64,000 nucleotides of DNA from a virus. The DNA lies in IMG/VR virus record IMGVR_UViG_3300009506_000015, positions 1 to 64,000 of that record, one strand, 5' to 3'. Below, in pieces: positions 1 through 64,000 of the stretch (position 1 is its first letter; the number at the start of each line of letters is the position of its first letter). Under the pieces are notes generated by a model, which did no database searches, was not told the origin of the DNA, and saw only the letters and a list, made by a program, of their open reading frames with translations. The translations under genes and the position numbers were made by a program.

Positions 1-1095
1 GACAAGCTGATGCTCCAACTACAGTTCTTCAGGCTGCCGGGTGGGGAGATACGCCTCATGGAAGGGCGTGACCTGCTGTTCTACCTATCCAAGATAGAGG
101 AGAACACAAGGCCGCTGGAAGGTATCTGGAACGTACCTGAAGGTATGCGGGTATGGGTGCCAATCGAGTCAACGTTCTATGGTAACTGGCGCGACAAGCA
201 GGGCGCGGGGACGGAAGGGGAATTCGGCCCTGCCGCAGACAAGATGTACGATGCCGCAGGTCTGTTCAGGCAAGCGGTGGAAGACTTCAAGGCTGGCGTA
301 GCGGCCAGAGCAAAGGCGCTAGGGTTGGAGGATACCACGTTCATACCCGATATAGGGTGGCCGTACTCCGCACCTGAAGAGCTGCCGCCAGCATGGCTGG
401 GCGCTCTCGAATCATCGGTCAGGGAGTTCGGGAACTACGTAGCTCTATTCGGCCAGTGGGGCAACGGTCCGGTATCGGCTGAACAGAACCAGACCAGGAT
501 GCCCGCGTGGTGGGGGCCGCTACAGGAAGCTCTGCTGAACTGGTCACAGCAGAGTGGCCAGTATCCGACCACGGAACAGCGCGAAGAACTACCGAAAGAA
601 TCGTGGAACCCTCACACGGCAGGTGAAGGGCTTAGCAGCGAATTCAAGATCGCCGTAGACAGGCTGATGACTAACATCGGGCTGATACTATCGGCGGACG
701 AGCGCAAGCAGTCCACGTGGGGTTCTCTGAACGAACAGACCGGACCGCCAAAGATAGATATACCAGAACCGCTTGGCGTGAATATCAACCAGGGCGAAAT
801 GACGACGTCGGTACGCGCAGGCGTCATGTCATCGACCCTGCCAATCGGCATGATGACCTTGGCTACGGCGATGGGCAGCGTAGCCAGCAGCATGATGCTC
901 CAGATTATGTACCTGTCCACAATCGCCAGGAATACGGCGTCACAGCCGACCATTATCATCGAGCAGCCAGCCAGTGGCGGCGGCGGTAGTGGCGGTGGTG
1001 GCGGGGACAATGACTGGGGAGGTCTGCAATCGGCTAAGCCCACATTCACGCGGGAGTGGAAGTTCGCTCCAGGCACATATGAGGTACCGATATAA
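1..1095 (+). CDS. Probable tail tape measure protein, C-terminal part (5' truncated)
   Basis: Frame is open from base 1; lies directly upstream of tail-tip/hub genes; repeated YLSxIxxNT motif and Gly-rich C-terminus. Confidence 0.55.
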   Translation, partial: DKLMLQLQFFRLPGGEIRLMEGRDLLFYLSKIEENTRPLEGIWNVPEGMRVWVPIESTFYGNWRDKQGAGTEGEFGPAADKMYDAAGLFRQAVEDFKAGVAARAKALGLEDTTFIPDIGWPYSAPEELPPAWLGALESSVREFGNYVALFGQWGNGPVSAEQNQTRMPAWWGPLQEALLNWSQQSGQYPTTEQREELPKESWNPHTAGEGLSSEFKIAVDRLMTNIGLILSADERKQSTWGSLNEQTGPPKIDIPEPLGVNINQGEMTTSVRAGVMSSTLPIGMMTLATAMGSVASSMMLQIMYLSTIARNTASQPTIIIEQPASGGGGSGGGGGDNDWGGLQSAKPTFTREWKFAPGTYEVPI

Positions 1096-1469
1096 TGAGC
1101 TGGCCTACTCCTAATCATCAAATAGGTAGTGTTGGTCTATACGTAGACGACGAGAGTCCGAGCAAGGCGGCGGTAGTGGGCACGCTCCACCCGCTCGACG
1201 CCACGGAAGACACGATACATCACAGCGGGTCCAACAGCAGGCGGCTCACCATAGTGGGCACGCTAGTGACGTCTGGCTCCGGTAGTGGTCTGGGCACGGA
1301 GTACGAGACGCTGGAAGGGTACTCTGAATCGGACACCGCCAGGTCATACGTATCCGATCAGGGGACGATTGGCAACTTCATCGTATTGAAGGTGGATGGG
1401 AAAAGGAAGAACGCCGTGAACTATGCATATCCGATCTACAGGGTGACGGTGGAACTGGTAGCCGCATGA
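1095..1469 (+). CDS. Putative distal tail protein
   Basis: Coupled to the upstream ORF (TAATG overlap); beta-rich 124 aa; position after tape measure. Confidence 0.5.
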   Translation: MSWPTPNHQIGSVGLYVDDESPSKAAVVGTLHPLDATEDTIHHSGSNSRRLTIVGTLVTSGSGSGLGTEYETLEGYSESDTARSYVSDQGTIGNFIVLKVDGKRKNAVNYAYPIYRVTVELVAA

Positions 1470-2449
1470 GCAGAGTCCTGCACGCCGACATCACGGGGTC
1501 ATCCGATATCTACTCCGTGACCATAGACCAGGACTACAGCCAGCCTACGTCGTCCATGATATTCGAGTGTGACAGCACAACGCTTTCCCTAGGCGATTCT
1601 GTACAGGCGGACGTGGGATTTGACGACGATCACGCAGTCCTTTTTACAGGATACGTTCTGGAGAAGGACGTACAACGGGACCAGAACGGTGTAAGATACT
1701 CCGTCCGGTGTCGTGATCAGCTATGGCGTGCTATGGCGTACTTTATTGCAGCGGAAGACCCACAATCGCCGCTAGAGTACAGCAACATCGAATCCGCGAC
1801 GCTGGTACAGAACATGCTGGAAATGTCAGGCATTACGAGCTACAGCCTTGACGTTCCTGGCTTTACGTTCGCGCCCGAGGAGCCGCTGGAAGTGCAGCTA
1901 ACGTCTGCATGGGATATGATACAGCGCATCTGCCAGCTAATCGCGTGGCATTGCTACGACGACTACGGCACGGTACGATTCCTAGATCGCAAGCCATACA
2001 ACGTGGCTGGCGATTCGCCAGTGGCTACGCTGATAACTGGTACGGGCGAAGCGATCCTGGCCGTACAGCCGTTCTCCATAGGGAGTGATAAGATAAGGAA
2101 CAGGGTAGTCGTGTACGGGCGCGAAGGCGTGTATGCATCCGCCCAGGCATCAAGCCCGTTCCTACCAGCGGGCTTCTACAAGACGGAGGCCATATCCGCA
2201 CCGGACCTGATAGACACTACGTCTATGGCCCAGGATATCGCGGATTACAACCTCGAGCTGCTGAACAGACTGGAAAAGACTGCAACGGTGAACATAGAAG
2301 GGAACCCAACGGTCAGGGCCAGGCGGGTCGTAACGGTGACGGAAGAAGATACGGGGGTATCTGGAGACTGGTTCGTGTATGGGTGCAGACACGAGATACG
2401 CGACACGTACACGACGAACATGACACTCGTACAAAGGCAGACATCATGA
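1466..2449 (+). CDS. Baseplate hub / tail tip protein (gp27/GpD-like)
   Basis: Hub-like motifs LFTGYV, CRDQLW, RNRVVVYG, GNPTVR, GDWFV; ATGA overlaps at both ends. Confidence 0.65.
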   Translation: MSRVLHADITGSSDIYSVTIDQDYSQPTSSMIFECDSTTLSLGDSVQADVGFDDDHAVLFTGYVLEKDVQRDQNGVRYSVRCRDQLWRAMAYFIAAEDPQSPLEYSNIESATLVQNMLEMSGITSYSLDVPGFTFAPEEPLEVQLTSAWDMIQRICQLIAWHCYDDYGTVRFLDRKPYNVAGDSPVATLITGTGEAILAVQPFSIGSDKIRNRVVVYGREGVYASAQASSPFLPAGFYKTEAISAPDLIDTTSMAQDIADYNLELLNRLEKTATVNIEGNPTVRARRVVTVTEEDTGVSGDWFVYGCRHEIRDTYTTNMTLVQRQTS

Positions 2450-4884
2450 GCGTTAGCGTGACGGTAGATGGAACGGATAGGACATCCAGCCTGATAAGGA
2501 TGGAACGGCGGGACCAGTATTGCGACCCCGGCGCGTCGGTAGAACTTGTGTTCGACAACGTGTTTGAGATCCTGCCCTGGAAGGATGTTGTGGTATACGA
2601 GAACGGGACAAAGACATTCACCGGGACCACGTCGCAGATAGAGGCGTCCCGCGACGTGTTACAGTTGACCATCAGGGCCAGCGACGACATACGCCGCATC
2701 AAGGAATACTTCGTTGCTGAGGACTACGAGACCGCTGGCGAAGGTGTGAAGTATTGGCTCAACCTGTTCGCCACAGCAGCAGGGTGCTCGGTATCGTTTG
2801 ACACCGACTACGACCCAACGCCGCTGGTCGGTATGACGATGGGTAAGATGATGGCGGTGGAGATCGTCAACGAACTTCTGTTGTTTGCCGGGTGGGACAT
2901 GTGGTGCGACGCCGACAACACCCTGCATTTTGGCTACAGGATGACAGACGCCGGGGTGTCATACAGCCTTGCCGCTGGCGACAACCTGGTCGGTATGCTC
3001 AGGACAAGGGATTCCGAGTCTTGCAGGAATAGGGCCATCGTGTACGGGGCCATCGGTTCGGCTGTGGCCCAGGCCCAGTTCGGGTGGGAGATAGACGACG
3101 ACGACTGGCGTACTATGGTTGTCAGCAGCGTGTATCTCGAGACTGTTACCCAGGCTTATGACCTTGCCAATAGGATGGTAAGTGTGGCTGGCCCAGAATG
3201 GGACATCAAGCGTTGCGACCTGGACGCAGTCTATGAAGACATAGAGATAGGCGACCGCGTATCGTTCGATGATGGCGTCGGCAACAGTGGCACCGACCAC
3301 GTGACGACGCTCACGACGGTGTGGGAAGGCGACAGCGGCATGGAGACGATGCACGTCGTCCTGGGCGAACGGTGTCCTATCGTCGGATCGCCTGGAGCGG
3401 CTCCAATAGATGGCCGGGACGTGATCGTAGCCACCTATGAATGTGGCGTGTGGCGATGCCGAGACATATGGGCAGATACCATCCATTGGGAGTCGATGAA
3501 CAATGGCCTGGAGGATGACGGCCTGAACTGTGAGTGGTTCATACGCGATCCGTTCGAGCCGAATACGCTGGCGTTCCTACTGACTCAGGAAGCCCTGTAC
3601 CAGACGTTATCCACTGAGCCTGGGTATGAATACTGGATGCCGAAGCATTTGCAATTCGAGGGGGACGTAGAGGATTGGTACATAGCCAAGATAAGGTCTA
3701 CGGTCGCAAGGCGCGGCGCTTACTATTTTGCGTTAACCAGGAAGGCCGATCCAGCCTATTGGTCTGCCGTTGCATTGTCGAATGATGGATGTGATACGAT
3801 AAGGCTTGCAGACAGAGTCGATAAATGTTCTGGCCAGTATACGGTATATGACTGCGGTGTAGGCAGACCACCAACATTCAGTGGTAGGCTTTTTGGTTCT
3901 AAATGTAATTATACATACCAGACGGAATGTGCTGTACAATGCTGGCACAACCCACAGGCGTATGGTGGCCTTGGTGGTTCTGGAGGCCTTGCTGCGTGGC
4001 ACAGGAACGACCACGGATGTACTATAACAGGGCTAACGTCACCTAGGGCGTCAAATGCAAGGCCAGCGTATTGGCATTGCACACGTGCGAGTGTTGGATA
4101 CTCAATGGACGGTGTCTATAATGGTGATATTGCAGAGGGTTTATGCGTAGACCCTGATTCAGTTATACTATCTCCGTGGACGTTTAGTAGGGGCACGGCT
4201 ATATGGTTCTGCTACGCAAGTGGTGGGATATTAGAATACAATATCTGTACTACTCCGAACGCCACTGGAACAATAAGCGTGCCAGCATCTAGCTGGACAC
4301 AGATGTTCTCACTTCATATACCGTATAACCAGTCATACACACAGGACGCGTTCGATAGTTCTGAATTTCCAAGTATTATATACTTCACCCCTGGAAAGTG
4401 GGACGGTGGTGTTTTAACTGGAATAACTGATAGGTGGCCCACAAGGAACGGTGTTGCGCTTGAACTTCCCTGGGGATCAAGCCCTGCGTCTATATGTCAT
4501 GACTGCCAGGGGTCTATCGGGACGTACTCACCGGATAGGACCAAGGTATATTGCTTCAGCGGCGGTAGCCCATCTAGGTTTGCCACAAGTGACGACGAGG
4601 GCGACACGTGGACAGAGGGCGCATCCATTCCATTCAATACTGCGTGCTTTTCAGGGTTCCCGTACTCGTCTGCAAAGGTATATGCTGGCAGACACGCTAT
4701 CAGGGACGGGACGACGGATGAAGATACCGCGCTGATATACGTATCGTGGGACCGTGGTGAGTCGTGGCAGGACGTCACTGGCGATCTGTACGAGCAGACA
4801 AAGGCTATGGGTCGAAGGTATACTAAGTCTGGCGACCCTCTAGGTGCATCTGGATTGGTCACGATAGCTCCGAGGTATTCATGA
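2446..4884 (+). CDS. Tail protein: hub-like N-terminus plus C-terminal BNR/Asp-box propeller (receptor binding)
   Basis: Start moved to ATG 2446 (ATGA overlap); RNRAIVYG motif; Asp boxes SDDEGDTW and SWDRGESW. Confidence 0.6.
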   Translation: MSVSVTVDGTDRTSSLIRMERRDQYCDPGASVELVFDNVFEILPWKDVVVYENGTKTFTGTTSQIEASRDVLQLTIRASDDIRRIKEYFVAEDYETAGEGVKYWLNLFATAAGCSVSFDTDYDPTPLVGMTMGKMMAVEIVNELLLFAGWDMWCDADNTLHFGYRMTDAGVSYSLAAGDNLVGMLRTRDSESCRNRAIVYGAIGSAVAQAQFGWEIDDDDWRTMVVSSVYLETVTQAYDLANRMVSVAGPEWDIKRCDLDAVYEDIEIGDRVSFDDGVGNSGTDHVTTLTTVWEGDSGMETMHVVLGERCPIVGSPGAAPIDGRDVIVATYECGVWRCRDIWADTIHWESMNNGLEDDGLNCEWFIRDPFEPNTLAFLLTQEALYQTLSTEPGYEYWMPKHLQFEGDVEDWYIAKIRSTVARRGAYYFALTRKADPAYWSAVALSNDGCDTIRLADRVDKCSGQYTVYDCGVGRPPTFSGRLFGSKCNYTYQTECAVQCWHNPQAYGGLGGSGGLAAWHRNDHGCTITGLTSPRASNARPAYWHCTRASVGYSMDGVYNGDIAEGLCVDPDSVILSPWTFSRGTAIWFCYASGGILEYNICTTPNATGTISVPASSWTQMFSLHIPYNQSYTQDAFDSSEFPSIIYFTPGKWDGGVLTGITDRWPTRNGVALELPWGSSPASICHDCQGSIGTYSPDRTKVYCFSGGSPSRFATSDDEGDTWTEGASIPFNTACFSGFPYSSAKVYAGRHAIRDGTTDEDTALIYVSWDRGESWQDVTGDLYEQTKAMGRRYTKSGDPLGASGLVTIAPRYS

Positions 4885-5678
4885 GCGATAACGACATAAG
4901 GCTATTCGTAAGGGATATCATACGCTACATTAACCACCGGCTGGATAGACCAGAGCGGCTGATACTCGGCGGCACGTCCGGGTCTGGTGGGGGATATGGA
5001 GGCCCACCGGCTGGCGTGATAGGCAAGCTGCCACAGTCGTATGTGTGCTACGACACTGACGAGCTTACGACGGCTGGCTCTAGCCCTGCACCGAGCCTGT
5101 TGCACAACCTGAACCGCATACGTGGTGGGCACGCGATAGGTGACGATGCCATTATCGAGCGCCACATGGCGTGGTCGCCAGATGATACATTTAGCTCTAG
5201 CGGCTGCATAGACGCCAGCCATATCCCGTTCTTCAACGATGCCACGGCCATACCAGATGACAACGTCAGGGATACCATAGAATGGGTGTATACCCATAGG
5301 GCGGACGATCTCACGTCGAACTTCTATGTGACGCAGCAGTTTATATTCACAGTAGAAGGAGAGATAGAGGCGGTTACTGGCAACATCGAGATATGGATTC
5401 CATGTACGCTTACCATTTCCGAGGTACGTGCCAGGGTTAGCGTAGCACCTGTAGGACAGGATATCATCATTGACATCAACAAGAATGGAACGTCGGTGTT
5501 AGACGTTGATAAATTAGTCATAGAGGATGGGGCATACTATGGCACAGCGACTCCCGACACAACGGCGCTTGCTGACGGCGATATATTGACGATGGACGTG
5601 GACCAGCGAGGTTCATCAACACCTGGTTCGTATCTGGTCGTCAGTATCATCTGCATACAATATTTACAGGGGGCATAG
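4881..5678 (+). CDS. Minor tail / tail fibre-associated protein
   Basis: Coupled in tail operon; C-terminal APVG..IIIDINKNG...DGDILTMDVDQ.GS..PG domain typical of phage tail proteins. Confidence 0.55.
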   Translation: MSDNDIRLFVRDIIRYINHRLDRPERLILGGTSGSGGGYGGPPAGVIGKLPQSYVCYDTDELTTAGSSPAPSLLHNLNRIRGGHAIGDDAIIERHMAWSPDDTFSSSGCIDASHIPFFNDATAIPDDNVRDTIEWVYTHRADDLTSNFYVTQQFIFTVEGEIEAVTGNIEIWIPCTLTISEVRARVSVAPVGQDIIIDINKNGTSVLDVDKLVIEDGAYYGTATPDTTALADGDILTMDVDQRGSSTPGSYLVVSIICIQYLQGA

Positions 5679-6671
5679 ATGGTATTCACTCCAGAGTTTG
5701 GAACTGGATACGAGCAAGGAAGTACGGAGGTTATAGCCGCAGTTGACTACTATGGGCAGTTGGCCATGTCAACAAGCGTTGTACATACTGGCGTATATTC
5801 TATGTGCATACAGGCATATGGCAGCGGTGCCATCAGATACATACAATACCACACGTCCGCCGGGAGTGAAATATATATCGGGGTTTGGGCGTACCTCCTG
5901 TACACCACGTACCCCGCACGTGTCAGAGTCTATCTTACGGACGGTAACTTCCTTGAGGTAAAATATGAATCTGGAAACACGTGGAACGCATACGTCAATG
6001 GTGGACTTGTTGAGAGTGGTTCTGTAACAGTAAACGTCAATGAGTGGCACCACCTTCAGGTGAGGTTTAAGGTGGACGATAGCGTTGGTGTGATCCAGAC
6101 AAAGATAGATGGTGTATCGGATGTGGACTACTCCGGTGATACCAAACCTGGTTCATCCTCAACGCTAGAACATATCTGGCTCATCATGGGCGGTAGTGGT
6201 ACTATACGCCGCGATGTGTACTACGATGACTTTGTGTACGGTACTGGTGACTGGCCCGGAGATATAAGGTTCCAGGTAATGGTTCCAGATGGCGACGATA
6301 CGGCGGAGTGGATTCCTTCAACTGGTGTAGATAACTATGCACTAGTAGACGAGATACCGCCATCCGATGCCGATTACGTTACATCTGGCAGTTCAGGCCA
6401 GAAAGATTTATACACAATGGATTCGTGGGATGGTACACTGAAAACGCCACAGTTCTTGGTACAGTGGATACGGGCGAAGAAGGACTCCGCAGGGACACGG
6501 CAGTTACAGATGGTGGTGGATAGCAACGGTACTGAAGATGCCGGAGATGCGTTCGACTTAACTACGGACTATGCGTACTACAACAGAGTCATAGAGGAAG
6601 ACCCCGACACAAGCTCTGCCTGGACGGAATCTGCAATCAACGCCTTGAAAGCAGGGATGGAGTCCACATAA
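5679..6671 (+). CDS. Minor tail protein with LamG/ConA-like domain
   Basis: NEWHHLQV...KIDG...YYDDF pattern; tail operon. Confidence 0.55.
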   Translation: MVFTPEFGTGYEQGSTEVIAAVDYYGQLAMSTSVVHTGVYSMCIQAYGSGAIRYIQYHTSAGSEIYIGVWAYLLYTTYPARVRVYLTDGNFLEVKYESGNTWNAYVNGGLVESGSVTVNVNEWHHLQVRFKVDDSVGVIQTKIDGVSDVDYSGDTKPGSSSTLEHIWLIMGGSGTIRRDVYYDDFVYGTGDWPGDIRFQVMVPDGDDTAEWIPSTGVDNYALVDEIPPSDADYVTSGSSGQKDLYTMDSWDGTLKTPQFLVQWIRAKKDSAGTRQLQMVVDSNGTEDAGDAFDLTTDYAYYNRVIEEDPDTSSAWTESAINALKAGMEST

Positions 6672-7127
6672 ATGACGGAGGTACTATATTCTAGCCAAAC
6701 TCTTATAGAGGTAGGCTACGAAGTACCATCGAATATATTACTGACTCAGACTCTTGTCGAGATAGGCTATATAATCCCGACAGAGCAGCAGATACAGGCC
6801 GATGTCGGCGTCATCATATTGCAGACAATGACGCCGACGATATACGTCGTGCCGCTACCGACAGTTTCGGCACAGGTAGGTGTGATACTTATCTCCACGC
6901 CAAGCGCGTCGATAGGTGGGCCTCAGACCGTATCTGCGCAGGTTGGTGTCATACTGGTATCTGGACCACAGGCTTCACCACAGGTTATAATTGGCATGGC
7001 AGTATCCAATGCAGTTATAGAGGTCGGCTACATACCATCTGTGCAACTAATGGTATCTGAGGCATTGTTAGAGGTTGGGTTTGTAAAACATTACAGGAAG
7101 TACGGTCCGCCCGTACAGCACGCGTAG
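6672..7127 (+). CDS. Virion protein with short internal repeats
   Basis: Repeats of the (L/V)(I/V/L)E(V/I)G(Y/F) type x4 and VGVI x3; abuts upstream gene. Confidence 0.5.
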   Translation: MTEVLYSSQTLIEVGYEVPSNILLTQTLVEIGYIIPTEQQIQADVGVIILQTMTPTIYVVPLPTVSAQVGVILISTPSASIGGPQTVSAQVGVILVSGPQASPQVIIGMAVSNAVIEVGYIPSVQLMVSEALLEVGFVKHYRKYGPPVQHA

Positions 7128-7136
7128 GAGACTCGA

Positions 7137-7601
7137 ATGGCAGAAGGTGATTTCCTAATCTATAATGCGTTCCTTGAAAAGCTAGGGGCTGGAGATATAA
7201 GCCTTGAGGCTACTGTAGACGGTGGGCACGTGTTCCACGTCATACTCGTTTCTGGCTACTCGCCAGATATCGACAACGACGAGGGGTACAGCGACGTGTC
7301 GGCGTATGAGTACGCAACTGGTGATGGATATACAGAGGGTGGTGAAACTATAGCAAGCCAGACGTATACGCGTGACGACGCAAACGATATGATGGTGTTC
7401 GACGGTAGCCCTGCGTTCTGGGATGCCCTTGGGCCACTATCTCCAGCCACTCCTAGTCACGCCATCGTTGTCGATGTATCCACGTCTGGCAGCACACTCG
7501 CCGCATGTATCGAAATAGGATCGACTGCCACTAATGGGCTTGACTACATGGTCGTGTGGAACGCCAGCGGGATATTCAATATCAAGCAGGAAACGGCGTA
7601 G
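7137..7601 (+). CDS. Tail-associated structural protein
   Basis: AGGAG RBS; GYTEGG and WNASGIF motifs common in phage tail-end proteins. Confidence 0.55.
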   Translation: MAEGDFLIYNAFLEKLGAGDISLEATVDGGHVFHVILVSGYSPDIDNDEGYSDVSAYEYATGDGYTEGGETIASQTYTRDDANDMMVFDGSPAFWDALGPLSPATPSHAIVVDVSTSGSTLAACIEIGSTATNGLDYMVVWNASGIFNIKQETA

Positions 7602-7618
7602 GGCACGTGCCCTACGCC
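7595..7618. terminator. Perfect 24-bp palindrome at the convergence of the two transcription arms
   Basis: GGCGTAGGGCAC/GTGCCCTACGCC overlaps both stop codons. Confidence 0.65.
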
Positions 7619-8355
7619 ACTATTTCCACCGTGACGCCAAGTCTGTCAGCGAGCCAGTGCGCCACGGGTTCGGGCAACGGTATCCTATTGCCACTCTCCT
7701 GTCGGGCGGTGAACACCACGTTAAACCGCATGTCCATTCTTGGCATTTCGTAGACAAACTCGGCGTACATAGTACCGGAAGCATACACCACCCGCGTGGG
7801 ATAGATACGCACATCCCCCATCGCGTCGCTCACCATCTGCCTGGCGTGACCAGGCCCAGGCGCGGATGCAATGGCTTCCAGTAGACCTGCCACAGAACCA
7901 CCAGGCAGGGACGATTCGTCTATGTGGGATAGCAGGTCGCCGTTACCAGTAGTAAGGCGCGTCCTTACTTCGTGACCCGCTGTTGGCGCGTAGGCCAGGA
8001 TATTCAGAATAGTATCCCACTCCGTGCCAATACGCACATAGTCCTCGATATCCATAGCGCGGGTGCGTATCAGCGACGCCGATATCGGCAGACCTATGTC
8101 GTCCACCCACGCAGACCAGCTCGTATATCCCGTCAGCCGTTCGGCTTCACGCCTGGTGCTGGCGGACTCGAACAGCTTTTTCATCCGCCAGCAGGCTATG
8201 AGCGTAACGCCACGCAGCACGGCCCAGGATACCGCCCCGCGCCGTGCTATGGCGTCTACGATTGGCACGTCATCCGTCGCCACCAATTCCTGTATGAATC
8301 GGACCTCGCCCATCTGGGCGACAGTCATGTTACTTACTGAGTCGGCTAAATCCAT
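7612..8355 (-). CDS. Hypothetical protein
   Basis: 247 aa ORF overlapping the end of the Rad52-like gene. Confidence 0.6.
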   Translation of the reverse strand: MDLADSVSNMTVAQMGEVRFIQELVATDDVPIVDAIARRGAVSWAVLRGVTLIACWRMKKLFESASTRREAERLTGYTSWSAWVDDIGLPISASLIRTRAMDIEDYVRIGTEWDTILNILAYAPTAGHEVRTRLTTGNGDLLSHIDESSLPGGSVAGLLEAIASAPGPGHARQMVSDAMGDVRIYPTRVVYASGTMYAEFVYEMPRMDMRFNVVFTARQESGNRIPLPEPVAHWLADRLGVTVEIVA

Positions 8356-9727
8356 ACTCGAAAGCCTTCTTGAGTGCTTCTTCTGGCACTCCCTGTTTGA
8401 ATACGTCTATCGTCTTCATCATTAGGTCGGTATATTCTACCCGCCACTCGTCATACGCGACGCCCTGTAGCAGAGCAGACAGGAAGTCATCGGGCTTCTC
8501 GACGCCAGCGTCCTTGGCGTATTTCAACAGGCCCGTAGGAACAGACTTGCCAGTACCAGCCGCTACTGCGCCGACATTGATCGGCGGCGTCTCGTGTACG
8601 CTGTTGACCTCGGCGGCGTCTACGCTTTGTTCCTGTTCCAAGGACTTGTCTGTAGGCGCTCGTTCGCCGCCGTAGTATTCTGGATATGCGAATTCTGCTG
8701 CGGAGCTGCCTTCCTTGCAGTAGATGTACAGGGCTTGCAGCATACCCCACGTGATCTTGCGCCCGTCCACGATACCAAAGTGCCGCTTTAGATGGTTCAT
8801 CACACGCGGGTTGTTCGGTGAAAATGGGTCTATCTTGTGTTCCGGGTCCAGCTTGTCGCGCAGCATTTCCACAAACGCTTCGGTGTTGACCAGTACGCGC
8901 CACTCACCCTTGCCGCTGGTTACTTCGTCCTTCGGCTTCATGTCACCGAACCACATCTTGACCATTTCGCGCTTATCTTTCTTGCGCTCGCTATCCTCAA
9001 ATTCCTCGACGGCATCCATCGCTTGCTGTTCGCGCATCTTGTAGTACGCGATGAACTTCTCATTCATCGCACCCTTGGCGTTCTTGTCCACGGCCCACTT
9101 CATGGCGGATATGCCATCGGCGTCGTCAAAGATTTCGGCCAGCGTCATGCCCTTGAACTTACCTTCGCTGCCCCAGCCGTCGCACACGTACATCCCCAGC
9201 TCTTCTTCGCTGTTATTAGAACGCTGCGTAGCCTTATCGCCTTCTTCTTCCCAACCTAACACCTGGGCCATGCGCTCGTCAAAGTATAACTCACCGCCCA
9301 GGTGGCGACCGAACTGTGACAGCGCGTTCTTGATAGCGTCGGTCTTGGCAGACTTTGCGGCGGTGTCTAGCTGCTGTGCAGTAGGCGGGTTCACTTCCCC
9401 TGTCCTGCGGTTATTGCTACACCTGGCTACACCAACGCCCCGGCCTAGCCTGGACGTGCTGCGAATACTGTTGTCCTCTATCAGATAGTATATCTGTACA
9501 TCGACATCCATAGTGAAGACATAGTCGCCATATTCATTTGTGAAACGGTCGTCACCCACCTTGGTGGCGGACCACCCATCGAAGCCGAATATCTCGTTCG
9601 CTTCCTGTATCGCCCATTGCCCGGTGACGTACTTACCAAAGATGCCCTTGCTTGAATCGCCAGGGTGTACGGCTTCACTGGGCACTTCCTGGTCCAACGC
9701 GTGTTGGACCTCCTCGTAAGACTTCAT
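8330..9727 (-). CDS. Rad52/Rad22-family single-strand annealing protein (Sak-like) with long C-terminal extension
   Basis: YVTG..AIQEANEIFGFDGWS and AAKSAKTDAIKNALSQFG..LG..LY Rad52 motifs. Confidence 0.85.
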   Translation of the reverse strand: MKSYEEVQHALDQEVPSEAVHPGDSSKGIFGKYVTGQWAIQEANEIFGFDGWSATKVGDDRFTNEYGDYVFTMDVDVQIYYLIEDNSIRSTSRLGRGVGVARCSNNRRTGEVNPPTAQQLDTAAKSAKTDAIKNALSQFGRHLGGELYFDERMAQVLGWEEEGDKATQRSNNSEEELGMYVCDGWGSEGKFKGMTLAEIFDDADGISAMKWAVDKNAKGAMNEKFIAYYKMREQQAMDAVEEFEDSERKKDKREMVKMWFGDMKPKDEVTSGKGEWRVLVNTEAFVEMLRDKLDPEHKIDPFSPNNPRVMNHLKRHFGIVDGRKITWGMLQALYIYCKEGSSAAEFAYPEYYGGERAPTDKSLEQEQSVDAAEVNSVHETPPINVGAVAAGTGKSVPTGLLKYAKDAGVEKPDDFLSALLQGVAYDEWRVEYTDLMMKTIDVFKQGVPEEALKKAFEYGFSRLSK

Positions 9728-10641
9728 TGACTTCCTCCAAAGTTGAATAGTGGTCCCATGATAGACTCAGTGTCGTAGTTACTTATGAGCAGCTCTTTCG
9801 TATCCTTGACGTAAGTACCAGGTTCATGTACGGTTCCGCACGTGTACGTTATATCGTATGGCCTGATGATGATACCTGGCCTTCCTTCATACAGACCTAT
9901 AATATCCGGGTGGTTGTTAATCGTCAGCAGCCACCTATTCTTGGCGGCAGCGTTCAGGTCGGCAAGATCGGAGTGATCCTGCCAGCTAAACTGCTCGTAA
10001 TAGTCGTTGCCACCTGCGACACCCCAATACGGCGGGTCTTGGAACACGAACGTGGACTCATTGTCATACCTGCGGCCAATCATTTCGTAGATATGCCGAA
10101 AATCCCTGTTGAACACCTGCACACCAGACAGCCTATCGTGGAACGCCTGTATCCTACCATATGGCAGGTCGAGATAGTGCCTTCCGGTATACCTTGCCGC
10201 CTCATACTTGTACGATGTAGACCTTGCCGCGTTCCTGCCAGTGAACGTCTGCTTCTGCGTCATCCAGAACGCGACTGCGGCTTCCACATCTGGTATCTCT
10301 ATCGGTTGCTTCAACCTGGCGACGTGCATATGGTACATGCGCTCCGAGTCGAAGATATAGCCATCACGAAAGAACGACAGGAATTCATCTGGTAAATCTC
10401 TGATGACTATAAAGAAGTTCACCAGCACATCATATTTATCGTTGAACCACTCCGATTCGCTTATGGCTTGCGGCTTAGCCAGCGAAACTGAAAGCATACC
10501 GCAGAACATATCCACGTATAGCTTGTGGGCGGGGAACATGTTCACCAGAAAGTCTGCCACCCTGCTCTTGCCACCAGCATACGGTACGATACTGTTAAGC
10601 GTTTTCCACTCGCTGATAATAGCTGTCTGATGCTCCGTCAT
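9724..10641 (-). CDS. DNA adenine methyltransferase, Dam/D12 class
   Basis: PYAGGKS, YVDMFCG (motif I), ND, DPPY (motif IV), ELLISNY. Confidence 0.9.
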   Translation of the reverse strand: MTEHQTAIISEWKTLNSIVPYAGGKSRVADFLVNMFPAHKLYVDMFCGMLSVSLAKPQAISESEWFNDKYDVLVNFFIVIRDLPDEFLSFFRDGYIFDSERMYHMHVARLKQPIEIPDVEAAVAFWMTQKQTFTGRNAARSTSYKYEAARYTGRHYLDLPYGRIQAFHDRLSGVQVFNRDFRHIYEMIGRRYDNESTFVFQDPPYWGVAGGNDYYEQFSWQDHSDLADLNAAAKNRWLLTINNHPDIIGLYEGRPGIIIRPYDITYTCGTVHEPGTYVKDTKELLISNYDTESIMGPLFNFGGSQ

Positions 10642-11842
10642 AACCTAATGTAAACTCCCAGTCTAGCAGGTTGGCCTGGACATATGCCTTGGGCAACCTG
10701 TCCTTCTTGCACTTGCAGAACTCCGTGTCTGGCAGCGACCAATGTCTGCATATGATACCTATCTGGTCCGCCGCATGATACAGCCTGGCGCTACCGAACA
10801 GCGTCACTTCCCGTAGGTCGTGCTTCTTCTTGAACTCTTCCGACTTTTCCTTACTGAACTGTCCGAAACCTATGATGGTACACCCGTGGTTGCCAGCGAG
10901 CGTGGCTAGGCCGCTGCCTAACCGTGCGATTAACTGGTGTTCTGGCGTCCTGGTGTCCGACCCTTCCGGTACACGGATATAGTCATATATGACAACTTTA
11001 GGTTTGTGCCAGTACATTATCCTGTTGAGCGCGTCCACGTCGCCGTAGTTATAGTCATAGATAGGCATGTACCTATCTATCATGTCCACGTATGGGTACA
11101 CGCGTTCGTCCTTGGACCTGACCAGCCTGTCTGACATATGGGCAAGCGGCTTGAGCACGCCAACGGTAACTTCGTTAGGCGGCATTTCCGTACTCACGAA
11201 TAGGGTGTCGATACCACGCTCTATAAGCCTGGCGGCTATCGTGTATGCGAGCGTGGATTTGCCGTGGTTGCTTATACCGCCGAACAGAGCAAGTGCATTG
11301 TTCCATATGCCACCCTTCATGAACCTGTCCAGGTGCGGGATGCCGATCTGCCCGACGACGGTACGTAGTTCGCCCTTATAATGCGTGGACGCCCTGGGGT
11401 CGTAGGTTGTGTCCCTAGTCACGGCGTCCAATTCAGACATTATGGTCGGTAGCCACTGTGATATGTCACGTGGGTACTTTTTGCGCATCGTATTCATTTC
11501 GGCTACGATGACGTCTACGTCACGTAGCATTACTGCGGAACGGAGCGGGGCTACAAACGTGCCCCACTGGTCTGGCGGGTCTGGCTTCTTCCAGATATCT
11601 ATGAGTTCGTTCCATCGTTCTGGCTTAATGCCGTTCGTGCTGAACGACATCACGGTCAGGGGGTTGACATCCGCTCCCTGCATCCTTAACTTTATTGCCG
11701 CTTCCACCGTCGAAGCGTACAATGGGTCCGAAAACCATCTACGTGACACACCGCGCAGTATCAGGTCGTCTACGATTGTTGGGTTTGCTGCGATATGTCG
11801 GATGATTGACTGCTCTGCTGAGAGATTCCTAGCCGGGTCCAT
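10595..11842 (-). CDS. DnaB-like replicative helicase
   Basis: N-terminal AEQSII; Walker A GISNHGKST; FVSTEM; VIYDYI; Q motif; AD. Confidence 0.8.
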   Translation of the reverse strand: MDPARNLSAEQSIIRHIAANPTIVDDLILRGVSRRWFSDPLYASTVEAAIKLRMQGADVNPLTVMSFSTNGIKPERWNELIDIWKKPDPPDQWGTFVAPLRSAVMLRDVDVIVAEMNTMRKKYPRDISQWLPTIMSELDAVTRDTTYDPRASTHYKGELRTVVGQIGIPHLDRFMKGGIWNNALALFGGISNHGKSTLAYTIAARLIERGIDTLFVSTEMPPNEVTVGVLKPLAHMSDRLVRSKDERVYPYVDMIDRYMPIYDYNYGDVDALNRIMYWHKPKVVIYDYIRVPEGSDTRTPEHQLIARLGSGLATLAGNHGCTIIGFGQFSKEKSEEFKKKHDLREVTLFGSARLYHAADQIGIICRHWSLPDTEFCKCKKDRLPKAYVQANLLDWEFTLGYDGASDSYYQRVENA

Positions 11843-12315
11843 AGTGTTTTTGAAACCTCGTATTTAATGTCACCTATGATATCCTTTAGCCAATCTTCGT
11901 TCTTCCGTGGATCATCCCGTAGGTAGATACCGTCCCATGCGCCACACTTTATGGCCTGTTCGCCGTACCTGCGCACCCACTTGTCGTAGTCTGCGCTGTA
12001 TATCTCTGGAGGGTCTGGTGGTCTTAGGAACCGTTCCATGAGCGGAGGCTCGCCCCATGAATATAGTATCTCCATCCCGTCGATAGGAAGCCTGGGCAGC
12101 TTGTTCTCCTCGTACCCAAACTCCCAATACCTACCGCCAACGATGGCGTCTAGTGCTGCAATGATAGCGTCTGGATCGTACTTCATTTCGTGTATGAGGA
12201 CACGTGCGGCTTTCATATGCCTGCCACGAAAGTCTGCGAGTGTCCACTTGCGATTAGCGACGTTGTTCACGAACCAGTGAGCCAGTTCGTATGTCGGGCC
12301 TGATGCTTTAGGCAT
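11770..12315 (-). CDS. Hypothetical protein, possibly replication initiator or helicase loader
   Basis: 181 aa ORF directly upstream of the helicase; function inferred from position only. Confidence 0.5.
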   Translation of the reverse strand: MPKASGPTYELAHWFVNNVANRKWTLADFRGRHMKAARVLIHEMKYDPDAIIAALDAIVGGRYWEFGYEENKLPRLPIDGMEILYSWGEPPLMERFLRPPDPPEIYSADYDKWVRRYGEQAIKCGAWDGIYLRDDPRKNEDWLKDIIGDIKYEVSKTLWTRLGISQQSSQSSDISQQTQQS

Positions 12316-12490
12316 ATTCCTCCCAGTCTTCGGTGTACATCCAGTATTCTACGTCTGTGAGTAGAGCGTTGTCCTGGGGCTTATCGACTATGCGGATAAG
12401 TATATATTTCCTTAGAGTCGATATCCACAGGACAACGCCCAAGATGCGCGGGTCTTTCCGGTTGTGTACTTTAGACCCTACGTGTATCAT
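12308..12490 (-). CDS. Small hypothetical protein
   Basis: Overlap-coupled to both neighbours. Confidence 0.5.
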   Translation of the reverse strand: MIHVGSKVHNRKDPRILGVVLWISTLRKYILIRIVDKPQDNALLTDVEYWMYTEDWEEYA

Positions 12491-12517
12491 TATAACATAT
12501 CCGGCGGAATCTGTAAA
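12489..12517 (-). promoter_or_regulatory. Conserved phage promoter inside the 3' end of E1, upstream of replication genes
   Basis: TTTACA GATTCCGCCGGATATGT TATAAT. Confidence 0.7.
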
Positions 12518-13179
12518 TCAATTTGTGCTAGCCACCCTAGCATGTCAAACTTGATATGATACGGAACGGGTTCACCGTTGATCGCGGCGACAACTTCTCG
12601 CGCCGCCAGCGATGCTAGGAACATCCCGTTGTACGCCACCGAGCGCATCGAGCATGGAATCTCCATAGGGTGGTCGTCCAGTATCGAGCTTGTGTATGCC
12701 TCTGACGTGAGCGTTGGTGGCGTGACATGATACAGTTCCACCACGTTGCTGCCCATGCGGCAGTCAAAGTAGTATTCCCACCAGTTCGATGCCGCCAGCG
12801 TCTTGGCTATCGCTTCGCGTGATTCGTGAGAGTCCACGGCGGATACGACTATGACATCATCGTTGAAGTTGTAGAACTCTTCTTCGGTCCCGTTCCACCT
12901 GAACGCGCCCGGTACTATGGATACGTCGTCCACGAACTCGAGCACGTTCTTGACGATGGCTGTGACCTTCTTGTCGGGAACATCACTTGGCTTGTAGAAC
13001 TGTGGCTCGATGTTCTCCGGCGACACTATGTCGTCGTCGTACACGTTGATCGTGCCAACGCCCAGCTTGGCGAGCAGGTACACCAGATTGCTGCCAACGG
13101 CACCAGAGCCAACCACGACTACAATCCTGCTTTTCAGGATATCGTGATCGACAAGATCGTCCGAGCGTGACCTATCCAT
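12490..13179 (-). CDS. ThiF/MoeB/E1-like ubiquitin-activating enzyme
   Basis: VVGSGAVGS, YDDDIVSPENIEPQ, KKV, AVDSHESR, DCRMG; candidate catalytic Cys in EIPCS. Confidence 0.9.
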   Translation of the reverse strand: MDRSRSDDLVDHDILKSRIVVVVGSGAVGSNLVYLLAKLGVGTINVYDDDIVSPENIEPQFYKPSDVPDKKVTAIVKNVLEFVDDVSIVPGAFRWNGTEEEFYNFNDDVIVVSAVDSHESREAIAKTLAASNWWEYYFDCRMGSNVVELYHVTPPTLTSEAYTSSILDDHPMEIPCSMRSVAYNGMFLASLAAREVVAAINGEPVPYHIKFDMLGWLAQIDLQIPPDML

Positions 13180-14116
13180 ACGCCGACTCCATCACGCTGT
13201 AGAGCGCGTCATAGCACTTGTCGCACAGCGCCAGGTCGGGCATACCGTCTATACCTGGCACGATGTTGACATGCCCCTCGATATCACCGGCGCAGGTGAA
13301 GCACTTCATTTCACCTACGTGCGCACACTCCAGGCAGATAGGCGGGGTCGCGCTGTCCAGACAGTTCTCGCACACTTCGGCAGCACACAGGCCGCATGTA
13401 CGCAGTCTGCCAACTTCGTGGCACAGCTCGCACACACCGTAGTTCATTACTCTATCGTAGCCATGCAGGTGTGGCCGATGCACCGAGCCGTTCTTCGGAG
13501 ACTTGAACTTGTCATAAAGTGGCTGGTTGACTCCGTACTCCAGCGTGACATTCAAGTCTTCGTAGCTGCCCAGCGTGTCGCGCCTGGCGATCACGATATC
13601 GGACCCGAACTCGATAGACACCGTGGTTGCGTCTTCAGACTGCTGCATCTTCAGCGCGTCTTCTATGGCGTCCAGGTCAGTACCGGACCAGAACGCCGAC
13701 ATGGGATGTCTGTGGACCCAGGCGAAGCGATACTCGTCCAGGTCGTAGCCATCATCCATAGCGAGCATGACTGCCTGAGCGTAGTGCATAGCAGTAAGCT
13801 CCGTCGTGGCATGGGAGTCGTTTTCGTGTTCGCTGAGTACGTACAGCCTAACGACGTGCATATCGCCACTTTCGGTTTCCCTATACAGCCCGTAACCGGA
13901 CCACTCCAGGGATGTCGCATGGTTCAGGACCAGCGCTCGAACAGTCACTTCGCTGTCTAGGTGGATAGTATGGATGGTTGGCAACTGGTCCTTACGTGGC
14001 TTGAGCGGTAGTTGGTGGAATTGTTTCACTACGGGTGGCGTAGAACTTTGCCTGTACCCCTGCGTCACGCTCCGGTTCCTATGCTTCTTCTTGAACAGTT
14101 TATCCATCAGTCGCAT
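13172..14116 (-). CDS. JAB/JAMM metallopeptidase with C-terminal Cys-rich Zn fingers
   Basis: EWSG (catalytic Glu) and WVHRHPMSAFWSGTD (HxH...SxxD); several CxxC pairs at the C-terminus. Confidence 0.85.
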   Translation of the reverse strand: MRLMDKLFKKKHRNRSVTQGYRQSSTPPVVKQFHQLPLKPRKDQLPTIHTIHLDSEVTVRALVLNHATSLEWSGYGLYRETESGDMHVVRLYVLSEHENDSHATTELTAMHYAQAVMLAMDDGYDLDEYRFAWVHRHPMSAFWSGTDLDAIEDALKMQQSEDATTVSIEFGSDIVIARRDTLGSYEDLNVTLEYGVNQPLYDKFKSPKNGSVHRPHLHGYDRVMNYGVCELCHEVGRLRTCGLCAAEVCENCLDSATPPICLECAHVGEMKCFTCAGDIEGHVNIVPGIDGMPDLALCDKCYDALYSVMESAYG

Positions 14117-14765
14117 GTATCACCTCGTGCAGTCTACACCTGCCACCCATATGGCAGTAGCTACTCGGGCAGGTACGCGGGATGTGGACGTTACAGTAGT
14201 AGCCGAACGTCCTGGCGCACCTGTACCCGATCTCCTCGGACAAACATGATGGGCATAGCTTACGCCCACAGAACTCGCAATGATGGTACGAGCGCGGGGC
14301 GTACCATTCGCCCTTGTGCGATGGGCACTCCTCCGCGTCCGGGTTATACTTTGAGTTGGTCCACCAGCCTTCGTATGCCCCAGGAATGTAGATACTGCGC
14401 AGGAAATCGACGGACATGCCGTACAAAGCGACTATGTCGCCCTCTCTTAGCAGCACGTCGAACCCGTCTTTCGTGTTGCCCATGCATGGGTGGCCCATAT
14501 GCACGTGCGGGTGCGGCTGGCCGCGCATGACCACGCCGCCCTTGACCCTCCTGCCGGTGAACTCAAGTTCGTACTTGCCGAAGTTAAAGTCATCCAGCTC
14601 CGGCGCTATGATATCGTCGGTAGTAACAATGGCGCTGCCTACCTTTACCTTCCACACCCTGCCATCCCATTCGGTTTCATAGTATCCGCCAGAACCTCTG
14701 GGCGCTCTGCTCATAGCTTTCTTGAACACGCCCGTGTATATCAGATTTGGTACGTCTGTTATCAT
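14100..14765 (-). CDS. Prokaryotic E2/UBC-like conjugating enzyme with C-terminal Zn fingers
   Basis: PHPHVHMGHPCMGN followed by helices (UBC HPN..C signature); FGKYEL strand; start moved to ATG 14765 with GGAG RBS. Confidence 0.7.
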   Translation of the reverse strand: MITDVPNLIYTGVFKKAMSRAPRGSGGYYETEWDGRVWKVKVGSAIVTTDDIIAPELDDFNFGKYELEFTGRRVKGGVVMRGQPHPHVHMGHPCMGNTKDGFDVLLREGDIVALYGMSVDFLRSIYIPGAYEGWWTNSKYNPDAEECPSHKGEWYAPRSYHHCEFCGRKLCPSCLSEEIGYRCARTFGYYCNVHIPRTCPSSYCHMGGRCRLHEVIHATDG

Positions 14766-14781
14766 TATGCTCTCCAAACAC

Positions 14782-14813
14782 AAAAGCCGGGGGGACGTGG
14801 CAATCCCCCCGGC
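14782..14813 (-). terminator. Intrinsic terminator/attenuator after the Ubl gene
   Basis: 10-bp stem GCCGGGGGGA/TCCCCCCGGC followed by TTTTG on the minus strand. Confidence 0.7.
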
Positions 14814-14828
14814 ACAAGATGTAGACCG

Positions 14829-15188
14829 TCAAGCTCCCTTGACGGTGCCACTAAAGACGAGAACCTGACCGGGAGCTACGTGATCCATTTCCTCTGCGTA
14901 GCTGCCGTTCATGATCACCTGCATTGCCTCGGCGTCTTCCCTGCCCATAGATACGAGCCGCTTGCGCAGCGTCCCTACGGTTTCATCGTGGGCGACCTCC
15001 ACGGTCATCGGTCTGCCGTTGTGGAACATCACCCTCACCGAGCCAGCAGGGACCGTCAGGTCTACCATTTCTGGCTCATCATCAAAGTCATCCTCGATCT
15101 CGTCGTCGTCATCGAAGATGGCGTAGATTTCTTCGTCATCGAAATCATCGTCTTCCTCGAGTGGCGGCCTCTCATTCCAGTCTGTCAC
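14829..15188 (-). CDS. Ubiquitin-like beta-grasp protein with acidic N-terminal extension
   Basis: VRV..., ETVGTL, VIMNG, APGQVLVF pattern ending TVKGA; GGAGGTG RBS, GTG start; heads the E2-JAB-E1 genes. Confidence 0.75.
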   Translation of the reverse strand: MTDWNERPPLEEDDDFDDEEIYAIFDDDDEIEDDFDDEPEMVDLTVPAGSVRVMFHNGRPMTVEVAHDETVGTLRKRLVSMGREDAEAMQVIMNGSYAEEMDHVAPGQVLVFSGTVKGA

Positions 15189-15221
15189 GATGCATCACCT
15201 CCATTTTTAATGTGCTACAAG

Positions 15222-15250
15222 ATTATAACATTTGCGGCTGGAAGTGTAAA
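15222..15250 (-). promoter_or_regulatory. Conserved phage promoter (TTTACA-17-TATAAT, TG extension) for the Ubl operon
   Basis: TTTACA CTTCCAGCCGCAAATGT TATAAT. Confidence 0.8.
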
Positions 15251-15616
15251 TCAAGATTTCCGCGCCACCTTTAGCACATAGTCGGTAGGTTCTCGTATCC
15301 TATCCGACATGGTAGTGTAGTGCCAGATTCCCTGAGAAAACAAGACGCCCTTGCTGTTGATGACGTGCTGACCATGCGGCCCTCGTCTGTTGACACGATA
15401 TTTGGGCGGGATAGATATCTGGTGTACTTCCGCCATATACCCCGCTACTACATACTCGACGTACCAACCATATGGCCTGATGGCGGCACGGACGTAGAAC
15501 AAACCATACGAGTCCGGCAGCCACCTTGTGAGCTTATACAGTACGTCCAGCCACCTGGACCTGCTACTATCGGGCCAGATGGCTGTCCGTACCGCAAGGA
15601 CTATCGACCTATGCAC
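15251..15616 (-). CDS. Hypothetical protein
   Basis: Overlap-coupled ORF with RBS. Confidence 0.5.
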   Translation of the reverse strand: MHRSIVLAVRTAIWPDSSRSRWLDVLYKLTRWLPDSYGLFYVRAAIRPYGWYVEYVVAGYMAEVHQISIPPKYRVNRRGPHGQHVINSKGVLFSQGIWHYTTMSDRIREPTDYVLKVARKS

Positions 15617-15830
15617 CGCCTTCCTCTTTCTTGTCCAGCATCCGCCAGCCAGTAGCTCCGGGCGGATATATCAGGTCGAAGCTCGGTTGTTCTTCACTGT
15701 ACTCGGTGTTCACAACCCTGACGATGATAGGTCCAGGCTCGAACAGTAGGTCTACGCTGCTCTGCCCATTGACGTTGACGCCCGTGAGCGTCTTTCCTAG
15801 AACCTTGGCTATCCACGCATCCCAGTCCAT
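15609..15830 (-). CDS. Hypothetical protein
   Basis: Start MDWDAW directly after the upstream stop. Confidence 0.5.
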   Translation of the reverse strand: MDWDAWIAKVLGKTLTGVNVNGQSSVDLLFEPGPIIVRVVNTEYSEEQPSFDLIYPPGATGWRMLDKKEEGGA

Positions 15831-15831
15831 G

Positions 15832-16503
15832 TTACCCCCAGACAAACCACCGGGTAACGATGGGTGGTTCTTGCGGTTCGGCGCAACCGATAGCCGCCAG
15901 GACGTAGAACTTTTTGTCATCAGTGCGGGCGAGCCGCTGCGCCTCGCGCATTGCTGCGCCTGCGCTATCATGCCTGACAGTGGACGCCAGCGTCCTTTGG
16001 TCACTGGATACCACGTAGAACTCCGGCTTGCCTATTTGGCCTATTTGGTCGGCCAGATATCGCACTATCTTGTCGTCCAGGCGGTCGTATGCAGGTGGCG
16101 GCGGTACAACCTCTGCCCAGTCATAGTTGTTGACCATTTCCGACCGGGAAATGGTCGTCCCGGTCACGGTATCGACAAGCCCGCTGACCGAGTTGTAGTA
16201 TACCAGCGTGGCTTTCCTGTGGTCGCCAGTGTTCTTGGCGATCCAGTAGTATTCGCCCATCACAGGCGGGTGGCCGCTGTGCCACCCGTAGTTGTGCCGA
16301 TACTTGAACTTCGGTTCGTCCATGTCTGGCGTGAGCGGACCCTTGTGCATCATGTCGGGGACCAGCTCGGGTGCTAGCCGCGCACCCGATGGGCCGCGCA
16401 GCATATGGTCGTCGTTGGTGTACCAATACACGGCGTCTTCCGTGCCTGGACGCCGTATCCAGTAGAACCCGCTCTCCACGGGTTCGCCTCTAATCCATTC
16501 CAT
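15832..16503 (-). CDS. Hypothetical protein with two W..P..G(F/Y)YW repeats
   Basis: GGAGG RBS; motif shared with neighbours. Confidence 0.6.
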   Translation of the reverse strand: MEWIRGEPVESGFYWIRRPGTEDAVYWYTNDDHMLRGPSGARLAPELVPDMMHKGPLTPDMDEPKFKYRHNYGWHSGHPPVMGEYYWIAKNTGDHRKATLVYYNSVSGLVDTVTGTTISRSEMVNNYDWAEVVPPPPAYDRLDDKIVRYLADQIGQIGKPEFYVVSSDQRTLASTVRHDSAGAAMREAQRLARTDDKKFYVLAAIGCAEPQEPPIVTRWFVWG

Positions 16504-16505
16504 GT

Positions 16506-16784
16506 TTATCCTCCGTTTTCGTAGATATCCAGCACCGAATATTCCTTGCGCACTGGTTCTGTATCAGCCAGCGTCCTATCCGGTTCTGGGATTGGCCCCA
16601 TCCACTCGAAGTGCTCGGAGCCTAGGAAGTCAACAACGCCATCGTAAGAACGGTCATCGCCATGTATCCAGATATTCCCCTGAGACAGCAGGACAAGCTC
16701 CCGCATGTCCAGATGGTTCCCATACCGTATCCAGTAGTAGCCTTCCTGGTCGATTGATACTAGCTTCCCGTCATTCCAGACCAT
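16506..16784 (-). CDS. Hypothetical protein (GYYW family)
   Basis: MVWNDG...EGYYWIR...WMGPIPEP. Confidence 0.55.
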   Translation of the reverse strand: MVWNDGKLVSIDQEGYYWIRYGNHLDMRELVLLSQGNIWIHGDDRSYDGVVDFLGSEHFEWMGPIPEPDRTLADTEPVRKEYSVLDIYENGG

Positions 16785-17484
16785 GCTGCACCAGCTTGTC
16801 ATACAGCCTGGCGGCGTACTCCCTGGCCTCGTCGCGTTCCTTCCCGACCTGAGCGTGCCAGCTAGCCCTGTCGCGCAGGGTGTTTCGTGCGACATTCAGC
16901 TCTTGTTCCAGCCGCTCCACGTCTAGGACGAGTAAGTGCTGTGCGTGTTCCGCCATATTACGGGCAGCGTCCAGTTCCAGAACGCGCCGTTCCAGAAAGG
17001 ATACACGTCCAGTTGCGCCTTCCGCCCTGGATTCTGCATCCCGTATGGCCATGTCGCTCGCGTTCCGAGCATCCTGAAGTTCCATATCGTGCTGAGCGTT
17101 GACGTGTTCCAGTTCTTGGCTGAGCATGACAGCCGTTGCCGACAGTTCGCGGATAGTATCCGTGGCTTCTATGGCGAGTTGCTGGTACGTGGCGCACACC
17201 GCACGCCACGTGTTCTGTCCGTGGTAGAACTTTCGCGCCCACTCACGAGCTTCGCGCACGTCCGCTACGAGAGCATCTTCACGTGTCACGTAGTCCGGCA
17301 CGAGCGGCCCTGCATACTCTAGGCCAAGGAAATACGAGTCCACGTCATATGTCTCCGGCACGTGTGCGGCATAGTACGATATCACGTTGTCCCCAACCAC
17401 TCTGACGAGCCAGGTGCCGAACAGCGACGCCTTAACCCAATAGTAGCCGTCGAAGTCAGGTGTCCCTTGTTGCCATTCAGTCAT
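16771..17484 (-). CDS. Hypothetical protein (GYYW N-terminus plus coiled coil)
   Basis: MTEWQQGTPDFDGYYWVK; repeated EAREWARK/EAREYAAR. Confidence 0.6.
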   Translation of the reverse strand: MTEWQQGTPDFDGYYWVKASLFGTWLVRVVGDNVISYYAAHVPETYDVDSYFLGLEYAGPLVPDYVTREDALVADVREAREWARKFYHGQNTWRAVCATYQQLAIEATDTIRELSATAVMLSQELEHVNAQHDMELQDARNASDMAIRDAESRAEGATGRVSFLERRVLELDAARNMAEHAQHLLVLDVERLEQELNVARNTLRDRASWHAQVGKERDEAREYAARLYDKLVQHGLE

Positions 17485-18092
17485 GTTTCCTCCTCTCTCG
17501 CGGAGTCTATTGCACTCCGCGCTTTTTCCCTAACCGACTTGATTATCCTGCTGGCGTACAGGGTATTGGTAGACAGAATCGGGGCGAGTTTCCTACTGGA
17601 AACGGCCCCGTCCAGTGCTACCATGAATTTCAGACATGTGCGTTCGCGTTCGTCAAGGTTGCCCCACAGGTCGTTGAGCCACTGTGGCGTCTCATCGTCC
17701 AGGTGGTACTCGTCCGTGACCGCGTTGCGTTCCTCCATGTCCGATATCACCCCGTTGTCATCTCTGGGCATCTCCAGTTCGTGGTACAGGTGGCGGTTCT
17801 GTCTGTGTACGGCGTGCTTGGTACTGTCCTTGCCAGCTTCGTCCGCCATGGACAGTATGATGCCCTTGCCAATACCTATAACCCATGTCGGGAACGCCGA
17901 CAATCGTGGGTTATAGTCTTCCTTGCGTAGCATGGCTGTTTCCCAGGCGGCCTGTACAACGTCGTCTGAAGCCCAGCCCATGCCGCGTATGTACGCATAC
18001 TTGCGGATAGATTGTTCGATATCTGCGCCAAATACACGTACATATTCTGCGAACCAGTCAATCTCAATCCGTTGCTTCCTTGCTCTCGTCAT
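17481..18092 (-). CDS. Sigma-70/ECF-like RNA polymerase sigma factor
   Basis: DDVVQAAW, YNPRLSAFPTWV (region 2); LDERERTCL...SSRKLA (region 4 HTH). Confidence 0.75.
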   Translation of the reverse strand: MTRARKQRIEIDWFAEYVRVFGADIEQSIRKYAYIRGMGWASDDVVQAAWETAMLRKEDYNPRLSAFPTWVIGIGKGIILSMADEAGKDSTKHAVHRQNRHLYHELEMPRDDNGVISDMEERNAVTDEYHLDDETPQWLNDLWGNLDERERTCLKFMVALDGAVSSRKLAPILSTNTLYASRIIKSVREKARSAIDSAREEET

Positions 18093-18333
18093 TGCCAGTC
18101 GCCTCCGCCTCAAGGCCATACCGGGACAGAAAGTCCTCGTAGCTATCGGGGCTAGCGCCCCGATTCATTGCTTCGCAATGAACGAGTACATAGGCCCGGA
18201 ATGGACTAAGTCCTTGCAGGTCAGCGACGCCACAGACAGCGTGTGTAGCATCCATGTGTCTGATGTATGCACGCCGTTCCTGTTGGTGCCACGCGACCTG
18301 AATTTCTGTTCTGCGTCTAGCCCAACGGTTCAC
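18064..18333 (-). CDS. Hypothetical protein
   Basis: G-rich RBS upstream; GTG start. Confidence 0.45.
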   Translation of the reverse strand: MNRWARRRTEIQVAWHQQERRAYIRHMDATHAVCGVADLQGLSPFRAYVLVHCEAMNRGASPDSYEDFLSRYGLEAEATGNDESKEATD

Positions 18334-18597
18334 CTATCGTGTCACCCCCTTTCCGAAACAAAGCATCCCCCTCGTTATCTTTGTGAAATATTTCACAGCA
18401 GGGGATACAACCCTTTCCGCCAGAACACACCGGGCTTTTTAGAGTTTACACCTCATCGAGGGACTCTACTTTCAGCTTCTCCAAATGGAGGGGTGCTCGG
18501 TTCCGCTATCCACCCCACAGGCTGGTATTAACAGGTCACGGGTTGCTGATTTCGCATGGAACGGTCGGCCCCGCGCTAGCAGGACCACATCGAGTGC

Positions 18598-18751
18598 CCT
18601 TGGACGTGTGCGTATTGCGCTCTGCAAGGCGTGTCAGCCCGCACACGTTTCGTGTTCGTCGTGCCAGTTGGTGTCGTAGTTCTTGGCAACCTACGGTACT
18701 ACCGATATTCCGGTCGCCACCATCCTTGCAGGGATAGCGCAGTTACCAAGG
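18598..18751 (-). ncRNA. Candidate structured (pseudoknotted) RNA
   Basis: No minus-strand ORF; four complementary segment pairs, one crossing, G-U on the minus strand. Confidence 0.45.
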
Positions 18752-18760
18752 TGTCATATA

Positions 18761-18859
18761 CAGGGCGGGTTGGATTCGATACCAACATATCCTGGTCCGC
18801 TCACCACGTCCGTGTCTACGTGGCACTTTCCCAGGTGAGGAACTTTCCTCCACCGCCCT
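18761..18859 (-). ncRNA. tRNA-like element 2 with expanded anticodon arm
   Basis: Acceptor AGGGCGG/CCGCCCT, D stem GAGG/CCTC, CCTGG/CCAGG stem around a 35-nt insert, T arm GTTGG-TATCGAAT-CCAAC. Confidence 0.6.
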
Positions 18860-18861
18860 AA

Positions 18862-18981
18862 GTTGTGGGGCAGGATTCGAACCTGCTTCCCGCGTTCAGC
18901 CCGTCACTGAGTGTCCGGTAGGGTCATGCATCGGGAACACTAACCCCTATCGCTGCGTGTCACCGTCCACGCCGCCCACAA
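18862..18981 (-). ncRNA. tRNA-like element 1 with expanded anticodon arm
   Basis: Acceptor TTGTGGG/CCCACAA, D stem GCGT/ACGC, T arm GCAGG-TTCGAAT-CCTGC, ~65-nt structured centre. Confidence 0.65.
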
Positions 18982-18987
18982 CGTGTA

Positions 18988-19149
18988 CTACCTTTTGCGC
19001 TTCGGCTCCGTCTCTTCCGCCTTGGCCTTCTCGTATTCTTCCATCGCCTTCTCGATATCGGGGATAACTTCGTCCCCCGCCTTGCCAGTGCGGTACTGGT
19101 CGTGGATGTCCTCTGCGTCGCGGAGAATCCTATCGCTTCTGTTTCCCAT
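18988..19149 (-). CDS. Small hypothetical protein (53 aa, not in ORF track)
   Basis: GGAGG RBS; MGNRSDRILRDAEDIHDQY... Confidence 0.5.
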   Translation of the reverse strand: MGNRSDRILRDAEDIHDQYRTGKAGDEVIPDIEKAMEEYEKAKAEETEPKRKR

Positions 19150-19288
19150 CGTCTTCCTCCTCGAGCGCCCTGCTCAGTTCTTCGCCCAGGTCTTCAAGTT
19201 CATCGTAGTGCCTATTCTTGATCCTGCCCCTGGACGCCTTATCGTTCAGTTGAACGAGGTCTTCTACAATCTGCTGGCTTTTCTTCAT
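19130..19288 (-). CDS. Small hypothetical protein
   Basis: GGAG RBS; MKKSQQIVEDL... Confidence 0.5.
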   Translation of the reverse strand: MKKSQQIVEDLVQLNDKASRGRIKNRHYDELEDLGEELSRALEEEDDGKQKR

Positions 19289-19307
19289 GGCACACTCCGT
19301 AGGTATG

Positions 19308-19409
19308 AAAATAGCCCGTCTAGACGGGCTGCTTGTTAAGATGCGCCTGGTGGGACAGGGCTTGAGGTTCATGGAGTAGCCCTGTCCCGTGGTAGGACGC
19401 CCTGCGTTC
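19308..19409 (-). ncRNA. Candidate ~100-nt sRNA with own promoter and terminator
   Basis: Promoter at 19416-19444; 11-bp stem GGGACAGGGCT/AGCCCTGTCCC; terminal palindrome AGCCCGTCTAGACGGGCT followed by ATTTT. Confidence 0.5.
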
Positions 19410-19415
19410 ATATTC

Positions 19416-19444
19416 ATTATAACATTTTGGGCAGAAAGTGTAAA
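19416..19444 (-). promoter_or_regulatory. Conserved phage promoter
   Basis: TTTACA CTTTCTGCCCAAAATGT TATAAT. Confidence 0.8.
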
Positions 19445-19461
19445 TGTCGAGATACGGACGG

Positions 19462-20049
19462 TCATAGCGGCTCTAATTCTGCGATTTCCGCATATACAAT
19501 ATAAGCTCTTTGCGGCAGGCCGTACTTCTTTATATGCAGGTCTCGCGAATGATCGTAGAACTCCAAGAGCGTGACCGCCCTACGCTTGCCGTCCTTGAAT
19601 GTGCTCCTTTCGACGTAGTATGCCGGGAACTCGTGCGGCACAAACTTTATCCACCACACACTCGACAGGCCGTACCGTTTCCGCAAAGCGCCCACAAAGA
19701 AGTCCAGTTCGTACACGTCGTCCACGCGTATAATCTGGTCTGGCGTTGCGTTGTCCAGCAACCTTACCGATAGAAGCCTTATGGGCTTGCCGTACTTGCT
19801 GTCGTAGTATTCCTGCTTTGCCATGTAGTGCGGCCATTTCGTCTTTCTACCCAACCTGCGGTAGAACGTCTTACAATTCTGAGCTTCGCCTTCGAGTTCT
19901 ATGAAGTATATCGGGTACGCAAGTCGCTGTCCTGTTGTGACGCCATCCGTACATCTGCTAGGGTCTTCCAGGCCGGTCCGTCGCTTGATGTAATCTACGT
20001 AGGCGTCGTATTCCTTGCTGTCGTAGACGACTACAATTCTTTCCACCAT
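19462..20049 (-). CDS. Hypothetical protein, two-copy member of a local paralog family
   Basis: AGGAGG RBS; two E(Y/L)D..(Y/F)P.Y..E units. Confidence 0.6.
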   Translation of the reverse strand: MVERIVVVYDSKEYDAYVDYIKRRTGLEDPSRCTDGVTTGQRLAYPIYFIELEGEAQNCKTFYRRLGRKTKWPHYMAKQEYYDSKYGKPIRLLSVRLLDNATPDQIIRVDDVYELDFFVGALRKRYGLSSVWWIKFVPHEFPAYYVERSTFKDGKRRAVTLLEFYDHSRDLHIKKYGLPQRAYIVYAEIAELEPL

Positions 20050-20080
20050 AGCTGCCTCCTTTTCTGATTTATCACGCCAG

Positions 20081-20153
20081 TTGCGCGGGCGGGATTCGAA
20101 CCCGCATATCCAGGCTCATGAAGCCTGTGCCTTACCAGTCGAGCCACCGCGCA
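20081..20153 (-). tRNA. tRNA with CAT anticodon (Met or Ile2)
   Basis: Cloverleaf TGCGCGG..CCGCGCA; anticodon loop TT-CAT-GA; GGTTCGAATCC; no encoded CCA. Confidence 0.8.
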
Positions 20154-20167
20154 GGTTGTAGGCCCAC

Positions 20168-20350
20168 TTACCTACGTGTTCGCCCCCTAAGTTTATAGGG
20201 GTCTTTCCCATTCACATCGAACGGGTCTTTCTGCCCCAACCGCGACCTGAACGGTTGCGTGAGACCGGCGGATCGCTTTTTCCGCGCACGCCGCTTCTCA
20301 GCGCCCCACATGTAAGGCCACGGCCCACGGTATTTGTGTGGGATAGCCAT
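20168..20350 (-). CDS. Small basic hypothetical protein
   Basis: AGGAGG RBS, between tRNAs. Confidence 0.4.
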   Translation of the reverse strand: MAIPHKYRGPWPYMWGAEKRRARKKRSAGLTQPFRSRLGQKDPFDVNGKDPYKLRGRTRR

Positions 20351-20375
20351 ATTACCCCTCCTAATAACGTGATAA

Positions 20376-20448
20376 TGGGCGCGGCTGGAATCGAACCAGC
20401 GACCTGAACCTTATAAGAGCCCTGCTCTCACCGCTGAGCTACGCGCCC
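20376..20448 (-). tRNA. tRNA-Ile(TAT)
   Basis: GGGCGCG-TA-GCTC..GAGC, loop CT-TAT-AA, GGTTCGATTCC, discriminator A. Confidence 0.9.
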
Positions 20449-20507
20449 GATGCAAAACAAAAGGAACGCTAGGGCTGCCCACAAGAGCAGCCCTAGCATA
20501 AGGACAA

Positions 20508-20681
20508 TCATTCTTCTGCCTTCACCGTGACTGGTACGGCTACCATCCGCTGGACTTCGTTGCCACACACAGTACACCGCGCCTTGCCGCCCTTGCACAG
20601 ATTGAACACGCGTTGTTTGTGACCGTACTTCTTGTCCTGCCACTCGTGTTCGCACCTGCACGTCATGATGACACTGGGCAT
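20508..20681 (-). CDS. Small Zn-binding protein (57 aa, not in ORF track)
   Basis: AGGAGG RBS; CRCEHEWQDKKYG...RVFN...RCTVCG. Confidence 0.6.
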   Translation of the reverse strand: MPSVIMTCRCEHEWQDKKYGHKQRVFNLCKGGKARCTVCGNEVQRMVAVPVTVKAEE

Positions 20682-20690
20682 TGTCGCCTC

Positions 20691-21020
20691 CTACGCCAGC
20701 ATCTTGACTGGCTTGTCGAATACCAGCTCCCAGAGGATTTCCGCTTGCTGCGTGAACCCGTAGACCATCTGGTACTCTTCCGCCTGGTCCTCGTAGTTGG
20801 TCAACCTGCTGATCTTGCAGGTCACTGAACCGCACCAACCCTGGTCGCTGATCCGTTCGAGCATGTACGCCGGGTACTCATCTGGGTCTGTCCACTGACT
20901 GTTACCATCGGTGTCGTACCTGGCCACGTGGTCCTCCTCGATGCGCTCCCGGTAGGCGTTCAGCTCTTCTTCGCTTTCCACGACGATCAACCGTTCCGTA
21001 TCCGAACTCATACCGATCAC
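20691..21020 (-). CDS. Hypothetical protein (paralog family)
   Basis: RLIVVESEEELNAY...PDEYPAYMLE. Confidence 0.55.
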   Translation of the reverse strand: MIGMSSDTERLIVVESEEELNAYRERIEEDHVARYDTDGNSQWTDPDEYPAYMLERISDQGWCGSVTCKISRLTNYEDQAEEYQMVYGFTQQAEILWELVFDKPVKMLA

Positions 21021-21370
21021 CCCCTTTCCGTTTCGAGTGGTTCTATTTTAGCTTCGAGATATACCGCCGCCGACTCCGGCACTCCATGTTCCTGTATGTA
21101 TTCCGATGCCAATATGGCGTAATCTCGGAGCTGTTCTATCCTGACGAAAGCTTTTTGCCATACAACCTCGCCGCCTATTATCGAGCCTTTCTTTTCCAGG
21201 TAATATACTGGAAACCTGGATGGTCTTCCTGCGAAGATCGCCCCTTTGAACGAGATGTCACTGCCAACCTTGTAGTCGTCCAAGCTCGAAGCGCCTACCT
21301 CTTCGAGCCAGTAATTGACATATGCGTCCAGTTCTTCAGCGGTGTTCACTCTTACTAGCCTCGTCTTCAT
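21017..21370 (-). CDS. Hypothetical protein (paralog family)
   Basis: RLVRVNTAEELDAY...PSRFPVYYLE. Confidence 0.55.
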   Translation of the reverse strand: MKTRLVRVNTAEELDAYVNYWLEEVGASSLDDYKVGSDISFKGAIFAGRPSRFPVYYLEKKGSIIGGEVVWQKAFVRIEQLRDYAILASEYIQEHGVPESAAVYLEAKIEPLETERG

Positions 21371-21381
21371 CCTGGCCCCCG

Positions 21382-21792
21382 CTAGAATATCAGCGTTTCC
21401 TGTTCCTGGCTTTCCTCCTTCTGCTTTCTGTCAGATATGACAGTTACGTTGAGGGCGGTCAGGTCGTAGCTAGACCTGCACCCACTCGTGTCCTGCCACA
21501 CGTGAGGAGATTGCTCGCCGTTTTCGGCGTCGCCGCCGATCTCGCCTTCGACAAGGACCACGCTGCCTTTGGCTACGCGATCATACGCATACTGCGCACG
21601 GTCGCCCCAACAGGTAACGCGCCACCAAGTGGTTAGCGCGTATCCCTGCCCAGCTTCCTTCCAGCCCTTAATCTGCTTCGAGCTGTACTTGCTGGTCGCT
21701 ACGCTGAACGTCGTCAGCGCCGTTCCACTGTTGGTGTACTTCATTTCCGGTTCGCCACCAACGCGCCCTACGATTGTTACTTTGTTAAACAT
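21382..21792 (-). CDS. ssb: Single-stranded DNA-binding protein
   Basis: MFNKVTIVGRVG.EPEMKYT, FSVATS, TTWWRVTCWG, KGSVVLVEG; acidic tail ending in F. Confidence 0.92.
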   Translation of the reverse strand: MFNKVTIVGRVGGEPEMKYTNSGTALTTFSVATSKYSSKQIKGWKEAGQGYALTTWWRVTCWGDRAQYAYDRVAKGSVVLVEGEIGGDAENGEQSPHVWQDTSGCRSSYDLTALNVTVISDRKQKEESQEQETLIF

Positions 21793-21811
21793 ACCATTCT
21801 CCGTTTAGACA

Positions 21812-21996
21812 TATAGCGGAGGGCAGGTCAGAGCGAGTGAGCCTGCCCTCCGCATCAAGAAAGGAGGTGTCCTCTAGGGACCATTGCCTGGGGAGACGCG
21901 CACTAACATTGTACCACATATTCATCCCCCCAGGCGTATGCAAGGAGTTGGCCGGGCTATGTACGGCAGCTACCAGATTTCCGTACACCTTCCGAC
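21812..21996 (-). ncRNA. Candidate sRNA or structured leader with anti-Shine-Dalgarno tract
   Basis: Promoter at 22002-22030; three hairpins; CACCTCCTTTCT just before a 12-bp GC hairpin. Confidence 0.45.
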
Positions 21997-22001
21997 ACCC
22001 T

Positions 22002-22030
22002 ATTATAACATTTCTGGCGCGTTCTGTAAA
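22002..22030 (-). promoter_or_regulatory. Conserved phage promoter
   Basis: TTTACA GAACGCGCCAGAAATGT TATAAT. Confidence 0.8.
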
Positions 22031-22045
22031 TGGTGGCGTGCGCGC

Positions 22046-22861
22046 TCACAACGTGCGCAATGACACGTCTATGTCCGGCTGCCCATCGTGGCGGCGCGTT
22101 ATGTCGATCCTGGCGTATCCCGCGACTGGCGTCGTACCGCCCCTGTTTTCCAGGTACGTATGTTTCCCGGTGATAGGCATGGATATCACGCCCCACCGCA
22201 TCTGCGGTTCTTCGTAGCCAGCGCGGTTCAGGACATCCACACTTTCAGGGAATATCATGCCCCTGTGTGTGTGGGCGACAAGCACCACATCTGCGTTCTT
22301 CTTCCAGGTAAGCCGTTGCAGTTTCAACGCATCCCCGCCTCTAAGTTCACCTCCGCCCCACCCATGCGTCACGTAGATATCTACGGCATACCTGTATTTC
22401 CCGTTTTTATTCCTCAGCCGTACTTTAAGCCAGCCGGATTGCAGGGTAGAACCAGTATACGGAGCGGACATTCGCTCCGCAATCACCGCCGCGGCGTCGA
22501 TGTGATACATCTTTGCGGCTTTAGACTCGTGGTTTCCAGTAACCATCATGGCCCATTTACCTGCCGTCGGTGCCCATATCTTGCAGAATCTAAGGGCCTG
22601 TATGTAGAATATGTTATGTATCAGTTCGGGGACTATGGGGGTTGACAGTTCGTGAGGGTCGAACCTTCTGTCACTTGGGGCTATCGCTTCTATATAGTCA
22701 CCTGCACCGATGATCATGCCGTATTCGTCCTCTGCCACTATCTTCGCGAGTCTTCCTTGCTTGTCTTCGCACGATGCCACAGAACCCACGTGCGTGTCGT
22801 TTACAGCGTAAAGTCGCAGGACTGGCTTGTCCCAGTCTATGATGACGGCTTTCCTCTTCAA
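22046..22861 (-). CDS. Calcineurin-like metallophosphoesterase
   Basis: DTHVG, GDYIE, GNHE, HG, AHTH motifs. Confidence 0.85.
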   Translation of the reverse strand: MKRKAVIIDWDKPVLRLYAVNDTHVGSVASCEDKQGRLAKIVAEDEYGMIIGAGDYIEAIAPSDRRFDPHELSTPIVPELIHNIFYIQALRFCKIWAPTAGKWAMMVTGNHESKAAKMYHIDAAAVIAERMSAPYTGSTLQSGWLKVRLRNKNGKYRYAVDIYVTHGWGGGELRGGDALKLQRLTWKKNADVVLVAHTHRGMIFPESVDVLNRAGYEEPQMRWGVISMPITGKHTYLENRGGTTPVAGYARIDITRRHDGQPDIDVSLRTL

Positions 22862-22877
22862 TGTTCCCTCCTATAAA

Positions 22878-22908
22878 AATAGGGCATACCGACGTGGTAT
22901 GCCCTATT
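22878..22908 (-). terminator. Intrinsic terminator
   Basis: 13-bp stem AATAGGGCATACC/GGTATGCCCTATT with a T run on the minus strand. Confidence 0.7.
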
Positions 22909-22930
22909 CTACAGGATTACGGGATATCTG

Positions 22931-23215
22931 TCAATCTTTTCCTACGGAACTCAGGACCGACTCCATGAGTTCAAGAGCCTGGTCGAACCAGGGATTGGCG
23001 AAGCGGTCGATGCGCTCTTTCGGCGGCAGGGACTTCCTATCCCTGAACTTGATGGGCGCGACAGCCTGTGCGGCGCTTATGAACCCGCCCTTGTCGAGGA
23101 TCATCGTCGCCTTGCGGTCCCACGACTTGTTAGGGTCTTGGTAGATGTCCTTGAACACCTGAGCGAGAGCGCCTATCATGTGGGCTTGAATGAGGGCGAT
23201 GTCGTCGTCCATCAT
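22931..23215 (-). CDS. Hypothetical protein
   Basis: ATGA-coupled start MMDDDIAL. Confidence 0.5.
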   Translation of the reverse strand: MMDDDIALIQAHMIGALAQVFKDIYQDPNKSWDRKATMILDKGGFISAAQAVAPIKFRDRKSLPPKERIDRFANPWFDQALELMESVLSSVGKD

Positions 23216-23700
23216 TCCAGCTTCCTGTAGCCGCACGCCGGGCAGTCGTTGACGTGTTCTTCGTAGTCCTCGCCGTACTCTTCCACTACTTCGTCGTAGG
23301 GTGGCAGGTCGGCCCCGCACGTGCCGCACACGCGTGGCTGGATGCGCGTATCGAGTCCCATCTCGCGCACGACCCAGGCCACGAACATGGCTTGTGCCAG
23401 GGATGTGATGACGTTGGACAGCACGTAGTCGTCGTCGTTGATGACGGCGTCATGTACCATCGTGGCCATTTCCACGGTCAAGACGGCTTTCAGGACGGCG
23501 AAATTCCCGAATCCTTCCGCTTCTGCCAGGAACGCGATAGCCTTGCGGGTATCCTTCCTGGTCATCAATTCGGCGGCCAGCGGGTACAGTTCCTCGTCAA
23601 GGAATAGCTTCTGAAGCTCGTCCGACGCGATCAGGAAGTCGTGTTCTTTCATGGTTTCCACGAGTTCGTGGAGCTGTTCTGCGAGTTCTGAACTACGCAT
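23212..23700 (-). CDS. Hypothetical protein with C-terminal Zn ribbon
   Basis: CGTC...CPACG. Confidence 0.6.
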   Translation of the reverse strand: MRSSELAEQLHELVETMKEHDFLIASDELQKLFLDEELYPLAAELMTRKDTRKAIAFLAEAEGFGNFAVLKAVLTVEMATMVHDAVINDDDYVLSNVITSLAQAMFVAWVVREMGLDTRIQPRVCGTCGADLPPYDEVVEEYGEDYEEHVNDCPACGYRKLE

Positions 23701-24073
23701 CGCCCATACCCTCCTGCCACAGCTTGATGCACAGACACGTCGCGGCGCGCTCTACAAACACGGTACACTGGATAGCGTTGGAGAACTCCGCGCTTTGCTG
23801 TAGCACGGCCAGAGCAGCGGCCTGCGCCGGTAAAGGCCCGAACAGCGCCTTCACAACGGTCCGGTTCTGGTACGCCGACGTCGTGGAGAGCGGCCTTGCC
23901 ATCAGGCTAATGACGCCGTCTTGGCTAAACAGCTCGTCGTAGATCGGGTACAGAGATTGGTCCAGAAGTATGTCGAGCGACTTCACCAGATCGGGGTCCG
24001 AAGCTATGGATTCCTGTTCCATGAGGTAGTCCCACACGGTCTTGAGCTGGTGCTTCTCTTTCTTTGGTTCCAC
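23693..24073 (-). CDS. Hypothetical protein, paralog of the downstream gene
   Basis: GGAGG RBS; LLDQSLYP vs FLDEELYP. Confidence 0.55.
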   Translation of the reverse strand: MEPKKEKHQLKTVWDYLMEQESIASDPDLVKSLDILLDQSLYPIYDELFSQDGVISLMARPLSTTSAYQNRTVVKALFGPLPAQAAALAVLQQSAEFSNAIQCTVFVERAATCLCIKLWQEGMGDA

Positions 24074-24198
24074 TAGATACTCACCTCCAAGTATATTACA
24101 CGTTCACAACCTGCGGGCCGAGTCCCTGGGTTTGTGCAGGTTTGACGTGCCTGTCTCGGTCGTGCCCCCTGCACGTGCAGGGGGCTTTGTGCTACTTT

Positions 24199-26091
24199 TT
24201 ATATCAGGTCCAGTATGTGCCTGACGCTGGTCACGACGAACAATTCCGCCATGTCCTGCTCTCCGCCGTCGATTGCCTCGTCAAAGGCCGACTGCTTCGA
24301 TCTAAGCACCTTAGACATCGTTTCATCTATTGTGCCTCGCAGCGCGGGGAATAGCGCCACCACCTGGCCTTTTTGTCCGAACCTCCAAATTCTTCCCAGG
24401 GCTTGGATCACGTCCTTGGGCAGCCACGGTAGGTTTAGGAACACGCCATAGACCGTGTCTGATTCCCCGACGCCACCCTGGAGGTTCATGCCTTCGAACG
24501 CGGCGGGTGACAGCAGCAGGACTTTGATATCCTGCCTGGTGTTCCACGCCTGTTGGAGGATGAACCTGCTCTCCTTCGGCACGCTGGAGTCGATGTACGA
24601 TATGTAGCCTTCCGGGTGCTTGGTGATTCCTTGCGGGACTAGCTGTTTGTTCCTGACGACCAGGATGTCCAGTTTGTTCTCCTTGCACAGTCGCCTGATG
24701 AGCGGTCGTAAAGCGCCTGTCCAGTCCGAGAACACAACCAGCTTATCGCCGTTACCGATAATCTGGTCGTCAATGAAATTCACCAGCCAATCTTGCTTGG
24801 CACCCTTGTCCGAGATAGGAATACTGAGGTCCGGCGCAAACTCCGGCTTGTGTCCGGCGATGGCGGCGGAGAATTCCTTCGGCGTCATGGTGGTCACTCG
24901 CCTGAAGTACATCAACTGCGCGAGTATGGAACGAATCCTTGTCGGTTCGTACCCATCTTCGCCGTCGTACATCATCAGGAACCCTTCTCGGAGACGCTTG
25001 TACAGCGTCTTCTGGTCCGGGGTTGGGTCCAGCATGACATGTTCGTACTGCGGCTTCGGCGCTTTGATAACTTCCGCACGACGCCAGCGAATCATGCCAT
25101 ACCGCCTCAGTCTGTCGTTCAGTTCTGGCATATTCCTCTGGTTTGCACCGGAGACATAGCCCCACGAGCTGAACGAACAATACTTGAGCCTGAATTGGTC
25201 GAACGACCCCCACGTGGGCGGCCTGGAGCGGTAGCGTATGGTCAGGGAGTCGACCTTGTCCCTAAAGGGCTTCTGGCCAACCTTGCCCCTATCATACAGC
25301 TTGCACGTCTTCTTTCTGGACATCCAGTGTTCACACCCGTTGCACCCATCGCCGCGCCCTATCAGGTTTCGCTGCTTCCACGATTCCAGCGGGCAGATGC
25401 CGTGGATGGGTTCCGGTGGCTTACCCTTGTACGTCTTATCATACGTGTCGGCGTTGTCGAGCCATGCCACGACGCCCCACAACGAATCAGGTTTGTTCGA
25501 TAGTGGCGTGCCTGTCAGGGCGACATTGAACCCGGCGGTGATAGAACGCACGGCGACGGAACGTTTGCGCTCTGACCACTTGATGTAGTGGGCTTCGTCG
25601 CAGACTACGGCTAAAAAGAACGGGTGGTGCCCATCCTTATCTAGCCACTGGAATGTCTGCTGGTGAATCCGAACAAGGTCGTAGTTGACAATCACGAACT
25701 TGGGCTTCAGCAGTTTCATGAATTCCAGTTGTTGGTCCCGTTCGCCAGGGTTGCCGTCGATCACCCAGATATCGGACGGCCTGGGGTTCGCCCATGTCTT
25801 TATCTCGTCCAACCAGTTGTACTTGACGCTGGCTGGCACGATATACAGAACTGGCGATTCTGCGCGTTTGTCCTTCTTCTTGCGCAGATACTCGCGCACC
25901 ATGTTGATGTAGACGATGGTACTGGGCGTCTTGCCTGTCCCTACGTCTGCGAACAGCGGCAGCTTGAACCCGTTAAGGTCTTTGCCGCTGGCCTCATAGT
26001 ACGCTGCCCCTCGCTCCAGGGCGGCTACTAGGTCGCGGCGCTGGTACTCGCCACGACCGTCACCGACCAGCTTCTTGAGTATATCGGTCAT
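24199..26091 (-). CDS. SNF2-family helicase/ATPase with Cys-rich insertion
   Basis: ADVGTGKT, IVPAS, DEAH, LTGTP, VVFS, EGMNLQ, QALGRIWRFGQ; start moved to ATG 26091 (GGAGG RBS). Confidence 0.88.
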   Translation of the reverse strand: MTDILKKLVGDGRGEYQRRDLVAALERGAAYYEASGKDLNGFKLPLFADVGTGKTPSTIVYINMVREYLRKKKDKRAESPVLYIVPASVKYNWLDEIKTWANPRPSDIWVIDGNPGERDQQLEFMKLLKPKFVIVNYDLVRIHQQTFQWLDKDGHHPFFLAVVCDEAHYIKWSERKRSVAVRSITAGFNVALTGTPLSNKPDSLWGVVAWLDNADTYDKTYKGKPPEPIHGICPLESWKQRNLIGRGDGCNGCEHWMSRKKTCKLYDRGKVGQKPFRDKVDSLTIRYRSRPPTWGSFDQFRLKYCSFSSWGYVSGANQRNMPELNDRLRRYGMIRWRRAEVIKAPKPQYEHVMLDPTPDQKTLYKRLREGFLMMYDGEDGYEPTRIRSILAQLMYFRRVTTMTPKEFSAAIAGHKPEFAPDLSIPISDKGAKQDWLVNFIDDQIIGNGDKLVVFSDWTGALRPLIRRLCKENKLDILVVRNKQLVPQGITKHPEGYISYIDSSVPKESRFILQQAWNTRQDIKVLLLSPAAFEGMNLQGGVGESDTVYGVFLNLPWLPKDVIQALGRIWRFGQKGQVVALFPALRGTIDETMSKVLRSKQSAFDEAIDGGEQDMAELFVVTSVRHILDLI

Positions 26092-26163
26092 AGTCCACCT
26101 CCTTGATATTCGACCGCTCACCTTGCCCTTTGATGCTATCTCAGGGCAAAGTCGGTTGTCGAA

Positions 26164-26403
26164 TCAGTCCATGATTGCCGCTATGACCAGGGCAACCACG
26201 GATACGATGGCGAGTATCGTGAATATGACTATCGTGGCAGAAACGACCAGTCCGGCGTATATCCACACTGGACTGATCACCCATATCCACTCCCAGTCTA
26301 TCACGTTAGTCAATTTGAGTCCTACGAACAGCACTGTCAGGAGCACGGCCAACAACCCGCCGCACCCTATGGTCCCAGTGGTTGTGGTTCGCTCGTTAGA
26401 CAC
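26164..26403 (-). CDS. Small membrane protein of a widespread phage family
   Basis: LFVGLKLTNVIDWEWIWVISPVW, two hydrophobic segments. Confidence 0.65.
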   Translation of the reverse strand: MSNERTTTTGTIGCGGLLAVLLTVLFVGLKLTNVIDWEWIWVISPVWIYAGLVVSATIVIFTILAIVSVVALVIAAIMD

Positions 26404-26605
26404 GACGAGACCTGCCTTTCAGGTGTCGGAACCCGTTGAGCATATCGACTGCGCCGTGTTCCCGCGCCCACTCGGTTGCCCGGTCCCACCCGTTGGAACG
26501 GATCACGCGTTTCAGTTTGTTGCGGATATCATGCCGTTCCAGCCAGTACCGCTTCTTCGTTGGCTTCTTCTTGAACCGTCCGAACTGTTTAGGTGCCATC
26601 GTCAA
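26396..26605 (-). CDS. Small basic hypothetical protein
   Basis: Overlap-coupled ORF. Confidence 0.5.
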   Translation of the reverse strand: MTMAPKQFGRFKKKPTKKRYWLERHDIRNKLKRVIRSNGWDRATEWAREHGAVDMLNGFRHLKGRSRRV

Positions 26606-26969
26606 TCGCCTCCAGGTTTAGCTCTCCATTTTCAATGGCCTGAATAATGGAGGCCATGAGCGCCCTGCGCCGGTCCCAGGTCTCGTCGTTCAGGTGCCTG
26701 TAGACGCCTGACGCGCCGTCCTGCAACACGCACACGAGCGCATTGCCTTGCTCTACCTTGTAGAACGTGGCTTCGTAACTGCCAGTGAGCCGCACGAACT
26801 GACCGTTTTCCAGGTGGCCCAGTTCGAACCACGCGAGTTCGGCCCAGTATGCAGCCTTCTTGTTGCCCAGCGGGACACCCGCCGGTGGTGCTGCGCGTTC
26901 TACAAGGCTCCACTTCGCACCGTTGAAGACTGTGCTGTTGAAGTAGCCTTGTACTGTATCCATACTCAC
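26589..26969 (-). CDS. Hypothetical protein
   Basis: AGGAGG RBS. Confidence 0.55.
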   Translation of the reverse strand: MSMDTVQGYFNSTVFNGAKWSLVERAAPPAGVPLGNKKAAYWAELAWFELGHLENGQFVRLTGSYEATFYKVEQGNALVCVLQDGASGVYRHLNDETWDRRRALMASIIQAIENGELNLEAIDDGT

Positions 26970-26988
26970 CTCCTGATTATGGGATAAG

Positions 26989-27061
26989 CGGGTCGGGCGG
27001 GATTCGAACCCGCAACCTGCGGTTCCAAGGACCGCTGCTCTACCATTTGAGCTACCGACCT
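26989..27061 (-). tRNA. tRNA-Gln(TTG)
   Basis: Cloverleaf; loop CC-TTG-GA (atypical C33); 1-72 mismatch, G2-C71, G3-C70 and G73 match Gln identity. Confidence 0.8.
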
Positions 27062-27072
27062 GATTCTTACTC

Positions 27073-27351
27073 CTAGATATCTGTACGTTCTAAGTACAGG
27101 CTCACGGACTTTATCTCTTTGCCAGACAAGTCCGTGGTTGTGGTCAGGACGACGTTCAGGTCGTCACGACCTTCCAATATTTCGCCAATAGCGACCAGCG
27201 CCGCAGCTAGGCCGGACTGTGCCAGGAATACGCCATCGTCGGCGTTGATGAAGATCACCGCTCCCTGGTCCACAGCGCCCGAATAGTGCGCCGGTTCTAT
27301 CAGCAGCGTGTCGTTGGTTGTGACTGAACGGATATAATGTGATTTTGGCAT
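27073..27351 (-). CDS. Hypothetical protein
   Basis: GGAGG RBS before MPKSHY. Confidence 0.55.
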   Translation of the reverse strand: MPKSHYIRSVTTNDTLLIEPAHYSGAVDQGAVIFINADDGVFLAQSGLAAALVAIGEILEGRDDLNVVLTTTTDLSGKEIKSVSLYLERTDI

Positions 27352-27476
27352 GTGTCCTCCGGTTCTGTCATATTTGACAGAACGCCCGACCGGCTCCCGT
27401 AGCCTGGTGCCAGGGTACGATGGTGCTGTCCTGTTCGGTCCCCACGCGGGATTGAACCGCGAGTCAGGCGCATCTG

Positions 27477-27986
27477 TCATTTGGGCGGCGCTAGTGCGGC
27501 AAGGCTATCCCGTACATACAGTTCGTGCAGGATAGGGTCTTGCTCGAGCGCCGCATCCGGGTCTACCACCTTGAACGCCCGAAAACAGATGGTACACAGC
27601 TTGTCGTCTGGGTCCAGGTCGTAGAGCGCCTTCCGTTCGAAGGCGTCGGCGTCGTACACAGCGGTTCTGCCGCACACCGGGATATCAGGATTGTCGGGGC
27701 GCGGCAGATGCCACGCGCCGTCTTTCCATCTGACGTGTCCGGCAACGCCGCCCTTATGTCTGAACATCCAGGTGGGCCTGTGCAGGATCAGGATAGGGCG
27801 GATAGGCCAGACCCAGCCGCCGTACTTCAGCACGTGCAGAAGCAGTTCTATCCTGCCCGCGATGGTCCAGTGCTCCTTGCCGACGACTCTGGACAGCGTG
27901 TCGTGGGCTTCCTTGATTTCCCATTCCAGGGACTTGTTTAAGTCCTCAAGGTAGTTCACTCGCTCCAGAAGTTCATCGTCCGTCAT
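27477..27986 (-). CDS. Hypothetical protein with putative Zn site
   Basis: AGGAGG RBS; WH...VCG...CTIC. Confidence 0.55.
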   Translation of the reverse strand: MTDDELLERVNYLEDLNKSLEWEIKEAHDTLSRVVGKEHWTIAGRIELLLHVLKYGGWVWPIRPILILHRPTWMFRHKGGVAGHVRWKDGAWHLPRPDNPDIPVCGRTAVYDADAFERKALYDLDPDDKLCTICFRAFKVVDPDAALEQDPILHELYVRDSLAALAPPK

Positions 27987-28003
27987 AGTTCACCTCCTTT
28001 GAA

Positions 28004-28098
28004 CTAGTCACGCCTACCCTTGCGGGTATCACCGACTCTACGGTGACTGGGATGTACGCCCGGCCCAAGTAGCGTACACCCCGCGCACGACTGACTAG
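28004..28098 (-). ncRNA. Candidate four-way-junction RNA element in an intergenic gap
   Basis: Closing CTAGTCA/TGACTAG plus three internal hairpins, one with a GCAA tetraloop on the minus strand. Confidence 0.4.
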
Positions 28099-28499
28099 CC
28101 TTTCTTCTCCGCCCAGCAGATGGAGTACCCTTCGCAATTCGGGTTGCACTCCTCCTTGGGCTTATCGGGCATGACGCCCTTGCCCACCAACCACGCGAGC
28201 AGCCGGTTGGACACCAGTTCGGCGTCCCGCACGATCTCGATGGCGGTTTCTGCGCCTGCTTCTGCGGCGGACCCTATCATGGCAGCCATCAGTGGGTTGC
28301 TTGCTATGATCATGTAGTGGGACATTTCTTCCTCGCTTGTCCCCGAGTCTGACATGAACTCGTAGGGGTCCAGACCTTCCAGGCTCACGCCGTTGATTTC
28401 GCCTACCGTCTCCTTGGGCGGTTCGGGAACCTTGAACTCGGTTGCCATAGGCGAGAACAACAGGCTCGAATACTGGTCTTCTGCTTTTGTTGCGCTCAT
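28095..28499 (-). CDS. Hypothetical protein
   Basis: AGGAGG RBS; degenerate promoter copy at 28518-28546. Confidence 0.55.
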   Translation of the reverse strand: MSATKAEDQYSSLLFSPMATEFKVPEPPKETVGEINGVSLEGLDPYEFMSDSGTSEEEMSHYMIIASNPLMAAMIGSAAEAGAETAIEIVRDAELVSNRLLAWLVGKGVMPDKPKEECNPNCEGYSICWAEKKG

Positions 28500-28586
28500 C
28501 GTACACCTCCTGTGTGCATTATAGCATAATTGGCTTGGGCCGCAACCATTGTCCCGGTGACTAGGGGGATTGCACCGGGACAATAG

Positions 28587-28826
28587 TCACTGTCCAGCGC
28601 CCTTGGTGGGCTTTGGGGCGTCCGCCGTGGCGTTCGCCCTGGTCGCTTCCGTGGTCGCTGCCGACGACGTCTGGGCGTCCTTGATCTTCGTGACTGCCGT
28701 CGAGCAGCTGCCGTCTGAGTCATCGCTGTAGCACGGTGGTCCGCCGGTACGTTCGCCGCACGCCGTGGTGGCGAGCAAGATCACGATGATGAAGACCAGG
28801 ATGGCGGCCTGGTTTCTAGTCTTCAT
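28587..28826 (-). CDS. Putative lipoprotein
   Basis: Signal peptide MKTRNQAAILVFIIVILLATTAC; ATGA-coupled. Confidence 0.55.
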   Translation of the reverse strand: MKTRNQAAILVFIIVILLATTACGERTGGPPCYSDDSDGSCSTAVTKIKDAQTSSAATTEATRANATADAPKPTKGAGQ

Positions 28827-29308
28827 CGTATCTTGCACGATACGGACGAGTACCGGACATCCGCTTGAGGTTCCACGTGACACTCGCACCCGTCTGGCAA
28901 CTTGTTGCCACGCATTTCCTCGGCGTCCAGTGCTATCAGGATGGAGTCTTCGCCCTTGTCCATGCGCCACGAAGCGGTACGCATGAACACGGTCTTGTAG
29001 GACCGTGGGTCTTGCACGTTCGCCGTCCACGTGATCGACCAGTTCAGGTTGTCCCGGTTGGCGATCTCATGCAGACGCCCACGGTGCTTTAGCGGCACGT
29101 GGAACAGGATAGTGCTGCCCCAGTAGTCAACCGATTCCGCTATGCCCAGCAGGTCTCCCAGCTTGTACTTTTTCAGCACTCGCTTCAGGTAGCGGATACT
29201 AGCCCGGTCAGTCTTGAGCTGCTGCTTGTGACTCTCAATCTTATTGGCGAGAATCACGTCCAGCAGTTCCAGGCCGCCAGTTCCAGTTGCTTCTAACTGA
29301 CTGTGCAT
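28823..29308 (-). CDS. Hypothetical protein
   Basis: AGGAGG RBS. Confidence 0.6.
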   Translation of the reverse strand: MHSQLEATGTGGLELLDVILANKIESHKQQLKTDRASIRYLKRVLKKYKLGDLLGIAESVDYWGSTILFHVPLKHRGRLHEIANRDNLNWSITWTANVQDPRSYKTVFMRTASWRMDKGEDSILIALDAEEMRGNKLPDGCECHVEPQADVRYSSVSCKIR

Positions 29309-29380
29309 TTGACACCTCCTCAGTGTTTTAGGCCGCCACCGCTGCCTGTATCACGTGCAGATACAGGCAATCGTGGATGT

Positions 29381-29563
29381 CTAAAGCTCGTCCAGTATAC
29401 GGATAAGGTACGCCTTATCATCGTCCGTGAACCACGCCGGTAGCTCGTCTGCGAACTCGGTACAGTAGTACGCTACTCGCTCGCTAGCCGGGATAGATGG
29501 ATCGTCGGAGCCTGAGTCTATCAGGATTGCCAGCTCCGTAAGCACAGCGCCCTTCTCGTCCAT
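29381..29563 (-). CDS. Small hypothetical protein
   Basis: GGAGG RBS before MDEKGA. Confidence 0.5.
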   Translation of the reverse strand: MDEKGAVLTELAILIDSGSDDPSIPASERVAYYCTEFADELPAWFTDDDKAYLIRILDEL

Positions 29564-29683
29564 AGCGGGTACACCTCCCTTCTGTTGGATAATGGACAAG
29601 TGACGTGGTAGGAGATTCCTACCACGATGAACCTGGCCACTATCGGGTACCGTAGTGGGATGCGGGATACACCTGGCGGGCAC

Positions 29684-29887
29684 TCACCAGCGGGACAGGA
29701 TACCTGGTCGTCCGATGGGATCTCTGCTCCGATACACGGCGCAGCTACCCCTCAGCGGGCAGACCTGGCACTTCTGACCTGGTCGTGTGCAGCCCCCGGC
29801 AGTCCTGACCAGGACGGGCGAGAGCTTGCCTTGAACCCTGCTAGCTGTGGGCATCGCTGGGCGATACCGACGTTTTGTCTTACTCAT
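29684..29887 (-). CDS. Small Cys-rich hypothetical protein
   Basis: GGAGG RBS; C..P..C..CPL...C. Confidence 0.4.
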   Translation of the reverse strand: MSKTKRRYRPAMPTASRVQGKLSPVLVRTAGGCTRPGQKCQVCPLRGSCAVYRSRDPIGRPGILSRW

Positions 29888-30074
29888 CTAGGATCACCTC
29901 CCCTCAAGGTTAGTCAATACGGCACGGCAGGGTAGAACGATTGTTCTACCCTAGCGTGCCGGGTTGACCAGACCCGGCTATTCAATTCGGCAGCGTTTGT
30001 TTAGCGGGGGCTGCCGCTCCCGCAACTATGACATTCTATTTTCGATCAAATGTTCTACCTCCAGTAGAATTGGG

Positions 30075-30105
30075 TGAGGGGTGAGACATCATTGTCTCAC
30101 CCCTC
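30075..30105 (-). terminator. GC-rich hairpin after the major early gene
   Basis: GAGGGGTGAGACA/TGTCTCACCCCTC. Confidence 0.55.
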
Positions 30106-30116
30106 GCGTCCGACCT

Positions 30117-30971
30117 TTAGGATTGGGGCCACCAATCCTTCCGGTGCCAGAACGAGCCGTAGTAGGTGCCCTCGTTCTTAGCGAAGAAGTCTTTGAGCGC
30201 TGCCTCGAGCATCTCTGCCGTTTTGCCCTCAGCGATTGTCCCGATGTCCTGCCCGTTCCTAGTAGCAGTCACTTTGTGGGTGCCGTTTTCCAGTGTATGG
30301 GTGTAACCATACTTTGAACCGCCCCCACCGCTACCGCTGTTGCGCGGTTTGCGGCTGCCACCGCCTGTCGTGAGGGTGATCTTCCCATCATCGGATATCT
30401 TGCATCCGACCTTGAGAATCTTGCGATCAACTCCCTCGTTTTTGGCCACGCCGTCCACGATGCTAAAGATATGGGCTTCCGCCAATCTCAGCATATCGGG
30501 TACTTTCGCTGCCGCCTTCGCGAGGTCACTGTCGATCTTGATCTTGTACTCAGCGCCCAGGATGTCCTCGTTCTCGACATCGGTGCCGATCTTGACCCAG
30601 CTTTTGGCCGCCCCGGAATATTCACAGGACGTCGGCAGTCCGGCTTCTTCGAGCAACTGGCGGAAGTAGGAGAGCGCGCCTGTATAGTCTGCAATCGACT
30701 TTTTCAGGCTCCTATTGCTCTTGAGTGCCTTGGCGATCACTGGGGCCGCGAGTTCCTGGAGGTCGGGCACGACCTCTTCAGGCTTTGCAGCCTTTTTGAA
30801 CACACTGGACATCGCCTGCACAGCCGTCCATGCATTGTCCCGTGCTGCGGACTCGGGCATCTTGAGGTCTGTGAATCTCTTCACGAGGTCTTCAAACGCC
30901 GTGAAGACCTCACCAGGTACCTCAAAACGTCCTGCGCTCACTTCTACCACATGCTTCTCATTCTCTGCCAT
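30117..30971 (-). CDS. Hypothetical early protein, Lys/Ala-rich with Gly-Ser linker
   Basis: GGAGG RBS before MAENEK. Confidence 0.65.
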   Translation of the reverse strand: MAENEKHVVEVSAGRFEVPGEVFTAFEDLVKRFTDLKMPESAARDNAWTAVQAMSSVFKKAAKPEEVVPDLQELAAPVIAKALKSNRSLKKSIADYTGALSYFRQLLEEAGLPTSCEYSGAAKSWVKIGTDVENEDILGAEYKIKIDSDLAKAAAKVPDMLRLAEAHIFSIVDGVAKNEGVDRKILKVGCKISDDGKITLTTGGGSRKPRNSGSGGGGSKYGYTHTLENGTHKVTATRNGQDIGTIAEGKTAEMLEAALKDFFAKNEGTYYGSFWHRKDWWPQS

Positions 30972-31010
30972 TGTAGTACACCTCCCTGAAGTTTGTAATA
31001 TCACCTGGCA

Positions 31011-31331
31011 TAGTGACATCTGCTAAAGCATAAGGCCCATTGTATCACCTCACGCCGGATGCTTGCAGACTACAATCTCGTGTCCCATTACCGGATCGAG
31101 ACTGTCAGTCATCCTATGATGCTTCGTGAAGAATTTAGGCGGAGCATCATACATGGTAGCATAGATGGGAAAACCGCACAGCGGGCAATAGATATACATC
31201 CCGCATAGCTGTAGACTGACATCCACTCGATTATATGTCATCTTATAGGTCACTGTGAATTTTATCCTAGGCTCAGCCATAATCACCCTCCCTCACATGG
31301 TAGTGACCTTATGCCCTAGCAGATGTCACTA
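31011..31331 (-). repeat. 25-bp inverted repeat pair enclosing ORF 31050-31286
   Basis: 31011-31035 vs 31307-31331; two differences, both G-U compatible on the minus strand. Confidence 0.85.
31050..31286 (-). CDS. Small Zn-finger-like early protein
   Basis: GGAGG RBS; CPLCG. Confidence 0.45.
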   Translation of the reverse strand: MIMAEPRIKFTVTYKMTYNRVDVSLQLCGMYIYCPLCGFPIYATMYDAPPKFFTKHHRMTDSLDPVMGHEIVVCKHPA

Positions 31332-31347
31332 ACTAACTAACTGTATA

Positions 31348-31657
31348 TCACTGCCACCTGGTCACTATATACAAGCGTTCCTATAATCAGTTTAACGTGA
31401 TGTCAGGCCAGATGGCCGCATCTAGTTTAATCTTCACTACCATACTGGACTCAAAGGCAATGTAGCCTTGTAGCATGGTAGCACCATATACCATATACTT
31501 GCCACTGGCGGATAACCTCAGCTTCCCTGTCATGCTAAAGCAGATGTCCCCAAACCTCTGAACCGTTACTGTCTTGCCCAGTAGATTGTTTAACTCCTCA
31601 GACATTGTACCCTCCTATGGTATGATACGCTTGTATACAGTGACCAGGCGCCAGTGA
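31348..31657 (-). repeat. 31-bp inverted repeat pair enclosing ORF 31387-31605
   Basis: 31348-31378 vs 31627-31657; three differences, two G-U compatible on the minus strand. Confidence 0.85.
31387..31605 (-). CDS. Small early hypothetical protein
   Basis: AGGAGG RBS. Confidence 0.55.
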   Translation of the reverse strand: MSEELNNLLGKTVTVQRFGDICFSMTGKLRLSASGKYMVYGATMLQGYIAFESSMVVKIKLDAAIWPDITLN

Positions 31658-32302
31658 CTACCCTACATTCAGTAGTTAGTGACGCCTTGTTTCCTTTTTC
31701 ACAATCTCCGGTCGGTTCCGGTCACGCGCCCAGCCGGAGGTGTGGCGTGGCGCGCTTGCTCCCGTGTCTTCTCATTCTATGATGCCAGTGACGCTCAGAT
31801 GCTATACGTACACACGGTCACTACTCGCAGCACAGCTTAGGATGCTATCGGGAGACTGCTATGTCAGGCTGACAAGGTAGAGCGAAAGTATCACGCGCCG
31901 CATCTAGTCTAGCAGACAAACCGCCCTGCCTACAGAGGTTCGCCCTCCACCGCGCTAATTCATGGGAGTTGTCTTTCACCGTGAGGTCAGGTCTAGGTAA
32001 GGCGTTACACCGTAGCGTTCCAGTGATACACTAGACGCGTCCGGCTGCCCGCACTCGAGTCGAAGCACATTCACGCGGCAGCGATTGCCTGTTGTCCGTT
32101 CCAGATGACTAACTTGCGTTTTCGCGTTCCCTATGCTGTTGTTAACGTTCCTTACTATCTATAGTATACCCCATTTTTCGGAGCGTAGGTAAACCTGTTT
32201 TCGACCACGCGGGCGGGGGTAGACCCTCACGTAAAAATTAGGGTAGTCAGGACTTTGATTGAGGTTAGTGGGGGGAGATTGTTAGGTCTCCCCCCGATGG
32301 GA

Positions 32303-32728
32303 TTACAAGAGGAATGGGAATCCGGGGGCACCTGTTCTATCGGTCAGGTGTTTCATGATTTGGGACATGAGTCGTTCTGGTGTATCTTCTTTATGGCGGA
32401 GGACCACGGGTTCTTGCCATATCCAGGCACCGTAGTTTGTTTTGCGTTTAGTTTGTTGTTCTATGGCGGCGTATTCTGTTTTGCTGATATCGTGGAACAG
32501 GTGTTTATAGGAATGTACCTGTCCTATATAGTAGGTTTCCACTGATTTCCAGCCATGGAAGCCGCCTCTGGCTACGGCCCAATGGGTATCGGGTTCGTAG
32601 TAGATGATAAATTCGGCATCGTTGCCATAAGAGTACCGCCAGAACTTTGGGTAAGGCGGGTCGAAGAAGGCGGTATTGAACTTGACGCCTTGTGCGCGTA
32701 TGATAGTTCCGACTTCCTGGGCGTTCAT
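32303..32728 (-). CDS. Hypothetical protein
   Basis: 141 aa ORF in the minus-strand gene run. Confidence 0.5.
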   Translation of the reverse strand: MNAQEVGTIIRAQGVKFNTAFFDPPYPKFWRYSYGNDAEFIIYYEPDTHWAVARGGFHGWKSVETYYIGQVHSYKHLFHDISKTEYAAIEQQTKRKTNYGAWIWQEPVVLRHKEDTPERLMSQIMKHLTDRTGAPGFPFLL

Positions 32729-32761
32729 GGTTGTTCTTCGATGTATTCTACCATAAGGTAT

Positions 32762-33013
32762 TTAATCGCTTTCATCATCCATATTCCCTTCGAGAATCAT
32801 TTGGGCGATAACGCGTTTTACGCCTTTATCGGCTATGTCGTTGGCTATGGTGGCGAGGACCGTGAGTTGGTCGATGTACCACTGTTGGTCGCCGTCATCC
32901 GTTTCAGCCGCGACGACGAGTCCCACCATACAGGACAGGATGCATTGTACGTCGTCGCGGCCAAACGTAGTAGCCAGGTATTTTAGCATGGTTAGCTTAT
33001 CTTCGCTGGTCAC
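32762..33013 (-). CDS. Hypothetical protein
   Basis: GTG start after G-rich RBS. Confidence 0.5.
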   Translation of the reverse strand: MTSEDKLTMLKYLATTFGRDDVQCILSCMVGLVVAAETDDGDQQWYIDQLTVLATIANDIADKGVKRVIAQMILEGNMDDESD

Positions 33014-33021
33014 TATACCCC

Positions 33022-33453
33022 CTATGCGTAGTAGGCGATTATGCCGAACTTGATTTCCACGTGTTTGGCGGCTTCGCCAATGGTGGCGATCTGTTGGGCA
33101 TAGTTCCGCTTGAAGTTCTGTACGGTGATGTCGCGTGTTTCTGCCGATATCGGGTAGTCGTCCCCGAAATTGACATGTACGCCACACGGGCTGTGGTTTC
33201 CGACGATAACCCAGTAGTCGGAATCGACGTTTTCGATCTGTGACAGAGATTCGTCGTCGCCCAGGACGTCGTACAGGGTAGCAGTACGTTCGCGTACTAC
33301 GGGTACGAGTTCCTTGCCGCACAGCGGACAGAACTTGTAGTTACTGTGGGTTGATCTCCCGCAGCCAGGGCACATATGTCCTGATTCATATTCGATTTTT
33401 GGCGGCGTTGCCGTGAGATAGGCTCCTACGAACACGTTTGCGTCTACACTCAT
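33022..33453 (-). CDS. Double Zn-ribbon protein
   Basis: CPGCG...FCPLCG. Confidence 0.6.
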   Translation of the reverse strand: MSVDANVFVGAYLTATPPKIEYESGHMCPGCGRSTHSNYKFCPLCGKELVPVVRERTATLYDVLGDDESLSQIENVDSDYWVIVGNHSPCGVHVNFGDDYPISAETRDITVQNFKRNYAQQIATIGEAAKHVEIKFGIIAYYA

Positions 33454-33689
33454 GATGTTACCGTCACTTCCAGCCATTCTATGGCGTCTGGCAAAGAACC
33501 GTCAGGGTTCTCTGGGTGGTACTCGGTATATCGCTGCACGGATATTGTAGCTTCTGGGATGTGTTCGTAGCGCATATACTCGAGCAACATTTGCCCGACC
33601 TCCATCGACAGAGTGCGTCGGGCATGTTCGTCTATTTCGGGCGTCGATGGTTGCCGTAGTGCGATACCTTGTCTCAGTTCGCGTATCAT
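33450..33689 (-). CDS. Hypothetical protein
   Basis: ATGA coupling at both ends. Confidence 0.5.
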   Translation of the reverse strand: MIRELRQGIALRQPSTPEIDEHARRTLSMEVGQMLLEYMRYEHIPEATISVQRYTEYHPENPDGSLPDAIEWLEVTVTS

Positions 33690-34057
33690 AGGTCTACGTC
33701 TCCCTGGCTGACGACGCCATCGTCTACCGTTAGGGTAGAAATGCTGTCTCCGCCTTCCCAGACGACCAAGGCTTCCAGGCGGCCCTTGCTACGGCGCAGG
33801 ATATCCAGAAAGTCATCCCAGGAATTGCCAGAACCGTCACTATAGGTTGTGATTTCCGTCACAGACAGAACGTTCATATCGTCCCTGCGACCCTGTAGTA
33901 TGTACCCCTCGGACAGGTTGGCGTCGAGTTGCCACACTCCGCCATTGAACAGGACCAGTCGTGCGTATTGCAGATGGTTACACGCCTCGAGCAGGTCGGC
34001 AATGGCGAACGTCAGGTTTTGCTTCTTGACTCGGAACGCTGTTATGTTATAGGACAT
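33686..34057 (-). CDS. Hypothetical protein
   Basis: MSYNI...VVWEGGDS; GAGGAG RBS. Confidence 0.55.
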   Translation of the reverse strand: MSYNITAFRVKKQNLTFAIADLLEACNHLQYARLVLFNGGVWQLDANLSEGYILQGRRDDMNVLSVTEITTYSDGSGNSWDDFLDILRRSKGRLEALVVWEGGDSISTLTVDDGVVSQGDVDL

Positions 34058-34058
34058 C

Positions 34059-34286
34059 TTATACATTCTCCTCATCTTGTAGGTTTTGTAACACGACACG
34101 CATGGCGTTATAGTGTGCGCCTTCGGCTGTGCCGACCATTTCGATCAGCTTTTCTGCCAGGGCGTCCACTTCCGCCACGAACTCTTCGATGATACGCACC
34201 CTGTCGTTGTTACAGTGGTAGCACATGTACGCCGTACCGCCACATTCAGGGCACGGGACTCCGCTTACCAGCATCTTTAGGGTCAT
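34059..34286 (-). CDS. Small Zn-finger protein
   Basis: CPECGG...CYHC; ATGA-coupled. Confidence 0.5.
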   Translation of the reverse strand: MTLKMLVSGVPCPECGGTAYMCYHCNNDRVRIIEEFVAEVDALAEKLIEMVGTAEGAHYNAMRVVLQNLQDEENV

Positions 34287-34720
34287 ATCAAATCGCCCAG
34301 ATACTCGAGTGCGGCTATCATGTGGTCGAACACGATGTCGGCGGCTTCCAGCACGAACGCGTGGCGGTGCGGGTTGTCTTCGGGCATCACCACGATGGTG
34401 TGCTTGTGCTGTCTGTAGGCCCAGGCGAGTTCCATCATGCAGCCGATACTGACCTTTTCCGCGCCGGTGAGGTCCACCAGGACGATGTTCGCCAGGCTCA
34501 CCATCCACGAATCACGTTCGATGATGGCGTGGTCCGTAGACGCGGGTATCTGGTAGCCCGTGGGCTTCAGTTCCTTTTCGGTGCGCAGGTACGACTTGCC
34601 GCGCATGGGCGACAGCACCATATAGCCGAGCAGTCGCAGTTGGTGTTCCAGAGTGTTAAAGTACGTCATCACGTCGTCGTAGGCCAGTCCGGTGATCGGG
34701 TGCGCCAGATAGACTATCAT
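34283..34720 (-). CDS. Nucleoside 2-deoxyribosyltransferase-family protein
   Basis: VYLAHPI, ERD, IVLVDL, SIGCMMELAWA. Confidence 0.8.
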   Translation of the reverse strand: MIVYLAHPITGLAYDDVMTYFNTLEHQLRLLGYMVLSPMRGKSYLRTEKELKPTGYQIPASTDHAIIERDSWMVSLANIVLVDLTGAEKVSIGCMMELAWAYRQHKHTIVVMPEDNPHRHAFVLEAADIVFDHMIAALEYLGDLI

Positions 34721-34774
34721 TTCATGCCTCCTGATTATAGGATAGCTGCCCAGTTCGCGCTGGGCAGCTATAGC

Positions 34775-35083
34775 TTACTTGAACGTCGAGATTAAGAGTT
34801 GTATGGCGTAGTAGTCCGGGTTCATCAACTGGCCTATAACGCACGCCAGGACGAATACGATTATGAACGCCAGGACGACTTCCAGAACTGCGGCCCAGAA
34901 CTTGTTTTCCCTATCCGACGTCCGTTTCCGGTACTCGTTCGTGAAGACGAATACGATTACGGCAAACCAGCCCCAGATTGAAAGCTGCAACGCCTGGACG
35001 AACACCTGCGCCCTATAGACGCCCCACACGACAGAACTTGCTTCCTTGACGAACTCCATGATCTGCTGGAATACTTCAGTCAT
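34775..35083 (-). CDS. Membrane protein
   Basis: Two TM segments, C-terminal NPDYYAI. Confidence 0.6.
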   Translation of the reverse strand: MTEVFQQIMEFVKEASSVVWGVYRAQVFVQALQLSIWGWFAVIVFVFTNEYRKRTSDRENKFWAAVLEVVLAFIIVFVLACVIGQLMNPDYYAIQLLISTFK

Positions 35084-35339
35084 CGCTTCCTCCTCCGAAG
35101 CACCATGCACTCACACCTTTCATGTAGAAGATGTAGCACAGGTTGTCACGCTTTGCGTCGTACATTTGGTACACCGATCCGGTAAGCCCGAAACTGCCGA
35201 TCTGCTGAATGTCCACCGACGCCGCGTCGGCCTTTTCAGGACCGCCTGGCACGGGCGTTGCGTGTCCGCACGTACCGGCGGACACGCCGATGAGCAGGAC
35301 GATAAGGATGGCTGCTAGGTATACGGTTTCATCTTTCAT
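35076..35339 (-). CDS. Secreted or lipoprotein-like protein
   Basis: Hydrophobic N-terminus followed by Cys. Confidence 0.5.
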   Translation of the reverse strand: MKDETVYLAAILIVLLIGVSAGTCGHATPVPGGPEKADAASVDIQQIGSFGLTGSVYQMYDAKRDNLCYIFYMKGVSAWCFGGGSDD

Positions 35340-35460
35340 CAGGAACGCTCCAGGCAGATACAAAAGAACCATAGCGCGAATGTGGTATATCTCACGCCAT
35401 CATAAAAGGCGTGATAAATCCCAATCAATCGGTCTATGCGTTCTCGGTAAATGCGCAACA

Positions 35461-35910
35461 TTAGTATACCGCCCCTATCAGTTCTGGCAATCCGCTTGAA
35501 CCGATGCTCTCCGTATAGTAGATGACCACGTCTGACTCTGTGATTTCGTGTTCGCATACCGTTACGCCTGACTCGTGGCATATGTCTGGTTCGGTCTTGA
35601 CGTAGTTATTCGCCTTTGAATCCGGTATGTCGAACGTGTACTTCTTGCCAGCGTCGGGCACGGGCAGGACGCCCTTGCCACCTGGGTTGAGCTGCGTGGC
35701 CGACTCCACTTGTATAGTCCACAACCACTTGCACCCACCGCTGTCACAGAACAGCTTTGCCGTTGTTAAGGTTCCCTTGACCTCGATGATCTGCGTGTCC
35801 ACGTACTTACCCTTGAAAGGCTGGGCGATAAGCGTGCCAAGTCCGACGACGATCAGTACGATAGCCACAACGACCATCCAGGTAATTAACGTCCTCTTTC
35901 CAGAATCCAT
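35461..35910 (-). CDS. Membrane-anchored exported protein
   Basis: N-terminal TM helix; AGAGG RBS; paired Cys. Confidence 0.55.
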   Translation of the reverse strand: MDSGKRTLITWMVVVAIVLIVVGLGTLIAQPFKGKYVDTQIIEVKGTLTTAKLFCDSGGCKWLWTIQVESATQLNPGGKGVLPVPDAGKKYTFDIPDSKANNYVKTEPDICHESGVTVCEHEITESDVVIYYTESIGSSGLPELIGAVY

Positions 35911-35920
35911 GTTTCCTCCT

Positions 35921-36106
35921 TTATTGACAGAATTCGCTGCATTGGCAGAACGGCGTGATAAGCGGGCATCCGCCCGGCTTGTTCGTTATCTCCCCGTTGG
36001 CGCACGTGGTCAGGTGTCGCAGTTCCCTGTCGGGCGCACACCCGCACGACGCCACCAAGAACAGCAGGACGACCAGCAGGACGATAAGAATCTTACCAGC
36101 CATCAC
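35921..36106 (-). CDS. Small Cys-rich lipoprotein-like protein
   Basis: Signal peptide ending LVASC. Confidence 0.45.
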   Translation of the reverse strand: MMAGKILIVLLVVLLFLVASCGCAPDRELRHLTTCANGEITNKPGGCPLITPFCQCSEFCQ

Positions 36107-36389
36107 GGTTCCACTCCCACTCGCTGATCACTTCCAGCACGTCGGCGTGAAGATGTTTTAGCAGTTCGTAGTCTTTCATGACTATAGAGCCGACGACTGC
36201 ATGGTGGAACAGGTTTACGGTGCTGGACCCCGGGCTTATGCCGTTGTCATACATCCACCGCAGGTAGGCCGCCGCCTTCTCCAAGACTTCGGCGCGGTAC
36301 TGCACCTGTTCTGCGAACGTCTTCTGCGCCCGCATGTCCATCACCGCCTGATACTCCTCGTCGTTCAGAGTTATTGTATGTAGCGGCAT
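36093..36389 (-). CDS. Hypothetical protein
   Basis: Abuts upstream stop. Confidence 0.5.
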   Translation of the reverse strand: MPLHTITLNDEEYQAVMDMRAQKTFAEQVQYRAEVLEKAAAYLRWMYDNGISPGSSTVNLFHHAVVGSIVMKDYELLKHLHADVLEVISEWEWNRDGW

Positions 36390-36668
36390 CTAACACCACC
36401 TTTCTAGCGCAGCCAGGACATCGTTCTGGTCCACGCTGTCCACGACGTACAAGTCCTGTAGCGCCGTGGCTTCGCTGTTGAACCTCGTGCGCAAGACGCC
36501 CAACTTCCCCTTGCGCCAGTACCGGCAGAACGCGAACGTCGATGTGACGGACGTCACAAACCCGTACTCCACATCCTTGTGGCCGAGGTGTCCGTTGGCG
36601 TGCGTAGGGATGTATGCGACCTGCGTACCCCTGCGCAACTGGTCACTCGTCACGGCCATCTGGTTCAC
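36390..36668 (-). CDS. Hypothetical protein
   Basis: YIPTHA...EYGFVTS...FCRYW. Confidence 0.55.
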   Translation of the reverse strand: MNQMAVTSDQLRRGTQVAYIPTHANGHLGHKDVEYGFVTSVTSTFAFCRYWRKGKLGVLRTRFNSEATALQDLYVVDSVDQNDVLAALERWC

Positions 36669-36924
36669 CCATGAGCACCATCCTGGCGACTACGCGGTCC
36701 CTGATCGCGCAGTCCCCATCAGACGGGCATCGTTTACACAGGTCATGCTTGATACACTTCTCGGCCAGAAGCTCGGCCACCAGCATGGGGCCGTATAGCA
36801 CTTCCAGGGTGTCCAGTATGAGCCGACCCATGTCCTTGGGGACATGGCCGACATATTCGATCAAATCCTCGATCTTCGCCATCTCCCCTGGCTTTATATC
36901 ATTCCTATCGACATTCGTCACCAT
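36643..36924 (-). CDS. Hypothetical protein
   Basis: AGGAGG RBS before MVTNVD. Confidence 0.5.
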   Translation of the reverse strand: MVTNVDRNDIKPGEMAKIEDLIEYVGHVPKDMGRLILDTLEVLYGPMLVAELLAEKCIKHDLCKRCPSDGDCAIRDRVVARMVLMGEPDGRDE

Positions 36925-36931
36925 TACCTCC

Positions 36932-37252
36932 TTAGATTGTGAACTGCCACCATACCTGGCAGCCGTACACCACCGACCCATCGTCCATGACGATCTTAGG
37001 GTTTGCAGTTAACACGGTATGCATCGCGCCTGCCGCTAGTAGCTGGCCGACGCGTTCCGGGCTGGGCAGTTCTTCGGCATCCGTCAGGGACACGATGATC
37101 CCGTCCGGCATGTGGAATATGTGAACTTCCACGTCATCCGCGTAGACGCCCATGCCCAGGTATTTCGTGCCGTCACCCGACCACACTTTCACCCGTGTAC
37201 CCTGCGTAGCCCTGCGTAACTGTGGTTCTTCTTTTGGCACGTAGATTCCCAT
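36932..37252 (-). CDS. Hypothetical protein
   Basis: C-terminal NPKIVMDDG.VVYGCQVWW. Confidence 0.55.
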   Translation of the reverse strand: MGIYVPKEEPQLRRATQGTRVKVWSGDGTKYLGMGVYADDVEVHIFHMPDGIIVSLTDAEELPSPERVGQLLAAGAMHTVLTANPKIVMDDGSVVYGCQVWWQFTI

Positions 37253-37496
37253 TGTCGTCTAATTCCTCCCCTAACATCCTCCCCGTTACTTCGGGTTCTT
37301 CGTTGGTCCCGCTTATCAGTATGTCGAACAGCGTTGGATTGTAGCTCGGGCGAGGGTACGCATTGACGGCCAGACCGTTCTTGAGCCACTCCACGTGTAC
37401 GGAAAACATATCGGTGTATATGTACACTTCTTCGCCCTCGTCCAGCTCGACATCGAGAGCGCCGTCACCGTCCAGCGTGTCCACTTTCATCGACAT
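37173..37496 (-). CDS. Hypothetical acidic protein
   Basis: GGAGG RBS. Confidence 0.45.
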   Translation of the reverse strand: MSMKVDTLDGDGALDVELDEGEEVYIYTDMFSVHVEWLKNGLAVNAYPRPSYNPTLFDILISGTNEEPEVTGRMLGEELDDNGNLRAKRRTTVTQGYAGYTGESVVG

Positions 37497-38232
37497 CCTC
37501 CGCTCGCGGGTCGTCCTGCGTCACCGCCGCTACGACTCCACGGTCTGCGTACTTTTCAGGCACTTCCGTATCGTTCCTGCCTAGCACGTAGACAATGTCC
37601 GTGATCCACGACAGCCCGAACACGCCCTGGTGAAACTCCGTGCGCGTGTACTCCATAAAGTCATCGAGCGTGTCGTCTCTGTCCATGTCCGATACGAACT
37701 TGTAGAACTCTGTGTGCGGGTGCAGCAGGTAGCTGTCATCACCCACCCTGCCAAGAGATTCCGCGTCGCGCCACGGCCTGGTGTCGATCTCCGCTACGTC
37801 AAAGTACCTGTCCACGAACTGCCAGTCGCCAGTGGGTACGGACACGAACCCCTCCACGTGCATCATCAGCACGGGATACGGTGGCGTCAGGCTTGGCACG
37901 CCACTAATTCGTCTGGATACACCTAGACGCCGCGTCTCCTCGATTACGTCCCATACATGGTCGTACCCGAACGACTTACCCCACAGATCGGCTACGCCGT
38001 ACTGTGGCAACCCGGCGAAAGGCCCATTCCCATCGCCGCGTGCTTCCAGTCGCATTGCACGCAATGTCGCGCCTACGTCTATCATTTGGTAAGATTTAGG
38101 ATTCGCTATTCGATCCTCAAACGGCGCTACGAGCGCCGTGAACGGTAGCAACCCGCCGCCTGGGGCCATACGCCCGATTGCGTACAGCCCCTTGCGCGGC
38201 CTACCGCATTTCCGGTTAGGCAACACTATCAT
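37465..38232 (-). CDS. Hypothetical protein
   Basis: 255 aa; GGAGG RBS; RKCG...GLY, LWG...ETRRLGVSRRI. Confidence 0.6.
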   Translation of the reverse strand: MIVLPNRKCGRPRKGLYAIGRMAPGGGLLPFTALVAPFEDRIANPKSYQMIDVGATLRAMRLEARGDGNGPFAGLPQYGVADLWGKSFGYDHVWDVIEETRRLGVSRRISGVPSLTPPYPVLMMHVEGFVSVPTGDWQFVDRYFDVAEIDTRPWRDAESLGRVGDDSYLLHPHTEFYKFVSDMDRDDTLDDFMEYTRTEFHQGVFGLSWITDIVYVLGRNDTEVPEKYADRGVVAAVTQDDPRAEDVDESGHAGR

Positions 38233-38461
38233 GTGGTATCACCTCCCTCCAGTGTGAAACATCTTTGCCCAACTCTTTCGCCCTAGCGACCACCTCGTCC
38301 ATGCTGAATGGCCCAAAGTACGGCTCGCTAGTGTCAGGTCCGGTTAGCGCCCACATCGTGAGGCAGATATCACACCTGCACTCGCAACCATGATCTGCAC
38401 CGGACATAAGGGCTGCATATACGTCGTCGCTGATTCCTAGCAACTTTGCCAATCCTGACAT
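38216..38461 (-). CDS. Small Cys-rich protein
   Basis: AGGAGG RBS directly after promoter; HGCECRCDIC. Confidence 0.55.
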   Translation of the reverse strand: MSGLAKLLGISDDVYAALMSGADHGCECRCDICLTMWALTGPDTSEPYFGPFSMDEVVARAKELGKDVSHWREVIPHDSVA

Positions 38462-38479
38462 GATGCACCTCCTTATGTT

Positions 38480-38508
38480 ATTATAACATTATGGCTAAAA
38501 ACCGTAAA
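38480..38508 (-). promoter_or_regulatory. Conserved phage promoter
   Basis: TTTACG GTTTTTAGCCATAATGT TATAAT. Confidence 0.75.
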
Positions 38509-39048
38509 TCAGATGCCACCGTCATCTGGATCGCTGGTCCACGCCATAAGGACCGCCGCAGCTTCCTGTTCCGCCAGAACGCCAACGCACGTATCGCCCT
38601 CTTCCGGTATCACGAACCTGCCATCCTTTAGGCAGACGACGACTAGGTCTTCCGGTGTGTCGTCGGGCAGTTCTTCGTGCTTGAATGGCTTGAACGCTTC
38701 ACCTACCGTGGAACCGCTGATCCAGCCACCGAACAGCCAGCTCGAGATACGCGGGTACGTCAGTCCAATACCGTGGGCGACTACGAGCAGCCGGTCGTGG
38801 TTCGCCTTGATGTGCGCCGTCTTGCGCACACATTCCTGGCCACATATAGGACACACACTAATAGGACCGTTATAATAGATGCCAACATAACGCTTGGCAG
38901 CGCGAGCGGTCCCCTCGTTGCAGCTAAAGTCTGCCGCGATTTTGGATAGCGGTTCTCGTTCGAGGTAGTCCCGGTGTCGTTCGTACAAGTGTTGTCCGAG
39001 TGATGAGAATCGTTCGCCGCAGAAAGTACACGTTCTAAAATGTCCCAT
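38509..39048 (-). CDS. Protein with two C2H2-like Zn fingers, each followed by an HTH-like segment
   Basis: CTFC...HLYERH and CPIC...HIKANH. Confidence 0.55.
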   Translation of the reverse strand: MGHFRTCTFCGERFSSLGQHLYERHRDYLEREPLSKIAADFSCNEGTARAAKRYVGIYYNGPISVCPICGQECVRKTAHIKANHDRLLVVAHGIGLTYPRISSWLFGGWISGSTVGEAFKPFKHEELPDDTPEDLVVVCLKDGRFVIPEEGDTCVGVLAEQEAAAVLMAWTSDPDDGGI

Positions 39049-39148
39049 AGTTCTCTTACATCCCTTTCGTCCGCCATAAGGTGCAGCTTGCGCCAGGACA
39101 GCACGGTACTGTGCAGCCACGCCTTATATGCTATGATCTCCCCGTCCG

Positions 39149-39526
39149 TTATGGTGTCTTGGTCGATTGCGTCCATACTACCTTGTATTCCTTTTCGTCT
39201 ATGTAAAACTCGCCGTCTACGGTGATTTGCACACACTTGGCCCCTGGGGCATGTGGATACCTGGACCTGTCGGCATAACCGATGATCGGTATCTCTGTCG
39301 GTCTTTTCAGCTTTATGAGCAGCCGAGCCTTGCCCCGACGCCCATGAGCTTCATTGTACGGCCAAGACAAAATGCCCGCCTGTTCCATGCGACGCATAGA
39401 AGCCCAAACCTCTTTGGAGCTTACATACCCTATGCGCATACACACCCACCGAACAGACGGGCATATGTCCGTGTCATTGTCAATGCAGTATTCGATTATC
39501 GCTTCCAGAACTTCCCTGTCGGTCAT
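39149..39526 (-). CDS. LexA-like winged-helix DNA-binding protein lacking the peptidase domain
   Basis: REVLEAI...PSVR.VC..IG..S...V....RRMEQAGIL...KAR...IPIIG; only 125 aa. Confidence 0.65.
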   Translation of the reverse strand: MTDREVLEAIIEYCIDNDTDICPSVRWVCMRIGYVSSKEVWASMRRMEQAGILSWPYNEAHGRRGKARLLIKLKRPTEIPIIGYADRSRYPHAPGAKCVQITVDGEFYIDEKEYKVVWTQSTKTP

Positions 39527-39545
39527 TCATGCTTCCTACAGAATT

Positions 39546-39577
39546 AAAAATGGCTCGGCATATTGCTATGCCGAGCC
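39546..39577 (-). terminator. Intrinsic terminator after the AAA+ ATPase
   Basis: 11-bp stem GGCTCGGCATA/TATGCCGAGCC followed by ATTTTT. Confidence 0.75.
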
Positions 39578-39605
39578 GGTGTTACTAGCCAGGTGACAAA
39601 AAAAC

Positions 39606-41048
39606 CTAGAGCGGGACTCCGGTGGCCTCTTGGAACTTTTCCACGGTCACGAACCGACCGTCCACGACCTTGGCGACCGATTTCTCGAACGCCGTGCTCA
39701 TGGGGTCGTCCACCTCTTCCTTGACGTCGGCCATCAGCTCGTACTGCGGGCGGAGTTCGGTCAGCGCGTCGATGACGTCCTGAACCGTGATGTCCTTGGC
39801 GTCGCGTCCGCCTGAAATGGCGTACATCGACGCCCTCTGCGTGGCGTTGGCGACGAACGCAGCCGGGTACTTGAGCGCGGCCTGGTGCAGACCGTCCTTC
39901 TCGGCTTCCGTCATGTCAGCCACGTTCAGAACGGACGAGTAGACCCCGACGAGTTCTGCGACGCTGTCCCTGTCCAGATCACCGAGCTTGATGATAGCAT
40001 CCACGCGACCGGGCCGGAGCATGGCGCGGTTGATGCGGTTCAGGTGGTTGGTGGTCAAGATGGTCATCACGGCGTCGTTCTTGCCGATGATGCCGTCTGC
40101 GGTGTTCAGGATCTCGTTCACGTGCGTGGTGCGCTCGCTGCCGCTGATCTCGGAGTCGATGTCCTCGAAGAACACGACTGCGGGCTGGAACAGCTTTGCG
40201 AACCGCAGCGACGGCGCGATGCTGTCACCAGGGCGGACGTAGATAAACGTCCAGCCGTATTCTGTGGACAGTTGTGACGCCCGGAGCGCGGTCAGCGTCT
40301 TGCCCGAACCGTAAGGCCCGTACAGGAGCACCGTGCGTTTGACGTTCACGCCCAGCCCACGCAGCGTGTCGCGGTGGGTGATTGGGCTGAACAGGTTGGC
40401 CTCGAGCTGGCGGCGTTCCGCCCGGCTGTAGACCAGGCGGCTGGTGTCCCCAGTCATGTCAAGGAACTCGAACCCGGAGTTGATCGCCTTGCCTGCGAAG
40501 ATGCTGTTGTCCCGCAGGTACGCTTTCCAGGTGTTGTCGATGTCGAGGACGTAGGGTTCGAATTTGCGGCGGTACTTGTACAGCACCCGCACGTACCCTT
40601 GCAGCGGCTCTTCACCGTTGTAGCGGTGACTGACCTCCATGATGAAATCATCCTCGAGGCCGGGGATCACGATGCGGCCTGACACAACGGGCCGCGACTG
40701 GTTGTACCCAGTCGTGATGGTGACCTCGCCGGGCAGGTCGCTGAAGAAGCCACGGATGACGTTGCCGAACACGTTTCCGAACTTTTCGCGCAGCACGACG
40801 TCCAGGGCGTTCAGGCCATCGTCGGGGTAGCACCTGACGACCGACTCCCGCTCGGTGGCGGATTCCATCTTTTTCAGGTATGACTGCAAGGCATTGATGC
40901 CGTCAGCCACGCTTGACATGTGGGCGGGCAGAATAATCTGGTCCCCCTCAAAGATGACCGCCTGTTGCGCCTGGTACTGCTGCACCAGAGCGCGCTCGAG
41001 CGATTCCTTTGCCTTTTGAATAGCAGTTTTCCTCGCTGGTGTTTCCAT
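39606..41048 (-). CDS. Classic-clade AAA+ ATPase (no protease domain seen)
   Basis: LLYGPYGSGKT, FFEDID, TTN, AMLRPGRVD second region of homology; start moved to ATG 41048 (GGAGG RBS). Confidence 0.88.
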   Translation of the reverse strand: METPARKTAIQKAKESLERALVQQYQAQQAVIFEGDQIILPAHMSSVADGINALQSYLKKMESATERESVVRCYPDDGLNALDVVLREKFGNVFGNVIRGFFSDLPGEVTITTGYNQSRPVVSGRIVIPGLEDDFIMEVSHRYNGEEPLQGYVRVLYKYRRKFEPYVLDIDNTWKAYLRDNSIFAGKAINSGFEFLDMTGDTSRLVYSRAERRQLEANLFSPITHRDTLRGLGVNVKRTVLLYGPYGSGKTLTALRASQLSTEYGWTFIYVRPGDSIAPSLRFAKLFQPAVVFFEDIDSEISGSERTTHVNEILNTADGIIGKNDAVMTILTTNHLNRINRAMLRPGRVDAIIKLGDLDRDSVAELVGVYSSVLNVADMTEAEKDGLHQAALKYPAAFVANATQRASMYAISGGRDAKDITVQDVIDALTELRPQYELMADVKEEVDDPMSTAFEKSVAKVVDGRFVTVEKFQEATGVPL

Positions 41049-41100
41049 ATTTGCCTCCCTTTTTAATGTGCGCGTTAGGGTACATGTACCCCCGCATATT

Positions 41101-41129
41101 ATTATAACATTTCGGGCTAAAAGTGTAAA
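41101..41129 (-). promoter_or_regulatory. Conserved phage promoter for the AAA+ ATPase
   Basis: TTTACA CTTTTAGCCCGAAATGT TATAAT. Confidence 0.8.
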
Positions 41130-41154
41130 TTCCTGGCACCCAAAAAATTTGAGG

Positions 41155-41183
41155 TTGACAAATAGAATGATGGCGGTTATAAT
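41155..41183 (+). promoter_or_regulatory. Consensus sigma70 promoter, probably leaderless transcript
   Basis: TTGACA-17-TATAAT; ATG at 41190 with no RBS. Confidence 0.8.
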
Positions 41184-41189
41184 GGACGC

Positions 41190-41492
41190 ATGAGGTATGC
41201 ACACAAGGTGGACGATAATCAGGGAGACCTCATTCAAGTAGCCAGGTCTATAGGTGCAGCCGTACAACCGCTATCTATGGTCGGTGGCGGCTGTCCAGAC
41301 GTCCTAGTAGCGTTCCGTGGGCTGTGGTACGTCGCGGAGATTAAGGACGGTAACAAACCGCCGTCGCGCAGAAAGCTGACAAAGCGCGAACGCGAGTGGC
41401 ATGACGTGTTCGGTGCTGTAGCGCCGGTACATATCTGGGAGACGAGGGAAGATGTATTCAGGACGTTGGGTGTTGTAGATGAAATGGGATGA
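41190..41492 (+). CDS. VRR-NUC-like PD-(D/E)xK nuclease / Holliday junction resolvase
   Basis: KVDDNQ, GCPDVLV, AEIKDG, LT..E..WH. Confidence 0.75.
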   Translation: MRYAHKVDDNQGDLIQVARSIGAAVQPLSMVGGGCPDVLVAFRGLWYVAEIKDGNKPPSRRKLTKREREWHDVFGAVAPVHIWETREDVFRTLGVVDEMG

Positions 41493-42264
41493 CTGGCACG
41501 ACGTCCCTCAGGACGTCGTAGAGAAGACGAAGACTCTAAAGACATATCAGAAATTGGCGTATACCTACTGCAACAAGAATGGTATGCGCTACGAAGACAT
41601 GACAGACGACGACTGGCGTCAGGTATACTACGAACGGTCCGTCAGTCGCAACAAATACTACCGCAAGCACGAACTATTGAAAATGGCCGAGGAGTCCGTT
41701 GGCGAAGAACTGCCGCCAGCTCCAGACCATGCCAGGCTCGTGACCGTCGATCAATACCTATCCTACTATTCCGACCCCGCCCCTAACGACATCGAAGCTA
41801 TCAAGCAGCTCGTGTCCATGCAGAACCAACTGGTGATCATAGATGAACGCATACAGGCGGAACTCGAAGCGGAAGAACTGTCCACTAAGCGGTGGGGCGA
41901 CCTGGCCAAGATACAGAAAGAACTATCAGCAGAGACCAGGCTCTTGCAGGACAACCTTGGCATATCGCGGAAGCTGCGCGATTCCCGCAAGGAACAGGAA
42001 GAACTGGCAGACTACTTGCAGGAGAACATCAAGCAGGCGCGTGAGCTGCTACAGGACTACGGGTTTGAGATCGTCTGCCCTCATTGTCTGGCCAAGGGCA
42101 CGAAGATACTGGCGGGTAGGGGATATCACCACTTTCCAGAAATGGGACTTACTATCAAGACGCGGTGCCACGCTTGCCAGCAGGAATACGAGATCGTGAG
42201 GCAGCCGACCGTGTGGCACAGGGAGATCAAGAAGAATGGCGCTACAAGAACGAATCCCAGTTGA
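41479..42264 (+). CDS. Probable terminase small subunit
   Basis: Helical, LGISRK.R motif, Zn ribbon; directly upstream of TerL. Confidence 0.5.
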   Translation: MKWDDWHDVPQDVVEKTKTLKTYQKLAYTYCNKNGMRYEDMTDDDWRQVYYERSVSRNKYYRKHELLKMAEESVGEELPPAPDHARLVTVDQYLSYYSDPAPNDIEAIKQLVSMQNQLVIIDERIQAELEAEELSTKRWGDLAKIQKELSAETRLLQDNLGISRKLRDSRKEQEELADYLQENIKQARELLQDYGFEIVCPHCLAKGTKILAGRGYHHFPEMGLTIKTRCHACQQEYEIVRQPTVWHREIKKNGATRTNPS

Positions 42265-43909
42265 CGACCTCGCCCTGGGCCTGGTACTGATAGACCCGCT
42301 GCTGATTATGCTGCGCTTCTGGGAAGGCGACATGACCATGCCAGACGGGTCGCAGGAGATCAGCCTTGAACAGCGGTCGTTCCTGTGCGACGAGTCCGAC
42401 AGGGTACTACTGTGTTCCGGCAGACAGATTGGCAAGACGCTATCCCTGGAGCGCGATATCATCCAGATAGGCATCACGCACGAACGCATAGGCACGCTGG
42501 ACGAAGGTATCTTCTTCACGCCAGGACAGGCGCAGATGGACCCCGTGCGCGACCGCATATTCTCCAAGATTGTCCGTGAGCCTCTGTTCTACGAAATGAT
42601 AGAACGCTCGACTCGCGGCACGGCCATGCTATCCAAGGGCGATGGCTACATCCAGTTCAAGACGGGGTACAAGTGGCAACTGCGTATCGAGGGCACGTCA
42701 GGCACAGACACGAACATGGTCGGTCTGCGCAACAGGTTCATCATCGGTGACGAAATGGCGTTCGGTAATGAACTGTGCCACAGGTCCAGGGTGAACTCGG
42801 CGCAGCCGGGCTGCAAGTGGAAGTATTGCGGCGTGCCAAACGGCGTGCGCGGCACTCCTTTCTGGAAGCTGGACCAGACAGAAGCAGGTTCCGCGTGGTC
42901 CAGGCACAAATACCCGCAGTTCGCCAACCCGATCTTTGCTTCAGAATCCGAACGCAAGCGGCTGATCACCGACCATGGCGGCGAACACACTCATAGCTAC
43001 ATCACCCAGGTGCTAGGCATGTGGGGCGACGAAGTGATGTCGTCTTTCCCGCCTGGGACTATCGCCACGTACAGCAGCGGCCAGTATAGCTACCACCTGC
43101 ACGAATGGACAAAGTCGATGGGCACGAGGGCCACATACAGGGCCGAACACCTGGATTCGCTGGTGAAACAGCTCGGGGAAGAAGGCCAGGACAGGTGCGT
43201 GATAGGGTGGGACTACGGTATGTCGCCGGACCCCTGCGCTATATCTCTGTTCTTCGAACACCAGCCCGGAGTGTGGTATCTGCGCGTGATGTACGTTATG
43301 TACGGTATCCCGTTCCCGCACCAATGTGAATTTTTGAACCAGCTCGAGGACAGGTTTAACGTTGCGTTCTTATGTACTGATGAGGCCCTTGGAGTCCAGC
43401 AATTATCATACGACGCTCGCTGGACTCCGTATAGCGAAGAGGAGGTAACAGGCAACATCCAGTGGGCAAACCTAAACGGCAGGATCGAACTGCTTGACGG
43501 TCTAGGTATGCCCGTACTGGACGAGCTTGGAAACACCATTAAAGAACAACGCAAGAAGTGGTCCACCGACGAACTGCGCAATGCGATGATCCACGCTCGC
43601 GAGAACCTCACATATCCTTACAAGATATGGCTTCCAGAAGAAGACAAGTATCTTCTGGACGAGCTTATGGGCACGACGGAACACAAGACCGCCGGGGGGT
43701 ACACGCAGTACCTCACCGCCAAGAAGACCGAAGGCAGCAAGTCCCCTGACGACCACAGGACTGACGCCTGTAGATACGCCGTGCTAGGCATGTACAGCCT
43801 GTTGGGTAGCAAGTACGTCGAGCGGCGTCGTCCGTTCAGCGAATACCGCTCCCACATGGGCTGGTCCAGGGGCGGTTCCAAGAACTGGAAGGCTCCCTGG
43901 GGCAAGTAG
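42236..43909 (+). CDS. terL: Terminase large subunit
   Basis: SGRQIGKT, IIGDEMA, GVPNG, IGWDYG, DDHRTDACRYA. Confidence 0.88.
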   Translation: MALQERIPVDDLALGLVLIDPLLIMLRFWEGDMTMPDGSQEISLEQRSFLCDESDRVLLCSGRQIGKTLSLERDIIQIGITHERIGTLDEGIFFTPGQAQMDPVRDRIFSKIVREPLFYEMIERSTRGTAMLSKGDGYIQFKTGYKWQLRIEGTSGTDTNMVGLRNRFIIGDEMAFGNELCHRSRVNSAQPGCKWKYCGVPNGVRGTPFWKLDQTEAGSAWSRHKYPQFANPIFASESERKRLITDHGGEHTHSYITQVLGMWGDEVMSSFPPGTIATYSSGQYSYHLHEWTKSMGTRATYRAEHLDSLVKQLGEEGQDRCVIGWDYGMSPDPCAISLFFEHQPGVWYLRVMYVMYGIPFPHQCEFLNQLEDRFNVAFLCTDEALGVQQLSYDARWTPYSEEEVTGNIQWANLNGRIELLDGLGMPVLDELGNTIKEQRKKWSTDELRNAMIHARENLTYPYKIWLPEEDKYLLDELMGTTEHKTAGGYTQYLTAKKTEGSKSPDDHRTDACRYAVLGMYSLLGSKYVERRRPFSEYRSHMGWSRGGSKNWKAPWGK

Positions 43910-43910
43910 A

Positions 43911-44234
43911 TTACCTAGACAGCTCTATGGCCCACCACTGTTTGGCTATCGTCATGGATAGGTATTGGTCGTCCTCTGGCAGCAGCAGAAACATGTCCCT
44001 GAGCCGCTCGCAGTATGATTTGTGGTCAAAGTCCACCCATTCACATAGCCACTGGCACCATTCGGATTCTGCAAAGGTTATCACCTGAGAAACCGAGTTG
44101 GCGTCGAATGTCTCTCGCCTGTTAAGGTAAGATTCCATCACGTATACGTAGTGGTACAAGATGCCGAACGCGAGTTGTCGCCACGGTTCAGTCGGCAACT
44201 CGTTTTCTCCGCTCGAATAACCCTGCATCTTCAC
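43911..44234 (-). CDS. Hypothetical protein
   Basis: Antisense ORF filling the gap between terL and HNH. Confidence 0.5.
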   Translation of the reverse strand: MKMQGYSSGENELPTEPWRQLAFGILYHYVYVMESYLNRRETFDANSVSQVITFAESEWCQWLCEWVDFDHKSYCERLRDMFLLLPEDDQYLSMTIAKQWWAIELSR

Positions 44235-44472
44235 GACTCATTAAACCCCGTGATATCTGTATCTCTATTACGTCATACTTTGGTATCTGACCGTTATGTA
44301 CCTTGGAATGACAGTTGCTACATAACGATATGATCGCTTTCGGGTCGTCATTCATGCGCCCGAACATGTGGTGCGGGTCCGTAGCGTCTTTTGTGACGCC
44401 GCACGCGTGTAGATGGTACTGACATACGAACCGATCTCTTTGTAGTGCTACCCAGCTCGCGTCGGTCCTCAT
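44188..44472 (-). CDS. HNH endonuclease
   Basis: RDRFVCQ...CG...DPHH...LCSNCH.KVH; GGAGG RBS. Confidence 0.8.
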   Translation of the reverse strand: MRTDASWVALQRDRFVCQYHLHACGVTKDATDPHHMFGRMNDDPKAIISLCSNCHSKVHNGQIPKYDVIEIQISRGLMSREDAGLFERRKRVAD

Positions 44473-44491
44473 ATCTGCCTCCGTGTATACC

Positions 44492-44520
44492 ATTATAACA
44501 TTTTTGGCAAGAACTGTAAA
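44492..44520 (-). promoter_or_regulatory. Conserved phage promoter for HNH
   Basis: TTTACA GTTCTTGCCAAAAATGT TATAAT. Confidence 0.8.
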
Positions 44521-44531
44521 TCCATAAACCG

Positions 44532-44560
44532 TTGACAAGTTGGCTGGCGTGTGGTATACT
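44532..44560 (+). promoter_or_regulatory. Sigma70-type promoter for the portal operon
   Basis: TTGACA-17-TATACT with TG extension. Confidence 0.75.
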
Positions 44561-44598
44561 TGCAGTACAGTATTATCACACACATGTACAGGAGTAAT

Positions 44599-46902
44599 AT
44601 GAACGATCTCGAGGGTGTCCGAATATACAACAAGGAGAGGGGGATCGGCGGATACGACCCGACCACGCAGAAATGGCGCGACGGTATGGGTCGTTTTGCT
44701 AAAAGGGAAGATGTAGAACGAAACCCGATCTCGTCAGGCAGGTTCGTTGCGATACCGACATTCAACAGGGTGTCGAAGCTGGCGACGGACCTCGAGCTTA
44801 TTATAGGCGGCCTGGACCCCAACCAGCTACGCGTTGCGGAAGCCGCCGTAGAACCCATGCCGTCTGCCATGCTGGCCATGATGCGCCTGTCCGAGTTCTA
44901 CTGTCGCACGGAGGGCGACATATTCCAGACGATTGAAGTGCCTCTGGACGTCGCATTGAAGCCGCTTGAGTTCGAATCTCCTGACGCCGGGTATCAGAAG
45001 GAACTCGAAGAACTGTACAGCGAATATAACCTAGATATATACCAGAACCTATACTATATCTGGCTGTGCAGCGGTATCTACGGGCAGGCGTTCCCCTACG
45101 AGATATGGGGTGAAAGCCCGGAAGACACGCGTATTGTCTTGCTACCGCCCAAGAATGTGGACGTGGGCCAATCGTTCAGCCTGTACGGTGGCGGGCTGTC
45201 AATCGCCACGGATAGCAGGATACGCTGGACGGAACAACTGATAGCCACGAACTTCCCGCCCATGATGTACAATAGGCGATCCGCAGACTGGAACGAAGCG
45301 GTAGCGCAGGGGATCAACCTGCCGATCAGGTCGGAAGACTGCTACCCTGTGCGCGAGAAGTCCCTGCCGTTCCAGCGGTACGCGGTCCCGCCGGTGGTCA
45401 GGGCCAGTAGGGCGATATCCACGCGCCGCGTGTTCGAGGAAATGCGCCGCGCCACAGTAGAAGGCTACAAGAACCAGCTCTGGCTATTCCTGCTTGGCGA
45501 CGCAGAAAACAGACCGCTGCCAGACGAGATCGCGCACCTGGCCGACGAAGTCGAGGGTATCGGCGGCGAGCGCACAGGCGTCATGGTCTGGACGGGCGAC
45601 CTGCGCGTGGAGGTAATCGCGCCGAACGCACCGGACAAGATGATGGCGAACGAGACGTACATCGGCCTGACTCTGGAAGTGTTCAGGAAGATGGGCATTA
45701 GCCTGATGGTCGTGTCAGGTGAGCGCGGCCCTATGGGCGGGTCAGGCAAGACTGGCGATATGAACATCGACATCAGCATCATGCTCGAACGACTGAAGTT
45801 CAAAGTGAACCAGATGCTACGGTGGGAACGCCAGTTCAGGAACAAGCTGGCCAAGAAGATGGGTCCGAAGGCTGTAAAGGCCAACAAGGACACCAGGGTC
45901 CATTTCGGGAAGATTGGAATGGAAGTGGAACGAGAGATTAGGGAGCGGTTACTGCCAGCATACCAGGCCGGGCCGCTGTCCATCCAGACGTTCCTGCAAG
46001 AAGGTGGCTGGAAGTGGGTCACGGAACTGGAACGCAAAAAGGACGAGGAGAAGCTCCGCGAACTGTTCAGCCCACCAGCCACGTATGCGCAGCAGGTGGT
46101 GAACCAGCAGGGTCAGGCGGTAAAGGAAATCAAACAGGTTCCGTCACCTGGCCGACCGCCTAACAAGCTCGAGTCGCCACAGGCTATGGTCAAGAAGGAA
46201 CAGAGGGACCAGCAGGTCAAGGCCGGGTTCTACCTGGAAGCGTCCGCCAATTTCGACACGTATGTCGAAGAGGTATACGACGCCTATGATCGCATGATAG
46301 CCTACAAGGACGTGCCCAGCTTCATCAGCGAACTGAAGCAGATCAACGAGGACTACATGCTGGACTTCGCCAAGGATGGCTATGAGTCCGTTGGTGGCGC
46401 GTTCGACGTGGACGCAGAATGGGTTGACGGCGCTGTGGCGTTTGTGAATTCTTACGCAGACTCATTCGGGCAGAGGCTCGAGGGTGCGATTGACGACACA
46501 ACCGCGCTCGAAGACAAACGGTACAACGCATACCTGTATCCACAGGAAGGCAGACACCTGGCGTACATGTACGGCGTGCAACAGGCCATGAAGGAAAAGG
46601 GTGCCAGGGGGTGGCGCAGGGTGCTGCACCCCGAGCTGTCCAAGACAGGTCCGTGTCAGCAATGCATGGCGGATTCTGCGCTTGTGCATCCTATCACAGA
46701 AGGGTTCTTCGAGTTCCATCCTAACGGCGTTTGTTCCGCTCAGGGGGTCGCTTTCTACACATCGACCGCAGAAATCCCGGTAGAAATCCCCGTTCCCGGC
46801 AAGGTATTCGACAGGGAATTGATCATGAAATTCCTCAGAAAACTAGGTAGGGCTATCACTGGCCCGATACAGAACATAGTAAGAAGGGTGAGGAGTGACT
46901 AA
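44599..46902 (+). CDS. Portal protein fused to a MuF-like head morphogenesis domain
   Basis: Follows terL; portal-sized helical region, then W....PCQQC...HPNGVC MuF-like C-terminus; AGGAG RBS. Confidence 0.65.
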   Translation: MNDLEGVRIYNKERGIGGYDPTTQKWRDGMGRFAKREDVERNPISSGRFVAIPTFNRVSKLATDLELIIGGLDPNQLRVAEAAVEPMPSAMLAMMRLSEFYCRTEGDIFQTIEVPLDVALKPLEFESPDAGYQKELEELYSEYNLDIYQNLYYIWLCSGIYGQAFPYEIWGESPEDTRIVLLPPKNVDVGQSFSLYGGGLSIATDSRIRWTEQLIATNFPPMMYNRRSADWNEAVAQGINLPIRSEDCYPVREKSLPFQRYAVPPVVRASRAISTRRVFEEMRRATVEGYKNQLWLFLLGDAENRPLPDEIAHLADEVEGIGGERTGVMVWTGDLRVEVIAPNAPDKMMANETYIGLTLEVFRKMGISLMVVSGERGPMGGSGKTGDMNIDISIMLERLKFKVNQMLRWERQFRNKLAKKMGPKAVKANKDTRVHFGKIGMEVEREIRERLLPAYQAGPLSIQTFLQEGGWKWVTELERKKDEEKLRELFSPPATYAQQVVNQQGQAVKEIKQVPSPGRPPNKLESPQAMVKKEQRDQQVKAGFYLEASANFDTYVEEVYDAYDRMIAYKDVPSFISELKQINEDYMLDFAKDGYESVGGAFDVDAEWVDGAVAFVNSYADSFGQRLEGAIDDTTALEDKRYNAYLYPQEGRHLAYMYGVQQAMKEKGARGWRRVLHPELSKTGPCQQCMADSALVHPITEGFFEFHPNGVCSAQGVAFYTSTAEIPVEIPVPGKVFDRELIMKFLRKLGRAITGPIQNIVRRVRSD

Positions 46903-46904
46903 GG

Positions 46905-48011
46905 TTGAAGATACTATACGTGTATGCCGACGTAGCTGGTTCGGACGGCGGTTATTGTTCTAGCTGGCTGTGCGCGTTTCCCGTAACGGCCCTGGAGAGG
47001 GCGGGGTACGACGTGGACATGGTACACGCTACGGAGTTCATAGCAGATAGGCCGAAAGCAGACATCATCGTCGTAGAGCGTCTTCTCTGGGTTGGCAACG
47101 AGGGTTTCGATCTGTCCGAATATCCAGATGGGCCGCGCAAGAATTCGCTCCGGTATTACACAAGGATGAACACACTGGACGCCATCACGGACGCCCAGGA
47201 GAATGGCAGCAAGGTCATAGCCGTTCTGGACGACTACTACGAAGCTCATCCAGGCGGCAAGTTCAAGTTCATCAGGGACATGTGGCTCGATGGCGTGAGC
47301 CGTGGCGTTGACATGGGCTTCAAGCCCATAGAAGACCTGAAAGCGGTGCTCGGAGTTGTGGACGCCGTGATGACTCCGTCCAAGTTCCTGACGTTCCATT
47401 ATGGCCAATATGCACACAAGGCATACTATGTCCATAATAGGCCGATACTCGATATGTTCCCGACAAGACCAGTCGATACCGTATCCGGCGATAAGATAGT
47501 CATAGGCTGGAGTGGTACTGGACAACACGTCGAAACGTGGGTCGATAACCCAATGATTGACGCCCTCGCAAGGCTCAGGAAGGACATTGTCGTGTCTGGC
47601 GTCATACCGGACATGGTGTGTGACATCATAGAACATGCGGGCGTAGAGGTACGGCAGATAGGTCCGGTAGAGATAGAAAAGTTCCCGCACGTCGTGGCTG
47701 GTTACGACATAGGCATCTGCCCGCTATGGGGTGAATACGACAAGGGGAGGTCGTGGATCAAGTGGCTGGAGTGCAGCCTAATGGGCAAGCCGGTCGTAGC
47801 ACAAGACCTGGCTGGCGTGTATTCAGAGTGTAAGGGTGGATATCTTGCGTCCACGCCAGAAGAATGGCACGATGCTCTCAGCACGCTCGTATATGATGAA
47901 CGAGCGAGGCGTGGAGAGTCGCTAGCCGGACTGTCGTGGTCGTGGCGGCAGGGGCTAGAAGAAAATCTGGACGAACTCCTGGGGGTGTTTGATGAAGTCA
48001 GGCATGGATGA
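46905..48011 (+). CDS. Glycosyltransferase, GT-B fold
   Basis: LDD, VMTPSKFL, IGWSG, DIGICPL...KWLECSLMGKPVVA. Confidence 0.85.
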   Translation: MKILYVYADVAGSDGGYCSSWLCAFPVTALERAGYDVDMVHATEFIADRPKADIIVVERLLWVGNEGFDLSEYPDGPRKNSLRYYTRMNTLDAITDAQENGSKVIAVLDDYYEAHPGGKFKFIRDMWLDGVSRGVDMGFKPIEDLKAVLGVVDAVMTPSKFLTFHYGQYAHKAYYVHNRPILDMFPTRPVDTVSGDKIVIGWSGTGQHVETWVDNPMIDALARLRKDIVVSGVIPDMVCDIIEHAGVEVRQIGPVEIEKFPHVVAGYDIGICPLWGEYDKGRSWIKWLECSLMGKPVVAQDLAGVYSECKGGYLASTPEEWHDALSTLVYDERARRGESLAGLSWSWRQGLEENLDELLGVFDEVRHG

Positions 48012-48789
48012 ATTCAAGACGGACGTTGTGGTGCCGACGTACAATCAGTTCAATCTGGTGACACAGTGCATCGCGTCACTGTCTGGGCAGGAAGGTATAG
48101 GGACTATCATCGTTGTGGACGACGCATCCACGGACTTTGCGACCGTGGAGTATCTAAGCTATATGCACAACGAGGGGTCGATAAGGCTTCTACGATCTGA
48201 CAGCAACCGTGGGTTTATCAGGTCGGTCAATGCAGGTATGAAGATGGTAGAGACCCAGTACGCAGTAATCGTGAATTCCGACACGGTGCCGACGGGCCGG
48301 TACGCGCTGTATAATCTTGTTGTGGGCGTACATAACGCCAGGGCGCAGGTGGGTGGTGCGAAGCTGCTGTTCATGCCAGGTTCGAAATACGGAAAGAGGT
48401 TCACAATCCAGCACGCTGGCATAGCGTTCGACCCAGAGCTGGTGCCCTATCATCCGTTCATGCACTTGCACCGCGACACGAAAGCCGCGAACGTTACCAG
48501 GAAGGTGAACGCCGTGACAGGGGCGATATTCTGTGTGGAGGTCGATACGTGGACGAAGGTCGGTGGATTCGACCCAGTGTTCGGTGGTGGTGTGTACGAG
48601 GATGTGGACTACTGCCTGAGAGCTGGCGATGTGATGTACATATCTGGTTCAGAATGGCTACATATGATGCACGGTTCACAGACGCAGGGACACGATCTGT
48701 TTGATCTGTCGGACCACAACCTGGAAATATTGCACAAGAAGTGGCGGCACGCGCTGAAGTGCGACCAGAAACTATTCTACGGAGTATAA
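48004..48789 (+). CDS. Glycosyltransferase family 2
   Basis: VVVPTYN, VVDDAS, NRGF, NSD, VTGA, YEDVDYC. Confidence 0.9.
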   Translation: MDEFKTDVVVPTYNQFNLVTQCIASLSGQEGIGTIIVVDDASTDFATVEYLSYMHNEGSIRLLRSDSNRGFIRSVNAGMKMVETQYAVIVNSDTVPTGRYALYNLVVGVHNARAQVGGAKLLFMPGSKYGKRFTIQHAGIAFDPELVPYHPFMHLHRDTKAANVTRKVNAVTGAIFCVEVDTWTKVGGFDPVFGGGVYEDVDYCLRAGDVMYISGSEWLHMMHGSQTQGHDLFDLSDHNLEILHKKWRHALKCDQKLFYGV

Positions 48790-48790
48790 G

Positions 48791-49810
48791 GTGAAGATAG
48801 GTGTCATCAGCGAGGTATATGGCGGCATAACGACGCCGCCTAAGAACTACGGTGGCATTTCGGCATCGGTACACAATCTGACTGAGGCGCTTATAGCTCG
48901 TGGGCACGACGTGACGCTATTTGCACCTGCGGGTTCGTGGACTAGCGGCAGGCTGGTGGTCGTTGCCGGTGGGGACGCTCCGTCTAATGACGGGTCCAAG
49001 ATGCCACCATACGTGTACGACTGTATGGCGGAAGTAGGCAACATTGATGTATGGATAGATGGGTCGCACCACAAGAGGTTCGCCCGGTACTGTAAAGAAT
49101 ACGAACCGTGGGTGCCGATCCTGTGCCCCTCGTGGAACCCTAACAAGGCAGACCTGCCACAGAATACCGTGTGCCAGTCGCCACACATGCCATCGGTTAT
49201 AGGTGACATGCCAGATGATACTCCGTGGATGTTCGCCGGTATCCCGTCCGAGCAATACAGCACATCAGAGGGACCATATGGCCCGGCAGTATCCATCAAT
49301 GTCATAGCGCCGTACAAGGGCATCGACCTGCTCGTCCGTGCTGCGGCCAAATATAACATACCGCTTGTCCTTTATGGGCATTGCCCTAGCCAGAAGTGGT
49401 ACGACCAGGCGGTGGGTCCGTATGTGGACAAATCTGACAACATCGAGTACAAAGGGCTGATAGGCAACGAGCGCATCGACATACTGGCGCACGCCGTAGC
49501 CTCGTTCACCCTGGCGAACTGGCCCGAACCTGGGTCCAGAGTGTCCATAGAATCGTTTGCTAGTGGCTGCCCCGTTATTGCGACGAAGTGCGGTTGTTTT
49601 CCATACTATATAGAGGACGGTATAAACGGCTCGCTCGTTGACCAAAATGAAGAATCGGTATATAATGGATGGCGACAGGTTATTGATAGTGGAGACGCCA
49701 TGAGGAAAGCGGCCAGAATGACGGCGGAGACAAAATTCGATATGGAACACTGGGTATCTGGTTGGGAGACACTGATGCAAAGGGTGATAGGTGGGGAGAG
49801 GTGGGAGTAA
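48791..49810 (+). CDS. Glycosyltransferase family 4
   Basis: PPKNYGG, GHDVTLFA, KG, EPGS...IESFASGCPVI. Confidence 0.9.
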   Translation: MKIGVISEVYGGITTPPKNYGGISASVHNLTEALIARGHDVTLFAPAGSWTSGRLVVVAGGDAPSNDGSKMPPYVYDCMAEVGNIDVWIDGSHHKRFARYCKEYEPWVPILCPSWNPNKADLPQNTVCQSPHMPSVIGDMPDDTPWMFAGIPSEQYSTSEGPYGPAVSINVIAPYKGIDLLVRAAAKYNIPLVLYGHCPSQKWYDQAVGPYVDKSDNIEYKGLIGNERIDILAHAVASFTLANWPEPGSRVSIESFASGCPVIATKCGCFPYYIEDGINGSLVDQNEESVYNGWRQVIDSGDAMRKAARMTAETKFDMEHWVSGWETLMQRVIGGERWE

Positions 49811-50832
49811 GGATTCCAGTAAGCAGACCGACGACACATTCTATACTCAGGACTGCCACGGCGATTGGCCCCGCAATGCAGCGCGGTATCCTGACCAACA
49901 ATGGGCCGATAGTCAGCGAATTTGAAAGATCAATCTCTGAGACAGTACATGCGCCGTTCGTAGCAATGGCGAACGGGACGCTCGCCCTCGAAGCGGCCCT
50001 ATCCGTCCTATTCCCCAGACCAGTACCTATAGGCATACCGTCGTTCACGTTCGTCGCCGTCGCGTCGTCTGTAGTCAGGTGCGGACATACGCCAGTATTC
50101 ATCGACATAGATATGGATACCTGGACAATGGACCCTGACCTTGCAGCCAGGAAGATGGCGCACGTCGCCGGGTTCATCGTGGCCAACACCTTCGGTGTGC
50201 AGCCGCATGAATTCTTCAGCGGCGGCATGATAACGATCTACGACAATGCGGAAGGGTTTGGCACGACAGACAGGCGCTTTGGGACTATGGACACGTACTC
50301 GTTCCATGCTACCAAGGTGGTCAACTCGTGCGAGGGCGGCGGTGTCGTATGCGCGTCACAGGAAGATGCTGTGGAGCTTAGGAAGTGGCGCAACTTCGGC
50401 CTGGACGGTGTCACGGGCGACGCCGACATGGTCGGGTCCAATGCGAAGATGAGCGAAATTCACGCCGCGTTCGGCTTGCAATCTCTAAGGGACGCGGATA
50501 GACAGGTCAATGCCCGTCACGACCTGCTCGGCATGTACAAGGAACGACTGGAAGGATATGTCGTGTTTCAGTCCGGCAATCCGTTGAACTGCGTCGTGCT
50601 GGTAGACGACAGGAGTGCGGTGGAGAAAGCCCTGGACGATGCTGGCATAGACACCAGGGCGTATTTCTTCCCCATACATAAGATGAAACCGTATGCCAGG
50701 TATACCACAGAACATCTGCCGGTGACGGACTACATATCCAGCAGGTCGTTAGCCCTGCCACTGTGGGCTGGCATGACCGCAGACACGGTAGAGTGTATTT
50801 GCGACATTATCAGGGAGGCGATAGATGGATGA
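49801..50832 (+). CDS. DegT/DnrJ/EryC1/StrS sugar aminotransferase (VioA-like)
   Basis: LTNNGP, NGTLAL, PSFTF, SFHATK, EGG, NAKMSE. Confidence 0.9.
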   Translation: MGVRIPVSRPTTHSILRTATAIGPAMQRGILTNNGPIVSEFERSISETVHAPFVAMANGTLALEAALSVLFPRPVPIGIPSFTFVAVASSVVRCGHTPVFIDIDMDTWTMDPDLAARKMAHVAGFIVANTFGVQPHEFFSGGMITIYDNAEGFGTTDRRFGTMDTYSFHATKVVNSCEGGGVVCASQEDAVELRKWRNFGLDGVTGDADMVGSNAKMSEIHAAFGLQSLRDADRQVNARHDLLGMYKERLEGYVVFQSGNPLNCVVLVDDRSAVEKALDDAGIDTRAYFFPIHKMKPYARYTTEHLPVTDYISSRSLALPLWAGMTADTVECICDIIREAIDG

Positions 50833-51508
50833 CATGATCATCGTGGGTGCGTCTGGCGGTATCGGCGTCGTGTTAGCGAACGCGTTCCGCAAAGAATACA
50901 ACCTGTACCTGACGCATAATGACAACCCGCTATATACATTCCAATCCACGCAGGTGGACCTTTCCGGTCCTGATATCTTCGGATACGTTGACAGCATTGC
51001 CAACGTCCTGTCCGACAAAGTAATCGTGGTCAACTGTGCTGGCGTTACTAGGAGCGCGATGGGCCACGTGATGGGCATACCATCGTTCGAAATGTTGCTG
51101 AACATTAACCTAGTCGGTGCGTTTAGGGTGTGCAGCGCGGTCCTGCCAATCATGCGCAAGAAGGGTTGGGGCAGGATCATCAACCTGTCGTCCGTGGTGG
51201 GCCACTTAGGCGTGCCTGGGACGAGTGCATACTCCGCATCGAAAGCTGGCCTCGAGGGTATGACCAGGACGCTGGCCGTAGAGAACGCGTCCAAGGGCAT
51301 AACGGTGAACTCGATTGTCCTGGGCTACATGGAAGCTGGTATGATAACATCTGTCCCAATGGGCTACCTGGAATCGGTTGTAAAGCTGATCCCGATGAAA
51401 AGGCTCGGCGGTGTGGTAAACATTGTCGAAGCGGTGAGGTTCCTGGTGGCCGCCGATTATGTCACCGGGACAAGCATAACGGTTGACGGAGGGTTGTTAT
51501 GCGCGTAG
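50825..51508 (+). CDS. SDR oxidoreductase (FabG/PhaB-like)
   Basis: GASGGIG, NCAG, GRIINLSSVVG, YSASK, VDGG. Confidence 0.9.
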   Translation: MDDMIIVGASGGIGVVLANAFRKEYNLYLTHNDNPLYTFQSTQVDLSGPDIFGYVDSIANVLSDKVIVVNCAGVTRSAMGHVMGIPSFEMLLNINLVGAFRVCSAVLPIMRKKGWGRIINLSSVVGHLGVPGTSAYSASKAGLEGMTRTLAVENASKGITVNSIVLGYMEAGMITSVPMGYLESVVKLIPMKRLGGVVNIVEAVRFLVAADYVTGTSITVDGGLLCA

Positions 51509-52032
51509 GGAAAGATGTCACAATCTATCCGTGGTGCAGGGTTGTGCGCCCAGATATGATAGAAATAGGGGATCACGTTATCATAGACGACTTCGTGTTC
51601 CTAGACGGTGGCAGAGGGACGACCATAGGGGATTACGTGCATATCGCCGCGCATACGGCGATAATGGGTGGCGGTTCGCTTATCATGGAGGACTTCAGTG
51701 GCTTCTCCGGCGGCGTCCGGGTGTACACTGGCGGTGATGACTATCTGGGCAATTACCTCACGAACCCGACGATACCGGACAAGTACAGGGGCAAATACTT
51801 CAGTTTCATACACATGCATAAACATGCCCTGATAGGGAGTGGCTGTATCGTACTCGCACCGCCGGAAGGTCTAATCGTAGGAGAGGGAGCTGCGGTCGGC
51901 GCGATGTCGCTCGTCAAGGACAATCTGGAACCGTGGACGTTATACGCTGGCGTGCCAGCAAAACCGATCAAGAGCCGCAACAGGGAAAGGATGCTGGCGC
52001 TTGAACGACAGCTTAGGGAGGATTTGGGATGA
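51499..52032 (+). CDS. Hexapeptide-repeat acyltransferase
   Basis: IGDHVII/IGDYVHI repeats; GEGAAVGA; AGVPAKPI. Confidence 0.9.
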   Translation: MRVGKDVTIYPWCRVVRPDMIEIGDHVIIDDFVFLDGGRGTTIGDYVHIAAHTAIMGGGSLIMEDFSGFSGGVRVYTGGDDYLGNYLTNPTIPDKYRGKYFSFIHMHKHALIGSGCIVLAPPEGLIVGEGAAVGAMSLVKDNLEPWTLYAGVPAKPIKSRNRERMLALERQLREDLG

Positions 52033-53828
52033 AAGCCTGTATCACAACGTCGCATCTTTATGGAATGGGTGGCGGGGCTAAGGCAGTCTTCGCCGTGGCA
52101 TCAGCACTGAAGCATATGTACGGGCACGTGACCATTTTTGTTAGGTCACAGATACCGGAGCTGGTTCTGGACGAAAAGCCAGACGGGATGCTGTACGCAT
52201 CGTGGTATGAAGGGTGCGCGTTGGGCTACGACGTGCTGTTCAACGTAGATCATTTCCATTACACAAAGCCGCAAGCCGCTAAGAACTATGCGTTAATATT
52301 CCATCCTCACAGTATGAACAAGCCACCGGAAGGATACGACATGCTGTTCTCCATCAGTGAGTATACACAGGTCGAGGTCGAAAGGCTATGGGGTCTAAAG
52401 TCCACGCTGTTGTATCTGCCTGTAGAGGATGATTATTACACGGGCGTCAAAGACAAAGTAATCCTCCACGTATCCAGATTCTCCGCGCCAAACCAATATG
52501 CAGACAAGGGCCACAGGCAGATGATCACGGCGTTCAAGTCCATATCGGACCTTGGCTGGTCATTCATCTTGGCTGGGTCTGTAGACCCGAAGCAGGCTGG
52601 GTATCTATCGTCCCTGATGGCCGATGCGTCGGGCTACGATATACAGTTTGCCATATCGCCATCTAGGAAAGAACTTCTCGGTCTATACGCCAACGCGTCT
52701 ATCTACTGGCACGCAACTGGCATAGGGATGAGGAAGGTAGTGGGCGCTCAGGAACACCTGGGCCTGACAACTATAGAGGCGATGGCTTCTGGCTGTGTCC
52801 CGGTCGTATATGGTACTGGCGGCCAGAAGGAGATCGTGAAGAGTGGCATCAACGGTATCCTTGTCGGTAGCGAGAAGGATATGGCTAGGGCTACGGTCGA
52901 GCTTACTAAGAAGCTCGACGTGTGGTCTATATTGCAACAGCAAGCAGCGAGGAGCGGCAAGGCATGGTGTGGACTTGATGGGTTCTACGATAGGTTCGAA
53001 GAAGCATTGTCCGGTGTAGACAACGGCGTTCCATCGGGATACGTGCCGAGCTTGAAGTATAAGAGATCAGACGTGGACATCATCATACCGGTGTGGAACA
53101 GCACGACGATACACAGATGTCTCGATGGCATACCAGAGGGGCCAAATGTCATCGTCGTTGACAACGGTTCAGACAATATCGTAGAACACCCACGTATCGA
53201 CAAATATATCAGACTCGAAGAAAACAGAGGGTTCAGCGGTGGCAACATGGCTGGATTTGCAGAGTCTACGAGGCCGCTCGTGCTGGCCCTAAACGACGAT
53301 TGCATCCCCAGTGGTGAAATGTGGCTCGATATCATGTTGCTGTCCATGAGCGAAGAGGGCGTCGGCGTAGTCGGCGCTAAGTTGACATACCCAGATGGCA
53401 GGCTTCAACATGCTGGCGTGTTGATAGACTGGAACAGGGAGGATATATGCTTCCATAGGTGGTACGGCGGTGCTGACCACCCTGCGGCAAACGTGATGAC
53501 TAAGGTAACGGCAGTCACCGGGGCATGTCTGTTGTGTAAGAGGGAGCTGTTCGATATGCACCCAGAGCTATACAAACTTGGCAACTATGAAGACGTCCAC
53601 TTGTGTCTCAGTGCATGGATGAATGGCTACTCGGTGATATATCAACCTGGCGCATCGTTGATACACATTGAAGCCGTCACGAAGTCGGGTACGGATGTGG
53701 ATTATACAGCCACAAACAGGCCCGAGTTCGTCCGCCAGTGGCGAAGTGTGTACCTCGATTCCGAAGAGATGAAAGTCGTTCGGGAGGTGAATGATGCCTC
53801 AGGGTGGGGCAGAACTAGTAATGACTAA
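52029..53828 (+). CDS. GT4-GT2 fusion glycosyltransferase
   Basis: EHLGLTTIEAMASG in the N half; IIIPVWN, VDNGS, LNDD, VTGAC, YED in the C half. Confidence 0.9.
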   Translation: MKACITTSHLYGMGGGAKAVFAVASALKHMYGHVTIFVRSQIPELVLDEKPDGMLYASWYEGCALGYDVLFNVDHFHYTKPQAAKNYALIFHPHSMNKPPEGYDMLFSISEYTQVEVERLWGLKSTLLYLPVEDDYYTGVKDKVILHVSRFSAPNQYADKGHRQMITAFKSISDLGWSFILAGSVDPKQAGYLSSLMADASGYDIQFAISPSRKELLGLYANASIYWHATGIGMRKVVGAQEHLGLTTIEAMASGCVPVVYGTGGQKEIVKSGINGILVGSEKDMARATVELTKKLDVWSILQQQAARSGKAWCGLDGFYDRFEEALSGVDNGVPSGYVPSLKYKRSDVDIIIPVWNSTTIHRCLDGIPEGPNVIVVDNGSDNIVEHPRIDKYIRLEENRGFSGGNMAGFAESTRPLVLALNDDCIPSGEMWLDIMLLSMSEEGVGVVGAKLTYPDGRLQHAGVLIDWNREDICFHRWYGGADHPAANVMTKVTAVTGACLLCKRELFDMHPELYKLGNYEDVHLCLSAWMNGYSVIYQPGASLIHIEAVTKSGTDVDYTATNRPEFVRQWRSVYLDSEEMKVVREVNDASGWGRTSND

Positions 53829-54126
53829 ATATCCACCGACTAAGGAAGACCTGTGGAAGCAGAACTGCGATCTACAGGAGCGCATGTTAAAAGTGATAGA
53901 GCGCAACAACGAAGTAATAACCAAGAACACAGAAGCGCAAACCAGCATGAACAGCATGATTGCTTCTATGCAGTCATCCCTAGACATGCTCGTGAAGCAG
54001 TTGCTTACTGTGTCCAACGGCGTGCCGCTGAGGGTATTTATGATCGTCGTGGTCACGCTTGTGGTGATCCTGTTCATAGTTGTCGGCATCAGCATGTCGG
54101 ACATTCAAAGACTAGTAGGAGGATGA
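53821..54126 (+). CDS. Coiled-coil plus TM protein (holin-like)
   Basis: N-terminal coiled coil, C-terminal hydrophobic helix. Confidence 0.5.
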   Translation: MTKYPPTKEDLWKQNCDLQERMLKVIERNNEVITKNTEAQTSMNSMIASMQSSLDMLVKQLLTVSNGVPLRVFMIVVVTLVVILFIVVGISMSDIQRLVGG

Positions 54127-54127
54127 C

Positions 54128-54916
54128 GTGTTAGTAGGGTTGACGGTTGTGAAAAATGCAACAAAGATGGGCTACCCGTGGGTAGAGTCCATCCTGTCCG
54201 TGATAGACTATGTAGACCACTTCCATATCGGGTACGGTCATTCCGAGGATAACACGTGGGAAGTGATAGAGACGATGATGCACAGCGACCGTTTCGGGCC
54301 GAAGATATCGGTTAGCACGTTCGAGTGGCCCACGATGGACACCGGATTTGCGATAGGTGCGGCGACGAATGACGCCCTAGCGCACATCAGGAAGTTCGGC
54401 GGCAAGGTGCTATATGTCCAGGCAGACGAACTGTGGCATCCAGAGTCCGTGGAAGAAATGGTAAGGCTGTCTGGCGAGGACTATGATGCGTACTCCGTCC
54501 CATATTTGCATCTGGAACACAACTTGCAGATAGTACAGGAAGGGGCTGGCTACCAGAGGGCTATCCGCATGGTAGCCAATAGGCCAGAGATCGTCGCCCA
54601 CAGGGACGCCTGGACGTTCGAGGGGTATTCCAAGCTGCTCGACATCCATTCGCTGCCACACCCGCTTGTACATTGCAACTACTTCCTGTGGGACAACGTG
54701 CCTGTCAAGAAGTGGGTCCAGGCCACAGAGCTGTACCAGGACTTGGGTCACTACAAGATGGCGGCAGAGCTGGCGTTCGGTGAGTGGAAGAAGCACGACG
54801 TTCCGCCGGAAATGTTCTTGGAACGCACATCGCCATTCGCAGAACATCTGCCAGAATGTATATTGCCGATGCTAGGCAAAAGGCGATATTATGTAAGGGA
54901 AGGCTTGATACAATGA
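54128..54916 (+). CDS. GT2-like glycosyltransferase
   Basis: KNA...YP.VESI.S, SEDNT, YVQADE. Confidence 0.8.
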   Translation: MLVGLTVVKNATKMGYPWVESILSVIDYVDHFHIGYGHSEDNTWEVIETMMHSDRFGPKISVSTFEWPTMDTGFAIGAATNDALAHIRKFGGKVLYVQADELWHPESVEEMVRLSGEDYDAYSVPYLHLEHNLQIVQEGAGYQRAIRMVANRPEIVAHRDAWTFEGYSKLLDIHSLPHPLVHCNYFLWDNVPVKKWVQATELYQDLGHYKMAAELAFGEWKKHDVPPEMFLERTSPFAEHLPECILPMLGKRRYYVREGLIQ

Positions 54917-55134
54917 CGGGAGTCGATGATTGTACAGTAACGGTAGGCGTATTCGGCACGCCTAAGATGGGAGCCTGGGAGTGCCCGCGTTGCCACATGA
55001 TCAACGCGCCGTGGGTGGAGCAATGTAATTGCCAGCCACAGCGTCGCGTCGTAACGTGGCCCGACCAAAATGCCACAGATGCGACAAGTGAGTACGGGCA
55101 CGTATACCCTGTTGGGGAGGTGGTTTATGGGTGA
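54913..55134 (+). CDS. Small Zn-finger protein
   Basis: WECPRC..INAPWV.QC.C. Confidence 0.55.
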   Translation: MTGVDDCTVTVGVFGTPKMGAWECPRCHMINAPWVEQCNCQPQRRVVTWPDQNATDATSEYGHVYPVGEVVYG

Positions 55135-55729
55135 TTGCGTTGTCGTACTCAGTAACCACAGAACCGGGAGCAGCGCGTTGGCTGGCGCACTATACCACCT
55201 CGGTGTGTATATGGGCGACCCAAGGCACATCACGAAAGAAGGTACGAACTTCGAAGCATACGATCTGTATCAAGAACACGTCAAGATGATGCCCGTGTGG
55301 ACGCACCCAGAATATCTGACAATGGATGACGTGTACCCGCCCGAGAGCTACGTGGAACTTGTGCGCAAGCGGGAGCGGCGCAAGCTGTGGGGCGTCAAAG
55401 ACCCGCGACTGTGCTTCCTGTTCCCGGTATTCCTGAGTGCCCTGTCGGAAAAGACTAAGGAAGTCAAGGTTATCTCTATGGAAAGGTCGCTAGAGGCGTC
55501 CGTACAGAGCCTCGTTGCCCGTGACGGGCTGGACTTTGACGAAGCGAGGCGCATCATCGTAGCCTACGAGAACGCAAGGTCGGGTATGCTGGAACTGTAT
55601 GGACCTCATTTCCAAATGCTGGCCGTGTACTATAGCGACCTGCGTGATAACCCGAGGAGGCAAGTTACCAGGATTGCCGATTTCCTTGGCGTGGAGGTTA
55701 CTGACGAAGCGGTAGATCACATCAAATGA
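55127..55729 (+). CDS. Sulfotransferase-family protein
   Basis: HRTGSSALA (PAPS 5'-PSB loop), WGVKDPR, R..EASVQSL, Y.DL..NP. Confidence 0.8.
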   Translation: MGDCVVVLSNHRTGSSALAGALYHLGVYMGDPRHITKEGTNFEAYDLYQEHVKMMPVWTHPEYLTMDDVYPPESYVELVRKRERRKLWGVKDPRLCFLFPVFLSALSEKTKEVKVISMERSLEASVQSLVARDGLDFDEARRIIVAYENARSGMLELYGPHFQMLAVYYSDLRDNPRRQVTRIADFLGVEVTDEAVDHIK

Positions 55730-56466
55730 AGATAGTCACCTACTGTATAACCTTTCCAGACGAAGCAGACATCCTGCCGAACATGATAGCCCAGGCGAGC
55801 AAGCTGGGCGACGTATGGCTGTTCGACGGCGGTAGGGTGGGCAGTCATTGCCAGAACAACAAGCGTGCGCCATCTGGCATTATGATAACCGACGACGGTC
55901 TACAGTATGCACCCGAGGATATCGAAATACCGGATGATGCTATACAGAAGATAGAAGGGTGCAGGTATACCTCCCTGCCCTGGCCTGGAAGCCCTGGCAA
56001 GCAGCGCAATGCTGCGCTGGACATAATGGGTAACGAGTACGACTGGATCATCCAGAACGACAGTGACGAGGTGTGGACCGACCAGGCAGTAGAAATGATT
56101 CCCAAACTGCTAGGTGAAGTGAGTCATAACATAACAAACATCCTGGTAAAGATGCTCCATCTAGTCAAAGACGAGGACCATTACTGGCGCAGACACTACA
56201 GGCACTTGGTACACGCGAGGATACACAGGCCGGGTTCTGCCAGGTGGGTCGAGGGCTGGCATGAACATCAGAACTACACAGGACAGAGGATGTCAACAGA
56301 CATGGTCTTGCTGCACACGAAGCACCTGTTCGTGAACAGGCTACAGAGGTTCTACGGTAAGGGGCTGGAAATGTGGGGCGACCTGGACTACACGCCGCTG
56401 CCGCCAGGGAGGTTCGGTCTGACGTGGCCAGATATGGTGTACCCCAGGGAGGACAGACATACGTAA
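55726..56466 (+). CDS. GT2-like glycosyltransferase
   Basis: DGG, KQRN.AL, DWIIQNDSDE, W..WHE. Confidence 0.75.
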   Translation: MKIVTYCITFPDEADILPNMIAQASKLGDVWLFDGGRVGSHCQNNKRAPSGIMITDDGLQYAPEDIEIPDDAIQKIEGCRYTSLPWPGSPGKQRNAALDIMGNEYDWIIQNDSDEVWTDQAVEMIPKLLGEVSHNITNILVKMLHLVKDEDHYWRRHYRHLVHARIHRPGSARWVEGWHEHQNYTGQRMSTDMVLLHTKHLFVNRLQRFYGKGLEMWGDLDYTPLPPGRFGLTWPDMVYPREDRHT

Positions 56467-57178
56467 GCGGGTCGGGTTCGCCGTAGACAATGTGGACGAC
56501 GTTGTGCGCAGATATATGACCGCCGCCGGTACTGACAAGGCGATCACGGGCGAGCACTGTGGTACGTGGCGTGATTTCCATGCCTGGACATACAACCGAT
56601 ACTGGAAGCGCCTGAAGGTTGTGGTCGTGATGTCCAACCGTTTTGTGCCGTATCTCGAGTATGAACGACACAAGACTGGCATAAGGTTCGTCGCTCTTGA
56701 TACATACGAACGCGTATTCGGCTTCGAGTTTGATAGGCGTCTATCGGCGCACGACGTCGGGTGGGGCGTGGACACGGAGCAATATGACTCTGTAGTGAAT
56801 ACCAGGCCGTGGTCTAGAAGTCCGGTATTCTTCTTTGCGAATGGTATGAATGACCTCGCCAATGATATTGTCGCCCTGGGGTATGACGTCACGGACCAGA
56901 TGGTACTCGGAAACGTAGCGGTCATACAGGACGCGGAAGTAGTACCGATGAACATATACGCCGCTGCCGCCGCTGGCATGGCCGTTGTTACTACGGAGAG
57001 GAACGCCAGGTGGCTGGACGCTGTAGTTGACTTTGGCGTATACACAGAGGATGGGGCCGCTGGAATAGTGAAGGCGGTGGCGGGGGCAGACTACAAATTC
57101 GCTGGCATGATGTCTAGGGACATAGTCCCGAGCATGGACGACTTTGAAAATAGGTTCAAAAACCTATTGATGTTTTAG
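56459..57178 (+). CDS. Degenerate GT-B-like protein, possible ATA start
   Basis: GVDTEQY, AAAAGMAVVTT; GGAGG RBS 6 nt before in-frame ATA at 56459 (ORF track start 56492). Confidence 0.5.
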   Translation: MRKRVGFAVDNVDDVVRRYMTAAGTDKAITGEHCGTWRDFHAWTYNRYWKRLKVVVVMSNRFVPYLEYERHKTGIRFVALDTYERVFGFEFDRRLSAHDVGWGVDTEQYDSVVNTRPWSRSPVFFFANGMNDLANDIVALGYDVTDQMVLGNVAVIQDAEVVPMNIYAAAAAGMAVVTTERNARWLDAVVDFGVYTEDGAAGIVKAVAGADYKFAGMMSRDIVPSMDDFENRFKNLLMF

Positions 57179-57213
57179 ACATCGTATGGTATATTTGTTT
57201 CAGGAGATGAGAT

Positions 57214-57672
57214 ATGACAGACTACTTTGAAGTTATCCACCCGCTAGAACTCAGGGACGCCGATGGCGACGAAGTGAACGCGTCCCTTCTGAGGAAGTGG
57301 TCGGACCAGGGCGATGGGTCGCACTCACCTGCCAGCTCCGGTTCGTCCAGTGCGGTGCAGATGAATTCGGCAGATACAGCCACGGCTGCGGCAGACACGG
57401 CGGTGGCGATCACATACGCCGCCACTGCCAGCGTCGCGCACAAGTTCAGGAAGCTCGTATGGTCGTACAGTGAAGACCCGACTGGCGGTGCGCTGACCAT
57501 TACCGATGGCGGGACCACCGTGTTTCAGATCAATATCACGGCTGGTGGGCCTGGGTTCATACCGCTGGATGACATGAAGTTCACATCCAATTCCGCTGTC
57601 GTGGTGACACTAGCCGCAGGTGGCGGGACTTGCGTTGGTATGCTGAATGTGATTGGTAAGTCCACGGAATAG
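57214..57672 (+). CDS. Putative virion decoration protein
   Basis: AGGAG RBS; Ala/Thr/Gly-rich beta protein. Confidence 0.5.
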   Translation: MTDYFEVIHPLELRDADGDEVNASLLRKWSDQGDGSHSPASSGSSSAVQMNSADTATAAADTAVAITYAATASVAHKFRKLVWSYSEDPTGGALTITDGGTTVFQINITAGGPGFIPLDDMKFTSNSAVVVTLAAGGGTCVGMLNVIGKSTE

Positions 57673-57676
57673 GGCT

Positions 57677-59467
57677 ATGGGACTAGGTGGCATTAGTGCG
57701 CTGTCTGGTTTGTCCGGCGTCGTTGGTGCGTCTCCTGGCGAACCAGCCACAAGGCTGGTGGTATCTATAGACAACTCCGCTGGTGGAGATTTGGTAGATT
57801 ACCAGATAAGTGCAACCATACCATTCACAGAAGGCATGGAGGCAGACTTCTCTGATGTCAGATTCAGAGACACAAATGGTTCCACTCTCCTTGACTTTTG
57901 GATAGAGTCGTACACAGAGAGCACTTCTGCGCTCGTGTGGGTCAAGGTTCCAAGCATAGGCGCAAGTTCCTCAAAGACTATCTATGCGTACTATGGGGAC
58001 TCTGAGGCTGAAGGTGGTAGTGATATATGCGCCACGTTTGTTTTTGGTGATGATTTCAACCGCACAAATCTAAACCCGACTTGGACAAAGAGCGCGTCTA
58101 ACCCACTTACTGCCGCTGGATATGGCGATCCTGGTGTGTTCTATGAGTCAGAGACTTTCTACATATTTGTAGATAACTTCTCAACTGGCAACATCGATCT
58201 ACTAACTTCCAGTGACGGAACGACACTATCGAGCCAGGGTTCGGTTTTAGACAAAGGTTCTGAGGGCGCATGGGACGACTACTTTGTCCGTGATCCAAGT
58301 ATCGTAAAGATAGGCAGCACGTACCATATGTGGTTTGCAGGCCAGACCGACGCGGAGGGTGGTACGACGACCCACAAAATTGGACATGCTACTGCGCCAG
58401 CTATAACTGGTCCGTGGACTAAAGATGCAAGCAACCCTATAATAGACCGTAGCGGGGATGGATACGGCTGTAACGAACCATGCGTTGTCTATGATCCAGA
58501 CGACGATGGATACGAGTATAAGATGCTGTACACCTATGGGACGTTTGATAAGGGCGACGTCGGCGCTGAAAACATAGGGTATGCGTATTCATCTGATGGA
58601 TCGTCATTCACACTATACGGCCAGGTTATGGATTTTGGCGATATGCAGGACCAGTTTGTTGTCAAGGAGGGCAAGGTTTATACCTGTCTTGTTGACAACT
58701 CCTCTGCCGCTGTGCTCAGGACTATATCGAAGGACTTCATAAATTGGTTAGCGACTACAACCATCGGTGGTATTCCTGAGGGCGGAATCGGTGAGTACGA
58801 TCACGACGGGGTATATGCTCCTTGCGTTGTTCTTGTAGACGGAACATACTACTGCTACTATCAATCTGCGGATGCTGGCGACCACACTATATCTCTAGCA
58901 ACAACGACAGACCCTCTGAATATGGCAAATTGGGTTAACTACGTTGCAAACCTGTTTACGATTAGTGATAACAGGATGTATAAGTCGTTAGTATCTACTG
59001 GGAGCTGGCGCTCGTCAAAGATTGGGTGGGGGTTCGACCCTCCGTATATTGTCGAGTGTGAGATAGAGTTTCAGTACCAAGATGACGGTGCATACCACGC
59101 TGGCATATCAATCGGTGATATTTCCGGTTATCATGTTATAGTCATCTTCGACGTTAACTCAGACGTTACCGCCATAGCTCTGACGCAGTATCCAGATTAT
59201 GGTAGCGGCGGGTCGTCTCTTGGAACATCTACAGATGTGTCTCTATCTCTATCTACCGTGTATAAGATTCGCGCAATCGTGACTTCGTCCTCGGTGCAGG
59301 TCGATCTATATGATGGAAGCTGGCATACAAACATTCTGAGTAGCGAACAATCTATGCTGACAGGGTATCCAGCGGGATATGGATATAACAACGATAATGA
59401 ATTTTTCATTGACAACTTCCGTATCCGTAAGTATGCCAGCACGGAACCATCCGTAGAGGTGAGTTAA
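57677..59467 (+). CDS. DUF2341 domain plus five-bladed propeller glycoside hydrolase-like domain (GH32/43/130-like), probably virion-associated
   Basis: DFSDVRF...FWIE...VWVKVP...YYG...FGDDF; GAWDD..VRDPSI, NPII, YAPCVV. Confidence 0.7.
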   Translation: MGLGGISALSGLSGVVGASPGEPATRLVVSIDNSAGGDLVDYQISATIPFTEGMEADFSDVRFRDTNGSTLLDFWIESYTESTSALVWVKVPSIGASSSKTIYAYYGDSEAEGGSDICATFVFGDDFNRTNLNPTWTKSASNPLTAAGYGDPGVFYESETFYIFVDNFSTGNIDLLTSSDGTTLSSQGSVLDKGSEGAWDDYFVRDPSIVKIGSTYHMWFAGQTDAEGGTTTHKIGHATAPAITGPWTKDASNPIIDRSGDGYGCNEPCVVYDPDDDGYEYKMLYTYGTFDKGDVGAENIGYAYSSDGSSFTLYGQVMDFGDMQDQFVVKEGKVYTCLVDNSSAAVLRTISKDFINWLATTTIGGIPEGGIGEYDHDGVYAPCVVLVDGTYYCYYQSADAGDHTISLATTTDPLNMANWVNYVANLFTISDNRMYKSLVSTGSWRSSKIGWGFDPPYIVECEIEFQYQDDGAYHAGISIGDISGYHVIVIFDVNSDVTAIALTQYPDYGSGGSSLGTSTDVSLSLSTVYKIRAIVTSSSVQVDLYDGSWHTNILSSEQSMLTGYPAGYGYNNDNEFFIDNFRIRKYASTEPSVEVS

Positions 59468-59469
59468 TT

Positions 59470-61464
59470 ATGGGCCTGACTGGTCTATCTGGTCTATCGG
59501 GGATAAGTGGTGCGTTCGGCGGCTCCGAATGGACGCCACTAAGCCTTGGCAGCAGTTTGGTTCTATGGCTATCTGCTGAGGATGTTGGCGGTTCAGATGG
59601 TAGTGTTATAAGTGCCTGGGTATCTAGGGAAGGCAACAGCTACCTCTTTCATCAGAACAACCTGTCCAAACAGCCCGTCCTCAAGACTGGTGCGAATGGC
59701 ATCAACGGGTACAGTGTTGTCAGATTTGACGGTTCTGATGACTTGTTGGCCTACAACGGCACACTGACGACGGCAACCGATGGGGTAGTCGTTGCCCTTA
59801 TCAGGCTGTCATCTGGCTTTGCCGCATATCAGACCGTGTTGGCGTCGTGTGATGTGGGTGCCTCAACAAGATACTTCGCCCTGCGTGCCTATGAGGACAT
59901 AGACCCACGGTTTGCTATATCCATTGCACAGCGGGATAACGACACTGCCGAAGATATGTACGGGAACTCCGAGGTAACCAGCGACGTTCCGTATGTAATG
60001 TCGTGGATCAGCACCGGGACCGAATACCGTATGCGACACAATGGCGTTGAGCAATCTGTGAATATCCAGGCTGGCGCTAACAATGGCGACTGGTTCGGTG
60101 ACACGACACAGAGGGACACTGTCACATTGGGAGCCTTACAGCGAAACACTGAAGCCCAATTCCTGAAGGGTGATATATGCGAACTGGTTATATGCGCACC
60201 GAATATTTCAAGCGCAGACCTCTCCAGGCTAGAACAGTACATGTCCGAACGTGGAGATGTCGTACTTGGTGGGTGGGAGTTGGCAAGTGGCGCAGAGGGA
60301 GCGTCCGGTTCTTGGTGCTGGTTTGCACAGCCACGAGCAGTAGTGAGTGGTGGCAAGACCTATGCTGGATGGGCGACGCCAACAGGCAAAGTTGTGTATT
60401 CAGCGATTGAAGCTGGTGAGTCGCCGTCCAGCCCATACGTCCTGCACGACTTCAGCGCACCCGATGACCATATGAACCCTGCGTTCTTTGTACGTGCCGA
60501 TGGGACGCTGTTCGCTTTCTACTCCGACCACTCGGGTGGCGCTCTGTACATCATGGAATCCGTCAGGCCATACGAGGGTGTGTGGCTCAAGGAAATCGAC
60601 CTAGACAGCCAGCTAGAGGAAGCCAACTATACATACCCGCACCCCATACAACTGACCGGGGAGACGAACGATCCGATCTACCTGTTCTACAGGTCTGCTG
60701 ACTCTGGTACGTCTGGCGAAGGGTGTCACTTTTCTACATCGGAAGACGGGGGCGTGACGTGGGCTACCAGCCAGGCGCTACTGACGAATGGCGACGAGCG
60801 ACCGTACTTCGTAGTGGCCCAGAACGGCGATGACAGGATCGATATCGCCATCAACGACGGGCACCCCACCAGTGTCACAACGAACTGCACGTATCACGGC
60901 TATATCACCGGCGGCAACCTGTACAAATCGGACGGCACACTGGTTGGGGCTATCGGTTCAGGACCATACTCACCGAGTGACCTAACCCTGGTATACGATG
61001 GCACTACATACAGGTCTTGGGTCTGGGACATAGCCATAGACGACAGCGGCTATCCGGTCATAGCCTACGCCGACTTTGTATCCACTACCGACCACCGCTA
61101 TAGATACGCGAGGTGGACTGGTTCCGCCTGGGACGACCATGAGATTGTTGCTGCTGGCGGGACTATTTATCCAGTTGCGGGATCGCAGGATTATTATAGT
61201 GGCGGCATTAGCATAGACAGGGCCGACACGTCAATCGTGTACCTATCGCGTGAGGTGAGTGGAGTGCATGAAGTATACAAGTACACGACTTCCGATGGTG
61301 GTACGAACTGGTCGGCGGTTGCGATAACGTCGGGTTCGGAGAATGGCAACTACCGACCATTCGTCCCGTACAATGCCATTGAGGACTCCCCGATGTTCTA
61401 CATGGCCGGGGTGTACACGACATACGAAGATTTTGCGACAGAGATCACGGCATATCTGCCGTAG
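59470..61464 (+). CDS. LamG-like plus BNR-repeat (BNR_4) carbohydrate-active protein
   Basis: VRFDGSDD; WCWFAQPRA, DDHMNP, YTYP, SEDGGVTW, SDGGTNW. Confidence 0.7.
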   Translation: MGLTGLSGLSGISGAFGGSEWTPLSLGSSLVLWLSAEDVGGSDGSVISAWVSREGNSYLFHQNNLSKQPVLKTGANGINGYSVVRFDGSDDLLAYNGTLTTATDGVVVALIRLSSGFAAYQTVLASCDVGASTRYFALRAYEDIDPRFAISIAQRDNDTAEDMYGNSEVTSDVPYVMSWISTGTEYRMRHNGVEQSVNIQAGANNGDWFGDTTQRDTVTLGALQRNTEAQFLKGDICELVICAPNISSADLSRLEQYMSERGDVVLGGWELASGAEGASGSWCWFAQPRAVVSGGKTYAGWATPTGKVVYSAIEAGESPSSPYVLHDFSAPDDHMNPAFFVRADGTLFAFYSDHSGGALYIMESVRPYEGVWLKEIDLDSQLEEANYTYPHPIQLTGETNDPIYLFYRSADSGTSGEGCHFSTSEDGGVTWATSQALLTNGDERPYFVVAQNGDDRIDIAINDGHPTSVTTNCTYHGYITGGNLYKSDGTLVGAIGSGPYSPSDLTLVYDGTTYRSWVWDIAIDDSGYPVIAYADFVSTTDHRYRYARWTGSAWDDHEIVAAGGTIYPVAGSQDYYSGGISIDRADTSIVYLSREVSGVHEVYKYTTSDGGTNWSAVAITSGSENGNYRPFVPYNAIEDSPMFYMAGVYTTYEDFATEITAYLP

Positions 61465-61472
61465 GAGGGAAA

Positions 61473-63032
61473 GTGCTAGAGATTCACACCATACCCCATC
61501 ACCATTGGGGCACTGACAGGAATTGGTTTGCCGAAGTTCGTTCCGCCGGAGGTGAACACTTCCACAAGGTAGTGTGGGGCGGGCTGCCACCGTATGCAGA
61601 TGACATGCCAGCGGGGTCTATCTACGTGTACCGCAACTATGACTTCGATGACCCAGACCAGCCTTACCGCAGGATGATGGCTACGGACCCGCTAGGGCTG
61701 GCGGACCTGCACGTCCAATCCAGCGTCAAATCGTCTGCGTGGCTTGAAGCGCATGGCGTGTCCAAGGACCACCAGCTATTCACCAGCGTAAATGAGCCGC
61801 ACATCTGGAGCGACGAAACTCCGCACAACGTCGCCGTATACGGGGCGCGGTTCCTTAATGGCCTGCACGCTCACGGTCTTCATGGTGGCTGGCCAGAGTT
61901 GAGCGTAGGGTGGCCTGGGAACGGCAGAAACGCCTCGCTAGGCAATCCTGGCAGCAAAGACCCGCCACACTGGGCGTGGGCGCAGCCAGCCATAGAAGCG
62001 ATGAACGACGGTGACTACCTTACAGTCCACGAATACTGGGCCGATGGTGGCGCACGTGAAATGTGGGGCTGGTGGGGTGGTCGCGTACTGCAATGCCCGT
62101 ATCACGTCAGGATTCTCGTCACCGAGACAGGCATCGACATGGGCGTAAAGTACCCGCAGCTAGACGTCTATAAGGGCTGGCTGGCGCTACCAGGGACTAC
62201 GGACGAGAAGGCGCGACGCTACACCGACGAACTGTGGGACTACATGGGCCTTATGGCCGAGGATTCACGGGTGCGGGGCGTGTTCCCGTTCACGTATGAT
62301 GGCGCGGGGGACAAATGGGCATGGTTCGAACAGCGGAACGAACAACTACAGGCCGCTCACAGGCGAAAGTGGGCGCTGGAAGGCATACCACATCCTAGAC
62401 CGTACAACCCTGGCGACGATCCTGACCCGCCGCCGACGTGGCCGCCTGACCCAGACCCGCTGCCAGAACCAGAGTTCGCGGTAGAATATGTGGTAGGTGG
62501 CCCATACATTGTTGGGAGCTACCCGCAGAAGGGCGCGATGCTGGTCCTGCGCGACCCGTGGGGCAACACTACGCACTGTACGGCGGGTGACAAACCAGAG
62601 TATGGGCCTGGAGGGTTCCTGTTCACAGCCATTCCTGGGTATGCATCTACCATCGTGGCTGGCGGGCAGGACTACAGAGTGGAGGTGAAGCCTGGAAATA
62701 CATCTAAGGTAACATTCGGCACTATCCCAGACCCGATAGAACCGCCACCAGACCCGGACCCAGACCCCGAACCTGGAGAGTACCACATCGAATACGCCCC
62801 AGGTCTGCCACTTGTCGTTGGCAACTACACAAGGGCTGGCGCTGATATGCTGTTACGTGACCCGTGGGGCAACGAGCAGCGCGTCAGGTCTGGAAGCAAG
62901 CCAGAGTATGGTAGCGGTGGATTCGAGTTCATTGGGATTGTCGGTGGGCAAGTCTACACACTGATCGTAGATGATGTAGTATGGCCCGTAGAGACAATGG
63001 CTGGCATGATAGCCACAATAAAGTGGTCCTAG
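61473..63032 (+). CDS. Putative endolysin: clan GH-A-like barrel plus two repeated C-terminal domains
   Basis: NEP, HEYW, TETG motifs; Pro/Asp linkers; adjacent to holin. Confidence 0.6.
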   Translation: MLEIHTIPHHHWGTDRNWFAEVRSAGGEHFHKVVWGGLPPYADDMPAGSIYVYRNYDFDDPDQPYRRMMATDPLGLADLHVQSSVKSSAWLEAHGVSKDHQLFTSVNEPHIWSDETPHNVAVYGARFLNGLHAHGLHGGWPELSVGWPGNGRNASLGNPGSKDPPHWAWAQPAIEAMNDGDYLTVHEYWADGGAREMWGWWGGRVLQCPYHVRILVTETGIDMGVKYPQLDVYKGWLALPGTTDEKARRYTDELWDYMGLMAEDSRVRGVFPFTYDGAGDKWAWFEQRNEQLQAAHRRKWALEGIPHPRPYNPGDDPDPPPTWPPDPDPLPEPEFAVEYVVGGPYIVGSYPQKGAMLVLRDPWGNTTHCTAGDKPEYGPGGFLFTAIPGYASTIVAGGQDYRVEVKPGNTSKVTFGTIPDPIEPPPDPDPDPEPGEYHIEYAPGLPLVVGNYTRAGADMLLRDPWGNEQRVRSGSKPEYGSGGFEFIGIVGGQVYTLIVDDVVWPVETMAGMIATIKWS

Positions 63033-63035
63033 CTA

Positions 63036-63064
63036 TTGACAAATTTATAGACTTAACATATAAT
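63036..63064 (+). promoter_or_regulatory. Consensus sigma70 promoter for holin and head genes
   Basis: TTGACA-17-TATAAT. Confidence 0.8.
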
Positions 63065-63084
63065 CCACTTAGGAGGAGCAAAAA

Positions 63085-63381
63085 ATGGGTGGTTTGCCTG
63101 ATTGGTCAGCGTATGGAACACCGGCGCTCGTATGGCTAGTTGCAACGATCAACTACCTGAAGGAAAATTTCGGGCTGGAAACGAAGTATGCCCTTCCGGT
63201 GGCGGTTGCTATTTCCGCCGCGATTGGCACTGCTCTGTATTTTGGGCAGATGTATAAGGTCGTAATGGACGTCACTAATATCGTTCTAGGGGCGGTCCTA
63301 TTAGGGTTTGCGGCGACCGGATACTACAGCGGCACGAAGAAGAATGTTGAAACCAGGAACGGATCGAAGACAGAGGAATAA
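63085..63381 (+). CDS. Holin
   Basis: AGGAG RBS; 2-3 TM segments; G.AATG.Y motif; charged tail. Confidence 0.7.
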   Translation: MGGLPDWSAYGTPALVWLVATINYLKENFGLETKYALPVAVAISAAIGTALYFGQMYKVVMDVTNIVLGAVLLGFAATGYYSGTKKNVETRNGSKTEE

Positions 63382-63384
63382 ATC

Positions 63385-64000
63385 ATGCCCTACCCAGGTG
63401 TGCCTAAAGATAAATGGCCAGCTATGGAAGAGTGTGTGGCTGGCATTATGAAGGACCACGAAGGGGAGAAAGATTTTGACAAGGGCAACGCGATTGCCAT
63501 TTGTCACAATAGGATCATGGGCGAATTTGTAGTGGAGATCGTAGAAGACCCGACGTCGATCAATGAGGCGCTCGGTGCAAACTACATGCCAGGCGAACTA
63601 TTGCGGTTCGAAGGTATGGAGCTGGCCCACGTCGGTACTAACGCCAATCAAGACGAGTACAACGACGACAATATAGGCGAACTCGCGTCCACGCTACCTT
63701 TAATGCCGATCACTGACGAACATGGGCGCGATAGGGTTGTCGGTGTGTTCACGGCTGCGAAGAAGACTGGCGATGGCGCTCTATCGACAGATGGGCTTGT
63801 GTACGCAAGACGCTTCCCAGAAGTGGCCCAGGACATCCTAGAAGGCATCAAGAGGCCATCTGTGGAGGCGTATGCAGATGTGGCGATGTGTTCTATCTGC
63901 GGCGAGGAGTTCATCACCGCGAAGGACTACTGCAACCACCTGCGAGATAGGCGGGGGAGCGGCGCATCGCGCCGCTTTAAGAATATGCACGCTGTTGGTG
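63385..64000 (+). CDS. Probable prohead protease/scaffold, 3' truncated (not in ORF track)
   Basis: Open to the window end: MPYPG...AIAIC...NANQD...PITDEH...VVG...PSVE...CSICG...YCNHL. Confidence 0.6.
   Translation, partial: MPYPGVPKDKWPAMEECVAGIMKDHEGEKDFDKGNAIAICHNRIMGEFVVEIVEDPTSINEALGANYMPGELLRFEGMELAHVGTNANQDEYNDDNIGELASTLPLMPITDEHGRDRVVGVFTAAKKTGDGALSTDGLVYARRFPEVAQDILEGIKRPSVEAYADVAMCSICGEEFITAKDYCNHLRDRRGSGASRRFKNMHAVG

Follow-up and report, generated by a model that had tools for sequence, protein, structure and literature searches.

A polyacidic, lysine-free N-terminal tail and a Gly-Ala C-terminus on a predicted ubiquitin-type modifier from a phage-borne candidate conjugation cassette

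Introduction

Bacterial ubiquitin-like conjugation, represented by Bil, Bub and CBASS Cap2/3, has so far been described as a host defense against phages. Among protein modifiers, a disordered acidic segment occurs in SUMO, where it affects partner binding, and in Pup, where it affects recognition by the Mpa unfoldase; the SUMO tail has about 20 residues and includes lysines, and Pup is not a beta-grasp protein and is ligated through a side chain. The use of ubiquitin G76A by E1 was the topic of a 1994 study by Pickart et al. (PMID 8125920). This mutant is reportedly charged slowly.

Two precedents in the literature point in opposite directions as to a terminal Ala. Ensifer aridi BilA ends in Gly97-Ala98, whereby Ala98 blocks ATP binding in the structure with E1 and BilC cuts there, as seen by Edman sequencing (10.1101/2023.09.26.559546); this Ubl conjugates only without Ala98 and is inactive when untrimmed (Chambers et al., 10.1101/2023.09.26.559546). 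In comparison, the terminal residue of 1,583 CD-NTases encoded in Cap2/Cap3 operons is either Gly or Ala (Jenson et al., PMC10097602). The Enterobacter cloacae CD-NTase naturally ends in Ala and is conjugated, and a CD-NTase mutated from Gly to Ala still forms the E1 thioester and the conjugate (PMC10097602). On the phage side, the tail-assembly Ubl (TAPI) of lambdoid and T1 phages, with a conserved C-terminal Gly, adjoins the JAB-NlpC protein TAPK (PMC1779556). A phage-borne complete set of Ubl, E2-like, JAB and E1 genes was not found described in the literature searched. Here we analyze such a set, whose first gene encodes a small protein with a very acidic N-terminus and a Gly-Ala end.

Results and discussion

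Genomic setting and transcription signals

The cassette is located in the window, i.e., the whole stretch of 64,000 nucleotides that was analyzed, which is part of a complete virus record (IMGVR_UViG_3300009506_000015) of 75,428 bp with direct terminal repeats. On the minus strand, the Ubl gene comes first, followed by the E2-like, JAB and E1 genes (Table 1), and around them lie genes for a sigma-like protein, an SNF2 helicase, SSB, DnaB, a methylase and a Rad52-like protein. Since these neighbors have replication and recombination functions, the cassette is probably expressed early. The whole stretch was present in one sequencing run only, from a marine sediment metagenome. In addition, a 2024 soil metagenome run contained two contigs of ~150 nt identical to 13845-13995 and 15042-15195, a share too small to say anything of the habitat.

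Table 1. Coordinates of the cassette's features in the window.
Feature	Coordinates	Strand	Basis and details
Promoter, sigma-70-type	15222..15250	(-)	TTTACA-17-TATAAT + TG; 11/12 consensus matches; directly upstream of the Ubl gene
Shine-Dalgarno GGAGGTGAT	15194..15202	(-)	Sequence reading; 5 nt ahead of GTG 15188; 9-nt match to the classical complement
Ubl open reading frame, 119 aa	14829..15188	(-)	Opens MTDWNERPPLEEDDDFDDEEIYAIFDDDDEIEDDFDDEPEMVDL..., closes ...VFSGTVKGA, then TGA
Ubl disordered polyacidic tail, residues 1-47	15048..15188	(-)	pLDDT 56-64, no secondary structure (AlphaFold2)
Ubl beta-grasp core, residues 48-113	14850..15047	(-)	AlphaFold2, Foldseek, family profile
Ubl flexible C-terminal tail GTVKGA, residues 114-119	14832..14849	(-)	Family alignment
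Intrinsic-terminator-like hairpin, 11 bp (9 GC) + TTTTGTGTTT	14776..14813	(-)	Behind the Ubl stop, ahead of the E2-like gene
E2-like protein, 221 aa	14100..14765	(-)	ATG 14765 behind GGAGAG; motif HPHVHMGHPCMGN; Cys-rich zinc-finger-like C-terminus
JAB/JAMM metallopeptidase, 314 aa	13172..14116	(-)	Glu71, His135-x-His137, Ser144-x-x-Asp147; polybasic N-terminal ~45 aa; Cys-rich C-terminus
E1, minimal single-domain ThiF-type, 229 aa	12490..13179	(-)	PF00899 2.4e-21; GxGxxG, Asp116, Arg121, Cys176 in PCSxRS

The full cassette could be compared between two loci, this phage and a syntenic locus (L002) on the 74.3-kb phage contig JABAHP010001096.1, where the order is sigma-like, Ubl, E2-like, JAB, E1, a conserved 172-aa gene, DnaB and methylase. 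The phage collection gave neither a DNA nor a protein match; no relatives were found in the viral contigs with the E1, the Ubl alignment, P0016 or the JAB alignment as the query, and none were found by a scan of the genome contigs. A further phage locus (L003; IMGVR_UViG_3300026519_000011, 1798-6726) encodes a small E1 that is only distantly related (31% identity) and stands behind the genes of three larger proteins, one of 466 aa with an HxH...S..D motif and two of ~460 aa, one of these carrying HPH...QPCLG; a small Ubl was not found there. This locus may represent a different phage E1/JAB cassette, and profile comparison gave no tie between it and the cassette described here.

The terminator-like hairpin listed in Table 1 probably attenuates transcription, leaving the Ubl in excess over the enzymes. 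The L002 counterpart has a hairpin with a T-run at the same place, right after the Ubl stop (about 8381-8418). The same TTTACA-17-TATAAT promoter is repeated at 12489-12517 (-), directly behind the E1 gene, and an identical one stands at 11049-11077 of L002, in the same relative place behind E1.

A ubiquitin-type beta-grasp protein

The Ubl is not recognized by Pfam, PADLOC, PHROGs or NCBIfam, and a word-indexed search with it returned only the protein itself. An exhaustive HMMER search (phmmer) yielded eight short homologs, and a profile search extended these to 21, making a family of 22 with this protein. The single-sequence fold was poor in the C-terminal half, and the alignment-based model was used instead. 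Built with AlphaFold2 on the 22-row alignment, it has a pLDDT of 92-97 over residues 49-113, and its strands and helices (b1 49-55, b2 61-65, helix 71-80, short helix 84-88, b3 90-93, b4 96-98, b5 109-113) follow in the same order as in ubiquitin. Foldseek against the PDB gave a probability of 1.0 to the C-terminal domain of ISG15, Caldiarchaeum ubiquitin (ranks 3-4 and 10 among the structural matches), ubiquitin and NEDD8, with a TM of about 0.7 (target). The family profile, compared with PDB sequences, matched single ubiquitin at E 0.014 and polyubiquitin chains at a sum of 7.5e-24, and one phmmer match to the Ubl was a eukaryote-type polyubiquitin. The preliminary description, made from the letters alone, had called this protein a Ubl, and the model, Foldseek and the family profile all agree with that naming. 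Since both the structure matches and the family profile find ubiquitin, the protein is a beta-grasp of the ubiquitin type, not of the ThiS/MoaD type.

Two other phmmer matches, P0017 and P0022, are giant FliD flagellar-cap proteins of 2,435 and 4,516 aa, in which several internal repeats correspond to the first half of the beta-grasp domain in the Ubl.

Enzymes encoded downstream

The Ubl shares its operon with a ThiF-type E1 (PF00899), an association repeated in the syntenic L002, and with a peptidase of the JAMM/JAB family that has kept its catalytic motif. The E1 homologs (11-12) are 205-241 aa long and conserve the nucleotide-binding residues and the PCSxRS cysteine. The best PDB matches of this E1 are ThiF, UBA3, UBA5, UBA6 and UBA1, and within PADLOC it matches only the Cap2-type 'E1-E2' models.

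The JAB protein had no usable match in Pfam, PADLOC, PHROGs or NCBIfam, and the Prok-JAB HMM found nothing in the phage's own genome. It nevertheless has the zinc site of the JAB/JAMM family, Glu ... His-x-His-x(6-7)-Ser-x-x-Asp, on an MPN fold, and the motif residues are conserved in L002. Its best PDB profile match was AMSH-LP, aligned across the JAMM motif at E 0.58, which is not significant alone, and its Atlas structure gave a TM of 0.61-0.70 to Prok-JAB and JAB clusters.

The gene between the Ubl and JAB encodes a candidate E2. Its HPH...G-x-x-C-x-GN and AYEGWW motifs are conserved with L002, and its Atlas leads, weak ones (<0.9), were a UQ_con cluster (0.83) and E2-CBASS (0.78). Pfam (UQ_con), PADLOC, PHROGs and NCBIfam gave no usable match, the UQ_con HMM found nothing in the phage's own genome, and comparison of its alignment with PDB profiles returned only weak matches to FYVE/MYND zinc fingers. 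Taken together, the motif, the operon position and the weak Atlas leads suggest an E2 identity. The listed start of this gene, TTG 14783, was rejected; the start was placed at ATG 14765 because the TTG falls inside the T-run of the terminator. Both the E2-like protein (14100-14330) and JAB (13172-13430), on the minus strand, end in Cys-rich modules with C-x2-C spacing, and a separate E3 gene was not seen.

A disordered polyacidic extension

Residues 1-47 of the Ubl comprise 24 D/E, one Arg, no Lys and five aromatic residues, with residues 11-40 reading EEDDDFDDEEIYAIFDDDDEIEDDFDDEPE. The very acidic N-terminus noticed earlier is the most acidic stretch of 40 aa in the window: among 306 open frames of at least 80 aa, the best 40-aa segment contains 23 D/E in the Ubl tail, 14 in the next best frame and 5 in the median one. 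The acidity of the tail is thus far beyond chance. In the homologs, to which the preliminary description had looked for conservation, it is the composition that is kept and not the sequence. Tails of 17-55 residues, with 38-58% D/E and 0-1 K/R, are present in 19 of the 22 family members and cannot be aligned except for a shared M-[TS]-E-E-E start and some hydrophobic or aromatic positions scattered along them; the remaining P0019, P0025 and P0031, closely related to each other, have just seven residues before strand b1. Because composition is conserved without sequence, the pattern points to selection on the tail for charge and disorder. Having no lysine, the tail would be protected from self-conjugation.

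Within the cassette, strongly basic sequence is confined to the first ~45 residues of JAB (13982-14116 (-); 9411-9520 in L002), which carry a KKKH motif common to both phages. Per 30 residues, they have a net charge of +7 in this phage and +15 in L002, against -21 and -16, respectively, for the Ubl tail. Since the two segments are opposite in charge, their pairing in two genomes suggests a charge-matched docking of the JAB N-terminus on the Ubl tail. The earlier proposals, an unfoldase handle or a nucleic-acid mimic, are not favored by the evidence over docking to JAB.

Two further observations concern acidic segments and their possible partners. In L002, the E2-like protein has an acidic C-terminal tail of its own (…EDQGEEETQGQEDQGEEE…), encoded at 9411-9496 by DNA that overlaps the polybasic N-terminus of JAB in another frame over 86 nt. 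The phage studied here also encodes a classical AAA ATPase at 39606-41267 (-) (PF00004 1.3e-13; phrog_10440, function unknown), 25 kb from the cassette, which is relevant only if the acidic tail serves as an unfoldase handle.

Glycine or alanine at the C-terminus

The ...SGTVKGA end read in the preliminary description is confirmed, and its place in the family changes how it is understood. In the 22-member alignment, 18 proteins end exactly in ...F[ST]G[STAN]VKGG, P0018 has one extra residue (GGD) and P0025 three (GGWAS), and the VKGA end is confined to this protein and P0021. Gly118 is invariant (22/22), and position 119 is Gly in 20 members and Ala in two. Taken literally, the protein does end one residue past a Gly; however, Ala119 is aligned with the terminal Gly column of VKGG and not beyond it, and so it does not have to be a cap that is removed. 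For Gly to become Ala, one base change (GGN to GCN) suffices. No variant of the Ala codon was seen among the sequencing-run contigs, where the codon was read from the source contig, the shares in other runs being too short.

The tail past strand b5 has six residues, two more than the four of ubiquitin. In the tree, both GA proteins belong to a poorly resolved clade of five, where they occupy the two longest branches; a shared origin of the two is compatible with the data but not demanded by them (p-AU 0.235). Since the GA end has been kept in two proteins that are only ~35% identical to each other, it appears to be functional.

Working model and alternative readings

The explanation that we prefer as a whole, giving it an even chance, is that the Ubl serves as the tag in a ubiquitin-like conjugation cassette carried by the phage, that its Ala end is charged and that JAB removes the tag. 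A strong early-type promoter would drive expression, and the hairpin behind the Ubl gene would keep the tag more abundant than the E2-like protein, JAB and the minimal E1. The mature end of the family would be VKGG without a cap, the last Gly having been replaced here by Ala through one base change, and E1 would adenylate Ala119 itself, in the way that Cap2 treats CD-NTases with an Ala end. Next, the Ubl would be handed on as a thioester from Cys176 of E1 to the E2-like cysteine and from there to lysines of target proteins. The conserved job of JAB would be removal of the tag and trimming of occasional extended precursors (GGD, GGWAS), not an obligatory licensing. The acidic tail, selected for charge and not for sequence, would stand out from any conjugate as a block carrying about -23 charges; it might dock the polybasic N-terminus of JAB, it might repel or mimic nucleic acid where the tagged proteins bind DNA or RNA, or it might do both. 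A bolder version is unlikely in our judgment: that this covalent block of about -23 charges, placed on DNA/RNA-binding or defense proteins of the host or of rival phages, switches them off as a nucleic-acid mimic, with the polybasic JAB as a dedicated eraser and the terminal Ala tuning reversibility.

As to the residue that is activated, direct use of Ala119 by E1 is favored over trimming by JAB, with a confidence slightly better than even, because the family is mostly uncapped, position 119 is constrained and, if the Ala were trimmed, JAB as well as E1 would have to work in a register shifted from that of their relatives. Against direct use it must be said that a single Ala following a conserved Gly is the very configuration trimmed by BilC and that Gly118 is the sole invariant C-terminal residue; moreover, a tail shortened by one residue could still reach the E1 active site, since its six residues past b5 exceed those of ubiquitin. 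The preliminary description had JAB remove the Ala as a licensing step. Developed into a type II Bil-like scheme, in which Ala119 is a one-residue cap and JAB must cut between Gly118 and Ala119 before E1 adenylates Gly118, this proposal gains from the cut of BilC in E. aridi BilA, placed exactly before Ala98 (10.1101/2023.09.26.559546), from the relatives ending in GGD and GGWAS as family forms that need trimming and from the intact catalytic motif of JAB. It loses from the prevalence of uncapped VKGG ends and from a position 119 that, unlike the variable BilA caps, looks constrained as part of a mature tail; a cut after Gly118 would also displace the register by one residue with respect to the rest of the family, and the E1 is a single-domain protein and not of the Bil type. 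We consider this licensing scheme possible, at clearly less than an even chance. Whichever of the two holds for this protein, obligatory licensing by JAB cannot be the rule of the family, because 18 of its 22 members end without a cap. The position of the two GA-ending proteins, on the longest branches in the tree, might also indicate a crippled, non-conjugating Ubl, for example, a decoy occupying a Bil- or CBASS-type E1 or JAB of the host without transfer; with the catalytic residues kept in the cognate E1, JAB and E2-like genes and with the GA end itself retained between such divergent proteins, this is very improbable.

Two other readings would take the cassette out of ubiquitin-like conjugation or deprive the Ubl of its tail. 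The genes could encode a sulfur carrier of the ThiS/MoaD/CysO/QbsE type, whose thiocarboxylate is made by E1 for phage-directed thiolation and which JAB trims or releases. ThiF is indeed among the E1 matches (NF006395 at 1.3e-17, below the cut-off; 1zud at 1.3e-16), and sulfur pathways combining JAB, Ubl and E1 are known from CysO/Mec+ and QbsE/QbsD (see also Iyer 2006, PMC1779556). However, in both fold and sequence profile the Ubl is like ubiquitin and ISG15 and unlike ThiS or MoaD, a Cys-bearing E2-like gene stands between the Ubl and JAB, and sulfur transfer has no use for an acidic tail of 47 residues. A search of the whole 75-kb phage genome for the partner enzymes rhodanese, MoaE and ThiG gave none at E up to 1. 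Because of the ubiquitin-type fold and the absence of these partners, a role in sulfur transfer is hardly to be expected. Translation might, on the other hand, begin at the internal Met41 (MVDL, ATG 15068), in which case the acidic stretch would be a leader that is not translated or the product of a faulty ORF call, and the short forms P0019, P0025 and P0031 indicate that a Ubl without the tail is viable. No ribosome-binding site comparable to that of GTG 15188 precedes ATG 15068, the reading frame is open all through the tail, and an in-frame acidic tail is common to most of the family, including the syntenic L002 gene, which starts with ATG. The homolog tails and the Shine-Dalgarno match thus settle the start, left between the two codons in the preliminary description, in favor of GTG 15188, and initiation at Met41 is extremely improbable.

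Whichever residue is activated, a Gly-Ala end has its precedent in known biology. The new element is the polyacidic, lysine-free tail on a predicted ubiquitin-type modifier within a phage-borne minimal cascade. Being conserved, this polyanionic tail poses the question of what a charge-loaded ubiquitin does to its target, and the alternation of Gly and Ala at the end is a natural experiment on the specificity of E1 and JAB.

Relation to described pathways

In comparison with the SUMO tail, that of the Ubl is longer (47 residues) and free of lysine, and about 50% of it is D/E. The phage TAPI/TAPK pair likewise consists of a Ubl with a conserved C-terminal Gly beside a JAB peptidase; however, it comes without E1 or E2 and belongs to the tail module, whereas the neighbors of the cassette described here are sigma-like, DnaB, methylase, Rad52-like and SSB genes. 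The operon of the Caldiarchaeum subterraneum type (Ub, E1, E2, RING and Rpn11-like JAB) is similarly compact, with a ubiquitin-like beta-grasp modifier that is bound by its JAB. In contrast to the phage cassette, it is cellular, its modifier has no acidic tail, and it includes a separate RING E3, whereas in the phage the E2-like protein and JAB each carry a fused Cys-rich module.

In type II CBASS, a bacterial E1 accepts Gly and Ala alike as the C-terminal residue, and conjugation is reversed by a JAB (Cap3), much as is proposed for the cassette; the phage E1 domain matches the Cap2-type PADLOC models. The difference is in the tag, which is the CD-NTase itself and not a beta-grasp protein, and in Cap2, which is an E2-E1 fusion; in the phage, the E2-like protein and E1 have a gene each, and there is a beta-grasp Ubl.

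The cassette also resembles BilABCD, which has the same gene order (Ubl, E2, JAB, E1) and an ISG15/ubiquitin-like beta-grasp Ubl. E. aridi BilA ends in Gly-Ala too, with the Ala removed by BilC, and some members of that system have short C-terminal overhangs. The order and number of genes fit, the JAB assignment is supported, and that of the E2 draws on the HPH...GxxC motif and the weak Atlas leads. On the other hand, the phage Ubl, E2-like and JAB proteins go unrecognized by the PADLOC models, a polyacidic tail has not been described for BilA, and most members of the present family end in uncapped VKGG. The E1, with 229 aa and one ThiF domain, lacks the architecture that defines the Bil enzyme, and Bil is a bacterial anti-phage defense, whereas the cassette occupies the early/replication module of a complete phage. 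Overall, the cassette would work like Bil, judging from gene order and the type of Ubl, yet we do not file it as Bil because its E1 architecture is a different one and the cassette is viral. A small phage lineage with its own minimal cascade would extend such pathways to the viral side of the conflict.
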